Shown piece by piece: positions 1 through 64,000 of a stretch of 64,000 bases of DNA. Within the stretch, counting starts at the first letter, position 1; each line of letters starts with the position of its first letter. Under the pieces are notes generated by a model. That model saw only the letters and a program-made list of their open reading frames with translations, made no database searches and was not told where the DNA came from. This DNA is from Epithemia pelagica (Eukaryota; Protista; Bacillariophyta): positions 1,116,001-1,180,000 of the forward strand of contig OX337242.1 in NCBI GenBank assembly GCA_946965045.2, written 5' to 3'. The position numbers and the translations under genes were made by a program.

Positions 1-1
1 G

Positions 2-583
2 GTCCTTGACCCCAGTTACATTACACATGGGGAAGAACCAAACGTAGACTGGAATTCTTTTTACCCCGATGCAAATGAGGAGATTCCACCAGACTGCCCA
101 GAACCACTGGGTAAATCTGTGCAAATGACAGCATTTGTCGATTCTGACCATGCTGGTGATTTAGTGACGAGGAGATCAAGAACAGGTATATTGATCTTCT
201 TAAACAGGGCGCCTGTAAATTGGTACAGTAAGAAGCAGACCAGTGTGGAGACATCCACTTTTGGGTCTGAGTTCATGGCCCTTAAAGTCGGCATTGAGAT
301 GATCAAAGGTTTAAGGTACAAGTTGAGGATGATGGGTGTTCCCCTAGAAGGGCATACACATGTCCGAGTGGACAACATGTCTGTGGTGCAGAATAGTTCG
401 AAACCATCTTCTACACTGCGAAAGAAATCGAATGCAATTGCGTATCATTTTGTCCGTGAGAACGTTGCTAACGGAACATGTCGCATTGCTTACGAACCAT
501 CACGTACTAACCTTGCCGACCTTTTGACAAAGATCCAATCAGGAAGTGAGAGGACAAGGTTGGCCTCTTTGATCCTATATTAG
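2..583 (+). mobile_element. 3' end of Ty1/copia (CoDi-type) pol ORF: RT-RNase H linker and RNase H domain; 5' part lies outside the window
   Basis: The frame is open from base 2 (VLDPSY...DWNSFYPDANEEIPPDCPEPLGKSV) into FVDSDHAGDLVTRRSRTG, WYSKKQTSVETSTFGSEF, VDNMSVV, KKSNAIAYHFVRE and NLADLLTK. These are classic copia RNase H motifs. Stop TAG at 581-583. Confidence 0.95.
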
Positions 584-651
584 TGCGTTTCCCACTGTAT
601 TGATAGCAGGGTCGGGTACGTCCTGTACTTGTTATGGAGCAAGCTTTAAAC

Positions 652-821
652 AGGTTGAGGAGGAATGAGATATACTTGGACACGATTACCCTATCAAATG
701 GCCAGTGAATCGCGAGGGGACCGAGAAATGGTCGCGGTTATGGGCGAGAATTTAGCGAAGGATAGGCCCTCTAGGATAGAGGAATGTAATAGTCACTCTT
801 TTAAAATATGACCCAACATCA
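652..821 (+). mobile_element. Probable polypurine tract (652-665) and 3' LTR (~666-818/821) of the copia element
   Basis: AGGTTGAGGAGGAA is followed directly by TG at 666, and a candidate CA end lies at 817-818 or 820-821. The segment has an AT-rich box (TTTTAAAATA). An alternative PPT+TG occurs at 773-786. Boundaries are unverified because the 5' LTR is outside the window. Confidence 0.5.
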
Positions 822-987
822 TGACCGAATTTTGCCTCCGCTGCAATCTCTGTTGCCACCAGCACATGTTTGTTCGGTCCGCAGGTCACCTTCGGTCCTC
901 ATGTCAGCAACAGCAGCTTCGGTATCGGTGGTCTACCTGGAGGAAAATACGAAACAGGTTTCTTGTCGGCTTGATGTGGCCGCAACC

Positions 988-1716
988 ATGACAGCCTCTC
1001 ATAGCAGCGACTCGGCGGAAAGGAAAGTCAGATTTACTGACGAACACCAAACAATATTAATTGAACAAATCGAGGAGCTCGATGTTGAATCGATATGGTT
1101 TACGCCGGAGGACTACTTTGAGATCAAAGCGCAGACGAGACTTGAATCGAAGGACTGGCGGAGGAAAGGCTACGGTGTTCTGTTAAAGGAAACTTTTGAG
1201 AATCCAATGGACGAAGCGCAGGACTATTTAAATGCGTTTTGTCAACTTGAAGATGCGCTCTCACGAAGAGGTCTAGAGAGACACTTGTCACGGCGCCACG
1301 GGGAAGAAAGATCAGACTTGAAGGACAGAGCACGGTATTGTGTTTTATCGCACCAACGGAGACTCAAGCGAGATGGTATGAAAATTCATGAAATGGAGGA
1401 TCAATTGGCGAAAATATACGAAGACATCAGTCGATGTGCCAAGGTTTTTGCACGGAGAATAGCCAAGGCAGATGAATTGGTTGTCGTGGAGGGATCGACA
1501 AATGAGCCAGCAAATTCAATCGTAGACGAAAATGAGGTGACCGAGGGTGGACGCAAAATGGAACGGCGTATGTCCAACTTTTCGGTTAAATCAGGAAATT
1601 CCCTGGACTCCTTTCGAATGCCACCGTCTGGAAGTGCGACACCAAGATCGCAGAAAGGAAACTGTCCTTCAAGCCCGGCATCTCCAACTGAAGAATACTA
1701 TGCAGCGATCGCATGA
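988..1716 (+). CDS. Diatom-specific protein of unknown function ('VxF...W(F/Y)...E...RGLE' family), copy 1
   Basis: Contains KVRF...IWFTPEDYFEIK...RRGLERH...LAKIYEDIS...ARRIAKADE. The track start at 808 falls inside the predicted LTR, so ATG 988 is preferred. Confidence 0.8.
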   Translation: MTASHSSDSAERKVRFTDEHQTILIEQIEELDVESIWFTPEDYFEIKAQTRLESKDWRRKGYGVLLKETFENPMDEAQDYLNAFCQLEDALSRRGLERHLSRRHGEERSDLKDRARYCVLSHQRRLKRDGMKIHEMEDQLAKIYEDISRCAKVFARRIAKADELVVVEGSTNEPANSIVDENEVTEGGRKMERRMSNFSVKSGNSLDSFRMPPSGSATPRSQKGNCPSSPASPTEEYYAAIA

Positions 1717-3234
1717 TGTGCGAGACAGGAAACGAGTCACTTATGAGGTCTTATTGCGCATCCTACGGGCTCGTCTGGCTTTACCAAACCCTACGAACGT
1801 GGGGTTCTGTTCGAATGGGATTGTAAATTCCACATGGCTGATGGTTGGAAAATGCATTACGGACCATAACGATGATTACTGTGGACATGTTCATTAGCAG
1901 CATTTCTCGCGTTTTGTGTCAAGCAACGAAGGTTCGAGCAGACGATATGCACAGTATCATTTCGCGGCGGCTTGCGGAATTGCGGGCAAGTACGTTTTAT
2001 TTGAAGCAGTTGATCAGAAAAGCGAAACTCTTAGGTTGTGGCATTAGCTAGCATGATGGACAAACCACTACTCTATAACTTGTGCCACGATCTTAAACTG
2101 CCAAGAGGGACGGTGGAAAGAGAAAGACTAAGGGCTGCGAACAGCAATATTTAACCTGAGCAGAGCATGTGGGAAAGTTGAACAATGAAGCAAGTCTAGG
2201 GCTGACGGAAAGGGGAGATAAATCCACCATTGAAAAATCAGCACTGAGTCTCTAGGAATGAGAACGATCACCTGCGTTCTCGTCAATTGTGATGTGAAAG
2301 GAAAGTCGAAGGATGCTTCTTCCCGACATATTGTATGTAAGGATCTGTTGCTCGCTTTCAAGAGAGGCTCTTTGTTTGAAGGTTTCTTGTTCCTCTCTAG
2401 AAGGAATTTGACAGCATCTATTTAGAGCTAGGACAGCTATCTCATGTTTCTTCATGACTGACTGGGGGAAGAATCCGATAAAAATTGGGTTTATCATAAG
2501 AACTAGAAACGAAAACGTCCAAGAAGTTAGGAGCACATATAGCCCGTAGTCCCAGCACATATCTCAAACGTTTTTCATAGAGCACATTCAATGGGAAAAT
2601 GACCGGGTATCCGAATTCCTAAAAGCCTATCAGAGAATGCCCTTAAAGATAATCATCTCTCATGGACAGGCCTAACAGTAAATCTCATTTAGTATGACTA
2701 TAAAGAGAATTGTGGGCAATACAATTTCAACAAAAGTTTTCGATCCATTTATAAAGCCGCATGTGGCAACTTAAAGATGATTATTTAATCCTTTAGAATT
2801 TTGAGTAGGAGAGAGCCGGCATCGTCTGAAACTGTGTTGGGCAATAATGAATTATAAATTCATCCTGCATGGGCAATGATATTATTTTCACCTCTTACTT
2901 AAGCTTATGGACTGTGTTTCGCATCGTTGACCAGATGCTCTTTCAGCTGGGTTTAAGTTTGGTTGGGCGTCGTATTTGAACGAGTAACCAAGATAGTAGG
3001 TAGGTCTATGCCCAACAAAGAACATGCCCTTTCAATCACCTCATTGGGATTGGGGGCCGACCACGAGCACTCTCCGGTAACAAACAGAACACAGAGAAGA
3101 GTAAAAACGCGAGTAGGCATACCGTGCCAAGTGCCACAACGATCCGGTTTTTTCACGACCTGCTGCAGTTTGTACTCGCTGTGGTTTCTGTCACCTATGC
3201 GCACCTCATTCCAATTTGCCTTCACCGAACGAAC

Positions 3235-4122
3235 ATGGCTGATACTCAGGAAGGAGACAGAAGACATGATGGTGATGGCGGTTCCACAAGTGACGAGGAG
3301 AAGAAGGTTCCTCCTGGACCACTGGCGAAGCCAATAATGCCTTTGGCACCGCCTTGCGGGCACTTGGACGACGATGACGATGACGAAAAGACCATAGGGT
3401 CCAATTCCACTGACTTTCGCGGTCGTGAGACATCAATTCGCTTTCGACCTGAGAGTGAGTTGGCAACTTTTCACGAAGGTGCAGATATCGATGAGCTTGC
3501 GGAGAACAGACAGCTTGTTTGGTATCAGTACGATGAACTAAAGACCATCAAACGGAAAGCACTGCAAATATCAAAGGAAGCACAAAAACACGGACTAGGT
3601 GTTGTTCTCACTAACACTTATGGAAAAAGAAGCGAAGACACTCAGGAAGCACTCAATACATGGGCCAGGAATGGCAGCTCAAGAAGAGGGCTTGAACGTT
3701 GGATCAACGATGAGTACGCTGCGAAGAGGTCAGACATTCGAAAAAGAACCATCCAATCTGTTGTGAGAGCGCAAGCAAAAATGAGAGACTCAGAATTGAA
3801 TGACCCTGATTATTCCTCCAAGGTTCTGTCACGATTAAGTGAAGCCTTTTCCATTGACTCGAAGCAGTTTGCCAGAGGAATGGGGATTGCCGATGAACTT
3901 GCTGCATCGCTCAATTCCCTTGCCGTGAATGAGCAAGATTCTGATTCCAAATCATTGGCGGGCAGCGTTGTAGGTGATCGGAGAACCCCATTGCGGAAGG
4001 GCAGTCCACGGTCTGTTTTGTCCATACCCGCCACTCCTACGAAAGGACCTAGAATGAGCGTTGGTCGCAACTTGGGCATCACAACTCCCTCTGTGTCCGC
4101 TGATTTTCGGCACTATTACTAA
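3235..4122 (+). CDS. Diatom-specific protein of unknown function ('RGLE' family), copy 2
   Basis: Contains IRF...LVWYQYDELKTIK...RRGLERW...LSRLSEAFS...ARGMGIADE, with the same motif order as 988-1716. Likely start is ATG 3235. Confidence 0.8.
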   Translation: MADTQEGDRRHDGDGGSTSDEEKKVPPGPLAKPIMPLAPPCGHLDDDDDDEKTIGSNSTDFRGRETSIRFRPESELATFHEGADIDELAENRQLVWYQYDELKTIKRKALQISKEAQKHGLGVVLTNTYGKRSEDTQEALNTWARNGSSRRGLERWINDEYAAKRSDIRKRTIQSVVRAQAKMRDSELNDPDYSSKVLSRLSEAFSIDSKQFARGMGIADELAASLNSLAVNEQDSDSKSLAGSVVGDRRTPLRKGSPRSVLSIPATPTKGPRMSVGRNLGITTPSVSADFRHYY

Positions 4123-4603
4123 TGTGCCTCAAGAGTCGACGATGAAAAATTTATTTGTTACAAGAGAAAGTCCCCTGTACAAGAACGCATGTTCTTGACT
4201 GCAGCATTGAACGCTACCAATTTTGCAAAACTGTTCCCTAATTCTGTATCATTAATCCAGCTTTCACCGGCTTATAAGACAATAGAAGACTGTAAATCAT
4301 CGTCTGACAATGTTTTAGTCATCTGCAATGGCCGATGCAAAAATATGAGTAAGACGACCAGGAGATGTGACAATATGAAGAGGACCGCTGCTGGACGAAG
4401 TTTTGGAGATGTTGCTGTCGCCGGCAATGATTGGAGAACCCATCCTTATTTGCCAGCCCGTGGAACCAAAGTCCTCAATATCAATGCCAACAAATTCTAT
4501 CGATATATTCAAACACGATTATTAGTGCTATGAATGAATCCAGCTCGCATCCACAACAACATGTTAAACGGACATTACCAAGACTTATAAAACAAATGAC
4601 TAT

Positions 4604-5511
4604 TCAGTTCCTTCGAAGGAAAAGCTTTCGAGCTGGCTCAATGGGACTTCCGCCATCGCTATTTGTCAGACCACCTCCTTTGATGATAGCGTACAGAACC
4701 ACACCGAGCAGTAACATGCAATTGATGAGAGCAAAGCATTGAATGAAGGAATCGGAAGCCATTCGCTTCCCAAATTGCTTCAGCAAGGCCTCTGCCCTAG
4801 CTAAGTTGTCGTCGATACGGTCTGCTTCTCGGTCAATATTATCGATCACGTTGCGCTGTCGTTCCAATTCTTCCAAGGTGGACACACCAACCTCCTTTGA
4901 CTGGGCAATCATACTTTTCGTATTAGCCAATGAATCTTGAGTTTTATCCTGTAACGCAGACGCATCTGCCAGCATTTTATCTCCAGCTTTTACTGCATCC
5001 ATACCACCATGTTCACCGTCAGGATCTCCACCTCGTGCTTCCACAAACAGTTCCCCGCGTTGTGTTTCGGCTTCCAAGGCCTTTGCATCCGCACTTAACG
5101 TTTTGAGTTTCTGGTCGAAGCTGGCCAGGCGAGACTCACATTTCCGTCGATCCGCAACATCGACAATAAGCCGTGTTTCCATTTTGTAACTTCGTTTCGT
5201 TCCCTTAGCTTGCCGCAAAATTTTTTTGCAGCGATCAATCGCCTCTGCTTTCTCCATATCATCTCGAATGTTCGGAATTTGATCGATCAAGTTTTCAATC
5301 TCTTCGACATCCTCCGATAGTTTATCATCCCAGTATTGAATATCGTCCGCCTATGGAGAGGTACATAAAAAGCCAACAAGAGTATCGAAATTTGGAAAAT
5401 TGAGCAAAAGCATAGACAAGACACATTCTCAGCACCGACAACATGTGAACTGGGTTCTACTATGCCCTTTCCCCTCCTCCTCACAAAAGAACGCAACATA
5501 TCACCCACCAT
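4604..5511 (-). CDS. Qb-type SNARE (VTI1/NPSN-like); first exon is the ATG only, intron 5351-5508
   Basis: ATG(5511-5509)|GTGGGT...ATAG|GCG GAC GAT ATT gives M-ADDIQYWDDKLSEDV. The protein has an N-terminal helical bundle, a SNARE coiled coil with Q layer (LEELERQRNVI) and a C-terminal TM (FIQCFALINCMLLLGVVLYAII). Confidence 0.85.
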
Positions 5512-6088
5512 GATGTTTGGTTAGATGAACACAGCACAGAAATGAAAATCCTCGATAGTCAAGATAGGTGTCTCGAGAGTCGAGAGTGAAGTCGACAGTG
5601 AAGAGTTACGATGACTTCGTCGTTGTGCCGGTTCGATAAGTTTTTGGCATTTCCCAAGTTCCAAGTCTTGTTTGCGGTAGGTATTAGGTAGCCACAAATG
5701 GGTCGGGATTGAGCAGGTAGCTCAGGTAAAAGTAGCCTTAGGTATATAGGTATTTGAAGGTAAGGGTCAGGAAAACCAGCTCCTATTGGTACTCCTAGAA
5801 GTAAGCTTCGAAATTCATCCCCTGTCCTTCTAGGTGGGATTATAATGAGGAGGTCCAAAATCTCTCTATAGAATGAACTTGTAGCAACATGTGACCATTC
5901 ACTGAAATTAAGCTTTCAAGGCGGATTTCGAGCAAAGTGAGGACAGTGAACCACGTATGTAGGGCCTGTGACTGTGAGTGGTCGTAAACGTAGCCGATTA
6001 GTGCTTCCCATTGAAGATTCGTCGACATTGGTCGTCGCCCCTTTTCTTGCGCCGGACTCCCATTGGTCCAACTCTTCCCAGTCGAGTT

Positions 6089-8260
6089 CTACGCAGGATT
6101 TTGTTTATCCGGTTTGGTAGCCACAATCAGTTGGGTTGTCTCTGGAACCAAATCGAGGACTTTCGGTGCAATAAATCCGGCTCCACAACGCTTATCGTTG
6201 CCACATAGAAGCTCGATGATACGATTGGGTCGAAGTCCCATGCCTTCCGGATTGACTGTTACATGTGCCAAGGCCCAGAGCGCAGCATTTTGTGGACCAC
6301 GACCGCTATTGTCGACAAAAAAGTCATGAAGGACTGCCAAACCACCGGGCTTGAGGGCTCGAAAAGCATTTCTATATAAGCCTTCGAGAGCTTGGTGAGG
6401 AATAGACCCACTGACATAGCTCATCAACACGACGTCAAAGGATTCAGGTTCAACCACTCCTTCCCAGTCTCCAGGAGCCGTCGCCGAAAGAGCCAACGTC
6501 GATACTCGTTCTCGCACCGAAATGTCGGGTTCTCGATTCACAATGCTTTGGGCAACTGTTACGACATTGGGTAAGTCCAGCACAACGCAACTGGCTTGAG
6601 GAATCTTCCGTGCCGTGGCAATGGAAAAGGCACCCGATCCCCCACCCACATCCAACATGCGCAGTGAGCTGCGCTCCTGGGCCAGTTCTGGCAGTCGCTT
6701 ATGGAGTGCATATGCCGTGGCCAATGATCCATTGTGTTGTGCTTTTGTGTATCGTTCCGCCGCTTCTGGATCGGATTCAAACCATGCCTCATACCCATGC
6801 GATGAGGTACTCCCTGATTCTAATGTACCGTGTAAATCTGCCATGCGGCTGTAGAATTGTGCGTCCACCTGTCCGGAGATATAATCACCCCAATATCGCT
6901 TGGATGAACGAACCAGTTGTTGAGCCGATGCTTTGGGGAGCGAAAACATCTCCAGGCCATCCGTTGTATATCGGCGACGAACAAGTGATAGGGCCACACA
7001 CGCTGAGAGCAACGTACGTAAGCGTTCTCCCTGCACGCTACACCGCTTCTCTATACTTTCAAAAGATGCCTCCGGTCGTTTCGAGCTGTCGCTCTCATTA
7101 GCAGCAACTGCGTCATGAATGGCATCAAATACGCCAGATCGAAGTCCTGAAAATAACGCTTTGCTGCCCATAAAGGCATAGGCAATCTCATCAATCTTTG
7201 GTTCTTCTTCCTTACCGCTGATCTCTTCCTCTTGAGCAGTCATGTTGCTATCCAAGAAGTTGCGAACAATCCGATGGAATGTATCTGCATGGCGTTGATG
7301 AAGATTGTGTTTGCCCTCCTCGAGAACCACTAGTTGCGAGGTTTTGATGTGTCGAGAAATATACTGCGCGTGCGACAAATCACAAATGACATCTTTGGCT
7401 CCATGTAACACCAACGTTGGGCATTGGACTTGATGAAGTTCGCGAAGACAGACATCGCCCGCCTTGTCCGTGTAGGAGCGGATCCATCCATCGGTGGCCC
7501 TGTCATTCAGTTCCTGTAACTCCTCTATACTTGTCAAACCAAGGCTTTTCATTTTGTCATTTCGAACGCGGTCGGACCAACTTGTTTCGACGTTGCGAAT
7601 GGCCTCCCAGGCATCGACATCCGCTTGTGTGACAAAGGCGTTGCCTCCCCAAACCACCAGATTTTGTACCCATGGTCGGGCAACCACACCGGCCAAGTGA
7701 ATTGCCACAATGGCTCCGTCTGACCATCCCATGACGCTGTAGGATTTGCGTTTGTCCTCGTTGGCAAGGATTGCTTGCATGACAGCGGCGGCATCAAGAG
7801 CATCCTGACGATAGAAATCCAGGGGATACTCCCGCGGGGCATTCTTGGGAAGGGCCGATCCTCCTAGCCCTCGGGGATCCAATGCAATGATTCCATAGGG
7901 TTCATCTGCTGCGTGCGCGATATTTTCCGTAGAAATTTGTTGGAGGCCAGTTTCTAGTAGTTGCGCAAAATCAGAAGATCCTGTTCCCAAGGCGCCTGGT
8001 AAACACAAGATGGAATGTCGTGCATCCGGATGGCGGATTGAAACACGGAACTCAGCTCCCCGTGCCTGCACCATTCTCGTTTCGAACTTTGAGGTTTCCT
8101 CAGCAACTTGATTTAGAAAGCTCCCATGATATGCTCGAAGCATCATGCTGCACCTCAACCGTTTGGAAGAGGGGGATACAACGGCCTGACATCGGGATGC
8201 AAGCCACCCCAAAGTTCGTTCTCTTTGAAGCAATGCTCCGGAGCGCAGCAACATGACCAT
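6089..8260 (-). CDS. Fusion protein: BPHL/valacyclovir-hydrolase-like alpha/beta hydrolase plus DsyB/DSYB-like SAM-dependent methyltransferase, with Arg-rich N-terminal presequence
   Basis: One uninterrupted 723-aa ORF. Hydrolase motifs: LPGALG, DPRGLG, GWSDG, HGAKD, GKHNLH. Methyltransferase motifs: IAYAFMGSKALF, DYISGQVD, YEAWF, YTKAQHNGSL, LDVGGGSGAFS, LMSY, HDF, GPQNAALWALAH. Confidence 0.9.
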   Translation of the reverse strand: MVMLLRSGALLQRERTLGWLASRCQAVVSPSSKRLRCSMMLRAYHGSFLNQVAEETSKFETRMVQARGAEFRVSIRHPDARHSILCLPGALGTGSSDFAQLLETGLQQISTENIAHAADEPYGIIALDPRGLGGSALPKNAPREYPLDFYRQDALDAAAVMQAILANEDKRKSYSVMGWSDGAIVAIHLAGVVARPWVQNLVVWGGNAFVTQADVDAWEAIRNVETSWSDRVRNDKMKSLGLTSIEELQELNDRATDGWIRSYTDKAGDVCLRELHQVQCPTLVLHGAKDVICDLSHAQYISRHIKTSQLVVLEEGKHNLHQRHADTFHRIVRNFLDSNMTAQEEEISGKEEEPKIDEIAYAFMGSKALFSGLRSGVFDAIHDAVAANESDSSKRPEASFESIEKRCSVQGERLRTLLSACVALSLVRRRYTTDGLEMFSLPKASAQQLVRSSKRYWGDYISGQVDAQFYSRMADLHGTLESGSTSSHGYEAWFESDPEAAERYTKAQHNGSLATAYALHKRLPELAQERSSLRMLDVGGGSGAFSIATARKIPQASCVVLDLPNVVTVAQSIVNREPDISVRERVSTLALSATAPGDWEGVVEPESFDVVLMSYVSGSIPHQALEGLYRNAFRALKPGGLAVLHDFFVDNSGRGPQNAALWALAHVTVNPEGMGLRPNRIIELLCGNDKRCGAGFIAPKVLDLVPETTQLIVATKPDKQNPA

Positions 8261-8718
8261 AACAAATCAGTTCTTCTCACACAGCCTTCCAAATCAGAAA
8301 TGCCTTGCTTGGTTACTTTTGTCGGCGGCAACAAAAGAGTGTTTCAGACTTCAGGCCTCAGGACATAATGGACATCGTCAGACATCACTCATTTTTCCGG
8401 ACCGTACTAGTAGCTATTCAGCAGCGACCATTGGGTCGCACCACGAAAATTCATCTATGTACTCGAGGCTACTCGAGGTAATAACCTTAGTCACTCTAAA
8501 CTTTAGACATGGATTGAAGAGTCTCATGGCACCTGACCCTAACTACGGATGCCATCTATAAACCTCCTTGAGTCATTGAACAAATTTTGACATTCTCACA
8601 ATCATCCGTGAGGAACAGAAGCTTGCTTGCATTTGTTTCTCTCTGATTCTTTTTTCCCGTGTTTTTGTTCTTGCGAAATGGGAGTGCCACAATGCGTCGT
8701 ATGAAACCTCATGTAAAA

Positions 8719-10194
8719 TTAGAGTTCCGTTGCACCACCTTTGGCCATTGTTTTGATAAAGTTTGTCACTCGCTTCCAAGTGATACTGCTGGCTTGCTCC
8801 AGGTACATGCGTTTGGGACTTGGATCTGTCTTTCCCGATGTCAGTCCTAATTCGACCGAAGTACTGGCTTTTAAGATAGCGATCTCATCTTCCATGCCTC
8901 GTTGGACTTTGACTCCCATTAACGGCACCTGAAAGTATTTGGTGGTCCACCACGGTAGCAGGGCCGAAACAAACCTCTCCCTCCAACTGCCTTCGTATTC
9001 ACTGCTTACGGAGATACTTTTCCATTCACTGCGAGGAGAACACGACAAGTTCCCCAGTTGGGTTTTGTGGTGGTTAGGAAGAGTTTCGTTGATTCCATAA
9101 ATTGGTTGCGTCTGTGTAATAGCCGGTGGATGACTTCCTGGCCATAGGTTGAAGAGCAAAACACTCCGTCCAAACAACTCTGGTTCGGACCGACGATCCT
9201 TTGCTCGTCGTGGATCACTCGGCATCAGGTACAGATTCGCCGGCCGTGGTACGGAGTGCAACAAATTTCCATTAAAACGGAGCAATCTTCCAGGCAAATT
9301 GGGCACGGCCAAGAGTTCCACATTGTCCAAAATCCATGGATCCTCCATATCAACTTGGTCCAGGCTATTGAATTTCTTTAGTATCATATCTCCTCCAGTG
9401 CTGGCATTCGCAAACACTAGAGTCGGTGCCTCTAACAGGGATTCACTGCCCTGTTCCAGATAGAGCACATGGCCAAACAAGGGATGTCGGACTTTGGGTT
9501 CCGGTATCCCAGATTGTAGCGCCTTGTTGAAAGTACCTTCGTCCTGATCGGCGTGGGCCTCTCTGCGATAGAATAGCACGACAAACAAAAGGGCGTTTCA
9601 AGCAAAGAACCGTGAGCCCACACATCGGACTTTCACCATTGATGTAGTTGCTGCAGACCCGAAACAGAGTATCATTTGGCTCGTCACAAATCACTGGACA
9701 ACATGACACTTTACTTACACCGACATCCAGTGTTGCCGATCCCAAAATTCCACCCAAAAGGCGGGTTTTGATGTATCTGCAGCTTCTTGTGGGTGTAACT
9801 GCGTCATGATATCGGATAGAATTTGTTCAATCCGATGTCGTCGCGCCAGTTCCGTAGCTGGAGTAGGCCATGGAAAAATCACGGTTTGTTCATGTTTCTC
9901 ATTCCCTCGTTCTTCGGCACGCACAATCAATGCTTGGCGCAATTCTTCCATGAAATTTTGCGAAAGAACATTGTCCCAAACATGAATGCATTCCGAACGT
10001 TGTCGCCATTGAGCAACCAACAAGGAGGGACCCGCTTGATAGCCACATGCAAGAGCCACGAGAACGACGAGAATGAACAAGGACTGGATCAGCGAGGAAG
10101 ATCCTTGACTCTGCTCGTTCTTCTGAGAAGTTGCTTTGTCAGTATGGTTGATAGCAACCACCTTTCGGGTTCTCCGTATCGTTGTTGTTGGCAT
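8719..10194 (-). CDS. Membrane-anchored diatom protein with HxD...H motif (putative Fe(II)/2OG-type oxygenase); intron 9563-9718
   Basis: Splicing GT|gtaagt...cgcag|AGAG joins two track ORFs into WVEFWDRQHWMSVEAHADQDE, followed by HPLFGHVLYL and RFNGNLLHSVPRP. An N-terminal TM is present (LFILVVLVALACGY). The function is inferred. Confidence 0.7.
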
Positions 10195-10432
10195 GGTGGA
10201 TAACGATGATGATGATAATAAATGAAGACTGGTCGAAGTCGAATGTGGTCGTCGGATCAGAAAGATTCCCAAAAGGTGAAAAAAATGCGAATTGCTTCCA
10301 ACGAAAGAAGCCACCACAGACCACAGGTGTGCTGGCGGCATACTCGTGACTCATCAAGTCCTCATTCAAGCACATTCAGGATCGATCACTCTTCACAAGG
10401 CAAGAATCCACTGGAAAGGACCAATCCAAGCC

Positions 10433-11488
10433 ATGACCATGCGACGGTCCAATCTTTGCTGTTTGTGGTTGTTTATGCTTGCTGGCTGGTCGTCTAGGGT
10501 GGTGATCCAGGCTCTTTCCTCCTCCCCCCAACCACCACCAGCAGCACTACAAAATAATCATTCTTCTCGTCGTTCCTACTTGGTGACGGGTGGCAACAAG
10601 GGACAAGGCTTGGCCTTGTGTCAACGCATTTTGCAAGAACATGAGGATACACACATCTTTTTGTGCAGTCGTGATGTCGAAAAAGGCCACGAGGCAGCGC
10701 ATTCCATCCTCCACCATGCAAAAGATATTCCAAACGACCGCATCACTGTCGTCCAACTCGATGTGACGGATGAGGCCTCGGTACAAGCGGCCTTCCAAAC
10801 CGTTCAAGACACCTTGAAGAAACAACAACAACAAGATGACGCAAAGCTTGTTTTGTCTGGTATCATTAGCAATGCCGGTATTTTATGGGGACATTCCTTC
10901 GACGAATTGGTTCAAGTCAATTGTTTGGGTGTCAAGCGAGTCTTGGATGCCTTTTGTCCCCTCCTGGATCCGAATACGGTTGGCCGTGTGATTGTCGTGT
11001 CGACCGGTCTATCGCCTCTCATGGTATCCTATTCACAGCATGCGAAAAAACTCTTGGATCCAATCTCGTGGGAGCAAACGCTCCAACCACTGCTCGAGCA
11101 GTGTTTGGCCAGCACGACACCCTCGGAATTGGAACAAATTGGATTTTCCGGTGGTCCCTTTGCTGAAGCGGTTCCGGAATTTCATCGGTATGGATTGGCC
11201 AAAATGTTTGCCGATTCGTACATGCGATACTTGGCGCTAAAACAACATGCTGGTTCCATAATAATCAATTCGGTCGGTCCAGGTTTGGTGTACACCGATT
11301 TGATTTTGGCCATGCCCAAATATCAAGGGCAAACCTTGGAAGAAACCAAGGCGAAAACGCCCGCACAAGGTGTGGAAGTCCATATGCGAGTCTTGTTTGA
11401 TAAAGACATTGAAACGGGGCAGTTTTATGCCATGAACAAGGCAGGAGAATTGAAACATGGGAATATTGACAAGCGACCGGACGTGTAA
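10433..11488 (+). CDS. Short-chain dehydrogenase/reductase (carbonyl-reductase-like) with signal peptide and S-rich extension
   Basis: Motifs TGGNKGQG, VQLDVTD, NAG and YGLAK (YxxxK). Hydrophobic leader LCCLWLFMLAGW. Confidence 0.9.
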   Translation: MTMRRSNLCCLWLFMLAGWSSRVVIQALSSSPQPPPAALQNNHSSRRSYLVTGGNKGQGLALCQRILQEHEDTHIFLCSRDVEKGHEAAHSILHHAKDIPNDRITVVQLDVTDEASVQAAFQTVQDTLKKQQQQDDAKLVLSGIISNAGILWGHSFDELVQVNCLGVKRVLDAFCPLLDPNTVGRVIVVSTGLSPLMVSYSQHAKKLLDPISWEQTLQPLLEQCLASTTPSELEQIGFSGGPFAEAVPEFHRYGLAKMFADSYMRYLALKQHAGSIIINSVGPGLVYTDLILAMPKYQGQTLEETKAKTPAQGVEVHMRVLFDKDIETGQFYAMNKAGELKHGNIDKRPDV

Positions 11489-11892
11489 TTCTTTTGGTGT
11501 CTCTACCTCTTGTTTCCTACAACAATACGTCATCACAATGGCAGCTATTCTCACTGGTATCGTCACCATGATTGTAGCTGGACTTGTTGTTGTCTGTCCA
11601 GAAGTGCCCGCCGTGAAGATTCGAATCGTGTTGCCCGCAGTTCGGCCGAGCATGACCACAACGCCTGTGAACTTTTTTGTTTGTCAAAGGCGAAGTAAAA
11701 ATGTACGCATAGAGTTACTTCTTGAAGATCTAAACAAATGAGGCTGGTGTTGATAATCATTGGAAAAAGTACGTTACGTACTCGTCTTAAAATACTAGGT
11801 AGGTAGCTTGAACCTAAGAGATTCTACCAACAAGATAGTTCAATCCCTCTGGTCCTGTGGGTTTCAGCCCTCGCACATCAACATTAACGGAT

Positions 11893-13449
11893 TTACTTCT
11901 TTTCATCATCGTCGTCATCATCGTCAGGAATGAGTTTGTCCGGATCTTCATCCAAAAGTTCGGCCAATTCTTCCTTGGCTCGTTTCAACATGGTTTCCTT
12001 CTTGCGTTCCTGCTGAGCCTTGAAGTCTGCCAATTCCGCTTCGGGATCCAAGTTCTTCTCTCCCTTCATTTGACGATATTTCAAGTCAGCTTCAAACATG
12101 GCCCGGTCCCATACTTGTTCAGTAAACTCCTCGTCCGTAGTGGACTCGGGGACCGTGCCGGCCATGGTTTGACGAAACTTTTCACGCTTGATCCATTCCT
12201 TGGCAATTTCTTCGACTTCCTTGGTGCGTTCGTCGACCACCTCTTGCTCCTTGGCCTTTTCACGTTCGGCCGAACGGCGGCGAGATTCTTGGTAAATGTC
12301 CGCTTCCCACCAGGCATCCGTTGTGTATCCCTTTTCCCAATCGGGGTTGCGTGTCTTCCACTTTTCGATAAAGTCCAAATACTTGGCTGTTCCTTCGCGG
12401 ATCATGTGATCAATTTCTTGTGGTCGGGCATATCCAGCCTCTCGCAATCCCTTGATCAATCGAGCTTCCGTCACGTTCGTGTTGTACACTTGCGCAAAGG
12501 ACAAGGCTTTTTGACGGCCACAGGCCAACTGCAACAGTTCGGTAATGAGACGGTAGGATTCTTCACGGGGGAAAACAGCATCTGTGGGAATGACACCATC
12601 TTCGGTTCCAAAGGTTTCGTATTGGTAGTAGCATTGTCCCTCGGGTGTCTTGTCGTCCATGGCACCAACGGCCGCAATCGTAAAGGTCGTGGGGGGAATG
12701 TCCGGTTCGGCACTCGTCTTGACACTGCCATCATCTTCTTCTTCCGCAGCGTCATTCTCCGATGCGGTCACGGGGTTGAATTCGTGAGGAAACTTTGCCA
12801 ATGCTTGCGTGCAGGCCGCCGCATCGAGATCCATGGCACCGACCATCAAAATGGCGACATTTTTGATCGACTCCACTTGTTGGGCCAACTGAGCCACTTG
12901 TTCCATTTGTTCCAAATGATTGTCTTCTAGAACGGCCAACCAGGACTTGGTGCCTTGCAATTGTTCCGCGGTGGGCAAGGCATTGCCATCTTGTTCTTCC
13001 ACAAAGTCCAGCTTGTCCAACAAACCCGTATAACGTGCCGATCGACTGAGGAGGCGTTTTTTGGAGAATTTGGCGTCCTTGACAAACGCGACAATCTTGG
13101 TAAATTCAAAGGCCGAGTCTTCGTCATTTAACAAGTCAAAAATGAACTGATCGGTGCGATCTCGATTGTTGACACACCCCGACACGAGACACGTGCCATC
13201 CACATTGTTGCGGGCTTCGACGGCCGATGGTTCCGGCAAGTAGGCTTGGACATTTTCTTCGGGATTCACATTTTCCAATGTGTCCATGCCACCGCCGGCA
13301 TACGGCGATCCCTTGGTTCCCCACGACGAAATAAAGAGACGAGTGCTGCTCGACCGAGATGACTGTCGAGTTTGTGTCAGGAACGACAGGCCGTTCGACA
13401 AGGACAACACGGTCCCCAACAGCAAGGCCAACAAGGATACATGTTGCAT
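11893..13449 (-). CDS. Probable plastid-targeted protein of unknown function (partial Rossmann-like N-domain, acidic coiled-coil C-terminus)
   Basis: About 518 aa, intronless. Signal peptide (VSLLALLLGTVLSL) is followed by an S/T/R-rich transit peptide and a globular region (KIVAFVKDAKFSKKRLLSRSARYTGLLDKL). Confidence 0.8.
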   Translation of the reverse strand: MQHVSLLALLLGTVLSLSNGLSFLTQTRQSSRSSSTRLFISSWGTKGSPYAGGGMDTLENVNPEENVQAYLPEPSAVEARNNVDGTCLVSGCVNNRDRTDQFIFDLLNDEDSAFEFTKIVAFVKDAKFSKKRLLSRSARYTGLLDKLDFVEEQDGNALPTAEQLQGTKSWLAVLEDNHLEQMEQVAQLAQQVESIKNVAILMVGAMDLDAAACTQALAKFPHEFNPVTASENDAAEEEDDGSVKTSAEPDIPPTTFTIAAVGAMDDKTPEGQCYYQYETFGTEDGVIPTDAVFPREESYRLITELLQLACGRQKALSFAQVYNTNVTEARLIKGLREAGYARPQEIDHMIREGTAKYLDFIEKWKTRNPDWEKGYTTDAWWEADIYQESRRRSAEREKAKEQEVVDERTKEVEEIAKEWIKREKFRQTMAGTVPESTTDEEFTEQVWDRAMFEADLKYRQMKGEKNLDPEAELADFKAQQERKKETMLKRAKEELAELLDEDPDKLIPDDDDDDDEKK

Positions 13450-13932
13450 CTTGATCATGGTTCTTCTTCTTCTCTTGTCGTTGCCAATGCTCCTAGAAGC
13501 GAAGAGGTGTATATTGACAAGATATTATGGAATACTGGAACAGAAACTCGGATTCGATCTTTGGCTTTCGTGCCGAACTTTCCACGAGATGTGGGTGTGA
13601 AGATCGCAGATGGTCAATGAGAACAGGGCAGAGAAATGAACAAAAAAGATGGCAACACAAAAAAAGGCGAAGCGCCGATCATATTCTTTTTGGTCTGTCG
13701 TGACACCACGGCAGCAAGTTTTCATTGGATTTCTCATTTCTCAGCGGATTGGATTGCTCGCCAGGTATAATGAATAATTTTTAAATAAATGTATGTCGCG
13801 CTGGAGAGTTTAACACGTGTATGGGATCACCCGACAGCACACCCCACATAGTCTGACGTCATGAGATTGTTGAGCTTTCTCTCGAGGGAAGAGGGCATAG
13901 ACTACCTACCTAGTAGGACTAGCTAGCGGAGC

Positions 13933-13991
13933 ACTCCTAGCTAGGAGTAGATAGGAACCTACCAACAATGAGCTCCTATCTCCTAGGAGTA
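13933..13991. repeat. Palindromic CTCCTAG/CTAGGAG cluster
   Basis: Perfect 16-bp palindrome ACTCCTAGCTAGGAGT at 13933-13948 and 10-bp CTCCTAGGAG at 13980-13989. Confidence 0.85.
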
Positions 13992-14258
13992 TGCTCCTAT
14001 ATCTCTCTTCCTTTTTGCTACTGCCGGAAAAAGAAACACAAGAGGCAACGACACGATACTATTGAGCTAGACGTTTGTTAAATTCTCATTCTTGATTTTA
14101 GGGAGAAGTAGCCTCGTGTATATTGTTGAAACTTATCATTCTCCAAGCATCGTCGTATCCTGCTTTCAATTTCCCCGTCCCCGTAGCAACGGTTCTTGGT
14201 GGTGGTGTTGTAGTAGTTTGGGCATTTGGTTTGTGTGTTGTGTGTGGAAGCGGGCATA

Positions 14259-15459
14259 TTATATTTTTTGCAAAAAAGCCAATTTCGGTTTCAAGAATTT
14301 GGCAATGCGAGAAGTGACAGCCGAGGCCGCGTGGGTGAGCTTGTCCGTCGCCTTGACATCGGCACCACCGCCTCGCGCATTGGTCGATGATGCGGCCATG
14401 CTGCTTTTGGTGGTGGTTTGGGGTGTATACTTGTGCTTCAAGTCGGGATGGGCTTCACTTTCCCGTTTCACCCAGGCCGTGGCCTTTTTCAAGGCGGCCT
14501 TGCCAATGTAATTGAGCAAGGGGGTTGGTACCGGTCCACTCATTTGAATGTCGCAGGCGTAGTAGACACGAGATTTGGGTCCCCCCAAGCTTACGACATG
14601 CCAATGTCCCGTCACATCGTCAAAATCCGATGTCTTGTCGTAGTCCAACGTCCATGTCAAGGACGATTTGTCCGGGAAATAATGATGATCGTAAAAGGAT
14701 TCAAACTAACTCGAACCAACAACACAACCAAACAAGAGAAGCATCATTCGGCAGAAAGAACAATAGAGCGAGAGACAGAAAAAAGAGTCAGAGAAGATCG
14801 ACAAAAGTGAGAAGCTAGACGACAACACAGGAACAACGAATTCACCATTCCCCGCAACAAACACAAGGATTTCCATTAGAGCAGCATCTGGATAAAGTTT
14901 CCATTTCAAACCATTCGCAACTACAAAAAGACTCCTAGGTTGGATGTCCTGTCGGTGATGCAACAATAGAGTTCCTCTGGCGAGACAAACGTACCGAGAA
15001 TCCAGGCATGGCGGAAAGGACCATGCGAGTCTTGATGTTGACTTCCTTCTTGGCCTTTTTCTCGGTCACGGCATAGTTTTGACAAATCTTAATATTGGGT
15101 ACTTTGGATTTGTAATCATTGAAATCCAAAATCTGATACCAGACCGCTTCGACTGGGGCATCCACATCTTGAATGCACAGGGCACCACCCGATTGAGGTC
15201 CTTCTTGTTTTTTGCTGCCTCCCTTGTCGGGTAACGATTGCTTCATGACGGGTTTGCCTTGTGCCAAAATTTCTTCATCCTTGCGAGTCAAGGAGACGCT
15301 ATCAAAGGAATTGGCTTGATAGGGTGGCAGCAAACCAGAGTGCCGATGAGGTTTGTTGCGATCCTTTTTGGCGTCCACCAACAGGACGCAATGTTGTTGT
15401 TGCACAGTCAACCACGACAACAAGAGGGCAGCAACAAGAACCCTGGTATCTCGAGCCAT
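14259..15459 (-). CDS. Secretory-pathway SRPBCC/START (polyketide cyclase-like) domain protein; intron 14706-14994
   Basis: Contains IQDVDAPVEAVWYQILDFNDY. The splice PGFS|gtacgt...tag|FESFYDHHYFPDKSSLTWTLDY continues to DDVTGHWHV...VYY. Signal peptide present. An alternative ATG lies at 15474. Confidence 0.85.
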
Positions 15460-16104
15460 ATTTCGTTGAAACATGATGGAATATCGTCTGAACACAAAGG
15501 TTTAACGGATCGAAAATAATGCGTGGTTTTGTTTAGCTCGAATGTGTAAAAGTCGTGATGGTTTTCTCGCTACTTTTTGAGTTTATGGCTTTCTTTGTCG
15601 CGTGATGGAAGGGTTCCTTGTGTGTTGCTTTCGAAATCAATGTCGGAGTCGGGGTAGTCCTGCTTTCCTCGTCGGGGCGGTCGCGAGAGACACACAAGAA
15701 CCGGCAGAAAGGCCACGGGGCAAAAATGTGATGGTGTCGTCCAATGTGGAATCTTTTTGATGGTCCCCATCCAACTCGCCCCGCGAACCGCGATCTTTTG
15801 CGGCGACACACACACACGTCATTGCGCCGTGGATTGATGACCCCACAAAATCTGAAGTGATTGTGTCAGAATGGATCTGTCCGTAAACGATGGACCGACA
15901 TTTCGATGTCCGTCCAGCCGGTCAAAAGATCCAACGATGTGCTGCGACTGACTCATCGATTTGCCTCAACAAACGAGCGCATCTCTCTCTCTTTTTGTCG
16001 ATCAGACCAGAGATCTCGTCAAATTCTCCAGGCGTCTTTTGTGCATATCATCAAGACTGAAACCACTCGATCGCATTGTCTATACGGAACTGAGAAGGAC
16101 GAGT

Positions 16105-19100
16105 ATGAAATTCAGTCGGGCTGCGCTATCGTTCTTCTTGTGGGGTGCTCACAATCAGCATCCCATTCGTGCCTTTACGACCATGATCAACCACCAACAA
16201 CGTTCGTCGTCTCTTCCCAAACATGGCGGATCGCTCTTTCAAGCAATTTCGACGTCTACTTCACCAAGCTCTGCCAAACCGAAACGCATTCCATTTTACC
16301 TGGACAAATCCTTAGCGGCAGTTACGACGCCCACTGCCCTGAGCCTTGCCGTCTCCTCGTCGTCGACCGGACCCTTGGCCTCGTCTCGTTGGTGTTCGAT
16401 TCGGGGAGGCAGTGCGAACGGTGATCGAAGTCTCAGTACCAGTACTGCCCTCAAATCTGCGACTGTGGAAGAAACCAAAACCGAGGATGCTCCTGTGGAA
16501 ATCTTTCGCAAGGACTATACACCACTGCCATTCACAGTGTCGACCATTCGATTGGATTTTGACATTTACGAAGGCCGGACGGTCGTAACTACCGAGATGA
16601 AACTTGTCTCGAATCCAAACTTCTCTTCTGAAAGTGGGTCCGGAGAACTTGTGTTGGATGGTGATGAAACGTGCGTGACACTCAAGAGTCTCTCCATGGA
16701 TGGAGTGGATCTAAAGGAGGGAACGGATTACACCTTGAGTCCAGGCAAGTTGACCCTTCTTGCACCCAAAGACGGCGCATGGATTAAGAGTGTCGTGGAA
16801 ATTGTCCCAGAAGAGAATACTCAGTTGAGTGGTTTGTATCGTGCATCCACAAGTCCCATGTACTGTACCCAGTGCGAGGCCATGGGCTTTCGACGCATCA
16901 CCTATTTCCCGGATCGTCCCGATAACATGAGTACCTATGAACGCGTCCAGTTGACAGCGAATGCCGAAAACTTTCCAGTGCTCTTGTCCAATGGCAATCT
17001 CGTGGATAAGGGTGTCTCCCCAGACGACGACAGTCGTCACTATGCTGTGTGGAGTGATCCGTTTCCCAAACCATCCTACTTGTTTGCCGCTGTTGCTGGT
17101 AACTTGAAGAGTATTCAAGATGAGTATGTGACAACCTCGGGAAACAAGGTTCATTTGGAAATTTATTCGGAACCCAATGCCGTTCACAAGCTTCAATATG
17201 CCATGGATTCCTTGAAACGAAGTATGAAATGGGATGAAGACCGATTCGGATTGGAATACGATTTGGGCATGTACAATATTGTTGCCACATCGGATTTCAA
17301 TATGGGAGCCATGGAAAACAAGGGTCTCAATGTCTTCAACACAGCCTACGTTTTGGCCGATCAAAAGACTGCTACTGATGTTGACTTTGAACGTGTGGAA
17401 GGAGTGATTGGACATGAAGTAAGTGAAGGATCGTTGATATGCTGTGCCTTTTGTTTTCATACTACAGCGTTCACCATTGTCTGACCATGTTGCTTTCTCT
17501 GCTCAAATTTTTGTGCCGCCCGTTTTATTCTCCAGTATTTCCACAATTGGACGGGGAACCGCGTGACTTGTCGAGATTGGTTCCAACTCACCTTGAAAGA
17601 AGGTTTGACAGTATTCCGGGACCAAGAGTTCTCAGGGGATATGAATTCGAAACCGGTCAAGCGTATTGAAGGTGTTCGTGGATTGCGCGGACGTCAGTTC
17701 AATGAGGACGCTGGACCCATGTCGCACCCAATTCGTCCGGACTCGTATATTTCGATGGACAACTTTTACACCGCCACGGTGTACGAAAAGGGAGCTGAAA
17801 TTATTCGCATGTACCAGACCATCCTTGGTGTCGAAGGCTTCAACAAGGGAATGAAGCTTTACTTTGAACGCCATGATGGAACTGGTGTAACGTGCGATGA
17901 CTTTTTGTCTGCCATGGCCGACGCCAATGATGTTGATTTGTCTCAATTCGCGCTTTGGTACAGCACGGCTGGTACTCCTACGGTCACGTATTCCACCGAG
18001 TACAGCGATGGAGCGTTCAAGTTGACTCTCTCCCAAAAGAGTAACAGTGAGTCTCCGATGCACATTCCCATTTCCTTTGGTCTTCTTGACAAAGCCAGTG
18101 GCGAAGAAGTGGTACCCACTACTGTCTTGGACTTGAAGCAAAATAGTCAAACATTCACTTTTGATGGCCTCAAGAAAGATGTTGTACCCTCTCTTTTGCG
18201 AGAGTTCTCGGCCCCTATCAAGCTTGTTCCAGAGTCGGGTGATGTGGACGAAGAGTCGTTGGCATTTTTGGCCGCCCGTGATACGGATGGATTTAACCGT
18301 TGGGAGTCGGGGCAAAAGCTATTCTCCTCGCTTATTTTCCAAACTTTGGAAGACAGTGTGTCTGAAAAGACTACGGAGTACGCGTATGAAGCCTTTGGAC
18401 GAGCCTTGGCGGATAAGGAGACAACCGACTTTTCAATCCAGGCCTACACCATGATTTTGCCTTCAGAAAGTACTTTGGCGGAGGAAATGGATGTCATTGA
18501 TCCGATTGGTCTCCACAAAGCACGAGGAACGGTGAAGAAAGCGCTGGCGCGAAAATACTACGATCAGCTTCTGGAACGATACAACGAACTGACCGCTCTC
18601 ATGGACGAAGACGAGGAATTTAAGGTCGATTCTACATCCATTGGACAACGTCGTCTCCGCAATGTGTTCCTGGATTATTTGTGCTCCATCAAGGAGACCC
18701 CTGAGGAGCAAGTTGCAGCCGCAAAGTTGGCAATGGACCATTTCAGCTCTGCCAAGGGTATGACTGATAAGATGGCAGCGTTGACGGCCTTAACTTCGAT
18801 GGATGGTGAAGGAAGCGGATCACGAGATGAAGCTATTGAACAATTCTACAAAGACGCAGATGGAGATGCTCTTGTGCTGAACAAGTGGTTTGCCAGCCAA
18901 TCGCTTGCCGATTTACCTGACGTCTTGGATCGCGTAAAGAAATTGACAGAGCATCCTGACTTCACTCTGAAAAACCCAAATCGTCTACGATCTTTGGTCG
19001 GCGCTTTTACAATGAATTCTGCAGCATTCCATGATGAATCTGGTGCCGGGTACGAGTTCATTGGAGATATGCTTGTCAAGGTCGATGCTCTCAACCCGCA

Positions 19101-19251
19101 AGTGAGCAGTCGTCTTGCTGGATGCCTCATCCAATGGCGTCGATACGACGAAGCACGCGGAAAGTTGATGAAAGCTCAACTCGAAAAACTGGCATCATTG
19201 AAACTCAGCGACGACCTCTTTGAAGTTGTCAATAGGGGCCTCAAAAACTAG
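16105..19251 (+). CDS. pepN: Aminopeptidase N (M1 family, bacterial PepN type), probable plastid presequence; intron 17419-17535
   Basis: Motifs TQCEAMGFRRIT, GAMENKGLN, spliced GHE|YFHNWTGNRVTCRDWFQLTLKEG (HEXXH...E), NFYTATVYEKGAE and NPNRLRSLVGAF. Confidence 0.97.
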
Positions 19252-19502
19252 CTATTAACTTTATAGAAAGTGCTATGATAGTCTTGATTGGAGCAATTCT
19301 ATCCAACTTAGATGTGTGCATGAAACGTGATCTATTTGCAGTTGACTTCGGTTGAACCATTGACGGCGTAAACGGGCAATCTCAACCCTTCTGTGTACAT
19401 CACTTTTGTCGGTGGATTTCCGTCTCCCCATTGAACTGATCGGATTTCACTCCTACTGATTTTTTCCAAAACCAAGAAGTGTTCTTTTCGCAGTAGCGTA
19501 GC

Positions 19503-22500
19503 TTAATTGGACGAAAGGGTTTCTTGCAGCTCTTGTATTACTTCACTCGCTTCCATACCATCTTTAACCAATCCACCTCCGACGATACAACCAGATGCTC
19601 CCGCCGCTTTGAGCTCCTTGAGATAAGCATCAACACCCGATTCGCTATCTGCGTTATCAGTTCTCTCAATCATTCCGACTCTTCCTTCCACCAGAACAGG
19701 AATATCCGAACCATGGATATTTCTTACTTCTGCCAAAGCTTCACTGCGAAGCAAATTTAATGCTTGCTCTCCAGATTCATCAAAAGAGAAATCTTCCATA
19801 TCCCTATTCGAAACCACTACCGCGGCGATGCTTCCGGGTGGAAGATCCACCAAGGAACGGAGCTGGACTTCCGAGTTTACACAAGCCAGTGTCTGTACTT
19901 TCAGACTTGATGCAATCTTGATCAGGTAGGTGAGATCTTTCTTAGGTAGGGCCCCAACAACCAGATTCACTGCATCAGCACCTGCAAGTCTCAGTTTGTA
20001 AAGCTGGTATGGGTACAACAGTAAGTCAGAAGCAAGGATGGGTGGGACTACTACGCCATCTTCTTCTGAAATTTTTTCAATCGAGGCCGTCGACGCAGCT
20101 TCTCTGGCCTTGGAAATATCTTCCATTGAGCCACCGAACAAGATACCGTCACAATTGACGCTAATCACTGGGACGTCTGTTATTGTAAAGGATTTAACAA
20201 GCTTCTCAACATCATACCGACGCCACAAACTTCCAATTGATGGTTCCATCCTTTTGCATTCAGGTATAACAACAAATCCATTCTCCGCAATGGCCCGTTT
20301 CAAAGGACCCACAAAATCTCTTGGTTTCGGGGAATTCGGGTCAGCTGCCGATAATCGGCACTGGGACAGCAAATTGGCAAGAGGTACACGTTCACGAAAC
20401 CGATCTACTTCGGTCTCCTTCTCCCACATAAAGCCTTCCAACACACTGGTGGGAGTGGCAGTTTTCTCCGCCACACTCCACTCTACTGTGGATACAGTCA
20501 TTGCGCGACCAGAGTGCACCTCACGGCGTTTCAAGATCAATTCGCCGTCCTCGGACCGCGGGGCCTTGGCTTCCAGTTCCTGTGGGGCTGTGGCACGTTG
20601 ACGTCGCTTAATGTCCTCCGCCTCGAGAAATTCTTGAGCTCGTCGTTCCAAGGCTTCCTGTTCTGCCTGGGCAGCTTTCTCGGCCGCCGCGGCAGCCGCC
20701 GAATACACAGGCCGGTCAGACTTGCTCGACAGCAAGAAGTACCCCGAAGCACTCCCTTGTACACCAATGCTCGATTCTGGTTCGACGTCCAGTTTCCCAA
20801 TGATGCCGTTGCCGAAAAAGCCAACAATACAGGGAACGGATGGCATCATACGTGCCGCAGCTTCCGATTCGAAACCACTCTTGCCCATGAAGAATTTGCT
20901 ACCTCTGTCCAGTGTTGGTACAATGAAGCAACATGTAGGAGATGATGACACTTTCTCTCCTTTTCCAAATTGTTCGTTGAGAAGGCGCTTCTTGTAACCA
21001 AGCCACAAGGCCTCTACTTCCTTTTTAGCAAAGCCGGATTCGCGAACAAAGAATCTCATTCGTGTTCCAGACTGGATATCCACACTTCCCAGGGCAAACG
21101 TCACGCTACCATCCTTCATGCCACCCGAAGCAACTTGAAAGACCCGAAAACGGTGTCCGCCACCTTCGGCAAGTCGGGAGAGTTCGCTTGCAGTCCATCC
21201 AACACTCCCCGTTTGTTCCAATCCAATCAGAAGCTGTCTTCGCATAAATGCCTGGTCATCATCCGAAAGGGAGCGCATCAGGAAATTGGCTTCGGCCAGT
21301 GGAGGTTTCGGGATGCGAGCTTTGGCATAGGCTTGTGCCATGCGTGCTCGGGCGTCCATATTCTCGTCTTCCTCCTCCTCCTCCTCTTCTTCCTCATCTT
21401 CTAGATCCAACGCTGCCGTAGCTTCTTCATCCAATACGATTGCTTGGATGGAGGAATCCTCACTCTTTAGAACCCGATACACACCGCCCACCGGTTTGGC
21501 TCCCTGTGCAGTGAGGGTTTGGAGTTGAATGTCACCCTCCATGGCCACTCCAATGCATCCGTCTCCCAGTGTTACGGGTACTCCATGATTGGCGGAATAA
21601 CGATAGAGTTTGGCTCGACTCAAACTACTCACAGTCGACGAGATACCACCAAAGATTTGACTATAGATGCCAGAAAGTCAAGAGAATGAGTTACGAATGA
21701 AACTTGCCAATCATACGCACAGAGTCGCAACAAATAGAACAACACATACCTTCCGGGAAAGTAAAATGACAGTCCAAACAGTAAATCATCTACATCTGCT
21801 GAAAAGGCAGGACTGGGTAGCAACATAAACACGGGCCTCGATGGTTTCTCATTTTCGTTGGTCGGTGTTCCTTCGGCAAATCCTTCCAACCCCAATGGTC
21901 GTTTCCACTCCTTGGCTGGGAGCCGTCCTACATCATCGGGCAAGTCATCTTTGAGACAATCAAAGGTTCGCAAAGAAACATCTGGTAAGAGGGCCAAGGT
22001 GACGGATACCGATGGGATGCCTTCCAACTCCACCGTTTTGGTGGCCGTGGCCGAGACGGGTCCTTGCGATGACGTTGTTGTGGACGAGGCATCCGGAACG
22101 AGGACATTGCTACTACTACTAATACAACCAGCCACAGAACTTCCCACCAAATGCTCAATGGGGGCATACAGTTCCTGCGCGGCTTTCAAGACGGTGGGAA
22201 TCACCGTCGTGGCCGGTTGCGGAACACCGCCATCGTACAAGGAACTGACAGATACCATGGCCAAATCAATCCGGACCGAGTCCTTGCTTTCGCCGTCTCC
22301 GAGTGCCGGTAACCCTTGGACTGCCATTTCCACTGCTTCTCGTAAGGCATCCACGAGATTGGCTTGCGTGGAGTAACCGGAAGCAAAGACTTGAGGCTTG
22401 GCTTCGTCAGACGGCATGGCCTCGTCAGTGTCTTCTTCGTCCAAGATGCTGTCTTTGGTATTCGCGAGGCCAACCGAAACCCATCCATGTTGCCTTCTTG

Positions 22501-22672
22501 TTGTTGTTGTTCGTCTTCTTGTAACATCCAGTGTTGAGGGCACGGTGAGAAATGTTGCGGTAGGCACTTTTCGCAGTTGTTGTGTCGTTGTCGGGACAAA
22601 AGCACTCGTGGAACAGCCGACCCCCAACAAGAGGAGGCAAGGCAACAGCACCGCCACGGTAGACAATGTCAT
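19503..22672 (-). CDS. Plastid-targeted FIST_N/FIST_C domain protein fused to a C-terminal indole-3-glycerol-phosphate-synthase-like barrel with degenerate active site; intron 21661-21749
   Basis: Bipartite leader ends ...STSAFVP. FIST-like segments: LVGSSVAGCI, spliced YFPGS-QIFGGISS, GVAMEGDI, FFVRE, DRG, GFFGNG. IGPS-like segments: FRERVPL, PECKRMEPS, SVNCD..FGGS.EDI, PILASDL..YPYQL...RLAGADAVNL, SNRDM. Confidence 0.85.
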
Positions 22673-23115
22673 GGTTTTCGAACCAAAGGACAGTTGACGG
22701 TTGCTCTCAAGAGACGTCCTTGAATATATATTGTGTGCAAGGCACAAAAAATGGGACGAGAATGTCGTCATCGTCGTAGAAATTAATTGCGTCGCTTTTG
22801 AGTCGCTGGGTGTCATTTGTTTGTGTCACGAGTCACGACCTGTGTCTCAATACAAGTGTCACAAATCACATCGAAGTGCAATAGAGGGGAGACCATGAAT
22901 GACAATGGCAGGACTACGGCGTCGCTTAGAACCTAAGAAAGGCCTAGTGTAACTGCAGAACTGATTGGGTGTTGGTTTTTGGTTTTTGTACCTATTAATC
23001 ACATCATTTTGGTCTTACTACTCTGTTTTGGAACATGTAAACGAATATTGGTTTCTTTGGTTTTCAATCAAGTTGTCGGTGTGGCCTAACAAGGACCTAT
23101 TGTCCCTTGGAGGGC

Positions 23116-25159
23116 TCACTCATCGGAAAGCGGATCGGATCCAGAGTCTTCTTCTTCTTCGCTCATTTCCAGCTTGTCATTGGATTCGATATCGGCAGCA
23201 AACCGTAAGGAATTCATGGCTCTTCGTTTCTTGCTGACCCATTCACCAATGTCTTCGTCATCCCCATCCAACAAGAGCAACTCCCATCCTTCCAAAAAGC
23301 GGGGCAACAAGTAGAGACGACCGGGAATACACAGCAAGGTCATGAAGGGAAAGACAATGGAAATGGCTGGCATGTTTTGCACGAAAAAGACCAATCCAAA
23401 AAAGACCAATTGCAACACCGTATACAAGTGAACCTTGGGCTTGTCCATGTACCGGTTAAAGACAGTATCAGGATATCGACTGGGCTGTTGCAACCGCAAT
23501 AAGATGCGGTTCCAGAATTGCATGGCAGGCAGAGCGGAAAGACCCATGAACAAAAAGACACCGTACAACACAGGCATGGGCAAGAGTTGCAACACCTTGA
23601 GGACCAAGAGGGACAAACCGACCATGAGGTGCGAAAAGAACATGGTCAATCGAGTTTCCTGGACGGAGATGATCTTGCCGTCCTTGTCCTTTTCGGCCAA
23701 ACTGTTGAGATGGATAATGCAGGGAACCGTGGTGGCGACCAACCAGGGAAGTCCAAGGCATCCATTGACAAAGTTGAAGAGACCACTCAAGCACAAATCA
23801 TAGTTGTATGCTTCGCCGTGTTTCAAGTTGTGACTTTTGTGGTTGATCAAATGCCAGGTAATTCTATAACACAGGGGAAAACACAAGAGCAGCAGCACAC
23901 ATGTGAGTGATGGGAGACTTGCACGGTTCCACCGAGCTCTCTGCTTGTGTGAACGTACCCATTGTCGAGGAAACAAAGCAAAAAGGCACCGAGAGCAGGG
24001 GCAGCAGTCACAATAGGAACCCATCCCTTGCCGTTCAAATCGGAGAAATCGACAAACCAGGAACGAGCACCGGCTACTTCGGCCTGATCGGGACAGTCGT
24101 CCGGAAAGAAGGTGAGACAAGTACTGTCACAGCACTGGTACGTCGGTTCAAAGCGGTCTGGGACGTTGAGCTGTTCTGTTTCAATGCTGGGGAACAAGAA
24201 CTCTTTGACCACGGTTGCAATCAAGACCGAAAGGGTCACGGCAAAGTCATGGATCGAGGTACGGACACCTTGGTTGCAAAAGAAGGAAGAAGTCTTGAAG
24301 CTTCGGAAAAAGAAGATGAGAGCTGTTGTACCGAAACCGAGAAGCGTACTCAACAAGGCCACTTCGAGGTAGTTGTTATCTTCATCGTCGATGTAATCTT
24401 CGTGTGACTTGTGGTTGGGGTCAAAGTATCGCAAGATACCAACTTGGGAGAATGGATCACCCACCGCATCCAACACAAAGATACTGACAATCAAGAGGGC
24501 AAAAATCTCGTCCGTGAATCGAGTGGCCAGACGTACGACGCGAGTCAAGTCAAAGAAACCGGCCATGACACAGTAGAACAGGAGCCAGCATGACGTCCAG
24601 GCATTGAAGGTCAAGTAAGGGACGTCAATACTGTCGGCAATACGAATGACGGCCTTGGTAAAGGCAAGCACAGGTCCAGTGGAACCAATGATGCACTGCA
24701 ATCAAAAGACGTGTGCAACTTGTGTGTTAGAATGATTGATGACCAAAAGGCTACCCTCAACGACGTCGAACTTACCATGGGCATGCCTCCAATCATACTG
24801 TAAGCGACACCAACCCATGTCGTGGCCAAAATGGTTTCGACGGCTCCAATCCGATTATCCGTTTCCTTTCCGTACACGGCTCCAAAGGTGAGAGTGGGCG
24901 CAATGACGGAAATGAACATGAGCAAGGTGACGGCAATGGTCTTTTGGTTAAAGTTGGTAACCTCCTTGAACCAGTGGGTTCCGACAGTTCGCTTGAAATC
25001 GTTAATGATTCCGATACCCCATCCTTGGGCTTCGTCCATGTGCACCTGCCCGGCTCCTTCGACCAAGTCGGCGTTGGAGACAGGGCCTCTGTTCTTCTCG
25101 ATCGAGGTTACAACCGTCTGGTCTTCCATGTTTTTCTGGTCCTTCGTGCTGTCCGTCAT
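23116..25159 (-). CDS. SLC4: SLC4-family bicarbonate/anion transporter; introns 24696-24775 and 23864-23958
   Basis: Motifs APTLTFG, GGMPM|CIIGSTGPVLAF, RFTDEIFALLI, FLDNG|ITWHLIN, GLPWLVATTVPCIIH, ETRLT and PVLYGVFLFMG. Both splices are in frame with canonical GT/AG. Confidence 0.95.
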
Positions 25160-27380
25160 GATGGAGAGATGAGCTTATCGAATTTACTGGCAACGTGCGA
25201 CCGATCGAAATTATGAGACCAAATGAATCCAACCATTTTCGCGTTGGATTCGGATTTGGAGAGGCTGACACCTGCCTTGTCTGACGATACAGATCAGGAA
25301 ACTGCAAAAGGCGGATGAAGGGTGCGGGGTTGGGGGAAAAAGAAGACAAGTTTCCGAGCCACAATCAAACGTGATGGATGATGATGATTGATACACCATG
25401 TCCAAAGTTCAAAGCGAACTGGCCCCTAGGAGAACGTCACAGACCATATCCACCTTGTCTTTGTCTTTCTCTTTTCTCTCGTGTCTCCGTTCCAAGATAA
25501 TTTACTTCGTTTCTTGTCCTTGGCATTATACCAACGTACTCGTGTTCAGGGTCGGATCCAGAGACCAAAGAGAAACTCAAGTACAATTCTGGGTCAAGCC
25601 CGCTTGACTTTGACACCTGACACTCACAGCTGATAAGGAAAGGTGTAGGTGAAGACAGGCCTTTTCTGTTCAAGTTTCCGCCGAAAAGTTACCATGAGCG
25701 AGCATCGAGCATCCTGTCGAGGTCGAGTGTCGACTATCCTTTCTCTCGAGCAAGGTGCAAGGTGCAAACTTTGATTTCCTGGAACGATGTTTCTTTTTTA
25801 TTGGGTCGGAGACAGGTGCCATCGCTGTTTGCTCTTGGTCTTCCTTGAGGTTGTAAGTGTCCCGCCTCGTTGTGTGTATTATTATTTTTTATTTTTTGTC
25901 ATTGTCCGGTTCCTTTCTGTATTCCGAATTCCGAATACATCACTCTCATTTTTCTTTCTTCGGATACTCCCTCATAGACCTCTGAATTTTATTATCTTGA
26001 GATAAGTATATCCGTATCTTCTGATTGAAGCTGGGGTGTAGTGGTTCCATTTCTGATGACGTCATGATTCACGGGAAAATCTGTCGGATGTCTGATTGGC
26101 TCGGAACTCGGAAAGGAACAATGAAAGCACGCGTACCGTCTCGCCTTCCTTTCTCTTTTCACCGCCGTCTCACAATCTTTACCTTGTGTTCTTGGGCGTG
26201 AGCTATGACTCCTCTCCTCGATGCAAACAAGGCAATCCAAAATCGAAGGCGAGCAGAGAAAGGTCCAGGGAGACGAGTGAGATTGTTTCCCAGATATGTA
26301 TCATTCTAGGTAGAAGATTGCGCAGATGACGGTTCCACCATGGATGCACGTTTTCGGTCTCTAGTTCAAGGTACAATCAATTCTTGCAATGCCATTTCTA
26401 TTGCATCAACCAGGAGAAAAACACTTCTCGCTTCGTCGACTTTCTAGCGAGCATGTGGAGATGTGGAGTATCCATAAAGGATAGTTGTACATCAGCCCAA
26501 TGGCAATTAGAAAGATGGCTCCCCCCTCTAGTGACTTTATGAAATTATCACCATGTCACATGAACGATAATGGTTGTTGTTTGATGGCTCGACGAAAAGA
26601 TTCCATCCTCCAACCATTTCGCTAAAAAGCGTGATACCAGTCAGTCCGGTAGCGATCAGGACAAGAAACCATAATGTGCTTCTTAGCGGCTCCTACAGGA
26701 ATTGGGGGGGGGGGGGGTGGTAGACTCGGCGCTTCTTCGATATACATGAAACAGACGGGGTCAAAACGAGAGTGACCGGGGTACAATTCCGTTGATCGCC
26801 ATCATGGAGCTTTCCGTCTCTACTCGTAGCTCTTGTCTGTGCGACTGTAAGGGTGTTTGGAAATACAGGATGGCCAAACAGTTGGTTGCCAAAAGCGTAA
26901 TGTGGCTGGCACATAGACTCGACGACTTGAAGTGCAAACCGCCTGGATCGCGACTTTGCCCCGCCCTTATGGCATCCGCCAACAGGAATGACCAATTGGA
27001 GCTTCAGACTACGAATGCATGGAAGATACTGTTTTGAAAAATCTTCAATTTAGCGGGCAGACCCAATCAGGATATCGTTTGAGAAAGACAAGCGATTAAA
27101 AGTCCTTTCTGTTTCGCAGAAATAGAGTCTTTTGCTTCTTCTTTGTACTTTACTTGGTTGAAGAGACTTGTACGACGCTGCTCAAGTTGCGAAAAATTAT
27201 ACAATCTGTTGCTAACGTTACAAAGAAAGCTACATCAAAGAATATTCCAATGGTCCATTTCATATCCAATCCCACCATTTGTTGCGTACTTGTGATTGTC
27301 GCCTTGGCAAATGTGAAGTTGAGGGTCTCAGAATGACAAAAAATCACCGTGAACACTGTCGATCAGCGAGTGCAGTGTTT

Positions 27381-27842
27381 TTAACTGGACGCTGTGGAGG
27401 TAGCTCTCGATGTCAGTGATGTTGTTACGGGAGGCCGTAGGTGGATAATGTTTCGCACGGGCACGAGGGACAAGGAGGGCAAGGCGGCTCCTCCACTGGG
27501 AAAGCCTCCCCGATCAGCCGGTCGGACATTGGGGTCAATGCCCTGGGCCGCTTGCGTCGTGTCATAAATGCACTTTTCCATGGCCAAGGTGAAAAAGGGC
27601 AAGGCCAGCAATCCGTACACGCCCACAGGAGATTTCACCACGGCTTGTACCACGTGTCCAGTCCACCCGCGACTGTGAATGTACCCAAAGGCCGTAATGG
27701 GGACCATGGAACATCCAAATGAGACGAGCCATTCCAATCCAGTGCGGTCTTCGTCATCACCACCTTGGACGACTCCTGTTTGGTTCGACGACGTGTGGTG
27801 GACTGGCGTCCTAGCAGCGGGAGTGTTGTTGTTGTCGGTCAT
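27381..27842 (-). CDS. Small two-TM membrane protein of unknown function
   Basis: 153-aa ORF from ATG 27842 with hydrophobic segments WLVSFGCSMVPITAFGYI and VYGLLALPFFTLAM, then GGFPSGGAALPSLSLVPV. Divergent from GLDC. Confidence 0.7.
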   Translation of the reverse strand: MTDNNNTPAARTPVHHTSSNQTGVVQGGDDEDRTGLEWLVSFGCSMVPITAFGYIHSRGWTGHVVQAVVKSPVGVYGLLALPFFTLAMEKCIYDTTQAAQGIDPNVRPADRGGFPSGGAALPSLSLVPVRNIIHLRPPVTTSLTSRATSTASS

Positions 27843-27884
27843 GGTCGTTGTCGAATTGTGAAATCGTATGTGTGGCTTCGTCCA

Positions 27885-28004
27885 TGACGTGTCATAAGCG
27901 ACTGAGGAGAGACTCATCCGCCGCGGCATTCGGGGAGACACTGTGACGTGGTTGCGCGGAAGGAAGACAGATGGTGCTACGTCATAGTCCGATATCCAAC
28001 GTCA
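27885..28004. promoter_or_regulatory. Cluster of four TGACGT/ACGTCA (CRE/CCRE-like bZIP) hexamers in a bidirectional promoter
   Basis: TGACGT at 27885 and 27944, ACGTCA at 27979 and 27999, all between the divergent ATGs at 27842 and 28205. Confidence 0.6.
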
Positions 28005-28204
28005 TGTAGGTGTTCCCCCGAGGAGACGAGTCCCTTTTCACTTTCACGGACCACCGCACAAGCGTTCGCCAAGCGTCCAATGGATTTTATGTTTCCTGCA
28101 CCACATTCTTTGCCCCACATCACATTTTTCGCTCTCTGGGTGACTGTGATCGTAGCAGTGCAAAGCACAAGAACTGTAGTATATAATCCATCCCCATCCT
28201 TATC

Positions 28205-31200
28205 ATGCAGCGATCGATTGTCAGCAAAAAGTTGTTGTCGTTGCCGTCTTCCCTATGGTTGCGCCGCCAGCAACCAAGCCTTTCGGCAGTGGCCGCTGCT
28301 CGATCCTTTCGTTCTTCGGCCGTATGCACCGATGCCTTGGACATGGTCGATACCTTTCCCCGCCGTCATGGTAAGTCGTTCTCCATTAGGGTTTTCCACA
28401 TGATGTCATGTTGACGTCATCCTGTTCCGCGTACAGTTCTACGCACGACTCAGTACTGGCGCGCTTCGCGGTACTCAGATCGGGGTACGTGTTTTCTATC
28501 CCTAATGGGAGAGAAACCTGAAAATTCTCGAACATGGGTGCGATTGTGATGGATGGGATGCCACCATGATGATGTGAATGATGGATGGATTGATGGATTC
28601 GATGATTTACTGTTCTCTTCTCATGTCTGTATGATATTCCTTTCCTTGTGTGCGCTTTGTTTGTTGTTTGATTGTTCCAATGCCACCGTTTCGATGCATC
28701 AGTGGGTCCCACTCAGGAGGACGCCCAATCCATGTTGGCGACCATTGGGTTCCAAAACTTTGATGAGCTCATTCAATCTACTGTTCCGGCCCAGATTCTC
28801 ACGAGCAAGGAATTGGAAATGGAACCCGCCCGCACCGAGTCCGAGGCCTTGAACCGAATCCGTGAGTACGCCTCCCAAAACAAGGTGATGAAATCCTACA
28901 TTGGAGCGGGCTACTACGACACGCAAGTGCCGCCCGTGATTTTGCGCAACATGTTGGAAAACCCTGGTTGGTACACAGCCTACACTCCCTACCAAGCCGA
29001 AATTTCCCAAGGACGTTTGGAAATGTTGCTCAATTTCCAAACCTTGGTGGTCGATTTGACGGGTTTGCCCATGGCCGTGGCCTCCTTGTTGGATGAATCC
29101 ACGGCGGCGGCCGAAGCCATGCAAATGACCTTTGCCCTAAAGGGGAAAAAGAATAAGAAAAACAAGTTCTTTGTCAGCCAGGATGTGCACCCGCAAACAA
29201 TAGGATTGATTGAAACCCGTGCGGGCGCCATTGGCATTGAGGTGGTTGTGGGAGATCACAGCCAGGCCAACTTTTCCGCCGGTGACCATTGCGGTGCCCT
29301 GGTTCAATATCCCAACACCTATGGTGCTGTCGAATCGTCTGGGGAGTCGTACGAATCCTTTACCAAACGCGTCCATGAAGGAGGCGCCATGGTGATTGCC
29401 GCCACGGATTTGTTGGCCTTGACCAAACTGGCTCCTCCGTCCTCGTGGGGTGCCGACATTGCCGTGGGATCGGCCCAACGGTTTGGTGTCCCCATGGGCT
29501 TTGGAGGACCGCATGCCGGATTCTTGAGTACGTCGGATGAATATTCGCGGAAAATGCCCGGTCGTATCATTGGTGTCACGGTGGATGCCAATGGCAAACC
29601 CTGTCTGCGCATGGCCATGCAAACTCGGGAACAACACATTCGTCGGGACAAGGCCACCTCCAACATTTGTACGGCTCAGGCTCTGCTGGCCAACATGGCT
29701 GCCTCCTATGCCATTTATCATGGACCCAAGGGCTTGTTGGACATTGCCGGTCGTGTGCATGGATTGGCCCGTGTGGCCCACCGAGAATTGGCCACTGCCG
29801 GCTTTTCCGTCTTGGAGGGACCCTTTTTTGATACCTTTACGGTCGACGTTTCTTCCAAGGGAATGACTGCGGCACAAGTTCAGGCGGGTGCCGTCAGTGT
29901 CGACGCCAATGTCCGTGTGATTGACGACAAGACGGTTGGTATTAGCATGGGCGAAGGCATTACTCGTGAAAATGTCCAACAGCTCTTGGCCAGTGCCTTC
30001 CAAGTTTCTTCTCCGGACATGTCGGCGGATGAATCCGTTACCCAAGTGGACGAATCTTGCCGTCGCCAAGGGGATATTTTGACTCACCCCATTTTTAGCA
30101 TGCATCATTCGGAAACCCAAATGTTGCGATACCTCAAGACCTTGGAGAACCGGGACTTGGCCTTGAATCATTCCATGATTTCCTTGGGTTCCTGTACCAT
30201 GAAATTGAATGCCACGAGTGAAATGATCCCCGTCACGTGGCCCGAATTTTGTGACATTCATCCCTTTGCGCCCCATGATCAAGTCGTCGGATACCATGAA
30301 ATGATTGAAGATCTCAACAAAGACTTGTCGGAAATCACGGGGTTTGCCGCCGTCAGTGCCCAACCCAACTCGGGTGCCACGGGAGAATATGCGGGTCTTT
30401 TGGCCATTAAGGACTACTTGGTTTCGATTGGTCAAGGACATCGCAATATCTGTCTCATTCCCAAGTCAGCCCACGGTACCAACCCCGCCAGTGCCGTCAT
30501 GGCGGGGCTCAAGGTTGTGGTCGTGGAGAATGACGAGAATGGCAACGTGGACTTTGACGATTTGACGGCCAAAATTACCAAGCACAAGGACAACCTTGCG
30601 GCCTTTATGGTGACGTACCCATCCACATTTGGAGTGTTTGAAGAACGAATTGTCGACATTTGCGATGCCATTCACGAGGCTGGTGGTCAAGTGTACATGG
30701 ACGGTGCCAACATGAACGCCCAGGTTGGTTTGACCAGTCCCGGGTTGATTGGGGCCGACGTGTGTCACTTGAATCTTCACAAGACCTTTTGCATCCCCCA
30801 TGGTGGCGGTGGCCCCGGTGTGGGTTCCATTGGTGTCCGGGAACACTTGGCGCCCTTCTTGCCCGGCCACGTGGTGGACCCGGAAGCTTCGGGGAAACTG
30901 TGTGGTGCCGAGATTTGTGTTCCCAAAACAAGTGGTGCGGTAGCCGGAGCGCCGTTTGGATCTGCGGCCATTCTTCCAATTTCGTGGATGTACATTAAAA
31001 TGTTGGGTGCCGAAGGTCTGAAATCCGCTACGGCCAATGCTATTTTGAACGCTAACTACATGGCTGCTCGCCTCAACGGAGCCTTTGATGTGCTCTTTAC
31101 TGGTACCAACGGACATTGCGCTCATGAGTTCATCTTGGACCTCCGTCCACTCAAGGCTTCCACGGGCGTTACCGAAGAGGATGTGGCCAAGCGATTGCAA

Positions 31201-31599
31201 GATTATGGATTCCATTCTCCCACCATGTCTTGGCCTGTCGCTGGTACATTGATGGTGGAACCCACAGAATCCGAAGATTTGGCCGAATTGGACCGCTTCT
31301 GTGATGCCATGCTCAGTATCCGTGCCGAAATTGACGATGTAGGAAGTGGTCGTGTCGCCTTGGAAGATTCGCCTCTGCGGAATGCTCCTCATACCATGGA
31401 TGATTTGGTGGCCGAGAAATGGGACCGGGCCTACACGCGGGAAGTGGGAGTGTACCCCGCACCATGGATCCGAGCAAACAAGTTTTGGCCCGCCTGCGGA
31501 CGCGTCGACAATGTCTATGGTGACCGCAACCTTGTCTGTACATGCCCACCACTAGAGGCCTACGAAGATGATGATGACAGTAAGACCTTGGCAGCATAA
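28205..31599 (+). CDS. gcvP: Glycine decarboxylase P-protein, mitochondrial; intron 28371-28702
   Basis: Mitochondrial presequence, spliced [48 protein letters not shown] lysine LNLHKTF and [17 protein letters not shown]. Confidence 0.98.
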
Positions 31600-31904
31600 T
31601 TTTCCCACTATATTATAGCAATAATAATACAAGTGTCTGTTTTATATTCACGGGACTTTTCAAAGAGACTCTTATACCATGAGTCCTCACATTGGTGATG
31701 TAGAGTTCCCGTAGTTTGGTTACCATGCTCGTTAAGGAGTCCAGGTCAATGAGACAAGTACAAGTGCGCAGTTTCTGTCATTAACAGGCTTCACCCCTCT
31801 ACCAAGAGTCTTGTTGACAACCTTCGCACCACCAAAGATGAATGGAAATTCAGTTCTCATTGTGCAGGTCCCCAACACTGAAGGGGTAAATGAGTTCCAC
31901 GGTC

Positions 31905-34900
31905 TCAATTTAGCCAATCTCCCCAGTCTCGGTCCATACGATCAAGCTCTTCCTCCAATGAGGGTTCGTCTGGATCGCCTGGTTCGTCGTCGACTAATTG
32001 AGGACGAGGTCTCGCTTGTCCACTCCCCGTATTTTTTGGTCGACCTTGTCGCTGTTGCCATGAGGCCCCCGCTGTCGACTTTTCGGGGCGGTCCCAGACA
32101 AACGAGTCATCACACCATTCCCCCCATGTCTCATGGATTCGCTGAAATGTGATTTCATATGGTTCTTCATTCGCATTCGCAAATCGGGATGTTGACCCGT
32201 CATGTTCGCCATAGTTGTGGTGGCTCATTTCACAAACAAAGGCTTCTATTTCGGACAGCATCTTTGCGCGTTGCGACGTAGAAATACGACCTTCAACTTT
32301 CAAGGCATTATTAGCATCAAGGGCCAATGCTGACGTACGATGGCGCATTTCGTCGACCGACCGTAGCCGCTGTGTCACTTCATTCAATTTGTTAACATTT
32401 TCTTTGAATAATGACAGCAGATCAGCTTTGTCCGAGAGGGAATCGTTGTGATCTTCCTCGGATACTCCGGAATCCATTTTCTTTGACAGATTCAACAGTT
32501 GTTGTTGAATGAATTCTGATTCCCGCCGAGCTGAGACCCAACTCATTTCCCCCAGCAACCCTCGTAGATTGTATTCCATATGTGTCGGTGAAGAAGATGA
32601 CGAGGACAGTTCTTCTTCCATGGTTGACAACTCTGCAAACAAATTGTCCAACAAACCCGGTGCATCATAATCGCTGAAAGATGTAGGAGGAAACGATGGG
32701 TCACCCAAGCCATAAGTATCCCAGGAAGATGACGCAAATGCACCCGGTGGAGCATCGTTTCGAGTGGATAGTAGGCGACGAACCGCCGCTGGTTTCCTCG
32801 CTCCAGCAGAGTCAAGCTGTCGATTATCTTCCAGAACGAGCACGTGAAAGAGCCATTTCTTCTCCTTGGAACTCCATTGAAAGTCTTGGAAGCCGTCCTC
32901 TAAGTTACTCACAGTGCCGACAGCTTGCTTTCCCAAACACCATTTTAGGACAAAGGCACGCGCCGGAGGATACAAAATGAGCTCTCGAAGCAAGGCGTCT
33001 TCGACAACCCATGCCACAGAATCCGTGTCCCGTTCCGCCAAGATGCCAACACCCTTCTCAAAAATTTTAGCCGGATCTTCCTTAATTGTGATATCCCCAG
33101 TGTAGCCAACAGCTTTAGCCTCGTCTGTCAAGAACTTTTTGCCATGATATTCGTTAGAGTTGAAAAAGACGGGACGGAATCTGTTGTAGTTATTGCTCTT
33201 GCCCCAACGGTTCTGTGGAAGGTTATTGTGTCTGTTTTTCCATGAGACCGCGGAAGCTACCGTCTTTGGTATAAGCATAAGATCTAGGTTGTCGGATTGA
33301 CCGCTGCCTCTACGCTTTCGTTGTTTCTCAGGAATTGTAGATTCCACCCATTCTCGATCATATTGGTTCGCAAATTTGAGCCCTGAATAATGTGGAGTGA
33401 GGGACGGCTCTGGTGGTTTTTGTTGCTTTCGCCCCTTGGGTTTTCTGCCGGCAAGAGCTTTTGTTTGGTTGGTTGTCGGTCGAATTCTTTTCACCAACGG
33501 CAAAGTATTAGTGTCTCGCGCAACTCTTGGAACACGACGACCAGTGGGAGACACAATCATTTTGTTTTCACTCTGTGCAACTTTTGCCGAACGCATAGGA
33601 ATATCAGGTTTACCTGCCGCTTGGGTACGATGAAGCATCGCTTCCAACGACATGGTTCCTGTTTTGATGTTCCGAATCGAACGATTCGTCACTTCTGGTT
33701 TGCTATGGTTGGTGCTGGCACTTCGTGTACCTTCTATTCGTGAGGCCAAATCCAAAAGGTCAGATGCCACTTCTTCTTGAAGCATTGCTGTCGGTGAGGA
33801 CAAAGACGCCAGCAAAGACATGGTCTCATCAGTCGTTGCCCTGGACTGCGACGATGACAAGGATGACGTGTTGGTGGTCGTAGTCTCGGTTGTGTTTGGT
33901 GCCAAGATCGCTACCAAGGCCTCAGCGGCAAAGTTGGCCAAATGGGAACGTTCCTTTGGTTCCTGTTGATCGGACAACAAGGCAGCAACTTGATAAAAGA
34001 TGCGACTGACTGCTTCTCTCCTTTGTTGTGGTTTGTTCTTTTGCTTGCTCATCTGAGACGTGTTCTTCGAAACGGAAGTATTGCTTGTCAGAGCTTGTTT
34101 GGACTCCATGTCCTTCAGAGTTGAAGCAAACACGGTAAGCATTCGTTGAACATACCATTCCGTCCAGGGGATGGCGGAATCGAATAGTTGTGCCCGGACA
34201 CTTTCTTCCACAAACGCTTTGCGACGTTCTGCGTTTTGCTTCTCCTCCAATGGATCCAAGGGTTGCCCTTTCTTTTTCTTTTTGGCTTTTTTCTGTTTTT
34301 CTTTTTCTTCCTGTTGGGCGCATTCCTGTTGCAGGTGTTCCACCAATGCAGCCGGGTCAGAGAAATTGCCATCCATTTGGGCCACACGAAATTCAATGCG
34401 TCCATGGAAGGGCGTCGATGAGGATGATGAATCATCCAAAGGGAAAGCCGTCGCAGGAGAATACTTTGCCATGACTTGGGACAACATGCCATCTCGACAC
34501 AATCGTTCCGTTGCGGCTTGACCCGCTTCATCTTGATCCAAACACAAAACAATGACATGGGTATCTCTACTAAACCCGTATTCCTTCTTTTGTGTGGACA
34601 GGACACTCTCAGCCGCCTGCTCAAGCTGCGTCAAGGAAATGGAAGTTCCCATGGTAGCAACGACCCGTTCCATTCCTGCCGATGCCAAGGAGATGGCATC
34701 CAAGTATCCTTCCACTATTACCAATGGGTCATCCAAGGTGCTGCTCTTGTTCGTGTATCTGTCCTGCAAAACTGACGGTGAATTCGTGCCATCCTTACGG
34801 CGTGCCTGGTCCATGGATCGTATGAAATGTTGACCAAAGAGAAGTTGCTGTTTATGAAACACGAGGGTTTCTGGGCTGTTGAGATATTTGGGAGCTTGAA

Positions 34901-36183
34901 ATGAGGAGGAGGAGGACGCCGTCACTGCGTCCGACATGTTTTGGTTGTTGTTCGAATCGGTGTTGCTCGTTACAATGGCTGCCCATGGTGGTACCAAACG
35001 TCCACCAAAACCCAAAATGAAGTTTCCGGTAGAATCCACAATGGGGACCATGATGCGTCCACGAAAACGATCCATGATACGATCAATGGTAAGGATATCC
35101 TCCTTTTCGCTCAAGTCGTCGTTCCCGTCCGTTTTGCTGGCACCAAAAGACGTCTTATTGACCGCGCGTCGGTGTGGCCATGATGGTGTTTGGGAGTGTT
35201 GATTGGGAAATGGTCGTTGGCGCCGCATAACAATGGCCAAGCCGGCATCCACCATTTGCTGTGCCGTGAAATTGAGGGAATGCAAATGTTGGACCAGACT
35301 GCCCTCTCCCCAGGACATTTTGGAGGCCTCTTCTCTTTGGAATGGATAGGCATTGGGTGCATATCCAATGGCAAACCGTTTCACGACAGCCGGAGTCAAA
35401 CCTCGGTGAAGCAACAAATACCGTCGTGCCGGACCGGACGACATGTTCAACAAGGAATCTATATAAAAGGCAGCCGCAGCGGCATTGGCTTGATGAATCA
35501 TGTCTCGTTCGTGTTGCTGTCGTTGCCATAATTCTGGAGAGATTGATGAGGTGGTAGTTTTCCAGCGTCCTGTTGTATTGGAAATTGGTGACAATGACAA
35601 ATCAACATCCGCCGTAACAAATTCCTCATAGACAAACTGAACGGCTTGTCCAAACGACATTTCTCCTACAGCAACGTCGGTTGCATACATGGAATGATGA
35701 TTCTGTTGGAGAGCATGCATTTCTCGAACAAAGGAAAAGACATTACCAGCAGCTCCACAGGCAAAACATTTGTACAACCCTCGTGTCCCATCAATACTGA
35801 GGGAAGGATTATGGTCGTCATGAAAGGGACAGAGGGCAATGGCACCACTCCCACGACGGTGAAAATGTGGCAATTGATAGGATTCCACAACTTCCACTAA
35901 ATCGACAGCGTCTCGAATGGCTTCCACGTTGGCTTGAGAAAAGTAGCGAGGTCTGGGCTTTGTACTGGTTGTACTTGGAGTTGTAGCTGTCATTGTTGTT
36001 GGTTTGCTAGCAATGGGAGTTGATCTTGTTTCTTCTCGTTTTTGTTGCTCTGGCGTTGGTGGTGGCGGCGGAGGAGGCATTGTGAGATTGGTTGGAGGAC
36101 GGAGGCTACTGGATTTCTTTCTTGTCGCGGACGGTAGAGGTTGTGGAGGTGTAAGTTCCAAAAGTCGTGGATCCATGGCTCGA

Positions 36184-36228
<45 letters not shown>

Positions 36229-37373
36229 CGAATGGTGCTCCGTGGTTGGGGTGTCATAGGTCTTTGTTGCTGCAAGGAACCAGTGGACGAACGTACTGAA
36301 GCAACAGAAGGTGGTTCCAATGATACAGAAGGAGGAGGACGACGACAACGGTCTTGAGTGTTTTGTTGCTCCAGGGGCCGTGGTCGATTGTCTCGTTGTT
36401 GTTGTTGCTGCTCCAGGGGCCGTGGTCGATTGTCTCGTTGTTGTTGTTGTTGCTCCAAGGGCCGTGGTCGATTGTCTCGTTGTTGGTGTTGCTCCAAGGG
36501 TGGTCGCCGATTCTTGTCTCGTTGTGCTAGTACGGTACTCTGTGGTCGAGATGTCACTGGTCGTCGTCGTGGCAAGGAGCGGGTTGAGGACCGTACCGAA
36601 GACGAAGAAGAAGAAACCGAGGGTGGTGTTGTAGATTCCAAAGGGGGAGGAAGAGGATGCTGTCGGTCTTGCGTTTTTGGTTGTTGTTGTTGTATGGTAC
36701 GGATGCGTTGTCGTTTTGTCCACGAAGAAGACCGTGATCGAGGTTTGGTGGTCGTTGGAAGAGTCGCACTGGTAGTGACTTTGGGCGTTGTTGTTGTTGT
36801 TGTCGTTGCGGATGCGGCGGAGGGAGCTGTGGACAAGGGGTTGGATGTGGTTCTGGTCGTGCTACTACTACTACTACCAGTCGTATCGGACGGTCGATCC
36901 GACAACATATTGGACATGGCTTGCAAGGCATTCCAAAAAAAGGATGATTTGTTGTGGTTGGGACGAGGAGAATTGGTCGTCGATTGCGTGTCGGTGGTAT
37001 CGTCCGAGGTGGAAGCTGCGGTACGACTGACCGTGGCTGTCGTACTGCTGCTGCTGCTGGAGGATCGAGGATCTGTACTGTAATACAAAGTCACCGAGCC
37101 GGCACGTGGTCGTTGTTTCCCAGAGAGTTGTCTCCAGGGAGGAACCGTGGGAGTTGGTGGGAACCGTTCGTCACCACCAACAAGAAGATGATTGCGAGAC
37201 GCTTGCAGGGAAGACGGCACATTCTGCTTGTATTGCATTCTAATGGGAAGGTAACATCGACATGATCTTGTTGTAGTGATAGATGTGATGGAAAAGCCTT
37301 GGACGACCCACAGACAGAGGGTAAATGTGGTCCAAGCAATGGCAGCCACAAGAGGAGTTCGAAAAGATACCAT
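31905..37373 (-). CDS. dnaG: Bacterial-type DNA primase DnaG, probably plastid-targeted, with long low-complexity N- and C-terminal extensions (~1820 aa)
   Basis: Signal peptide ending VQG-F. CHC2 zinc finger CPFHDDHNPS...YKCFACG, DRFRGRIMVPI, GFGGR, KYLNSPET, and Toprim VEGYLD, MGTS, LDQDEAG. Confidence 0.92.
36184..36525 (-). repeat. Coding repeats in DnaG: (CAA)n poly-Gln and ~3.5 copies of a 42-nt unit (QQQQRDNRPRPLE)
   Basis: (TTG)n on the plus strand at ~36184-36227. The unit gctccaggggccgtggtcgattgtctcgttgttgttgttgct starts at 36368, 36410 and 36452, with a partial copy at 36491. Confidence 0.9.
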
Positions 37374-38128
37374 CTTGTTTGTTCTTGCGCGCAACAAGAA
37401 GAAGGATGAACGGCTTGAACACTGCCCCCCTGATTCACACGCAACCCAGTATGTGTGAAACCAAGTGTTTAATCAAGAACGTGCCAAAGGATTCTGGTTC
37501 GAACAATGTGGTGGTGGTTGGTTTGGTCGTAGAGTTGCTGCATAGGGGGCTGTGTATGTCTCTTGGAATTGGAACGTCTGTGATTCTAGTCTTCTTTTGT
37601 TGCTTGGACGTTCGAATACACTGCAGTTGAGAACTATTCTACTTCTCTGGATTGGCGCCGTTCTGTTCGCATAGGCGCCATTGGAAGACTTCTGGCAGCG
37701 GTCTCTCTGTTGTTTGCGTTTTGGAATTTGGAATGTTTTTGTGGTTGATTGTGCGGTTCTGAGCGGATTACGGATGGGCGGCAGATGGTGGTCCATTGGG
37801 CGACTTAAACGCGATTCACATCCACTCCGGTCGCTTTACAACGCATCATCGTCTGTACGTCGCTGCTTCTTGCCCAATGTCTGTGCGCCACACAAAATCC
37901 ATCCAACGCTCCACCCAGCATTGTTCGCCTTGGGTCGCCGATAACACACACGTTTTGTGTGTCTCTTTTGCTTCCTTTGTCGGTGTGTCTCTTCTCTCTC
38001 CTTTCTCTCTCTGTTGGTGTGTCCAAAGTTGCACCGACGACAAGAGACAAAAGATTCGAAATCAACACTCGTCCTTGTGGCACACTTGATCGTCTCGCAA
38101 AAGCAATCGAAACGCATTCTCATTCACC

Positions 38129-40280
38129 ATGGCATTGCAACAACGTCTTCCATGGACAAGGGCATGGTCAATGGCCAAACGATCCGTTGCGCGATCGTCT
38201 TGGTTGGTCGGCCGCCAACCAACGACACCGCCGACGACGACACGAATGACCGCACAGTGCCGGTTCTTGTCCACGACGACGACGACAACGACGACGACAC
38301 CACCGGAACGTCCACCCAAACATGCCATGTTATCCTTGGAAGAAAAAGTCAAGGCCCCTCCCATGGTGTATATTGAGGGAGAAGAAATGACTCATTATGC
38401 CTCCAACTTGATTGTCCAAACCTGGTTGGAACCCTATTTTGATTTGTCGGCATGGGAACGCTATGACCTGAGCTGTACCAATCGCGATGCCACCAACGAT
38501 CAAGTCTTGCAAGATGCCGTCGAAGCCGGCAAACGGGTGGGTGCCATTTTCAAGGAACCCACCATTACACCCACGGCCGAACAAATGCAATCCATGGGCT
38601 TGACCCGATCCTTTGGATCGCCCAATGGTGCCATGCGACGAGGATGGAATGGGATTACCATTTCTCGTGATACCATTCATATTGAAGGAGTCGAACTGGG
38701 ATACAAAAATCCCGTCTTGTTTGAGCGACATGCCGTGGGTGGTGAATATGGAGCCGGATGGAATAAAGTCGGAGAAGGAACCTTGTTGACTACCTTTATG
38801 CCCAAGGATGGATCGCCGCCCTTTATTGTGGATAAGCGAGATTTGAAAGATGATCATAATGTTGTCGTCGTCTATGATGTAAGTGTTTGTTCTTGTTGTT
38901 GTTGTTGTTGTTGTTGTTTGTCGGTAGCTTGGCATGAGTGTTTCGGTTCCAGTGCCCTTGCACGAAACTGTGCCTCCTTGTCGATCTTGTCGTCATTGGA
39001 TTGGATAGGGATGAAACAGGAACCTGTGAAATCTTCGTCGGTTCGTATAATGCACACGCAGTCTCATTCAGTCGGTGGCTCTTCTTGTGTGTGTTTTGCC
39101 TCCTTGGAATCATAGAATCCCTACGACAATGTGGTGGATCTGGCACACTTGTTTTTTCAACGATGTTTGGATGGGAATGTGACACCCTATATTGTTACCA
39201 AAAAGACAGTCTTTAAGTGGCAAGAAGGCTTTTGGGCCACCATGAAACAAGTATTTGATGACGAATATCATGAAAAATTTGAAAAGGCGGGATTGTTGGA
39301 ACGATGTGGAGGCAAATTGCAACACTTGATTTCCGATGCCGCCACGATGCAATTGATTCGATGGACCGATGGAGGATTTGGAATGGCGGCACACAATTAC
39401 GATGGTACGTATGGAGGGGATGCCCCCCTGTCTGGAGTAGTACGCCTTGCTTGTCTCTCTCTCTCTCTAACGCGATAGTTCGTTTCATCTTGCCGTTTAC
39501 AGGAGATATGTGTACGTCTGCAAGAAGCATGATAAAGACACGACAATAGATAATTTGGTAATATGCATTCACACTCTAACCCTTTGCTCGCTTTTGTTTT
39601 CTTTTGAATGGACATTTTGGAATCACTCAGTGACGGATCAAATTGCTCAAGTTCATCGTTCACCCGGTTTCATCACGAGTAACTTGGTTGGAAAGAATGA
39701 AGACGGTAGTTTGATTAAAGAGTTTGAAGCATCTCATGGTACCGTAAGTGATTTGTGGCAAGACCACTTGGTAGGAAAGGAAACCTCCCTCAATCCATTG
39801 GGTATGGTGGAGGCCATGATTGGAGCCATGAGACATTCGGCCGTGTTGAATGTGGAACGCAACAATGGCACCGACGTGGAAAGTGCTACCGTTGTGAAGG
39901 ACCAAATCTTCAACTACACGGAAACCTTGCGAACCGCCTTGCACAACACCTTTCGTTATGGACAAGGTACCCGTGATATGAGTGGCCCCGCAGGCTTTAC
40001 GACCGAAAACTTTATTGCCAAGGTGGGGTGGCGGTTGAATCGGTACTTGGCGGCACAATACGAAGAAACACCACCGCCCAGTCTCAATGAACCCAGTCCC
40101 AAGTTTCGACGCAATTACGACATTGACGAAGAGGAGGTGGCCCGATTGTTTGCACGATTTGATACCAATCGTGATGGGTACATTGACTATGAAGAATTCA
40201 CCCGCATGCTCATCAAAATGAATGTTGCACCTCATCAATCGTCCAAAATGGCGCCGTACGAAAAGCAACCCGATGTGTAA
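38129..40280 (+). CDS. idh: Mitochondrial type-II (homodimeric) isocitrate dehydrogenase with C-terminal EF-hand; introns 38879-39115, 39405-39502, 39512-39630, and a 9-nt exon at 39503-39511
   Basis: Motifs GEEMT, TITPT, SPNGAMRRGWNG, RHAVGGEY, reconstructed HNYDGDMLTDQIAQ, EASHGTV, NPLG and DTNRDGYIDYEEF. Confidence 0.93.
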
Positions 40281-40694
40281 ACAACATACTAAGGACTACA
40301 CTGTACTGGGAAAATGCGCAGTTTGATATAGAACAAACATTGTATCCATAGGATCAAACATATGTATCCATAGTATGGAGTACCGTGTGATGAAGAAGCC
40401 TCTTTAGCAAGGATGACAAAGATTCTTCCCAGAACGCCTCACATTCAAAGGGAGTTTGAATGCGGCTTCGAAGGGCAAATCTAGTCGTCCAACGTAGATG
40501 ACATGTTGACTAGGAGTACTACGCATGGATAACTTCCATTGTACTAATAATTCCCTGAATTCATCACTACAGCTATATTCCTTTTCTCACTTCCTTTCGC
40601 ATAAACCGTAATATCGTTTGTACAAATCCTGCCCCAGAAACACCACAGCACGTCTCATGTCGCACGTCATCTCTCTCGATCTTGAATGATTTGC

Positions 40695-43600
40695 TTAGCC
40701 AGGCAAGTTCTTCCTCTTTTTCTTCGCACGCTTGGGACCAACTTTTGCCAAGAGCCACGCCGGGGAGAAATGTTTCGGCATGCCTTTCGTATTGTAGATT
40801 CGGCCGCCAAAATCGATGCACGTGTAATATTGATTGAGCGCATCTTCGATTTCCTTGGTTCCTTTCCATGGAACAGTGTTGCGAATGTAGTCCAACACTT
40901 CCAAAGGGCTTCCAAATTCCATTTGACCCTCTGGTTCCTTTGAACTATCTTGTTTGGCCTCATTCTTGGCATCTGGAGTATATGCTGGATGAGACAATGG
41001 GATCGTCTCACTCATACCACCATCAATACCAGAAATGCGCATCGTCCGAAGGCGATCCCATAGCTTCAAAAAGTAAGCTTGCTGGGTTCCTGAAGGCAGA
41101 TGTTTCCTCTGTTCATGATGACTCATCTTGGATGTAGAGATTGCCTTTTTGATATTGGAGGGAACATGAGGACACTTAGCAAAATGCTTTTCGAATACTG
41201 TACCCAATGTTGTAAGGCTTTCAATTGTGGTGAAGAAATAGCGACCTTCGCCGTTTCGTCCCATGCAATGACGACAAACTGCACCCGGGTACCCGACATG
41301 AATCTTCCGATGTTTCCGCTTAGTATCCTCATCAGTTGCACGACAGGCCACAACTTGCTCCATGACTGTAACAACAAAGTCTGACAACACTTTCTTATCT
41401 TCCTCCCATATGACTTCAACTAGTTCGTCGGTCCTCCCAGAGGTAGAAGCGATCACACGGGATGACTGGTGTAGGCGATTCACAAGATTAGAAGAAAACT
41501 GTCTGTCATTAACAGCATACTCTTCCAAGGGAGGTAGTATTTGCTGTGGGAAGATATTGTTGCATTTATCAGTGCAGAACGCAATGAGATCATGGGCAAT
41601 CTGAAGAACATCATTGATTTCTTGAAGCTCTAATTTCGATTGAGTGAGCAAGTTTGGCAGCACCAAAAGGAACTGCATAAAGACGTCGACAGAGCACGAT
41701 TGTCTCGGAGACTTGGCGTCGTCTATTTTGATTCCACTGGTTTCGTGGTACAAAGAATGGGCAAGCTTGTCAAAGCAATCAAGGACAAATTCGATGGTCT
41801 CCTTTGCTGTGGTATAGAAAGGCTTCTTATCACCTCCGAAACTCTCTTCCAAGAACATGTTCACAATGTCCGAGACATGCAGAAACTTCTTCTTGGATTT
41901 TGTTTTCTTTCCCTTAGATGGCTGTTCGCTACTAGTTGTTCCAGGTAACGGTTTCGAAGCAAGAAACAAGCGCTTTGTCAATTTTGGCAAAGTGCCCAGT
42001 CCAAGCTGATTGACGGCTCGAGCGAGATCATGTCTTCTTCGATCGCGCTGTTGCTTCGCCAACTTGGCCAACTTTCCATGTCTTTGGTGTTCGCCCTTCC
42101 ACTGAGGAACAATGAACTTTACGTCAAATGGGTATTTTGCGATCTCAACTTTCCACCCAAATTCACTCAATGTTGGCCACACAATTCCCAAGAAAAACTG
42201 ATACGATTGTGGTTGATACTGTTTCACCGGAAGACTAGACACACGATAAGGAAACTTCCCTTGCAGCGGAAACTTGTAATCAATACCAATGAGCTCTTCA
42301 CTTTTCGCCAGTGCTTTGATAGCTCCGATGAGCTCCTCGTGGGGGAAATCAGTTTCATCGAACAGCACCTGACACGCATTTAAAATCTTGAACTCAATTT
42401 GAAGAAGAAACTGTTTATACCAGTCAGTCGCGACTCGATCTCTCTTGTCCTTCATCTCTATCAACTTGACCTCAACGGCGTTTCCCCCCTCTGCGGTACA
42501 AAACACAACATTATCGTTTGCGGAATGTTGATCAGAAGCTAACGGCGATACCTTGAAAGACCAACGGTTCAAATCATCATCCTCTCGGAGGTTCAACGAG
42601 TTAATTGCTTCATACTCATCAAGTAGGGCTTTCTTGACTCCAGGTGCTTCGTTTGACTCTACCTGGGCAACCGATAATACATGTCTTTCAAAGTGCTCCA
42701 AAGCAAGATCGCACCATCCTTCTCTCCGAGCAGACCCACACACACTGTCAAGGTCAAGAAGGCTGAGAATACTACGGCGGATCTCTTCCTTCTTCATCGC
42801 TCTTATCATGTTTTGAACTTTGGGTGGTATTTCTTCTCCAGTGAGCGGATGATTGCTTCCAAAACGTAGACTATCGCGCTGCTTCATTTCCCCCACAGTC
42901 CGGCAAGGAGCTAGATGGAACAAATGGCACGACAACCAATGGGTCCTACAGAGCAATCGTACTGATGACAACAATTGCGTTTTCAGTTCGTCGCTGATCT
43001 CCTCCTCCTTCACAGCCGAACACTTGTCAACAAGGCTGTCCAAACCAATATTTTGGACTTGATTAGACAGGTGAACGATAAGTTTCCGAACGTCACCCCT
43101 TGATAAGACCTGCAATGCATCAACAAGAAGTTGCTGCGAAGAGAACTGATTATTCTCAAAGCGTTTGGAACCGAAAACCTCATCAAGGGAGGGGAAGAAA
43201 ACCGGTACAGTTTGGCCTGCCTCCATCGTGTCGACAACACAGAATAGGTACTGACATGACGCCACACTTGTCCGACGAACAATGATGTTCGACATTGGCA
43301 AGGAATCCTGGTTCGCTAGGAGATCCGACCCTCCCGGCGTGTCATTGAGAAACGACTGGATCATGGCCTTGACCAAAGATAAGTCTTGATCAACAAGGGG
43401 TCGGACTCCATATTTCCCCAGTTCAAGCAAACCACCGCCGTTGCGAGAAGAATCAAAAGATGCCCGGAAATCAACGCTGCGGTCACTAGAACGATTGAGT
43501 GGAGTGTCCTGAAGGATGTGGATTTTGCCCTCTACACCGCTACCCTCGACATCAATAAAATCATCAGCATCAAGCTGCAATTGCTCTAACGCTATAGGGG

Positions 43601-46384
43601 AAGCACCTTTAAACGTCAAGAAGACATCTTTGTCCCTCTTCGAACTGTCCACAGAGTTGCGGAGTGAAAGGTCAAACCGAAATTGCAGTGGGGAATCTAA
43701 ACATAGCGCGCATGCTCTGTGAGAGAAAAAAGAAATAGTGAACCAACATGCTGACTACTAACGTGACTTGCCCTTCCTGCTTCTCGTCTGTACCCCAAAC
43801 ACACGACGCTGTGGGCTAAAAGGAACTTCGTTGTCATCCAAAGAGTCCTTTTCGGAAGTTTTCATTGTTTTCTGTTTACTTTGTTTCACCGGCTGTTCCG
43901 GCTTGGTAGGGGCAAATTTGTCCGGAGGTTCCATTTCAGCCACTTCGTCCCACCCCATGTTCTTACAGTACTTTCTACAGTTAGCCTTCCACCCGCTTAC
44001 CGAAGCGATCCTATAGCGCCGGAGATGTGATGTCAGAGTACCGCACCAACGACGAGCCGGGAATAAGATACAAATGCGTTACTTACGATCCAAGTCCTTT
44101 CAACTCACTGCAGAACGGGTTAGAGCAAACGAGAGTCACTTATGTGAGGTATACTGTGATATCCATCTTCACACACAAAGAAAACTTACGCCATGCCTTC
44201 CGTTTTTCGAAATGTCACAAATTCCGATGCGATATCCGTCGTTCGACTAGTCAGAAACTGCTCTGCGTTCGTGATCCCAATGCCTCTGAGGAACTTCTTC
44301 GTGATAGCACTTAGAAGTTCGAAAGGATCTTCTACATCCTGTGTGCTCTCCGGCTTCAGTACTTTGTGATGAGATTTAGTTTTTTTCGATTTCGGCGAGC
44401 TTGGGGTTGGCTTTTCTTTCTCCTCTCTCGCTTCGCTGTCCCTTTTCTTCTTTTCCACACTTTTGGCTTTCTTCCGGGGAGGAGCGTACTCGTCGGTTAT
44501 GTTTAACTTCTCTTTCAAAGATTTGATCCATTTCTCGACCAAAGCTTTGGACTCTTCTTCTTGATCTACCAAACCGGCAGCTACCATTTCAGAAGCCAAA
44601 GATTCTCGGTCCTCTTCGTCGGCTTCGAGCAACTGCGCAGTCGTGTGAATATGGACGGAAGCAAGTACGTCTGTTTCTTCTTCCCCCAACATTTCGTCAA
44701 GGAAGAGCTTTGAGTGCAAGTCGTAATCAGACTGCCGCCTGGCTGAAGAAAGACGTTTCTTAGCCTTTTCCATGCTCTCTCTCGCAGCGATTCGGGCTGG
44801 AGGAGTCGCTTCTTCTAGCTTCAAAGCCAGTGGTTCCATGAGAGCATGACTGACTGCATGAGAAGGTCTACTAGCCGTCGAGGCCACATGCTTTTTATGA
44901 GATATCGGGGCACCATTCGGACCTCCTGGAATATCGGCCAGAACAATTCCTTCAAGATCACCCCCCACCAATACTTTCCCAACACCCGCCTCCACTTCAA
45001 GAACCTCTTTGGCAGTGGCTTTCCAGCCAGATATCATGGCAACTTTTCCAGAACCCTTCAAGGGTACAAAACCTTTCTTTTCACGCCAATCGGCTAACGC
45101 AAGAGAAAGGTCCTTCGTTCTCGTATGAATGAAGTCGAATGCTGTCAAAAGCTTCTGGTCTTCCACGAGGAATTCCCGCGCAGCTCCCGTCATGACAATG
45201 ATTGGATCCATCATCCAGTGACGCTTGTCTTCCTCAACAGGAGGGATCGCCGACAGCGCAGTTTCGATACGCGCATTGACACCGAGCAAATACTTTGCAA
45301 TGCCCAAGTGGGTCACAGGAGGAAGACCGCATTTTGTCCTCCATGTCAAGAGGATTTCACAGATAGCACCTGTCTCGGTTTTCTTTAGCGCCATAAACGA
45401 CAACAAAGTCTTGATATCCACCGTTTCGAGGAAGTTGCGGACCGTTCGGGTCAGAAGAGCCGTCATAGCACCTGATAACGAGAAACTTTCTTGGACCGAA
45501 AGCGAAGATTTCTCAGGTGCATTGCTCAACTTATCGTTCCATTCACGGAGTTTCGCTTCAGCTGCAGCGCGCCGAGTTTCCCCAGCTTCAGGACCTTCAT
45601 CAGCCGTAGCATTCTTCTCGGACGGTTTTGGATCTACGTCTATCGCTTCTCCAGTTTCTGCATCATTTTGATTATCTACGTCCATCTTGACTGCGTCGGT
45701 GCCAGCCTGAGGACCAACAATGTCACTGGTTTCAATTCTTGAAAGGATATCTTCTCGACTGAGGAAGCTACCACCTGTCTGTCCTTCCGGGGGAGATACT
45801 TCTCCAGAGGCTTGCTTGAGAAGGTACTTTAGTTGCTCATGCGTGAAGACCCAGAACTTCCTTCCTAGGAAGAGACAATCCTTCTCTGTGAGAGTGTCTG
45901 CCAGGTCTCGTTTGCCATTGAGAAAATTCATTGCCAGATCAGACTCTTTCTTAGCGACCAGCACTTTCTTCATGGGCTTGGAGCTTTTCTTCTTGGACGA
46001 TGTCGGTTTCTCATTCGTCGACTCAATGACAGTGGCGTGAAGCACATGTTCCGCATTTGCATGTTCGTCCGACTCCGGAGGATTGGCAGCCACTGCCGCC
46101 GCTTCCTCAATAATCGCGTTGGTAAGTTCTTCAGCGCTCGGCGGATCGGCGGCTTCGACTGGATTCATGTTCGTTGGCCCAACATCGTCTTCATCCACCA
46201 CTTTCTTGACACCCAACCCCGATTCTTCGTCAACCGCAAAATCGTTGCCTTCAGGTGCATCGCCTGGTTTCGTACCCACAGCTTCTTTCGGAGCACTTTC
46301 CGTTTTATCCTCCATAGATTCTTCTTTCGTCAAAGCGTTAGCTTCCTCCATCGAAGGATTGCTGGGATCAGCAGACTCGTCCAT
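40695..46384 (-). CDS. Large multi-exon protein of unknown function (~1800 aa if joined): internal repeats plus C-terminal Cys/His motif; introns 44108-44189, 44011-44086 and probably ~43697-43762
   Basis: Canonical splices through a 21-nt exon (44087-44107) give EGMA-ELKGLGS-IASVSGWK, which matches the upstream repeat PLKGSGKVAMISGWK. The join to the 985-aa ORF is in frame but less certain. C-terminal motif: YPGAVCRHC...GRYF...HFAKC...H. The true 5' end is uncertain (acceptor-like site near 46417). Confidence 0.65.
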
Positions 46385-47253
46385 CGCGTATCCTTTCAAA
46401 CCAAGCTCTTCTTTTTCTGGGAAACACAAGGACAAAAACAAGAACGTGAATAATCATCATCAAAATCGATCTTCATCGGACACAACATGTCTTTGGGGTA
46501 GCTTGGAATGAAACGATGTGTGGTGAAGCAACAAACGAGAAGTAATCCGCGATTCGCAACGGACAAGAGTACGACATTCAATGGTCGCCTTCCACCATGG
46601 CAGCCAACAGCAACGTGATGGCGAACGTCCACAAACAAAGATGCCATTCACTTTTTTCTTTCGACAACATAGGATCCTCTTGTTGCCATTGAGAAACACG
46701 TAGATTTTGTACGGCACCATAGCTGGCTAGGTTCACTACCGAACCTATGAGGCCCCAACATGGAAAGGATGAAAGACTTTTCCGCAAAAAAACTCTCACA
46801 TAAACTTCACTTCTGTGAACATTTCTTTTCTTCTCAATCAAAACCATTCTAACAAGGACAAACAGCGTCATGGAATCCCATGGTCCACTTACTCTTGAGG
46901 AAGTTTCTTTTGCTGCTCGAGTCAAAATGCACTTTATAACGTTTCTGCGGGGCTTCTACTGATGGTGCTACGGCTACGGGAACTACCGTACCTACGAATT
47001 TCTACGCGGTGCCTCTACCTAAAGCTACGGACGATAGGTGGAGGCGGAGCAAGGAGGGAAGGAGCAGCAGGAGCGCCGGCTGTCTGTCGCCAATGCTACT
47101 TCGAAAAGGGACAGTACATATCAGTGTGATCCATTGTGTACCCGAAATCCATTTAGAAGCCTGACGTCATATTTTGTCTTTTGTTCAACAACAATGTGAC
47201 AACCTCCACATTTCCTCCAATCCAAATAATTTATCCCTCCTCCGAAGGGAAAA

Positions 47254-48495
47254 ATGAAGCACCGACGGGTGGAGACTTTGCTTCTTTGGCTCTGTTTGTT
47301 GGGAGCCCAGGTATACGTATCGGAATCATTCACGGTCGGGGAGCTTTCCAGTCCACAGGGACAGCCATTGCGTGAATCGAGGGCGATCCGTAGAAACTCG
47401 GGAAGCCCAGAGCCGTCCCAATCCTCATCCTCGGTTTGCCTGCACAACAAGTTGACGGGCAGTGATGATCCGAATACTATCATCACTTCAGGCGATGACG
47501 GAACTTCGTGCTGGAATCCGAGACTTCGTCGAGTCATGGGAGGGATCGCTGCTTGTGGAGCGGTCGAGACGGCCTACTTGACGTGGAGCAAGTTGAGCAA
47601 CAACAACGACAACCTGCTCTTGTGTGGTGCCCCCACGGGGGCCAGCAGCTCGGGCTGTTCGAGTGTGTTGGACAGTTCGTATGCGTTGGTCCCAGGGACC
47701 GAGATCCCCTTGTCCCTGCTGGGATTTATTGCGTACTCTACTGTGGCTTTCTTGGCGCTTGTTCCTGCTCTGTCATCCACCAAACTTGGTGACGAGGACG
47801 AACTGGAGAACCGACTGCTATTGGCAGCTCTGTCCACAACCATGGGTATTTTCTCAGTGTTTCTAATGGGAATATTGTTTGGAGTCTTGAAAGAGCCTTG
47901 CCCATTTTGCGTGGCGTCGGCAGCGTTTTCGATTACCTTGGCCAAACTTTCTTGGATAGGAGGAGCTGTTCCTTCGGGAAGGATAAAGCAAGGGATCCAA
48001 TGGTCGGCGACGGGAGGTGGGCTCGCATCGTTGGCGGCGTCACTTATTTTCTTCAGCGCTATTCCCGATACAGTATCGTCGGATTCGACTTCTGTCGGAT
48101 GGCTATCACAACAGAGTGGAACTACGTTACTGGCTAGCAGTACGACTTCGTCCGACTCATCGAACGATGTTGGAAAGTCGCCGCCGCCCATTCTCAGTTC
48201 CTCTTCGGTACGAGCATTGGATATTTCAAAGGATCTGCAAGCTCGAAACGCTCGCATGTTTGGAGCGTATTGGTGTTCCCATTGCTACGATCAAAAAGAA
48301 CGTCTGGGCAAAGAGGCAATGTCACAGATCCCCTACGTGGAATGTAGTCGTGAAGGGATGCAATCTCAAGCAGCACTCTGCAAACAACGAGACGTCCCGG
48401 GGTACCCCACTTGGGAGATTAACGGAAAGTTATATCCTGGAGAAAAGGAATTGGATGAATTGGAAGAGATCATCCGTGATTCACCGCGCTCATAG
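47254..48495 (+). CDS. Thylakoid VKOR plus thioredoxin-like protein (LTO1-like)
   Basis: Signal and transit peptide, VKOR loop cysteines (LLCG...GCSSVLDSSYA), CPFC, and C-terminal Trx-like YWCSHC...CSREG...C...VPGYPTW. Confidence 0.93.
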   Translation: MKHRRVETLLLWLCLLGAQVYVSESFTVGELSSPQGQPLRESRAIRRNSGSPEPSQSSSSVCLHNKLTGSDDPNTIITSGDDGTSCWNPRLRRVMGGIAACGAVETAYLTWSKLSNNNDNLLLCGAPTGASSSGCSSVLDSSYALVPGTEIPLSLLGFIAYSTVAFLALVPALSSTKLGDEDELENRLLLAALSTTMGIFSVFLMGILFGVLKEPCPFCVASAAFSITLAKLSWIGGAVPSGRIKQGIQWSATGGGLASLAASLIFFSAIPDTVSSDSTSVGWLSQQSGTTLLASSTTSSDSSNDVGKSPPPILSSSSVRALDISKDLQARNARMFGAYWCSHCYDQKERLGKEAMSQIPYVECSREGMQSQAALCKQRDVPGYPTWEINGKLYPGEKELDELEEIIRDSPRS

Positions 48496-48922
48496 AGAAC
48501 GAAACCATACACAGAATTACCTAGCTGCTTTGCGGAATTTTGGAGCATTCCTATGTACTCCTAGAACAAGAATTGAAGACATAATATACTTTCAAAAGTT
48601 AGATTTGTCATGAATTGAAAGAGACGTGCCGCATATTTTCAGGAAAGGCTTAGAAACTTCGTACAAAAGTTCCGTCATTGTGAAGAAGTCCTACAACTAC
48701 AACTGATTCTGTATTAGAAACATGAACGCACGAGATTGACGCATGAAATCCTGTTGTATTTCTTCTATTCTCTTCAGCAATTTAGTAGTGTAATTAGACA
48801 ACACATCCTCCTTCTCGATCCTAATCAGTTTCGAAGACTGGGTAGGTACTAAGAGTACGGATGTATTCTGGCTCATACTGGTCGAACCATAGCTTTTCTC
48901 CTCGCTTTGGATTTCATCATAA

Positions 48923-50881
48923 CTACGAGCGTCGTCGTGCTCGACCATCGGCGCTTGGATTCGTTCCCGAGGCCGATGTGTCGACTCCACCCGGGCGTGA
49001 GAGCTCGTCGTCATCATCATCGTCATCCATCATCATGTCATCGTCGTCGTCCTGACTTGCGGCTAGGGCCAAGGCAGAAATGGTCGGTGGGACTCCACCC
49101 GTTTCTTCACCCCGTGCGGCTTCTTGTGCATCCAAGAAATCGGCCGCTTCATGCCCTTGCAAAATGATTTGTTCCACGTTGGTATTGAAAGAGAGACAAT
49201 GCATACAACGAACACCCAGGAAATGCCAGCGTCGCTCATAATCCCTTTCTCCGCAGTCGTTGCAGATAATATTGACTACACGCGCCATTTCACGAGGGAC
49301 GGGTTGTAAGGCAATCCCCATGGCCAAGGCGGACCATGTAGGGGCCATTGTTTCGGGTGTTTCCGCCGTCTTTTTACAGACTGGACAACGCGTATCAAAC
49401 GACGTTAATTCTTTGAAGCAATGCCAATGAATGGCGTGACCACAGGGCATTTCATGAGATGCCTGTCGACTGCTGAACAAATCCTCTTGACAGACAGGAC
49501 ATTTGGAATTGTATTTGCCAGCCTTGCAATTGTGATCGTCAAATTGAAGAATGTCAATACACATGCCACAATCGTTGCAATGACGAAAATTCTCACGACC
49601 ACCCACTCGACAAAAGCCACATGCTGTACAATGGTACGGAGATTCGGCATTTGACATCCATAAATTGCAAATGTTGCAGTGATACTCGCCAAAGGTTGCG
49701 CCACAAAGTTTACAGTTGTTTCTGTCAAAGAGACAGACAATTACATGAGAACGAGTTGTCATGTCATGAATGACGTTACGCAAAGAGAGTACGAGGAAAC
49801 GAACAACAAAGTTCCCCTCGTCAGAGACCTTCAGTTCGTGGAGTAATGGTACGTACGTTTTACTGGATTGTCGGGTATAGCAGTGACGACAAATGACTTC
49901 TCGAGTCGCGAATCGATCAATGAGATGATGGTTTTCTTCTTCGTCTTCAAAGGATTCATTTTCCAGCGGCATACTCCGCCGTCGTTCGTGTTTATTGGAG
50001 GATGCGACGCTTTGTTCCACAACTTGATCGGCCACCAGTCTTCCCGCAGCTCTCCGTTGTCGGATGTGAATAGGTGGAGGCAAGACGGGGCATTCATCGT
50101 GACAGATGCGACACCCAAAGGCCAAACCACAACAAGCCGCCACAATCGTACATTGACGGTCATAATGTGTACAAACAGGACGGCTTAATTCCATGAGTCG
50201 ACTGGCTTGTTCGGGATTGGCCGCAAACAGTGAACTGGCGTTGGCGGCCGCAGTGGCACGACTTTCTTCGTTCCACTCTTGCAAACTAAACGATCGACCG
50301 TGCATCTGACGATACTGACCAGCCGGAATACATCTTCTGCTACTGCTAGAAGCAAATGCACTGACGGAAGCGCCATCGGATGAAAGGTTGGGGCCATCTT
50401 CGTTACTGGTGTGGGAAACTGAAGAAGCCACGGACCGGTTGTCCTGTTGATTGTAGTCGTAGATATCTTCAGGAGTTTCACTCATGATTGCATCCCCCTC
50501 ATCATCGGAGAAGTAAGATCCTCCAGTGGCTGTAGATCGTGCCAGTTGCGTCATGTTATTGACATATTCATGTTGTTGTCGTTCCTCTTCATTCGAATAG
50601 ACACTTTCACTGTGTACCGATCTAGAGACAACGCTACTTCCCATACTGCTCCGTCGTCGACCATCCATTAGCCCTTGAATCATTTTGTTTTTCTCCTGTT
50701 GACTGATGGTGGAATCCTTCATGATGTCCTTGATCTGTTTCCGTCGAACACTCTGTTCTGTTTCGCTCATGTGGGTGGAACGAGTCAATTCGGCCGTCGA
50801 TTGTACAGAGACACCCGACGAGTTCAATGGCACACCACCACCACCTCCAAATCCTCCTCGCCTAGCGTTCGCGTCCGCCAT
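48923..50881 (-). CDS. CHY/CTCHY zinc finger-RING E3 ubiquitin ligase (Pirh2/RCHY1-like); intron 49722-49856
   Basis: CTHYDRQC...CC...CRICHD, spliced SSKT-NNCKLCG, YHCNICNLW, CGFCRVG, RING CPVCQEDLF...CGHAIH..C...CPVC and C-terminal CNDC...HFLGVRCMHCLSFNT. Confidence 0.92.
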   Translation of the reverse strand: MADANARRGGFGGGGGVPLNSSGVSVQSTAELTRSTHMSETEQSVRRKQIKDIMKDSTISQQEKNKMIQGLMDGRRRSSMGSSVVSRSVHSESVYSNEEERQQHEYVNNMTQLARSTATGGSYFSDDEGDAIMSETPEDIYDYNQQDNRSVASSVSHTSNEDGPNLSSDGASVSAFASSSSRRCIPAGQYRQMHGRSFSLQEWNEESRATAAANASSLFAANPEQASRLMELSRPVCTHYDRQCTIVAACCGLAFGCRICHDECPVLPPPIHIRQRRAAGRLVADQVVEQSVASSNKHERRRSMPLENESFEDEEENHHLIDRFATREVICRHCYTRQSSKTYVPLLHELKVSDEGNFVVRFLVLSLRNVIHDMTTRSHVIVCLFDRNNCKLCGATFGEYHCNICNLWMSNAESPYHCTACGFCRVGGRENFRHCNDCGMCIDILQFDDHNCKAGKYNSKCPVCQEDLFSSRQASHEMPCGHAIHWHCFKELTSFDTRCPVCKKTAETPETMAPTWSALAMGIALQPVPREMARVVNIICNDCGERDYERRWHFLGVRCMHCLSFNTNVEQIILQGHEAADFLDAQEAARGEETGGVPPTISALALAASQDDDDDMMMDDDDDDDELSRPGGVDTSASGTNPSADGRARRRS

Positions 50882-52276
50882 CTTCTTAGTGGTCTATGAA
50901 TAAAGGGGAAGGAGATCTGATGTATACTTCTTCACTTGACAAAGATCTGCAGCAATACCGACTGTTACGGTTTATGGTTGGAGTCCGTCATAGAACACGC
51001 CCAATGCAAAATTGAGGGGCAGTCCGCCGGCAGCAGTGTGCTCTTTTCTAGCGGTTTCTACGACAATCCTCTTCAAAGAAACAACAGTGTCACTTAGCAT
51101 TTTTTGGATCTAATAGGAAATCATAGCGCTGGAGTGTTTCGAAATAGTGACTGAAAATGTCCGATGCCATTTCATTTTCAATGTTCTAAATAAAAGCCCT
51201 CTCGTGTCCGTGAACAACCACGAAGAGCAACAGCAAGACAACAACACATCAGGATGAGATGCCAATTGACAATGGTCCACAAACTATAAACTCTAGTAAT
51301 GGTACTCCAAAGCACTCCATGTCTGACTCGCATATATGTGACACTATCATGGAAACGGACCACGAGTTGTCTCGTCAGGTGCCACCAGCACATATCTTGG
51401 GAGTGACGAGTAGATTTTTCAAGAGGCTGATGCAATAATCGGCAAAGTAAACCTCTTGGATTATCTTCGATATGAATATAAACACTATAGTGTAGCGATT
51501 TGATGCCAAAGATGCGCCAATGCATGTCAAGATGATGAAAAGGAAATCATTATTACTGCCCACAACTCTACCGTGCATCGGATGTCGTAAGGACTTCTAC
51601 TTTTCCTTGTGTCGCCTCCTTTCACTTTAGTTACGGAAAAAGAACCGGAAGGTGCTTACACAAGCAGATACCCAAAACAGACAGGCATAGTTCAAAGTTG
51701 AGAGGTATATCGTTTATCATCTGCTCCTCCAGGATGGCTGCTCCTCACCATCACTAACTGCACTCATCACTCGTCATTTTGTGAGCGCGAGCGCGGAAAT
51801 TTAGCGATATTTCGACAGGTATCTAATATTACTATTATTGCCTCTCATATGAAGAACATACAATAGTTTGGTCCATGCTGGCTGGCAGCCACTTAAATAA
51901 ATCAGAAGTAGTTACGAATATTGTATTGCTGCTCTCTACTCCGTACCACGGAGTGCGCGTTAAATATTACAAATGTGACATAGAGGAGCCTGTTGTTGGT
52001 GTGACAGCACAAGGAGACCCGGCGTCCGGCGTACATAAGTTTCATTTTATGGACTTATAGGGCATGTATACAGAATAGTAGACGAGTTGAGTGGTCGGCG
52101 CGCATCTTTTCTACTAATTGTGTGACATGCGTGACGTTCTCCTTTTGAAGGATGAGATCATCGATCATCTCTTTTCGTTTTCTCATAATTTTGGTTGTCT
52201 GAACCTGCACCTTGCGGAGACCCCAAGCCGACCCACCGCAACGAATCGAAGAAGGTTATTGAAATTGAATCTCATC

Positions 52277-53449
52277 ATGAAATTTTTGTTTTCATCGGCA
52301 ACGTTGTTTGCCTTGTTGAGTCAAGTCCCACGGACTCATGCGGTCGACGCGACGTTGATCGCGGCGCAAAACCAAGAGCATTTGCAATCAGGCGACATGG
52401 AGAAGGCCTCCATTCATCACCAGCCTTTGATCCGGAATCTCGAACATTTCTTCTCTGAATCGATTGGCTCTCTCTATAGCAAGGAGCATCCACTTTTGGA
52501 ACGTACTCTTGGTGAATATGACGAGGAAGAAGAGGAAGAAGAATACAGGAAGAAGAAGAAGACGAAGAAGGCCAAAACACCAAAGGTGAAGGCCATGAAG
52601 AAAGGAAAAGGAATGCGTTACGACGATTCAGCCATGAAGAAAGGAAAGAAAATGATGGAAAAGTCTGACAAATACTCCAAGGGCAAAGGAATGGGCAAGA
52701 AAAAAGGATATGATGACTACTCTAAGGGCAAAGGAAAGGGTTATGATGACTACACGAAGGGCAAAGGAAAGGGTTATGAAGAATACCCCAAGGGAAAAGG
52801 AAAGGGCTACTACACTCCAACGGTGAAACCAACGTCCAAGCCAACTACAAAGCCGACGCCTAAGCCAACTCCTAAACCCACACCAAAGCCAACTCCTAAA
52901 CCCACACCAAAGCCAACTCCAAAACCCACACCAAAGCCAACTCCCAAGCCGACTCCAAAACCCACACCAAAGCCAACTCCCAAGCCGACTCCAAAACCCA
53001 CACCAAAGCCAACTCCCAAGCCGACTCCAAAACCCACACCAAAGCCAACTCCCAAGCCGACTCCAAAACCCACACCAAAGCCGACTCCCAAGCCGACTCC
53101 CAAGCCCTCGCCTAAACCCACACCCAAGCCAACTCCCAAGCCCTCGCCTAAGCCAACTCCTAAACCCTCACCCAAGCCAACTCCCAAGCCCTCGCCTAAG
53201 CCAACTCCTAAACCCTCACCCAAGCCGACTCCCAAGCCCTCGCCTAAGCCAACTCCTAAACCCTCACCCAAGCCGACTCCCAAGCCCTCGCCTAAGCCAA
53301 CTCCTAAACCCTCACCCAAGCCGACCTCCAGACCCACTCCTAAACCCTCACCCAAGCCGACCTCCAAACCCACTCCAGAACCCACAAAGAAGCCATACAC
53401 GAAGAATCGTTCATACATGAAATACTCCAAGCATCCGAAGTTTTTCTAA
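52277..53449 (+). CDS. Secreted Lys/Pro/Thr-rich repeat protein, (KPTP/KPSP)n, with KGKG-Y(D/E) region; candidate biosilica/extracellular-matrix protein
   Basis: Signal peptide [22 protein letters not shown], RxL motifs (RNL, RTL), an acidic stretch, a K/G/Y-rich block and about 45 KPxP units. Confidence 0.85.
52826..53390 (+). repeat. 12-nt coding tandem repeat with higher-order 36-nt and 48-nt units
   Basis: The 36-mer aaaacccacaccaaagccaactcccaagccgactcc is exact at 52921, 52957, 52993 and 53029, with a variant at 53065. A 48-nt unit starts at 53123, 53171, 53219 and 53267. Confidence 0.95.
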
Positions 53450-53815
53450 GATGATTCTCCCATTCAGCAAATGAAGCGTCCATGACACAGGATGTCGCAA
53501 GTTATTTATACAGAAAGCTTGTTCCCAGCCATGCTTTGAACAGTGTGGCTTGTTTTTTTCATGTTTGATCTCTCATGTCTTTCCGGTTATAGTTATATCA
53601 CTTTCTTTATCATTATTTAGTATACTCCTCTTTGACAATATGGACTTTCTTACTAGGAGTATTCGTTATAACTAATGGTGTTGCAAAGATTTTCTTATCG
53701 GTTACCCGATGAGGTCGACAGCATGTGTGCGAGCCTTTGGGGTAGTTTACATTAGGAGTATTTCGATGCGGACTGTTTCTCGGCGCTTTCTATGTTTTTT
53801 ATGCTCCTAGAATGG

Positions 53816-55030
53816 TTAGCTTACGATTTCACCTTTCTCGGTTCGAATACTCACATTGTAGTGCGTACGAATGGAGGTATGTGATGGTTGCCCTTGTGGA
53901 AACAGTTCTTCTTCCATGTGTGATAACTCTGCCAATATTGATTCTGAACCCTTTTTGCTGTTTGCAAACCACCGGTGGCATCGTGAAAGTACCTTGTTTC
54001 TCACACTGGCTTCGGCCCTCGTTGCCCAGACCTTGGTTTCCACAGGAATATCTGGCAGTGTGGGCCGCAAAGTTTCACCTGTGCTTTGATCGTTTTCTGC
54101 TGGGCTTGCATTGCAATCCCTTGATGTGGTGGGAAGTTGAATCGAGTCCTTGTCCTTGAGTCTGGTGGAATGACAGTCGACATCCTTCCATTGTTTGCTG
54201 GACTCGGCTCGATCGGATTGTCTCGACTTGGAGAGTTCCACATCGGAATAAAAGAGATGTGGTACCTCGCTTGGATCCAATCGTGGGATTCGTTTGAGTG
54301 AAGAAACCAGAGGATGGTGAAAGGAGACTTGTTGGTTCTGACGAGGTGGGTGTGTGGATTTGCTAAACGTGCTCGACGTCGAGGGAAAGGCGACCGAGTC
54401 AGTATTCCTGGCAGTTGGAACACTTTCTTGGGAAGCAGAGCAAGTGGTGGACGTTGTATGGGATTCAAAACTTGCACATCTTTGCATCCGTTGGACCTGT
54501 TCGATGAGAGGGATTTCGCAAATGCGTCGTCCCAACGAAGCACCTTTACCATCACGTTTCTTGTCTGGAAAATAGACAGAGCCCTTGCCACACTCGAGCA
54601 CGGTATTGAACAATACAGCCGTTTTCTCCACCACACCAGAAGAAGCATTCGTGGAGTGTTTTATCCTTGACCTCCATATGGGTTGCAGTGATTTTGCTGC
54701 TGTCGTCACCTCTGGTGTTTCTGTGGAGTCAGTGATTGAGGAAATCTCTGCCATACCGCAACGTCCATCTCGTTCCAGCCCTTCTGCAGTTGTTGCAGTC
54801 GTCAGAGAGGGTTCGTCAAAACTGGATGAGCCATGTTGCTCCTGTTCCTCATCAGATGGAGTGGTATCAGCGCATAATCGTTCCCGGACAAAACCTTGTA
54901 TTCCACTGGACGATCTATTGGTGGTTTGTATATTTTGCAAGATTCGTAGAATCTCGTTACCATGTCCCCTCCCATGCGTCTCCTTTCGTTCCTCGTCCAC
55001 CACACTCTCGGCGCTTTTCTCCATGAGCAT
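53816..55030 (-). CDS. Low-complexity Ser/Thr-rich protein of unknown function with a 'VSF...IP...LFY...EL' motif
   Basis: 404-aa ORF. QVSFHHPLVSSLKRIPRLDPSEVPHLFYSDVEL resembles the N-terminal motif of the RGLE-type family. Confidence 0.6.
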   Translation of the reverse strand: MLMEKSAESVVDEERKETHGRGHGNEILRILQNIQTTNRSSSGIQGFVRERLCADTTPSDEEQEQHGSSSFDEPSLTTATTAEGLERDGRCGMAEISSITDSTETPEVTTAAKSLQPIWRSRIKHSTNASSGVVEKTAVLFNTVLECGKGSVYFPDKKRDGKGASLGRRICEIPLIEQVQRMQRCASFESHTTSTTCSASQESVPTARNTDSVAFPSTSSTFSKSTHPPRQNQQVSFHHPLVSSLKRIPRLDPSEVPHLFYSDVELSKSRQSDRAESSKQWKDVDCHSTRLKDKDSIQLPTTSRDCNASPAENDQSTGETLRPTLPDIPVETKVWATRAEASVRNKVLSRCHRWFANSKKGSESILAELSHMEEELFPQGQPSHTSIRTHYNVSIRTEKGEIVS

Positions 55031-55460
55031 GGAGCGTTTTCTCTTGGAAGAAAATGAATGAAAGGTTGTGTCTATAGGACATCAAAGAGTATTTGGTCGT
55101 GCGTTCGTCTATCAGTTGGAAAAATGAGAAAAGTGGGACCTCAGCCCAATTTTGTGGTGCCACATCGAAAATCAAACCGAAAGAGGTTGTGAGCAATACT
55201 AGTTTTACTATTGCTCCCATGATCATTTTTTATGCCCACACCTATTGCCAGTTATGAGGACGCGCGGCGGGTACTTGATCTTTACAGAGCAAGGTATTGG
55301 CCCACAAACTCAGAGGTTGCGTGGATCTTGTCACAAGGATCGTGGCTCTTGTTCTGGCTGGCGAGATGTTGTTGTTGGCGAGAGATCCAGAATATCATAC
55401 TCTCATTCATCTTCATAATTGTATGAAAGAGAAAAGTCAGTGTTACATGAACCTGAGAGG

Positions 55461-55716
55461 ATGAAGGCCGTGTTGGTATCATGCGTTGCGCTGGCGAGCA
55501 GCGTACTGGCTCAATCCTTGGCCAGTCCGGCAAATGAAAGGGTTTCATCATCACAATGTCCCTCTGCCTGTCAGATTCAAGGAGTTCATGCGTTGTGGGA
55601 AGACGAAGAAGATCAAGCTCCAGACAAAAGTTTCTCGGGACCAATGGATCAGCCATTACACCATCGACGGCTCATGAGAGTATCCACACCAAACATGACC
55701 AACAACAGCGACAGTC

Positions 55717-55763
<47 letters not shown>

Positions 55764-58004
55764 GACGTATTACTGTTTGCATGTCGAACATTATGGGACC
55801 GTACGAGTGCCGATCTCACGGTTTTGCCCACTCACGAACTTGGATTGACGGTGCAACAAGTTCAAGCCTATGGAGAGCAGTCACTGGAGGATGGAGAATG
55901 GACTCTGTGTTACAATGGAGGACTCCCAGGGACTCAAACATTGGGGATACCATTAAAAGAGGGAGACGACAAGTCATCCCTTATTGCAATCATGACTTCT
56001 GATACACAACTGGTGACCACAAAAGAGGCCGTCAAGATCCATTCCTCCATGTTCAATTCCACTCTACGACATTTGAGATCTCCACCAGACGATCCGTATC
56101 ACCGTATAGGAAACAAAACACTCCTCGTCGTACGCATCACGACACTAGTTGGACAGGAACCATCCTCGACCAAAATAGGGCTCACGCGAGCCATGTTCGG
56201 TCCGTTGCGTCATCGCGCCGTGGAACAAGGACGTGTGAGTGTGGCAGAACAGTATTCACGTATATCGCATGGCCTCCTCAACTTTCGACCTGTTACTAAT
56301 ATTCCTGGACTGGAGCAAACTTTGGATCGTGGAGTCATGGATGTCTTCTTTAGCGGCTTTCATGGGGAGAATATTCAATCCTTGACGAAAAACTTGGTCC
56401 AAGCAACGGAACGAACATTGCAGCTCAACGCATCCCAGCAGTTGCATGACTATGCCGATCACACTATATTTTGCTTACCAGATGACGTGAACGCTCCACT
56501 CTTTGGTAGGCTTCGGGATTGGACGGCCTTTACTTATCGATACGAACCGTATAGCTTTTATCGCAAGAATCGGTGTTCCAAACTTTCCGTCGTGATGCAT
56601 GAAATTGGTCACGCCACGTTGGGGTTCCGTCACTCGGGCGCCTACAAGGCAGTTCCTACCAACGACGCCCAGGCCATGGCTGCTGCGGCCAGAAATGGTC
56701 TTGTCATGAATGGAGTTCGTGTTCAGGAAGATGAGTATGGCGATGAAACCGGTTACATGGGCTACAGTATCAATCAATTTGGTCGACCCCGCAAAGCCAT
56801 GAATGCACACAAGCATTGGTTGTCCTTATGGTACAGCAAACATGCCATGCTTCGAGTCGATCCGCTTCGCTCAGGACCGACCCAGATTGAACTCGTGGGG
56901 TACACCCAATACAACGCCTCGGAATGGACTGACGCTGTTGCGGCACAAAGAAACAAGGCTGTCTTGGTCCGAGTTGGCAATTTGTATCTGCACTATAACA
57001 GTGTCCTCAATGATGACGCCTTTAATGTGGATACGGCCTATCCCAATACCGTCACAGTGGTACAGACGATGCGAGAGGACTCGGTTTCCATGCTGGTGAG
57101 TATTTTGAACCCCGGCTCGGCACATGTTCACACCAACTTTATGGATACCGGTACCACCGTTGTCATTGCCGTGTGTCCAGTCATTCTGGCGACCATCCAT
57201 CGTCCTGCCTCGGTCATGGTCAACATTTATGTGCCTCGACCAGGTGTCACCACACCTCCCTGTCAACAACAACACCGTCCGGCGGCACGTACTCCCAGTC
57301 CGGCACGGTTTCCCCGCTCGAGTCCAACCATGGCACCCTCTCGATCTCCACCCACGCGATTTCCGACAGTTGCGCCGGTCCGAACCGCTGGTCTACCCAC
57401 CGAGTTTTTTCAAAACGATGGTCCCAACACTGAGGAGGACTTTGACGAGGATGAAATTATTTACGAACCAGAAGAACCCAATGTTCCGTTTGAACCGACC
57501 ACTGAGAATACCACAAATTTTACCAATGATTCGTCATCCTCGGCAATGTCTCCGGGTAAAAAGGCTGGAATTGTCATTGTGTCAATTCTTGGAGTGTGTG
57601 TTGGTGCAGCAGGTCTCGTCTTCTTCTTTTTGTTCTGGAAGCGAAAGCAGAAACAACGTGTCGGAATGATGGGTTCCAAGAAGCTTCCGCCTTCCGTGAC
57701 ATTGACCGAGGAAAGTGACGCAGCGGCGATAAAAACCGAGTCCGTACCTAAACAAGAATCCAGAACGACCAAGGACGTCACCACCACCACCAACAACAAC
57801 GACAAGCTCCAGGACACAAAAAAGGACGCGCCAATCATCACAAACATGGACACAGTCGACGACGACGACAACAAGATGACAGAAATCCAATTGGACGATG
57901 ATGACGATGACAATGACACGGGTCCGTTTGAACGTTACGAACCGTTTGAGGATGAAAGAGACCAGAAGAGTGATGTTTCCTCCCTCTCCTCGGCGTCCTT
58001 GTAA
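55461..58004 (+). CDS. Type-I membrane metalloprotease, gametolysin peptidase M11-like
   Basis: Signal peptide, poly-Q, VVMHEIGHATLGFRHSG, Met-turn EYGDETGYMG, P/T-rich stalk, TM (AGIVIVSILGVCVGAAGLVFFFLFW) and acidic tail. Confidence 0.88.
55716..55763 (+). repeat. (CAA)n microsatellite encoding poly-Gln in the M11 protease
   Basis: About 16 consecutive CAA codons. Confidence 0.9.
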
Positions 58005-58576
58005 AAGAGAGAGACTTTTGGAGAGTCTGTTTCTTCTATCTTTGGAACCAATGACATGGTTGCTGTATGTAATGTGATGCGAATGGAGGCGACAACCGAG
58101 TGCCGCCATGATGATTTTCAAGAGACGGACAAAAAAAACCACTTTGGAATGACACTGAACCGCAATCCATGCTGGTTTGTCGTCCTTCGTTTGCATCCAT
58201 GAGAATTCTACACATGCGCAAGCTCCTTGGAACATTTGACGGTCCAACGATAACACTAATGATAAGAATATATTCTAACGACGTTCTGTTATTCGTTTGT
58301 CTTTACAGTTTTCTGTTCCCTCCTTCCAAACGGTGGGTTGGAACACGAACAGGACACACTATAGTTACTAATCACAGGAGGCACAACCACCACCACTAGC
58401 AATGCCTTTGGGAAAACATACATCACATACAAAGAGTCGCGCGGTCCTCCGCAATTGCAACTCATAATCTTGGATAGATCCTCACTTTCTACACATGGAT
58501 GGAGCGAGAGAAAGAGAGAACAAACCTCAACCATGGCGGCTCCTCTCTGCGGGTCCCTAGGTAGTCAACCCCCCAA

Positions 58577-59977
58577 CTACGAGTGTGGTGCTGCCGATCC
58601 GGATGGACTCGACGACTCCATGGGAGGATGAGACTCCAATTGTCGGGCCGATCGCATCATGCGCTCCAACAATCGATAATCTTCCACCAAATGTTTGCTC
58701 GGACCATCCGACAATCGTCGTCGTCGTGAATTGGAGGAAGAAAAGGACATGGCTCGGCCATTGGTCGACGAGGACGATTCCACAACGACTTGTTGTTGAG
58801 AGGACTCCAACACGGTCATGGACTGGGACGATCGATAGGACCGGGAAACGGCTGCGGCCGGGGGAACATGTTGACTGGTAGATACGAGTGCACTGGGAGT
58901 AATATCCGTGACAGGCAGACTATCTTGTGTCCCCGTTACAAATTGGGATCGACGTTGACGGCTCCGATCGGCCGGCACTTGCTCGGTTGTTTCGTGCCTT
59001 ATTTCGTCGTTTGGTTCGGAAGATGGAGGAGGATCATCATCCTGTTCTTGTCGTTTCCTTTGTTGTTGCTGCAACAAAATCATGTTGCGTTGCCGATGAG
59101 TCTTGACGAGGGTGGAAGACGAAATGGCTTTGCACCGTTGATAGCGGGCCGGAAGTTTGTGATCTTGGGACAAGCTGGATTTGAGAACAGCGGCAGGCAC
59201 TTGTCCGCCACCCACGGTCGATCGACGATTGCGCATGGGAGGCGACGGAAAGGAGGAGGAGGGCGACCATGCGTCGGTAGCCGCAGCGGCGGCTGCCGAC
59301 GAAGACGAAGGCTGCGATGCGTTGCTTCGACACAAGGTCACATCGTCTTCCTCCACAGAACCATGGGTATGGTCATGGTTCTTGGTCTTGGAGGAATCTG
59401 GAAGAACCATTTTCTTGACCTCGTCCTCCGGAATGCCTTGAAACGAAGCCACATCTTTTCGTTTGCGATGCTTATTGTTGTTGCGTGGGTGTCGAGAAAC
59501 TGGCGATTCGGGACTTTGCCGGTCACTCCCTCGACGACTGGAAATTGTCGTCGTAGTGGGAATAACATGAATGGAAGGATGATCCTCGCCATCGACCGAA
59601 GAGTCCGTGGCATCCAAAAAGGGCGCATCCAATGGTCCTCCTCCTCCGTCATGTTTGGATGTCGATCGGTGATGGTGGGAAAATTCCTTGGTGTGGCTGG
59701 TACTACGAGAAGAAGCAGCAGCAAACCAATTTCGAGCATGTTGCTTGGATCCACTTGTCGTCGTCGTCGTCGTCGTCGAACCAATGGACGACCACATCCA
59801 TTGCACCCCTTGAAAGAGTTGAGAGGAATACAAGACCACCAGGAAACACAGCAGCATGGAACTTCCATGGAGCATCCACGCCGTGGATTGGTCGTCGTCA
59901 CGATCGGTGGTAGACGTAGTCACGAGAAGAAGGAGGGATTCCACCTGTTGTGTCACTTGTCCAACCAAGGATGTCAT
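58577..59977 (-). CDS. Low-complexity Ser-rich protein of unknown function with N-terminal hydrophobic segment
   Basis: 466-aa ORF with TM-like MLLCFLVVLYSSQLF. The rest is S/R/D/Q-rich and looks disordered. No recognisable domain. Confidence 0.5.
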   Translation of the reverse strand: MTSLVGQVTQQVESLLLLVTTSTTDRDDDQSTAWMLHGSSMLLCFLVVLYSSQLFQGVQWMWSSIGSTTTTTTTSGSKQHARNWFAAASSRSTSHTKEFSHHHRSTSKHDGGGGPLDAPFLDATDSSVDGEDHPSIHVIPTTTTISSRRGSDRQSPESPVSRHPRNNNKHRKRKDVASFQGIPEDEVKKMVLPDSSKTKNHDHTHGSVEEDDVTLCRSNASQPSSSSAAAAAATDAWSPSSSFPSPPMRNRRSTVGGGQVPAAVLKSSLSQDHKLPARYQRCKAISSSTLVKTHRQRNMILLQQQQRKRQEQDDDPPPSSEPNDEIRHETTEQVPADRSRQRRSQFVTGTQDSLPVTDITPSALVSTSQHVPPAAAVSRSYRSSQSMTVLESSQQQVVVESSSSTNGRAMSFSSSNSRRRRLSDGPSKHLVEDYRLLERMMRSARQLESHPPMESSSPSGSAAPHS

Positions 59978-61308
59978 GTTGTTGTTGTCACAATGGTCTC
60001 ATTCCCCAGAAACAAGGAACCACACCAGCGAGAAAAAGGCCTTTCGTGTGGGCGGCGTGTCAATGGTTGGTTGGCCTTGGGGTGGTGGTTGCTTCCAAAA
60101 TAATTCGTTTTTGCAAATGGGAAGAGAGTGGACAATCACAGCAGTGCGGTTCAATGAGAGGGTGGTGGTCGTACCACGAGGAGATTGCAAATTGCAATGG
60201 ACGATGATCGATCGATGATGTGTCTTTCTTCTCGTTTTGGTTTCGCAATGGACTCGTTGTTCTTGTCTCTTGTCGCTCTCGTGTTTCTTCCTGTGTCAGT
60301 TTTCCAGCCCGTTTTTTGTGGGAATTTGTACAATACCATTGCTTGGATGCGAGAAAGATGGGTTCCGGTGGTGGTGAGGTGAGACGAAGTGAACTGTTTT
60401 TTCCATGAAATTTTCATCTTTTTTCCCAAAATCCTTGGGTGCAACAACGACAAAAGTCTGGTTTTTTCCCGCTTTCTGCTTCGATGGGTTTGGTTTTTTC
60501 CTGTTTGGAGAGCCGGACATTCCTCAGCCTTCCGACCAGCGAGCTATTTTGTCTATTGTAACGGACAATCTGTGTCTGTCATTATTATTCCGCATCCCAT
60601 CGCTGCACAAGACTCAAGAAACAGGGTGGATCGCTGAGACGCGGATCGTGGCCTTCCAATAACAATTACAATGAACACGCACGACATCCAATGGTACTTA
60701 GAATTCCCCATCTAATTATCTCAAAAAAAGGATTGTCCAACGGACGAGACGATCGAGGAAACGCCTTGGGGACAGCCCCCTCGGTTACGTGCCCACACGA
60801 ACCGTCATACGTACGGACAGACAGACACATGAGGACGTACAGACGGACCGACAGGTAGATCCGTCCTTCCGTCGCTACGGCGACCGGAATGTCGGTTGGG
60901 GGAAGGGGCTTAAGGAAGAACTGCGCGCCATCCACTCGTGTCCCCCATCGTTCGATCAGTCGCGCTCGCTTCCACACCATCTACCGTGAGTTCCTCCACA
61001 CGAGACCATGGCGTCTCGTCGTTTACAAGACACAAATTCAGGTTCCTTTTCTTTCTTTTTGTCGAGAGGATACATAAATCTCTATGGGGTATCGAGTATC
61101 GAGGGTTTTTTGCCGGATGTGGTTGCGATGCCCAAGAAGGACTTGAGATTGTAGCTTTGCAAATCGCGATTCAAAGACAAACTGCAAGGGGAGCTTTTTT
61201 CGCCCCTACCACACACCAGACATTCGTTTATCGTGATCGGGTAGATTGTCCAAAGAAGAAACAGATTCTATTCTGAACAACTCGAACAAAGGTGCAACCA
61301 CCACCACC

Positions 61309-61340
<32 letters not shown>

Positions 61341-61505
61341 CAACAAGTGCATTCCTGGAACGACGGATCCGTCCACATTCCACACCCAGACAAGTCGAAG
61401 CATTCGCTTGTTGTTGCAGCGACATTCATCTCTACTGTACAAGTTTCTCCATTCCTTTGCATCGTGATACACAAAAGAAGATTCCTCTCTGGATTCTAGT
61501 ACACC

Positions 61506-64000
61506 ATGCCGGCGGAACCACGACGAGCTTCCCTGTCGGCCACCCGGATGACAGCCTACGAACGCAACCTTTCGAATCCTAGTACCAAAAAACTGGAGGA
61601 GGAACCACAGCCACCCGTGCGTCGTGGTCGACGAGCGTCTCTCGGTGCTGGTGGATCCGTCTTGGATCGATGGCCGCACCAAAATCAACATTGTGATATA
61701 GTGGCCTTGGCCTCCCGACCATACAACAATAAGAATTCCTCTTCACCACCACAAACATCATCATCATCATCCTTGGGTGCACCACCACCACCAGCAGTGT
61801 CGTCCCCGCTGATTCGAACCTCCATTTTCAGTCAAAAGACTTACCTACCGGCTCCGCCGTTTGGTGGTGAAAACGAAGAGGAGGAGGAGAATCAAGATCA
61901 AGATCCAAATGGCACCCACTCGAGGAGGAACAGCAACGGTCCAGCAACGACAGCCACAACGACGGCCACAGCAAGAAACCCAACTCCAACGCGTCTCTAC
62001 CAATCACGACGTCCCAGTCTCACCACACCTGCATGGCCTCCTCTCACACCCACACCCACCAGCAGCACTGCTCCTGCTCCTGCTGCCACAGCAGCAACCA
62101 CCACGAAACGGTCCATGTTTCATCAAAAGCCCTACACCGTTGCTGCTTCACCACCGCCATCGCCACCAGGGCGACAACCACAAGACACTCGTACTACTGC
62201 AACCATGACAACTAACGACCGTACCAGCACTCCCACTCGTTCTTCTCCACGTACTGCGACAAACGACCATACCAACACTCCCACTCGATCTCCCCGTCGT
62301 CACAGTATGGTATGGCCTCCTCCGTCTTCTTCGAGTAGATCTTTGACAAGTCGCAATTCTGCTGCTACCAGCAAGGAGGAGGAAGCAGAGCAATCCAAGG
62401 CAGCATCCTCCTCCTCATCATCACCACATCGACGACGCTTTTCCATGGGAACCTTTCCTCGAGGGACAACAACATCATCATCGACGCGACGCCCCTCCCT
62501 TTCTTCACGAAGCAAGAGTCCCAAACCAGGTCGGAATGCCCTCGTTGTTGTTGGTGGCGATGGTGGTGGTGATGTCGCTTCCGAGGCCAGTCATGGCAGC
62601 CGTCGCAGCCGCACCAGCCACACATCCTCCCCGAAAACTCCTCCACCCTCTGTCGTTCCAGCGGGTCTTGGTCGTCGATCGTCTTCGGCGTCACGCGTGC
62701 TCGAACAAGCAACAGCAGCAGGATCCACAAGGGAGGAAACTCGGAGGATTCGTCACACCGACAAATCATCCGTTCGAAGCAGCCAGACGCCGCCACCATC
62801 ACGCCGTAATCGACCACGCAGCAAAACACCACCCGCAGCAACCGCCCGTGTCGTGGACCAAAGTCCCAAAACGACCACCACCAAAACACGCATTCCGGTT
62901 CGTCTCGTTCCATTGGACAGCAGTACCACCAGTAGCAACCACCACAAACCCAAACCATTGGTTGTGACCCGCCCGACTACAACAACGACAACGACCACAA
63001 CACCTCCTCGGACACGACGATCCACCACTCCCACCAGTAGTACGGGCCGTACGAGTGGCAACACCACCAACACCACAATGGTCACCAGCAACGACGCACG
63101 AGACGGTTCGCAACCACGGGCCGCATCGACTGTGCAACCACCGCGGGCCCAGTCCTTGGGTCGGTCTCCTCGTGCGGATACAACAACAACAACAGCAACA
63201 GTCAATAAGCAACCTGGCACACCCACGCGTCGTCGAGGATCCATTCAGGGTCGATGGTCGGCTGCCTTGGCGGCAGCTGCTCAAAAAGATGCGGATCGTG
63301 TCGAACGAACCGTCCAAGAACGAACACAACGACGACATGCCTCCTTGCCACGACAACATCAACAACAACAACCTGCCTCTCCGCAGGTACCCAGCAACCA
63401 CAAAATGACACGGGAGGACGACAGCAGCAACAACGACAAGGGCAAGAGCATGGAAGGGACCGGCAGGACGACACCGACAACACCGACCCGACGTCGAGGA
63501 TCACTTTCTCATGTGGCTTGGCCACCACCCATGCCATACTCCACTACCACCACCAGCAAAACACGCGCCAGGAATGAGGTGCAGCCAGTGGTGTCTACTT
63601 CTGTGCAATCGGTTGCCTCACGATACCAAACGTCCGACAACAAGAACAAGTTTGTCGTGGTTCAATCGACAGTGCAATTACCACCTCGCCAGAAAAAGGA
63701 CCCATCGCCTGTCGTAGAGGAGGCCCCGAAGGAACCAAGTCTTGGTCCCAATTCCACCGGAGACGAATCCAATGTTGGAACACAGGGCAAAAGTCAATCG
63801 TCTTTGGATACTACTAGTCTGGTCCCTCCCTCCACACCACCAAGGTCGCCCACGAATCGATCCTCCTCCTCCCAGCAGGGCAATCCAGTTAGCCCCCGCC
63901 GGGTGACACCTACCGCCACCCCCAAGAGTCCAGCGACTCGCAATGTTACCAAACGATGGTCCAATCGCTTGGCAGCAGTCGATTCCTCTACATCACCACC
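61506..64000 (+). CDS. Long S/T/P/R-rich disordered protein, 3'-truncated by the window edge (not in the ORF track)
   Basis: Manual translation: in-frame TAG at 61497, ATG at 61506 (MPAEPRRASLS...), then no stop codon up to base 64000 (>830 codons). Confidence 0.7.
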   Translation, partial: MPAEPRRASLSATRMTAYERNLSNPSTKKLEEEPQPPVRRGRRASLGAGGSVLDRWPHQNQHCDIVALASRPYNNKNSSSPPQTSSSSSLGAPPPPAVSSPLIRTSIFSQKTYLPAPPFGGENEEEEENQDQDPNGTHSRRNSNGPATTATTTATARNPTPTRLYQSRRPSLTTPAWPPLTPTPTSSTAPAPAATAATTTKRSMFHQKPYTVAASPPPSPPGRQPQDTRTTATMTTNDRTSTPTRSSPRTATNDHTNTPTRSPRRHSMVWPPPSSSSRSLTSRNSAATSKEEEAEQSKAASSSSSSPHRRRFSMGTFPRGTTTSSSTRRPSLSSRSKSPKPGRNALVVVGGDGGGDVASEASHGSRRSRTSHTSSPKTPPPSVVPAGLGRRSSSASRVLEQATAAGSTREETRRIRHTDKSSVRSSQTPPPSRRNRPRSKTPPAATARVVDQSPKTTTTKTRIPVRLVPLDSSTTSSNHHKPKPLVVTRPTTTTTTTTTPPRTRRSTTPTSSTGRTSGNTTNTTMVTSNDARDGSQPRAASTVQPPRAQSLGRSPRADTTTTTATVNKQPGTPTRRRGSIQGRWSAALAAAAQKDADRVERTVQERTQRRHASLPRQHQQQQPASPQVPSNHKMTREDDSSNNDKGKSMEGTGRTTPTTPTRRRGSLSHVAWPPPMPYSTTTTSKTRARNEVQPVVSTSVQSVASRYQTSDNKNKFVVVQSTVQLPPRQKKDPSPVVEEAPKEPSLGPNSTGDESNVGTQGKSQSSLDTTSLVPPSTPPRSPTNRSSSSQQGNPVSPRRVTPTATPKSPATRNVTKRWSNRLAAVDSSTSP

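What the first reader, a model, noticed from the sequence alone, without database searches (positions are those of the whole stretch)
6089..8260. DsyB/DSYB-like (DMSP-synthesis) methyltransferase fused to an intact BPHL-like alpha/beta hydrolase
Seen in sequence: a single stop-free, intronless 723-aa ORF. The N-half (~8060-7255) has a complete serine-hydrolase triad in BPHL/valacyclovir-hydrolase style (GWSDG, HGAKD, GKHNLH). A short acidic linker (QEEEISGKEEEPK) precedes a methyltransferase (~7200-6089). Established knowledge, recalled rather than aligned: this half matches the bacterial DsyB MTHB S-methyltransferase signature blocks (AxMxSKALF; DY..xQVDxQxY; YxxWF.DPExA..Y...QHxGSL; DVGGGxGAF; MSY; HDF; GPxxAALWxLxH). 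The Tyr/Gln/Ser/His residues I recall as substrate- and SAM-binding in DsyB (Y97/Q101, Y129, Y142/Q146/S150, H291) appear with the same spacing (DYISGQ, GYEAW, RYTKAQHNGS, LAH). The characterised DsyB/DSYB enzymes I know are stand-alone, and I do not know a hydrolase fusion. Inference: this is an organelle-targeted (Arg-rich, mitochondrial-like leader) bifunctional enzyme. It may release MTHB or an analogue from an ester and then S-methylate it, or make a different sulfonium or methylated metabolite.
Basis: partly seen in the sequence, partly recalled or inferred. Interest (0 to 1): 0.9.

Follow-up and report, generated by a model that had tools for sequence, protein, structure and literature searches.

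The report
Diatom DSYB fused to BPHL-like hydrolase
One diatom gene joins DSYB, the enzyme that commits methionine to the climate-relevant sulfur compound DMSP, to an intact hydrolase of the human BPHL (valacyclovir / homocysteine-thiolactone hydrolase) family; the DSYB half is already known and validated in a relative, but the conserved hydrolase half is not discussed in any paper I could search.

Summary
Window 6089-8260 (-) is one unspliced 723-aa ORF with four parts:
- a basic leader (residues 1-56);
- a BPHL-family serine hydrolase (about 57-340);
- an acidic linker (341-353);
- a DsyB/DSYB-type methyltransferase (354-723).

The fusion is not unique to this genome. It defines one clade (support 100/100) of diatom and environmental proteins. 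That clade includes Fragilariopsis cylindrus OEU17621, a 705-aa protein that Wang et al. 2024 list as the previously ratified F. cylindrus DSYB. So this gene is an orthologue of a known, validated DSYB, and the claim that characterised DSYBs are stand-alone is wrong for diatoms.

The hydrolase domain does appear to be overlooked. Papers call DSYB "single-domain", and no searchable paper mentions the domain.

The two halves diverged in step (r = 0.83). Their nearest stand-alone counterparts both occur in haptophytes. BPHL requires a free alpha-amino group, which argues against release of MTHB from an ester.

Verdict: a new member of a known kind with an under-described conserved domain. Interest is moderate.

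The parts
6089..8260 (-). Complete coding sequence of the fused protein (723 codons plus the stop at 6089-6091), with no intron
   Evidence: ORF list. In-frame stop just upstream of the ATG. The RNA-like run X2 covers 5924-8244 with no splice joint, and its depth falls to about 2 in the upstream intergenic stretch.
8093..8260 (-). N-terminal leader, residues 1-56: basic, acid-poor and disordered; a probable mitochondrial presequence (inference)
   Evidence: AlphaFold2 pLDDT is below 50 for residues 1-56. The first 45 residues hold 8 basic and 1 acidic residue, and the maximum hydropathy is too low for a signal peptide. Orthologue leaders have the same composition but no sequence conservation. 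A gene model from another assembly of the same species (P0180, 684 aa) starts at an internal Met, so the true start is not settled.
7241..8092 (-). BPHL-family alpha/beta-hydrolase domain, residues about 57-340
   Evidence: phmmer against human BPHL 2ocg gives E 1.1e-42. Foldseek gives TM 0.93-0.94 and rmsd 1.9 A against 2ocg/2ocl/2ock. Pfam finds Hydrolase_4, Abhydrolase_6 and Abhydrolase_1.
7718..7723 (-). Nucleophile Ser180 and the following Asp181 (human BPHL S122 and D123) in the GWSDG elbow
   Evidence: Aligned to BPHL. The roles of S122 and D123 come from PMC4198189 and PMC7279318. Both are invariant in 30/30 fused proteins and across the whole BPHL family sampled.
7391..7393 (-). Triad Asp290 (BPHL D227)
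   Evidence: Alignment. Invariant in 30/30 fused proteins.
7307..7309 (-). Triad His318 (BPHL H255)
   Evidence: Alignment. Invariant in 30/30 fused proteins.
7202..7240 (-). Acidic interdomain linker, residues 341-353
   Evidence: pLDDT is below 50 for residues 341-349. Identity to orthologues in the linker is 7-43%. X2 contig 7131-8244 crosses it.
6803..7201 (-). DSYB N-domain (dimerisation and substrate lid), residues 354-486, carrying Tyr460 and Gln464 (DsyB Y97 and Q101)
   Evidence: Pfam Dimerisation domain over 355-441. Alignment to 7wdq/7wdw. Domain limits of DsyB come from PMC10989797. The two residues are invariant in 33/33.
6092..6802 (-). DSYB Rossmann-fold catalytic domain, residues 487-723, carrying Tyr490, Tyr504, Gln508, Ser512 and His666 (DsyB Y129, Y142, Q146, S150, H291)
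   Evidence: The best structural match among methyltransferases is DsyB 7wdq.
6626..6652 (-). SAM-binding glycine-rich motif DVGGGSGAF, residues 537-545 (DsyB G173 region)
   Evidence: Alignment. G539, G540 and G541 are invariant. The G173 column is G in 33/33 fused proteins.

Best explanation
This is the diatom form of DSYB. It is one nuclear gene and one mRNA, and it encodes an organelle-targeted polypeptide (most likely mitochondrial) with two independently active catalytic modules.

[quoted passage not shown] It makes DMSHB, the committed step of the transamination route to DMSP. Like DsyB, it probably dimerises through its N-domain.

The N-terminal module (about 57-340) is a catalytically competent BPHL-type serine hydrolase. 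It should act on small (thio)esters that carry a free alpha-amino or other cationic group. Homocysteine thiolactone or amino-acid esters are the best guesses. That would make it a housekeeping or repair reaction of methionine/SAM metabolism rather than a step of the DMSP pathway.

The two were joined once, in an ancestor of centric and pennate diatoms, from genes that remain separate in haptophytes. They have been inherited and constrained together since.

Shown here: the gene structure, the domain identities, residue conservation, the single origin, orthology to a ratified DSYB, and unspliced RNA coverage across the linker.

Inferred: the MTHB activity of this particular protein, the hydrolase substrate, the targeting, and any functional coupling between the halves.
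For: Domain identity:
- BPHL E 1e-42 and DsyB/DSYB E 1e-40, against 4e-9 for the next methyltransferase.
- Fold match TM 0.94 to BPHL; the best methyltransferase match is DsyB.

Orthology to a ratified enzyme:
- OEU17621 (P0185, 705 aa) has the same architecture, with 53% identity over 97% of the query for its cluster representative P0022.
- It lies in the same clade, supported 100/100.
- It is listed among 'previously ratified enzymes' as the F. cylindrus DSYB.

Active sites:
- MTHB-binding residues Y97, Q101, Y129, Y142, Q146 and H291, and SAM-binding residues S150, G173, D196 and S239 (defined in PMC10989797), are invariant in 33 fused sequences.
- A non-DsyB outgroup lacks Y97, Q101, Q146 and S239.
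- BPHL S122, D123, D227 and H255 are invariant in 30/30.

A real fusion under selection:
- Hydrolase identity is 41-62% and methyltransferase identity 49-78%, while the linker and leader are unconserved.
- Divergence of the two halves correlates at r = 0.83, with 0 of 999 Mantel permutations reaching it.
- Each half forms a single clade.
- AlphaFold2 gives pTM 0.81 for the whole chain.

Transcript: X2 contigs cover 5924-8244, one crosses the linker, and no joint lies inside the gene.

Hydrolase specificity: BPHL hydrolyses homocysteine thiolactone with kcat/Km 7.7e4 M-1 s-1 and needs the free alpha-amino group.
Against: - No enzymology exists for this protein or for the hydrolase domain of any orthologue.
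- I could not read Curson et al. 2018, so I do not know whether the full-length F. cylindrus protein or only its methyltransferase part was assayed.
- DsyB SAM-binding D223 is Ser in the whole fused clade. The ratified F. cylindrus protein and 16 of 75 stand-alone eukaryotic DSYBs share this.
- The BPHL acyl-pocket columns are only partly conserved relative to human BPHL: I158 is Ala here and G161 is Ala or Ser. They do resemble the stand-alone algal relatives.
- The RNA evidence comes from assembled contigs of one run whose library type is only guessed. A contig is not proof of a single molecule.
- Targeting rests on composition alone.
- A housekeeping role does not by itself explain why the fusion is retained in every DSYB-bearing diatom.
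Confidence: 0.75

Rival explanations
1. The hydrolase domain is a second enzyme of sulfonium (DMSP) metabolism, which would make diatom DSYB a true bifunctional pathway enzyme analogous to bacterial DsyGD. It could process a cationic (thio)ester or lactone related to DMSHB or SAM. It could remove mis-methylated ester by-products of the methyltransferase. Least likely chemically, it could carry out or assist the still-unassigned DMSHB to DMSP step in algae.
For: - The fusion is retained in every full-length member of the diatom DSYB clade, and the two halves co-diverge.
- pTM 0.81 suggests a defined interdomain arrangement.
- Both domains exist as separate genes in DSYB-bearing haptophytes, which is a Rosetta-stone pattern.
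- DsyGD sets a precedent for a fused DMSP enzyme.
- The Asp that binds a cationic group is invariant and could in principle bind a sulfonium.
Against: - The transamination pathway as described has no ester or thioester intermediate.
- The domain is an unremodelled BPHL. Its pocket columns match the stand-alone algal relatives.
- BPHL-family proteins are widespread in animals and bacteria that have no DSYB.
- A cofactor-free serine hydrolase is a poor candidate for an oxidative decarboxylation (my own knowledge).
- Most DSYB-bearing lineages work with a stand-alone enzyme.
Confidence: 0.15
2. The methyltransferase half has drifted to another substrate in this lineage. It would then make a different sulfonium or methylated metabolite, so the protein would be DSYB-like but not a DMSP-synthesis enzyme.
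For: - The fused clade sits on its own long branch (length 0.37-0.49), separate from the stand-alone eukaryotic clade.
- SAM-site D223 is replaced by Ser.
- Authors in the field warn that homology alone has misassigned DMSP enzymes.
Against: - All six MTHB-binding residues are invariant.
- A member of the same clade, F. cylindrus OEU17621, is listed as experimentally ratified. It shares Ser at the D223 position and is 67% identical in this domain.
Confidence: 0.07
3. The hydrolase half is a non-catalytic appendage, such as a scaffold, a regulatory domain or a relic. Alternatively, the long ORF is an annotation or assembly artefact that joins two genes.
For: - Some database gene models split the locus into a hydrolase-only and a methyltransferase-only protein, for example P0029 plus P0059, and Epithemia P0220.
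- The literature treats DSYB as single-domain.
Against: - The triad and the specificity Asp are invariant in 30/30, and hydrolase identity is 41-62%. A relic would decay.
- There is no stop or frame change between the halves in this window.
- The same continuous ORF occurs in more than 30 independent assemblies. One example is P0178, 709 aa, whose C-half is the 'split' model P0059.
- An RNA contig crosses the linker.
Confidence: 0.03

Closest known systems
Fragilariopsis cylindrus CCMP1102 DSYB (OEU17621.1; JGI 238045 per PMC12614181), ratified by Curson et al. 2018
   Same: - It has the same two-domain architecture (705 aa) and lies in the same clade (100/100).
- Its cluster representative is 53% identical overall. 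It is 67% identical in the methyltransferase half and 53% in the hydrolase half.
- It has the same invariant residues in both active sites, including Ser at the DsyB D223 position.
   Different: - It comes from a different species, and its leader and linker are unrelated in sequence.
- NCBI names it only 'alpha/beta-hydrolase'.
- The papers I could read describe it only as a DSYB and do not mention the hydrolase half.
Stand-alone eukaryotic DSYB (haptophytes, dinoflagellates, corals; e.g. Chrysochromulina tobin KOO32714)
   Same: - The same methyltransferase family, 40-44% identical.
- The same MTHB and SAM residues.
- It groups with the fused clade against bacterial DsyB (89/83).
   Different: - It is single-domain, about 340-430 aa, and forms a separate clade (95/99).
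- It has no hydrolase domain.
- In Prymnesium and Tisochrysis a BPHL-like protein is encoded by a separate gene.
Bacterial DsyB (Nisaea denitrificans, PDB 7WDQ/7WDW)
   Same: - E about 1e-40, about 30% identity in the structural alignment, and the same two-domain methyltransferase fold.
- All mutationally tested MTHB residues are conserved.
   Different: - It is bacterial, stand-alone and 337 aa.
- D223 is kept in most bacterial sequences but is Ser here.
Human BPHL (valacyclovir hydrolase / homocysteine thiolactonase; PDB 2OCG)
   Same: - E 1e-42, 33-34% identity, TM 0.93-0.94, rmsd 1.9 A.
- The S-D-H triad is conserved, as is the unusual Asp directly after the nucleophile that binds the substrate's alpha-amino group.
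   Different: - It is a stand-alone protein of about 290 aa.
- Two acyl-pocket positions differ: I158 is Ala here, and G161 is Ala or Ser.
- No link to a methyltransferase is known.
DsyGD of Gynuella sunshinyii (bifunctional DMSP enzyme)
   Same: It is a precedent for an MTHB S-methyltransferase fused to a second catalytic domain.
   Different: - Its methyltransferase belongs to the DsyG/DSYE/TpMMT lineage (PF08241), not to DsyB/DSYB.
- Its partner domain is an ureidoglycolate-lyase-like decarboxylase at the C-terminus, not an N-terminal serine hydrolase.
Bacterial 'bifunctional alpha/beta hydrolase / class I SAM-dependent methyltransferase' proteins (Methyltransf_20) and BioC-BioH-type fusions
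   Same: The domain order and the general pairing of domain classes are the same. They are the nearest hits by language-model features and in AlphaFold DB clusters.
   Different: - Both halves belong to unrelated families.
- The Atlas score of 0.88 is a lead only, and TM is below 0.5.
- There is no shared ancestry with the BPHL-DSYB fusion.

Membership tests
DsyB/DSYB (MTHB S-methyltransferase) | Sequence similarity to ratified DsyB/DSYB clearly above that to other Methyltransf_2 enzymes | tested here: met
   E is 3e-40 and 8e-40 to 7wdw and 7wdq, against 3.7e-9 for the next methyltransferase, DnrK.
DsyB/DSYB (MTHB S-methyltransferase) | Phylogenetic placement inside the clade bracketed by functionally ratified members | tested here: met
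   - It is in one clade (100/100) with F. cylindrus OEU17621, which is listed as ratified.
- That clade joins stand-alone eukaryotic DSYB (89/83) and is separate from bacterial DsyB (99/95).
- Caveat: I used a single, very long-branched outgroup.
DsyB/DSYB (MTHB S-methyltransferase) | MTHB-binding residues Y97, Q101, Y129, Y142, Q146 and H291 (N. denitrificans numbering) | tested here: met
   All six are present here as Y460, Q464, Y490, Y504, Q508 and H666, and are invariant in 33 fused sequences.
DsyB/DSYB (MTHB S-methyltransferase) | SAM-binding residues S150, G173, D196, D223, A224 and S239 | tested here: met
   Five of six are identical. D223 is Ser592, as it is in the ratified F. cylindrus enzyme and in 16/75 stand-alone eukaryotic DSYBs.
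DsyB/DSYB (MTHB S-methyltransferase) | N-terminal dimerisation domain plus a Rossmann-fold C-domain | tested here: met
   Pfam finds Dimerisation plus Methyltransf_2. The AlphaFold2 model's best methyltransferase match in the PDB is DsyB.
DsyB/DSYB (MTHB S-methyltransferase) | SAM-dependent MTHB to DMSHB activity, and DMSP production by the organism | not testable with these tools
   This needs enzyme assays or metabolite measurements. Only the F. cylindrus orthologue is reported as ratified.
BPHL (alpha-amino-acid ester hydrolase / homocysteine thiolactonase) | Sequence and fold similarity to BPHL | tested here: met
   - E 1.1e-42.
- TM 0.93-0.94 and rmsd 1.9 A.
- It nests in a family tree with animal, haptophyte and bacterial BPHL-like proteins.
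BPHL (alpha-amino-acid ester hydrolase / homocysteine thiolactonase) | Catalytic triad S122-D227-H255 | tested here: met
   S180, D290 and H318 are invariant in 30/30.
BPHL (alpha-amino-acid ester hydrolase / homocysteine thiolactonase) | Asp directly after the nucleophile (D123), pointing into the pocket and binding the substrate's alpha-amino group | tested here: met
   D181 is invariant in the fused clade and in nearly all sampled family members. Its side-chain orientation was not inspected in the model.
BPHL (alpha-amino-acid ester hydrolase / homocysteine thiolactonase) | Hydrophobic acyl pocket (I158, G161, I162, L229) and lid residues (L53, L179) | tested here: inconclusive
   - L53 is L, I162 is I/V/L and L229 is I/V/M, so these are kept.
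- I158 is A and G161 is A/S.
- The L179 column is gapped in 28 of 30 aligned orthologues.
- The pattern matches the stand-alone algal relatives rather than human BPHL.
BPHL (alpha-amino-acid ester hydrolase / homocysteine thiolactonase) | Hydrolysis of alpha-amino-acid esters or homocysteine thiolactone | not testable with these tools
   This needs an enzyme assay.
DsyGD-type bifunctional DMSP synthase | DsyG-type methyltransferase (PF08241 lineage) fused to a DsyD decarboxylase domain (PF04115) | tested here: not met
   Pfam finds Methyltransf_2 with a Dimerisation domain, plus alpha/beta-hydrolase families, and no PF04115.

The most novel reading that the evidence does not exclude
The invariant BPHL domain may be functionally coupled to sulfonium synthesis. 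Diatom DSYB would then be a genuinely bifunctional enzyme whose hydrolase half acts on a cationic (thio)ester or lactone of the methionine/SAM/DMSHB network. That would give the BPHL family, whose physiological role is still debated, its first pathway context. It would also identify a second, unrecognised reaction tied to DMSP production in diatoms.
Probability: 0.2. Interest if true: 0.75.

Novelty: new member of a known kind. Interest (0 to 1): 0.45.

Why it matters
DSYB is used as the marker gene for predicting which algae make DMSP, a major marine sulfur compound and the precursor of the climate-active gas DMS.

Three consequences follow from showing that the whole diatom DSYB lineage, including the validated F. 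cylindrus enzyme, is a two-domain protein with an intact, constrained BPHL-type hydrolase:

1. It corrects the working description of DSYB as single-domain.
2. It warns that database names such as 'valacyclovir hydrolase', 'alpha/beta-hydrolase' and 'pimeloyl-ACP methyl ester carboxylesterase/UbiE' hide diatom DSYBs, and that split gene models undercount them.
3. It offers a Rosetta-stone lead that connects BPHL-type hydrolases to methionine-derived sulfonium metabolism. This can be tested with simple assays.

It does not reveal a new enzyme family or a new pathway.

Tried and rejected
1. Curson et al. 2018, the paper that ratified F. cylindrus DSYB, is not held by PubMed id or DOI. I therefore could not learn whether the full-length protein was expressed or whether the hydrolase domain is mentioned there. 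Lai et al. 2008 (BPHL structure) is not held either, so I used a review and the thiolactonase paper instead.

2. Five literature searches for any description of the fusion found nothing relevant:
   - DSYB with hydrolase, fusion and diatom;
   - DSYB with valacyclovir hydrolase;
   - DSYB with hydrolase;
   - DSYB with bifunctional and Fragilariopsis;
   - terms inside a 2026 ISME J paper.
   Absence from this library is not proof of absence.

3. The 'mini-cluster' idea from the earlier scan note (fusion plus oxygenase plus SDR) does not hold up. The SDR and the 8719-10341 gene have no homologue within 8 kb of the orthologous gene in three other diatoms. Only the downstream SNARE gene is shared, and only with the closest relative. 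I rejected it as a conserved cluster.

4. The poly(A) check on two mRNA-sized environmental contigs carrying the full ORF (L004, L005) found no tails and was uninformative.

5. AlphaFold DB clusters and the ESM Atlas returned only unrelated hydrolase-methyltransferase fusions or single-domain matches.

6. The genomic context of the 'stand-alone' Epithemia hydrolase P0220 is not on record. I cannot show that it is a split gene model, although it nests inside the fused clade.

7. I could not examine the interdomain geometry of the model because coordinates and PAE are not available. Only pTM 0.81 is known.
Full report
THE OBSERVATION

Window 6089-8260 on the minus strand is a single ATG-initiated ORF of 723 codons. 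An in-frame stop lies three codons upstream of the ATG, and the window holds no paralogue.

Pfam finds alpha/beta-hydrolase families over residues 84-328, the O-methyltransferase dimerisation domain over 355-441 and Methyltransf_2 over 532-685.

Against all PDB sequences:
- the N-half matches human BPHL (valacyclovir hydrolase, 2ocg) at E 1.1e-42;
- the C-half matches DsyB/DSYB (7wdq, 7wdw) at E 3-8e-40;
- the next methyltransferase reaches only 3.7e-9.

An AlphaFold2 model built on 30 orthologues has mean pLDDT 78 and pTM 0.81. Residues 1-56 are disordered and the linker (341-349) has low confidence. Its hydrolase domain superposes on BPHL at TM 0.93-0.94 and 1.9 A rmsd, and its best methyltransferase match is DsyB.

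ONE GENE, ONE TRANSCRIPT

Of four public runs that hold this stretch, X2 behaves like RNA:
- Its depth is 188-292 over the gene and falls to about 2 in the upstream intergenic stretch.
- It carries clean minus-strand GT..AG joints in both neighbouring genes (5349/5508 and 9562/9719).
- It has none inside 6089-8260.
- Its contig 7131-8244 runs from codon 6 through the linker into the methyltransferase, and further contigs continue to 5924.

This is contig-level evidence from one run whose library type is only guessed, so it is supportive rather than conclusive.

The stronger argument is comparative. More than 30 independent assemblies carry the same continuous ORF. Where databases show 'split' proteins, they are halves of a full-length model. 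For example, P0059 matches the C-half of the 709-aa P0178 almost exactly.

WHAT THE METHYLTRANSFERASE HALF IS

Li et al. 2022 (PMC10989797) define the MTHB-binding residues Y97, Q101, Y129, Y142, Q146 and H291, and the SAM-binding residues S150, G173, D196, D223, A224 and S239.

Across 33 fused sequences every one is invariant except D223, which is Ser throughout the clade. Ser is also found at that position in 16 of 75 stand-alone eukaryotic DSYBs. A non-DsyB outgroup lacks Y97, Q101, Q146 and S239.

Maximum-likelihood trees of the methyltransferase domain give three groups:
- all fused proteins, supported 100/100 in the careful 73-row tree (SH-aLRT 100 in the 152-row quick tree);
- bacterial DsyB (99/95);
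- stand-alone eukaryotic DSYB (95/99).

The fused and eukaryotic groups join against the bacterial group at 89/83 (quick tree of 152 rows; careful tree of 73 rows).

THE DECISIVE LINK TO A RATIFIED ENZYME

The fused clade contains F. cylindrus CCMP1102 OEU17621.1, a 705-aa protein that NCBI names 'alpha/beta-hydrolase'. Supplementary Table 10 of Wang et al. 2024 (PMC11306096), headed 'previously ratified enzymes', lists OEU17621 as the F. cylindrus DSYB. Two other papers treat the same protein as the diatom DSYB:
- PMC12614181 cites JGI 238045 as cloned and functionally characterised.
- PMC11347835 names OEU17621 as a DSYB orthologue.

The MMETSP table of Li et al. 2022 already counts DSYB in Skeletonema, Nitzschia, Pseudo-nitzschia and Licmophora. 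The Skeletonema marinoi and Nitzschia proteins I recovered are full-length fusions. From Pseudo-nitzschia I recovered only a hydrolase-half fragment, which nests in the fused clade.

The window's gene is therefore an orthologue of a known, validated DSYB.

WHAT THE HYDROLASE HALF IS

Human BPHL has the triad S122-D227-H255. Its D123 neutralises the substrate's alpha-amino group, and this Asp after the nucleophile is the family's hallmark (PMC4198189, PMC7279318). Here these residues are S180, D290, H318 and D181. All four are invariant in 30 of 30 fused proteins and across the BPHL family sampled.

The acyl-pocket columns are hydrophobic but not identical to human BPHL: I158 is Ala, and G161 is Ala or Ser. 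They match the stand-alone algal relatives, so the domain has not been visibly remodelled after fusion.

In a tree of hydrolase domains, the fused halves again form one clade. Its sister group (support 98) contains stand-alone proteins of the haptophytes Prymnesium parvum and Tisochrysis lutea. Animal and bacterial BPHL-like proteins lie further out.

BPHL hydrolyses L-homocysteine thiolactone efficiently (454 U/mg, kcat/Km 7.7e4 M-1 s-1). It is inactive (below 0.001 U/mg) on gamma-thiobutyrolactone and on N-acetyl-homocysteine thiolactone, so it needs the free alpha-amino group. MTHB carries a hydroxyl at that position.

HISTORY OF THE FUSION

- Hydrolase identity to the window protein is 41-62% and methyltransferase identity 49-78%, while the leader and linker are not conserved.
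- Pairwise divergence of the two halves correlates at r = 0.83, with 0 of 999 Mantel permutations as high. The hydrolase evolves about 1.2 times faster.
- Named members include pennates (Seminavis, Nitzschia, Fragilariopsis, a Bacillariaceae MAG). They also include Thalassiosirales (Skeletonema; a fragment from Mediolabrus). This points to one fusion event before those lineages split (the phylogenetic relation of these groups is from my own knowledge).
- An exhaustive HMMER scan of 1.84 billion cluster representatives finds full-length fusions in only two 50%-identity clusters, plus fragments that cross the linker.
- Other DSYB-like proteins with long N-terminal extensions (P0050, P0395) have no recognisable domain there.

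The architecture is a single, narrow, old lineage.

TARGETING

The first 45 residues hold 8 basic and 1 acidic residue and no hydrophobic core. About 20 full-length orthologues have leaders of the same composition but unrelated sequence. This fits a mitochondrial presequence rather than the signal-peptide-led plastid import of diatoms. It also agrees with reports that DSYB is found in mitochondria and chloroplasts and that the Incisomonas DSYB has a mitochondrial transit peptide. It remains an inference, because no predictor was available. A gene model from another assembly of the same species starts at Met40, so the start codon is not settled.

SURROUNDINGS

An earlier scan note (s1-235516) proposed a DMSP mini-cluster made of this gene, an oxygenase and an SDR.
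- The upstream gene (8719-10341, one intron at 9563-9718, 488 codons) has no Pfam or PDB sequence match and only a weak Atlas lead to 2OG-Fe(II) oxygenases.
- The next gene is an SDR.
- Neither has a homologue within 8 kb of the orthologous gene in three other diatoms. Only the downstream V-SNARE gene is shared, and only with the closest relative.

A conserved cluster is not supported.

MECHANISM

Most likely (0.75 for the whole picture): an organelle-targeted, probably dimeric DSYB that methylates MTHB to DMSHB. It carries a catalytically live BPHL-type hydrolase that acts on alpha-amino (thio)esters such as homocysteine thiolactone, which would be a methionine/SAM housekeeping activity.

Rivals:
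- the hydrolase is a second step or a proofreading activity of sulfonium metabolism (0.15);
- the methyltransferase has another substrate (0.07);
- the hydrolase is a non-catalytic appendage, or the ORF is an artefact (0.03).

NOVELTY

The gene is a new member of a known kind. What seems unreported is the conserved hydrolase domain. Wang et al. 2024 describe DSYB as a single-domain enzyme, and five literature searches found no mention of the domain. The original 2018 paper could not be read, so I cannot rule out prior mention there.

Noticed in passing
window 8719-10341 (-): The two ORFs 9715-10341 and 8719-9588 are exons of one gene. Run X2 joins 9562 to 9719 (a 156-nt GT..AG intron), giving a clean 488-codon reading frame. 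There is no Pfam family and no PDB sequence match. The Atlas gives only a weak lead to 2OG-Fe(II) oxygenases (score 0.90, 150 shared features). It is not a neighbour of DSYB in three other diatoms.
   Followed up: partly
window 10292-11488 (+): A short-chain dehydrogenase/reductase (adh_short, E 2.5e-18) with a hydrophobic N-terminal stretch, divergent from the gene above. The earlier scan note s1-235516 proposed a DMSP mini-cluster including an SDR reductase here. It has no homologue near the orthologous DSYB loci L001-L003.
   Followed up: partly
window 4604-5628 (-): A V-SNARE (Vti1/Sec20-like) gene directly downstream of DSYB. Run X2 shows a 158-nt GT..AG intron (5350-5507) and very high RNA depth. 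The same gene follows DSYB in the closest relative (L001 11121-11765). It is the only conserved neighbour.
   Followed up: partly
window 6246-6371: The DNA-like runs X3 and X4 carry a second version of this stretch alongside the reference version. It has 4 substitutions and a 1-base deletion at 6274, at about a third of the depth. The deletion would shift the frame near residue 662 of the methyltransferase. It could be a damaged second allele, a paralogous fragment elsewhere in the genome, or an assembly artefact. It is not seen in the RNA-like run X2.
   Followed up: no
window 6556-6616: Contigs of X1, X3 and X4 show a 59-base skip (TG..CG, short side 28 letters, 'between: not known') inside the methyltransferase coding region. 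It is not an intron signature and is absent from X2. It is probably a graph artefact or allelic variation.
   Followed up: no
L003 1028-3088 (Seminavis robusta): In Seminavis the fused DSYB gene, which has introns there, lies next to a divergently oriented TauD-family Fe(II)/2OG dioxygenase and a Methyltransf_3 O-methyltransferase. It is unrelated in sequence to the window's upstream gene. The coincidence of an oxygenase-like neighbour in two diatoms may be chance.
   Followed up: no
P0050 (Durusdinium trenchii, 620 aa) and P0395 (568 aa): These DSYB-like proteins have N-terminal extensions of about 250-285 residues with no Pfam domain. They may be other, uncharacterised DSYB fusions, or mis-predicted gene models.
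   Followed up: partly
L005 (contig of P0028), whole: The most divergent fused proteins (P0027 and P0028, 43-44% identical overall) sit on environmental contigs. The one contig I examined (P0028, L005) has 61% G+C, far above this window's 44-52%. The fusion may therefore extend to a lineage other than typical diatoms; its taxon is unknown.
   Followed up: no

What the first reader, a model, noticed from the sequence alone, without database searches (positions are those of the whole stretch)
19503..22672. Plastid FIST-domain protein fused to a catalytically eroded IGPS (TrpC) barrel: candidate pseudo-enzyme sensor
Seen in sequence: a bipartite plastid leader (TSA-FVP), FIST_N/FIST_C-like regions, an Ala/Glu/Arg coiled linker and an IGPS-like TIM barrel. 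Compared with canonical IGPS motifs, ExK is kept (PECKR). The essential catalytic Lys of L(R/M)KDF is lost (LASDL), the Glu of LxEV is lost (LACV), GINxRDL reads VSNRDM and ESG reads EGR. Established knowledge: FIST domains are small-ligand sensory modules and include the heme/NO-binding NosP proteins; IGPS needs that Lys and Glu. Inference: a dead TrpC barrel that may still bind CdRP/IGP/indole-like ligands is coupled to a sensor domain, giving a possibly undescribed plastid signalling or regulatory protein for Trp or NO status.
Basis: partly seen in the sequence, partly recalled or inferred. Interest (0 to 1): 0.75.

Follow-up and report, generated by a model that had tools for sequence, protein, structure and literature searches.

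The report
Plastid FIST protein with dead IGPS barrel
This diatom gene encodes a plastid-targeted protein that joins a FIST sensor-type domain to a tryptophan-pathway (IGPS) barrel lacking its catalytic residues. The family is conserved, is mislabelled "IGPS" in databases, and includes the chromerid "IGPS-like" proteins that may be kin of the malaria apicoplast factor AMR1.

Summary
A two-exon gene on the minus strand (22672-21750, 21660-19503) encodes 1026 aa: signal peptide with an A|F cleavage motif, FIST_N/FIST_C, a helical linker and a full IGPS-fold barrel. A transcript-like public contig removes exactly the 89-nt GT..AG intron and spans both halves.

Against solved IGPS structures, the catalytic Lys110 is Ser, Glu159 is Cys and Asn180 is Ser. 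Glu51, Lys53, Arg182, Glu210 and the phosphate loops remain.

The fusion is not peculiar to this genome. It occurs in all diatoms sampled, including a non-photosynthetic Nitzschia, in other ochrophytes, and in the chromerids Vitrella and Chromera. None of 34 aligned members has Lys110 or Glu159, yet the barrel is the most constrained part of the protein.

By the literature, ochrophytes make IGP with a separate TrpC-TrpF fusion. Tang et al. 2019 already described "IGPS-like" proteins in Vitrella and Plasmodium AMR1, which failed to complement trpC. A 2007 paper, recalled from memory, noted the Phaeodactylum COG4398-InGPS fusion.

Verdict: a real, conserved, non-IGPS plastid protein and a new member of a known kind. 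Its ligand and role are unknown. Orthology to AMR1 could not be tested.

The parts
21750..22672 (-). Exon 1 (codons 1-307 plus 2 nt): start codon, bipartite targeting signal, first part of FIST_N
   Evidence: aligns without a break to ortholog P0002 across the junction
22601..22672 (-). Signal peptide, residues 1-24, ending STSA; Phe25 (22600-22598) follows the predicted cleavage site, then an S/T/R-rich transit-peptide-like stretch to about residue 65
   Evidence: A|F or G|F motif in orthologs from diatoms, Chrysoparadoxa, Mallomonas, Nannochloropsis, Vitrella and Chromera; the F/Y/W/L rule as summarised in PMC11528492
21661..21749 (-). Phase-2 intron, 89 nt, GT..AG
   Evidence: a contig of run X3 skips exactly these bases; Epithemia clementina has an intron at the same position and phase
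19503..21660 (-). Exon 2: rest of FIST_N, FIST_C, linker, IGPS-like barrel, stop codon 19505-19503
20664..22396 (-). FIST_N + FIST_C region, residues 93-640 (interrupted by the intron), with an acidic low-confidence insert (residues ~394-410, 21404-21350)
   Evidence: Pfam FIST_N 43.8 bits in ortholog P0002; AF2 pLDDT 86.7; best PDB match is the FBXO22 FIST domain, E 1.6e-13; best ESM Atlas match is a cyanobacterial stand-alone FIST protein, TM 0.91
20565..20663 (-). Ala/Glu/Arg-rich helical linker, residues 641-673
   Evidence: helix at the end of the FIST-region model
19506..20564 (-). IGPS-like (beta/alpha)8 barrel with a plant-type N-terminal extension, residues 674-1026
   Evidence: Pfam IGPS 74.4 bits; NCBIfam NF001372 132.9 bits against a cut-off of 370; AF2 pLDDT 89.2; Foldseek TM 0.83-0.90 by target to IGPS structures
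20028..20030 (-). Ser852 at the position of the catalytic Lys110 (LASDL in place of LRKDF)
   Evidence: no Lys here in 120 diatom orthologs or in 34 of 34 aligned fusions
19881..19883 (-). Cys901 at the position of Glu159 (LACV in place of LVEV)
19809..19811 (-). Ser925 at the position of Asn180; Arg927 (=Arg182) is kept at 19803-19805
20253..20261 (-). Glu775-Cys-Lys777, the retained Glu51-x-Lys53 motif

Best explanation
What it is (shown, about 0.9). This is a nuclear gene of a diatom close to Epithemia. It encodes a plastid-targeted protein of about 1026 aa with a cyanobacterial-type FIST_N/FIST_C module, a helical linker, and a barrel derived from plant-type (by my inference cyanobacterial-type) IGPS (TrpC). 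It belongs to an old family found in diatoms, other ochrophytes and chromerids. In every member examined the IGPS acid/base residues Lys110 and Glu159 are missing, so it is not the cell's IGPS. By the literature, that job is done in ochrophytes by a separate TrpC-TrpF fusion. The Vitrella member must be one of the 'IGPS-like' proteins of Tang et al. 2019.

How it most likely works (inferred, about 0.5). The barrel is a binding-competent but catalytically dead IGPS. It keeps the aromatic pocket (F/Y89), the carboxylate-binding Arg182, the hydroxyl-binding Glu210 and the phosphate loops. It therefore probably still holds a phosphorylated, possibly aryl-carboxylate, metabolite; CdRP or IGP-like ligands are candidates but are unproven. 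The FIST module adds a second ligand- or partner-binding surface. Together they would act in the stroma as a regulatory pseudoenzyme whose role concerns the plastid as such rather than photosynthesis, since a non-photosynthetic diatom keeps the gene.
For: - Gene model and single transcript.
- IGPS fold and loss of K110, E159 and N180.
- All NCBIfam TrpC equivalog cut-offs are missed by a wide margin.
- FIST by Pfam in orthologs and by fold (FBXO22; cyanobacterial FIST at TM 0.91).
- Family range: an exhaustive profile search plus source names give diatoms, Chrysoparadoxa, Mallomonas, Nannochloropsis/Microchloropsis, Vitrella and Chromera.
- Of 34 fusions, 34 lack K110 and E159, while 34 keep F/Y89, 31 keep R182 and 31 keep E210.
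- Purifying selection against Epithemia: pN is 0.089 in the barrel, 0.116 in FIST and 0.58 in the presequence, with synonymous sites saturated.
- An A|F targeting motif is present family-wide.
- Non-photosynthetic Nitzschia sp. Nitz4 keeps a full-length copy; its trophic status is from bioRxiv 10.1101/2020.05.28.115543.
- A separate canonical TrpC-TrpF exists in ochrophytes: PMC3942023, PMC3499364 Fig. S5E, PMC11528492.
- Vitrella IGPS-like genes did not complement E. coli trpC: PMC6380595.
Against: - There is no biochemical, localisation or genetic evidence for any member outside Tang et al.'s negative complementation, and its authors note that protein expression was not detected.
- In diatoms E51, K53, R182 and E210 are invariant, so residual or altered catalysis cannot be excluded.
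- Outside diatoms E51 and K53 vary, which weakens CdRP or IGP as a family-wide ligand.
- The protein has no recognisable output domain, so 'sensor' has no defined read-out.
- I could not confirm with the tools that this genome itself carries a TrpC-TrpF gene; that rests on the literature only.
- No targeting predictor was run.
- The public transcript contig ends at 22670, inside the proposed ATG, so the 5' end is not independently fixed.
Confidence: 0.55

Rival explanations
1. It is a neofunctionalised enzyme. The barrel catalyses a different reaction on a phosphorylated substrate, using retained residues such as Asp111 and Glu210 (plus Glu51 and Lys53 in diatoms), and FIST acts as its allosteric regulator. 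Tang et al. proposed this for AMR1.
For: The barrel is under very strong constraint (pN 0.089). Pocket residues are invariant within diatoms. D111 is kept in 34 of 34 members and E210 in 31 of 34. Tang et al. propose a new biochemical function for AMR1. AMR1 loss perturbs MEP-pathway intermediates (PMC8022201).
Against: The positions of the lost catalytic residues hold variable, chemically unrelated residues (S/D/A/N/M and V/S/T/C/K/A). There is no family-wide replacement acid/base pair. E51 and K53 are not conserved outside diatoms. No candidate substrate is known.
Confidence: 0.3
2. [quoted passage not shown]
For: Pfam IGPS is above threshold. JGI, UniRef and NCBI name it IGPS. E51, K53, R182 and E210 are kept in diatoms.
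Against: K110, E159 and N180 are lost in all members, and the Lys is essential for TrpC activity (Darimont 1998, as cited in PMC11528492). NCBIfam equivalog scores are far below their cut-offs. Ochrophytes have a separate TrpC-TrpF. Vitrella IGPS-like genes did not rescue trpC.
Confidence: 0.04
3. The FIST half is a NosP-like haem/NO sensor, and the protein reports NO or haem status in the plastid.
For: FIST-FIST_C proteins include NosP (NO) and CdpA (haem), according to the review PMC8846402.
Against: The same review says the binding mechanism is unknown. No His or Cys is conserved across the family's FIST region. The nearest structural relatives are stand-alone cyanobacterial FIST proteins of unknown function and FBXO22, which binds proteins. 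No kinase partner is evident.
Confidence: 0.08
4. It is a gene-model artefact: two adjacent genes (FIST and IGPS-like) wrongly joined.
For: Some automatic calls split it, for example P0001 (709 aa) and P0003 (766 aa), with a separate upstream ORF in L002.
Against: One contig in run X3 covers both halves with the intron removed. More than 100 full-length fusions, including transcriptome-derived ones, come from many lineages. The intron position is conserved.
Confidence: 0.01

Closest known systems
'IGPS-like' proteins of chromerids and apicomplexans, including PfAMR1 (PF3D7_1363700); Tang et al. 2019, PMC6380595
   Same: Both are IGPS-homologous TIM barrels with key catalytic residues lost and long non-barrel extensions, carry a signal peptide or plastid leader, and coexist with a canonical IGPS in Vitrella. 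The IGPS-like genes did not rescue trpC. The Vitrella protein CEM12188.1 (P0176) is a full-length family member scoring 347 bits against the diatom profile.
   Different: That paper does not mention FIST or ochrophyte members (0 occurrences of 'FIST'). Whether PfAMR1 (790 aa) belongs to the FIST-bearing lineage or to the second Vitrella paralog was not testable here. AMR1 has a knock-down phenotype; the diatom protein has no functional data.
Canonical IGPS / TrpC (EC 4.1.1.48), e.g. PDB 6y88, 3t44, 1igs; plant-type subfamily NF001372
   Same: The fold is the same (TM 0.83-0.90 by target). E51, K53, R182, E210, the GADA motif and the phosphate loops are kept. The N-terminal extension aligns with plant IGPS.
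   Different: K110 is Ser, E159 is Cys, N180 is Ser and S211 is Gly. It is fused behind a ~550-aa FIST module. It scores 133 bits against a 370-bit cut-off.
Stand-alone FIST_N/FIST_C proteins (COG4398-type) of cyanobacteria and algae
   Same: The N half superposes on a 418-aa cyanobacterial FIST protein over 418 residues (rmsd 2.7, TM 0.91 by that row). Algae also have stand-alone FIST proteins.
   Different: Here the module carries an acidic insert and is fused to a barrel. The function of the stand-alone proteins is unknown.
Phaeodactylum 'InGPS fused to COG4398' (Jiroutova et al. 2007, J Mol Evol 65:496; recalled from memory, paper not held)
   Same: It is the same gene family: P0021 is the Phaeodactylum ortholog, 59% identical.
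   Different: As I recall it, that paper treated it as the pathway's InGPS. The residue losses and the separate TrpC-TrpF argue otherwise. No held paper contains 'COG4398'.
TrpC-TrpF pseudoenzyme of Leucomyxa plasmidifera (PMC11528492)
   Same: It is an ochrophyte plastid protein with a TrpC domain whose essential Lys is mutated, and its authors interpret it as a pseudoenzyme.
   Different: It derives from the canonical TrpC-TrpF fusion in a Trp auxotroph. It is not the FIST lineage and represents an independent loss.
FBXO22 (human F-box protein with a FIST domain; PDB 8ua3, 8s7d)
   Same: It is the only solved FIST fold and the top PDB match (E 1.6e-13). The FIST_C motif aligns by sequence.
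   Different: FBXO22 is a ubiquitin-ligase substrate receptor. It has no barrel and is about 12% identical.

Membership tests
Canonical IGPS (TrpC, EC 4.1.1.48) | (beta/alpha)8 barrel of the IGPS family (Pfam PF00218 above its gathering score; IGPS fold) | tested here: met
   74.4 bits against 27; Foldseek E 7e-17, TM by target 0.83-0.90
Canonical IGPS (TrpC, EC 4.1.1.48) | Catalytic general acid Lys110 (LRKDF motif) | tested here: not met
   Ser852 in the window; no Lys in 120 diatom orthologs or in 34 of 34 aligned fusions
Canonical IGPS (TrpC, EC 4.1.1.48) | Glu159 (LxEVH) and Asn180 (GINNRDL) | tested here: not met
   Cys901 and Ser925. E159 is absent in 34 of 34 members; N180 is Ser in 23 of 23 diatoms
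Canonical IGPS (TrpC, EC 4.1.1.48) | Glu51-x-Lys53, Arg182, Glu210 and the phosphate-binding loops | tested here: met
   Kept in the window and in diatoms; E51 and K53 vary in other lineages
Canonical IGPS (TrpC, EC 4.1.1.48) | NCBIfam TrpC equivalog or subfamily score above its cut-off | tested here: not met
   Best is 132.9 against 370 (NF001372); all 13 models fall below their cut-offs
Canonical IGPS (TrpC, EC 4.1.1.48) | IGPS activity or trpC complementation | not testable with these tools
   Reported negative, with caveats, for the Vitrella IGPS-like genes (PMC6380595)
FIST domain proteins (PF08495 + PF10442) | FIST_N profile match above its gathering score | tested here: met
   Orthologs score 43.8 (P0002), 49.8 (Vitrella) and 45.2 (Skeletonema) against 23.2. 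The window's own exon-2 piece alone scores 22.1 because the intron splits the domain
FIST domain proteins (PF08495 + PF10442) | FIST_C profile match above its gathering score | tested here: inconclusive
   Diatoms score 14-26.9 against 28.5; Vitrella scores 31.1 and P0159 scores 33.0, both above it. The FIST_C motif aligns to FBXO22 at E 3e-4
FIST domain proteins (PF08495 + PF10442) | FIST fold | tested here: met
   FBXO22 at E 1.6e-13, probability 1.00; cyanobacterial FIST at TM 0.91 over 418 residues
IGPS-like / AMR1 family (Tang et al. 2019) | IGPS-homologous barrel lacking catalytic residues, alongside a separate canonical IGPS | tested here: met
   Residue table. The canonical TrpC-TrpF rests on the literature only
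IGPS-like / AMR1 family (Tang et al. 2019) | Orthology to a Vitrella IGPS-like protein | tested here: met
   P0176 (CEM12188.1) matches the diatom profile end to end (positions 62-978, 347 bits) and has FIST_N, FIST_C and IGPS all above threshold. That it is one of Tang's two proteins is an inference from its residues
IGPS-like / AMR1 family (Tang et al. 2019) | Orthology to apicomplexan AMR1 itself | not tested
   No AMR1 sequence could be obtained: the word search found 2 hits and the Atlas searches gave no apicomplexan cluster
IGPS-like / AMR1 family (Tang et al. 2019) | Required for plastid biogenesis | not testable with these tools
   Needs genetics in a diatom
NosP-type haem/NO sensors | Haem binding, NO response, partner kinase | not testable with these tools
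   No family-wide conserved His or Cys in the FIST part; the review notes that the mechanism is unknown
Ochrophyte stromal proteins with a bipartite targeting signal | Signal peptide followed by F/Y/W/L at +1 and a transit-peptide-like region | tested here: met
   By inspection only: STSA|FVP in the window and A|F or G|F in orthologs; the rule is as in PMC11528492. No predictor was run

The most novel reading that the evidence does not exclude
The FIST-IGPS-like fusion is the free-living-alga counterpart of apicomplexan AMR1. On this reading AMR1's unexplained N-terminal extension is a degenerate FIST module, and the family is an ancient factor of red-derived complex plastids. It would bind a shikimate- or Trp-branch-like phospho-metabolite and be needed to maintain the organelle, whether photosynthetic or not. 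Genetically tractable Phaeodactylum would then offer a direct route to the unknown biochemical function of an essential malaria apicoplast protein.
Probability: 0.35. Interest if true: 0.7.

Novelty: new member of a known kind. Interest (0 to 1): 0.45.

Why it matters
Public databases and pathway reconstructions label this protein as the diatom IGPS. The evidence here says it cannot be, so tryptophan-pathway maps for diatoms should use the TrpC-TrpF fusion instead.

The family also links two literatures that do not cite each other in the papers I could search. One is the 'COG4398-InGPS fusion' of diatoms. The other is the 'IGPS-like' proteins of chromerids and apicomplexans, one of which (AMR1) is essential for the malaria apicoplast and has no known biochemistry.

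Two facts suggest a general plastid role rather than a photosynthetic one: the N-terminal part is a FIST module, and a non-photosynthetic diatom keeps the gene. The family also gives tractable algal models (Phaeodactylum, Nannochloropsis) in which to find the ligand and the phenotype.

Tried and rejected
1. Bacterial loci. I looked for loci encoding FIST or IGPS relatives, to test for a cyanobacterial FIST-trpC neighbourhood. Alignments A3 and A4 had no stretch conserved enough to search with. A2's pattern hit 16 stretches, none confirmed. Nothing was learned.
2. Apicomplexan AMR1 sequences. A word search with the Vitrella barrel returned only itself and one diatom. Three ESM Atlas searches gave no apicomplexan cluster. 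AMR1 orthology therefore stays open.
3. Jiroutova 2007. The paper is not held and no held paper contains 'COG4398', so that statement rests on my memory of the abstract.
4. Earlier notes of this scan on a canonical trpC in this genome: none.
5. dN/dS against Epithemia. Synonymous sites are saturated (pS ~0.79), so only pN values and the bound dN/dS << 1 are reported.
6. Rejected readings. It is not the true IGPS, because catalytic residues are missing and a second IGPS exists. It is not a merged-gene artefact, because of the transcript contig and the orthologs. The weak Foldseek similarity of FIST to cyanuric-acid-hydrolase 'Toblerone' folds (TM 0.19-0.29) is too weak to use.
Full report
**1. 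What is in the sequence.**

ORF listing and translation show two long minus-strand ORFs that abut at about 21630-21750. Joining 22672-21750 to 21660-19503 removes an 89-nt GT..AG intron and gives one 1026-aa product. The intron is phase 2 and is not a multiple of three. Unspliced, the exon-1 frame stops at 21631-21629.

A contig of public run X3 lies on 19400-21660 and 21750-22670 and skips exactly the 89 bases. Runs X1 and X2, which have contigs of hundreds of kb, keep them. X3's library type is not on record, so I infer that it is cDNA from the clean removal of a GT..AG intron. Either way, one molecule covers both halves.

The spliced protein aligns without a break to the 1021-aa Epithemia clementina protein P0002, at 81% identity over 951 columns. 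That gene has an 83-nt intron at the same position and phase, and the same tail-to-tail aminopeptidase-N neighbour. By the X3 contig's end at 22670 and zero X3 depth beyond about 22675, the 5' end of the transcript is near the proposed ATG. The ATG itself is not independently confirmed.

**2. Domains.**

Pfam finds IGPS at 74.4 bits on the exon-2 product and the last quarter of FIST_N at 22.1 bits, just under the 23.2 cut-off because the intron splits the domain. On intact orthologs FIST_N scores 41-50 bits. FIST_C is sub-threshold in diatoms but above threshold in Vitrella (31.1) and P0159 (33.0).

AlphaFold2 models built on family alignments are confident: pLDDT 89.2 for the barrel and 86.7 for the N half. 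The barrel's best PDB matches are all IGPS structures, with TM by target 0.83-0.90. The N half's best matches are the four FBXO22 FIST chains (E 1.6e-13 to 3e-9). In the ESM Atlas its best match is a 418-aa stand-alone FIST protein of cyanobacteria, aligned over all 418 residues at rmsd 2.7 and TM 0.91.

The stretch just before the barrel (GELILKRREV...VEWSV) aligns with the N-terminal extension of plant IGPS. It is also covered by the best NCBIfam model, NF001372, over positions 5-291 of 295. From my own knowledge of cyanobacterial TrpC N-termini, I read the barrel as the cyanobacterial/plastid type; no cyanobacterial TrpC was aligned here.

**3. Catalytic residues.**

I aligned the protein by phmmer and by family profile to M. 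tuberculosis, Brucella and P. aeruginosa IGPS, and by MAFFT to a plant IGPS.

| IGPS position | Window residue | State |
|---|---|---|
| E51 | E775 | kept |
| K53 | K777 | kept |
| K110 | S852 | lost |
| E159 | C901 | lost |
| N180 | S925 | lost |
| R182 | R927 | kept |
| E210 | E966 | kept |
| S211 | G967 | lost |
| second phosphate loop | GGG | kept |

The Lys is essential for TrpC activity (Darimont et al. 1998, as cited in PMC11528492). Every NCBIfam TrpC model is missed by a wide margin; the best scores 133 bits against a cut-off of 370.

**4. The family.**

A word-indexed search returned 297 relatives. The top 120 were all diatom proteins, mostly of 900-1100 aa and mostly carrying FIST plus IGPS. 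Many are named 'indole-3-glycerol phosphate synthase' by JGI, UniRef or NCBI. None of the 120 has Lys at the K110 position; it is mostly Ser, sometimes Leu, Met, Ile, Asn or Gly.

An exhaustive profile search of 1.84 billion representatives, followed by cluster look-ups, extended the full-length fusion to other lineages:
- Chrysoparadoxa
- Mallomonas
- Nannochloropsis and Microchloropsis
- the chromerids Vitrella (CEM12188.1) and Chromera (Cvel_19631)
- the non-photosynthetic diatom Nitzschia sp. Nitz4 (its status is from bioRxiv 10.1101/2020.05.28.115543; the copy is intact)

In 34 aligned fusions:
- K110 and E159 are absent in all 34.
- S211 is Gly in all 34.
- D111 is kept in 34, F/Y89 in 34, R182 in 31 and E210 in 31.
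- E51 and K53 are invariant or nearly so in diatoms but vary elsewhere.

So the acid/base machinery was lost at or before the family's origin, while binding-type residues persisted.

Against Epithemia, the nonsynonymous difference is 0.089 per site in the barrel, 0.116 in FIST and 0.58 in the presequence. Synonymous sites are saturated at about 0.79. The 'dead' barrel is therefore the most constrained part of the protein.

Nearly all complete N-termini have a signal peptide followed by Phe. This is the ochrophyte rule for stromal import as summarised in PMC11528492.

**5. What is already known.**

Imanian and Keeling 2014 (PMC3942023) treat an InGPS-PRAI fusion as the diatom pathway enzyme. 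They list two IGPS homologs in Ectocarpus, and 'InGPS' in apicomplexans that lack the pathway. Nannochloropsis oceanica also has an IGPS-PAI fusion (PMC3499364, Fig. S5E), and Leucomyxa has a degenerate one (PMC11528492).

Tang et al. 2019 (PMC6380595) found that Vitrella has one canonical IGPS (Vbra_4894) and two 'IGPS-like' homologs with large extensions and non-conserved catalytic residues. PfAMR1 is of the same kind and is required for apicoplast biogenesis. None of the IGPS-like genes rescued E. coli trpC, with the caveat that protein was not detected. Since CEM12188.1 is an IGPS homolog of Vitrella without K110 and E159, it must be one of those two; this is an inference.

That paper never mentions FIST. 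No held paper contains both 'FIST domain' and 'indole-3-glycerol', and none links IGPS-like or AMR1 with Phaeodactylum or ochrophytes.

From memory, Jiroutova et al. 2007 reported that the Phaeodactylum InGPS is fused to a cyanobacterial COG4398 protein and treated it as the pathway enzyme. I could not read that paper.

PfAMR1 is 790 aa with a signal peptide and no conserved IGPS catalytic residues (PMC3637116). Its loss raises DOXP and MEP and disrupts isoprenoid biosynthesis (PMC8022201).

**6. How it most likely works.**

Shown:
- It is not an IGPS by residues.
- It is a conserved single polypeptide with a plastid-type leader.
- Both halves are under purifying selection.
- It is retained without photosynthesis.

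Inferred:
- The pattern of lost acid/base residues with a kept aromatic pocket, Arg182, Glu210 and phosphate loops is what one expects of a pseudoenzyme that still binds an IGPS-like ligand. Such a ligand would be a phosphorylated, perhaps aryl-carboxylate, metabolite.
- FIST modules are ligand- or partner-binding. NosP and CdpA are linked to NO and haem, and FBXO22 binds proteins.
- A two-module stromal regulator is therefore my preferred reading, at about 0.5.

The main rival is a new enzymatic activity, at about 0.3. It is favoured by the extreme conservation of the diatom pocket. It is disfavoured by the lack of any family-wide replacement catalytic residues.

**7. Verdict.**

The object is a new (diatom) member of a known kind, the IGPS-like pseudo-IGPS proteins. 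Two points are modest additions that I did not find in the searchable literature: the long N-terminal extension of the ochrophyte and chromerid members is a cyanobacterial-type FIST module, and the fusion spans ochrophytes and chromerids.

The open and more interesting question is whether apicomplexan AMR1 is a member of this fusion lineage. I could not test it.

Noticed in passing
window 17563-19251 (+): C-terminal two thirds of an M1 aminopeptidase (Peptidase_M1, DUF3458, DUF3458_C), lying tail-to-tail with the FIST-IGPS-like gene. Epithemia clementina (L001) and an ENA relative (L002) have the same neighbour in the same orientation.
   Followed up: partly
window 23116-24120 (-): ORF with an SLC4-type HCO3- transporter membrane domain (PF00955, 200 bits), upstream of the gene. 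It is probably one exon of a larger bicarbonate or anion transporter gene.
   Followed up: no
window 21350-21404 (-), residues ~394-410: Poly-Glu/Asp insert between FIST_N and FIST_C. It has low model confidence, varies in length among diatoms, and was flagged as a repeat by the read-laying tool (21358-21404).
   Followed up: no
window 22762: A contig of run X4 carries a 10-nt insertion (TGCGCATCGG) about 90 nt upstream of the start codon. Several single-base differences among runs X2-X4 also lie in 19943-22121. These are probably allelic or strain variation.
   Followed up: no
L002 2028-5301 (ENA relative), and P0001/P0003: Automatic gene calls split this gene at the intron into an upstream ORF and a 709-766-aa 'IGPS' protein, so database entries for several diatoms under-report the FIST half.
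   Followed up: partly
P0129 (Nitzschia sp. Nitz4): The non-photosynthetic diatom keeps a full-length but fast-evolving copy (38% identity to the window, against 55-65% for other diatoms) that still has a signal peptide followed by Phe.
   Followed up: partly
P0220 (Brassica cretica KAF2533817.1): This 511-aa plant protein contains two tandem IGPS barrels. It is probably a tandem-duplication or gene-model fusion, and was used here only as a canonical reference.
   Followed up: no
ESM Atlas clusters: Stand-alone FIST_N+FIST_C proteins of 436-500 aa form sizeable eukaryotic clusters in haptophytes, diatoms and chlorophytes, so algae have unfused FIST proteins as well.
   Followed up: no
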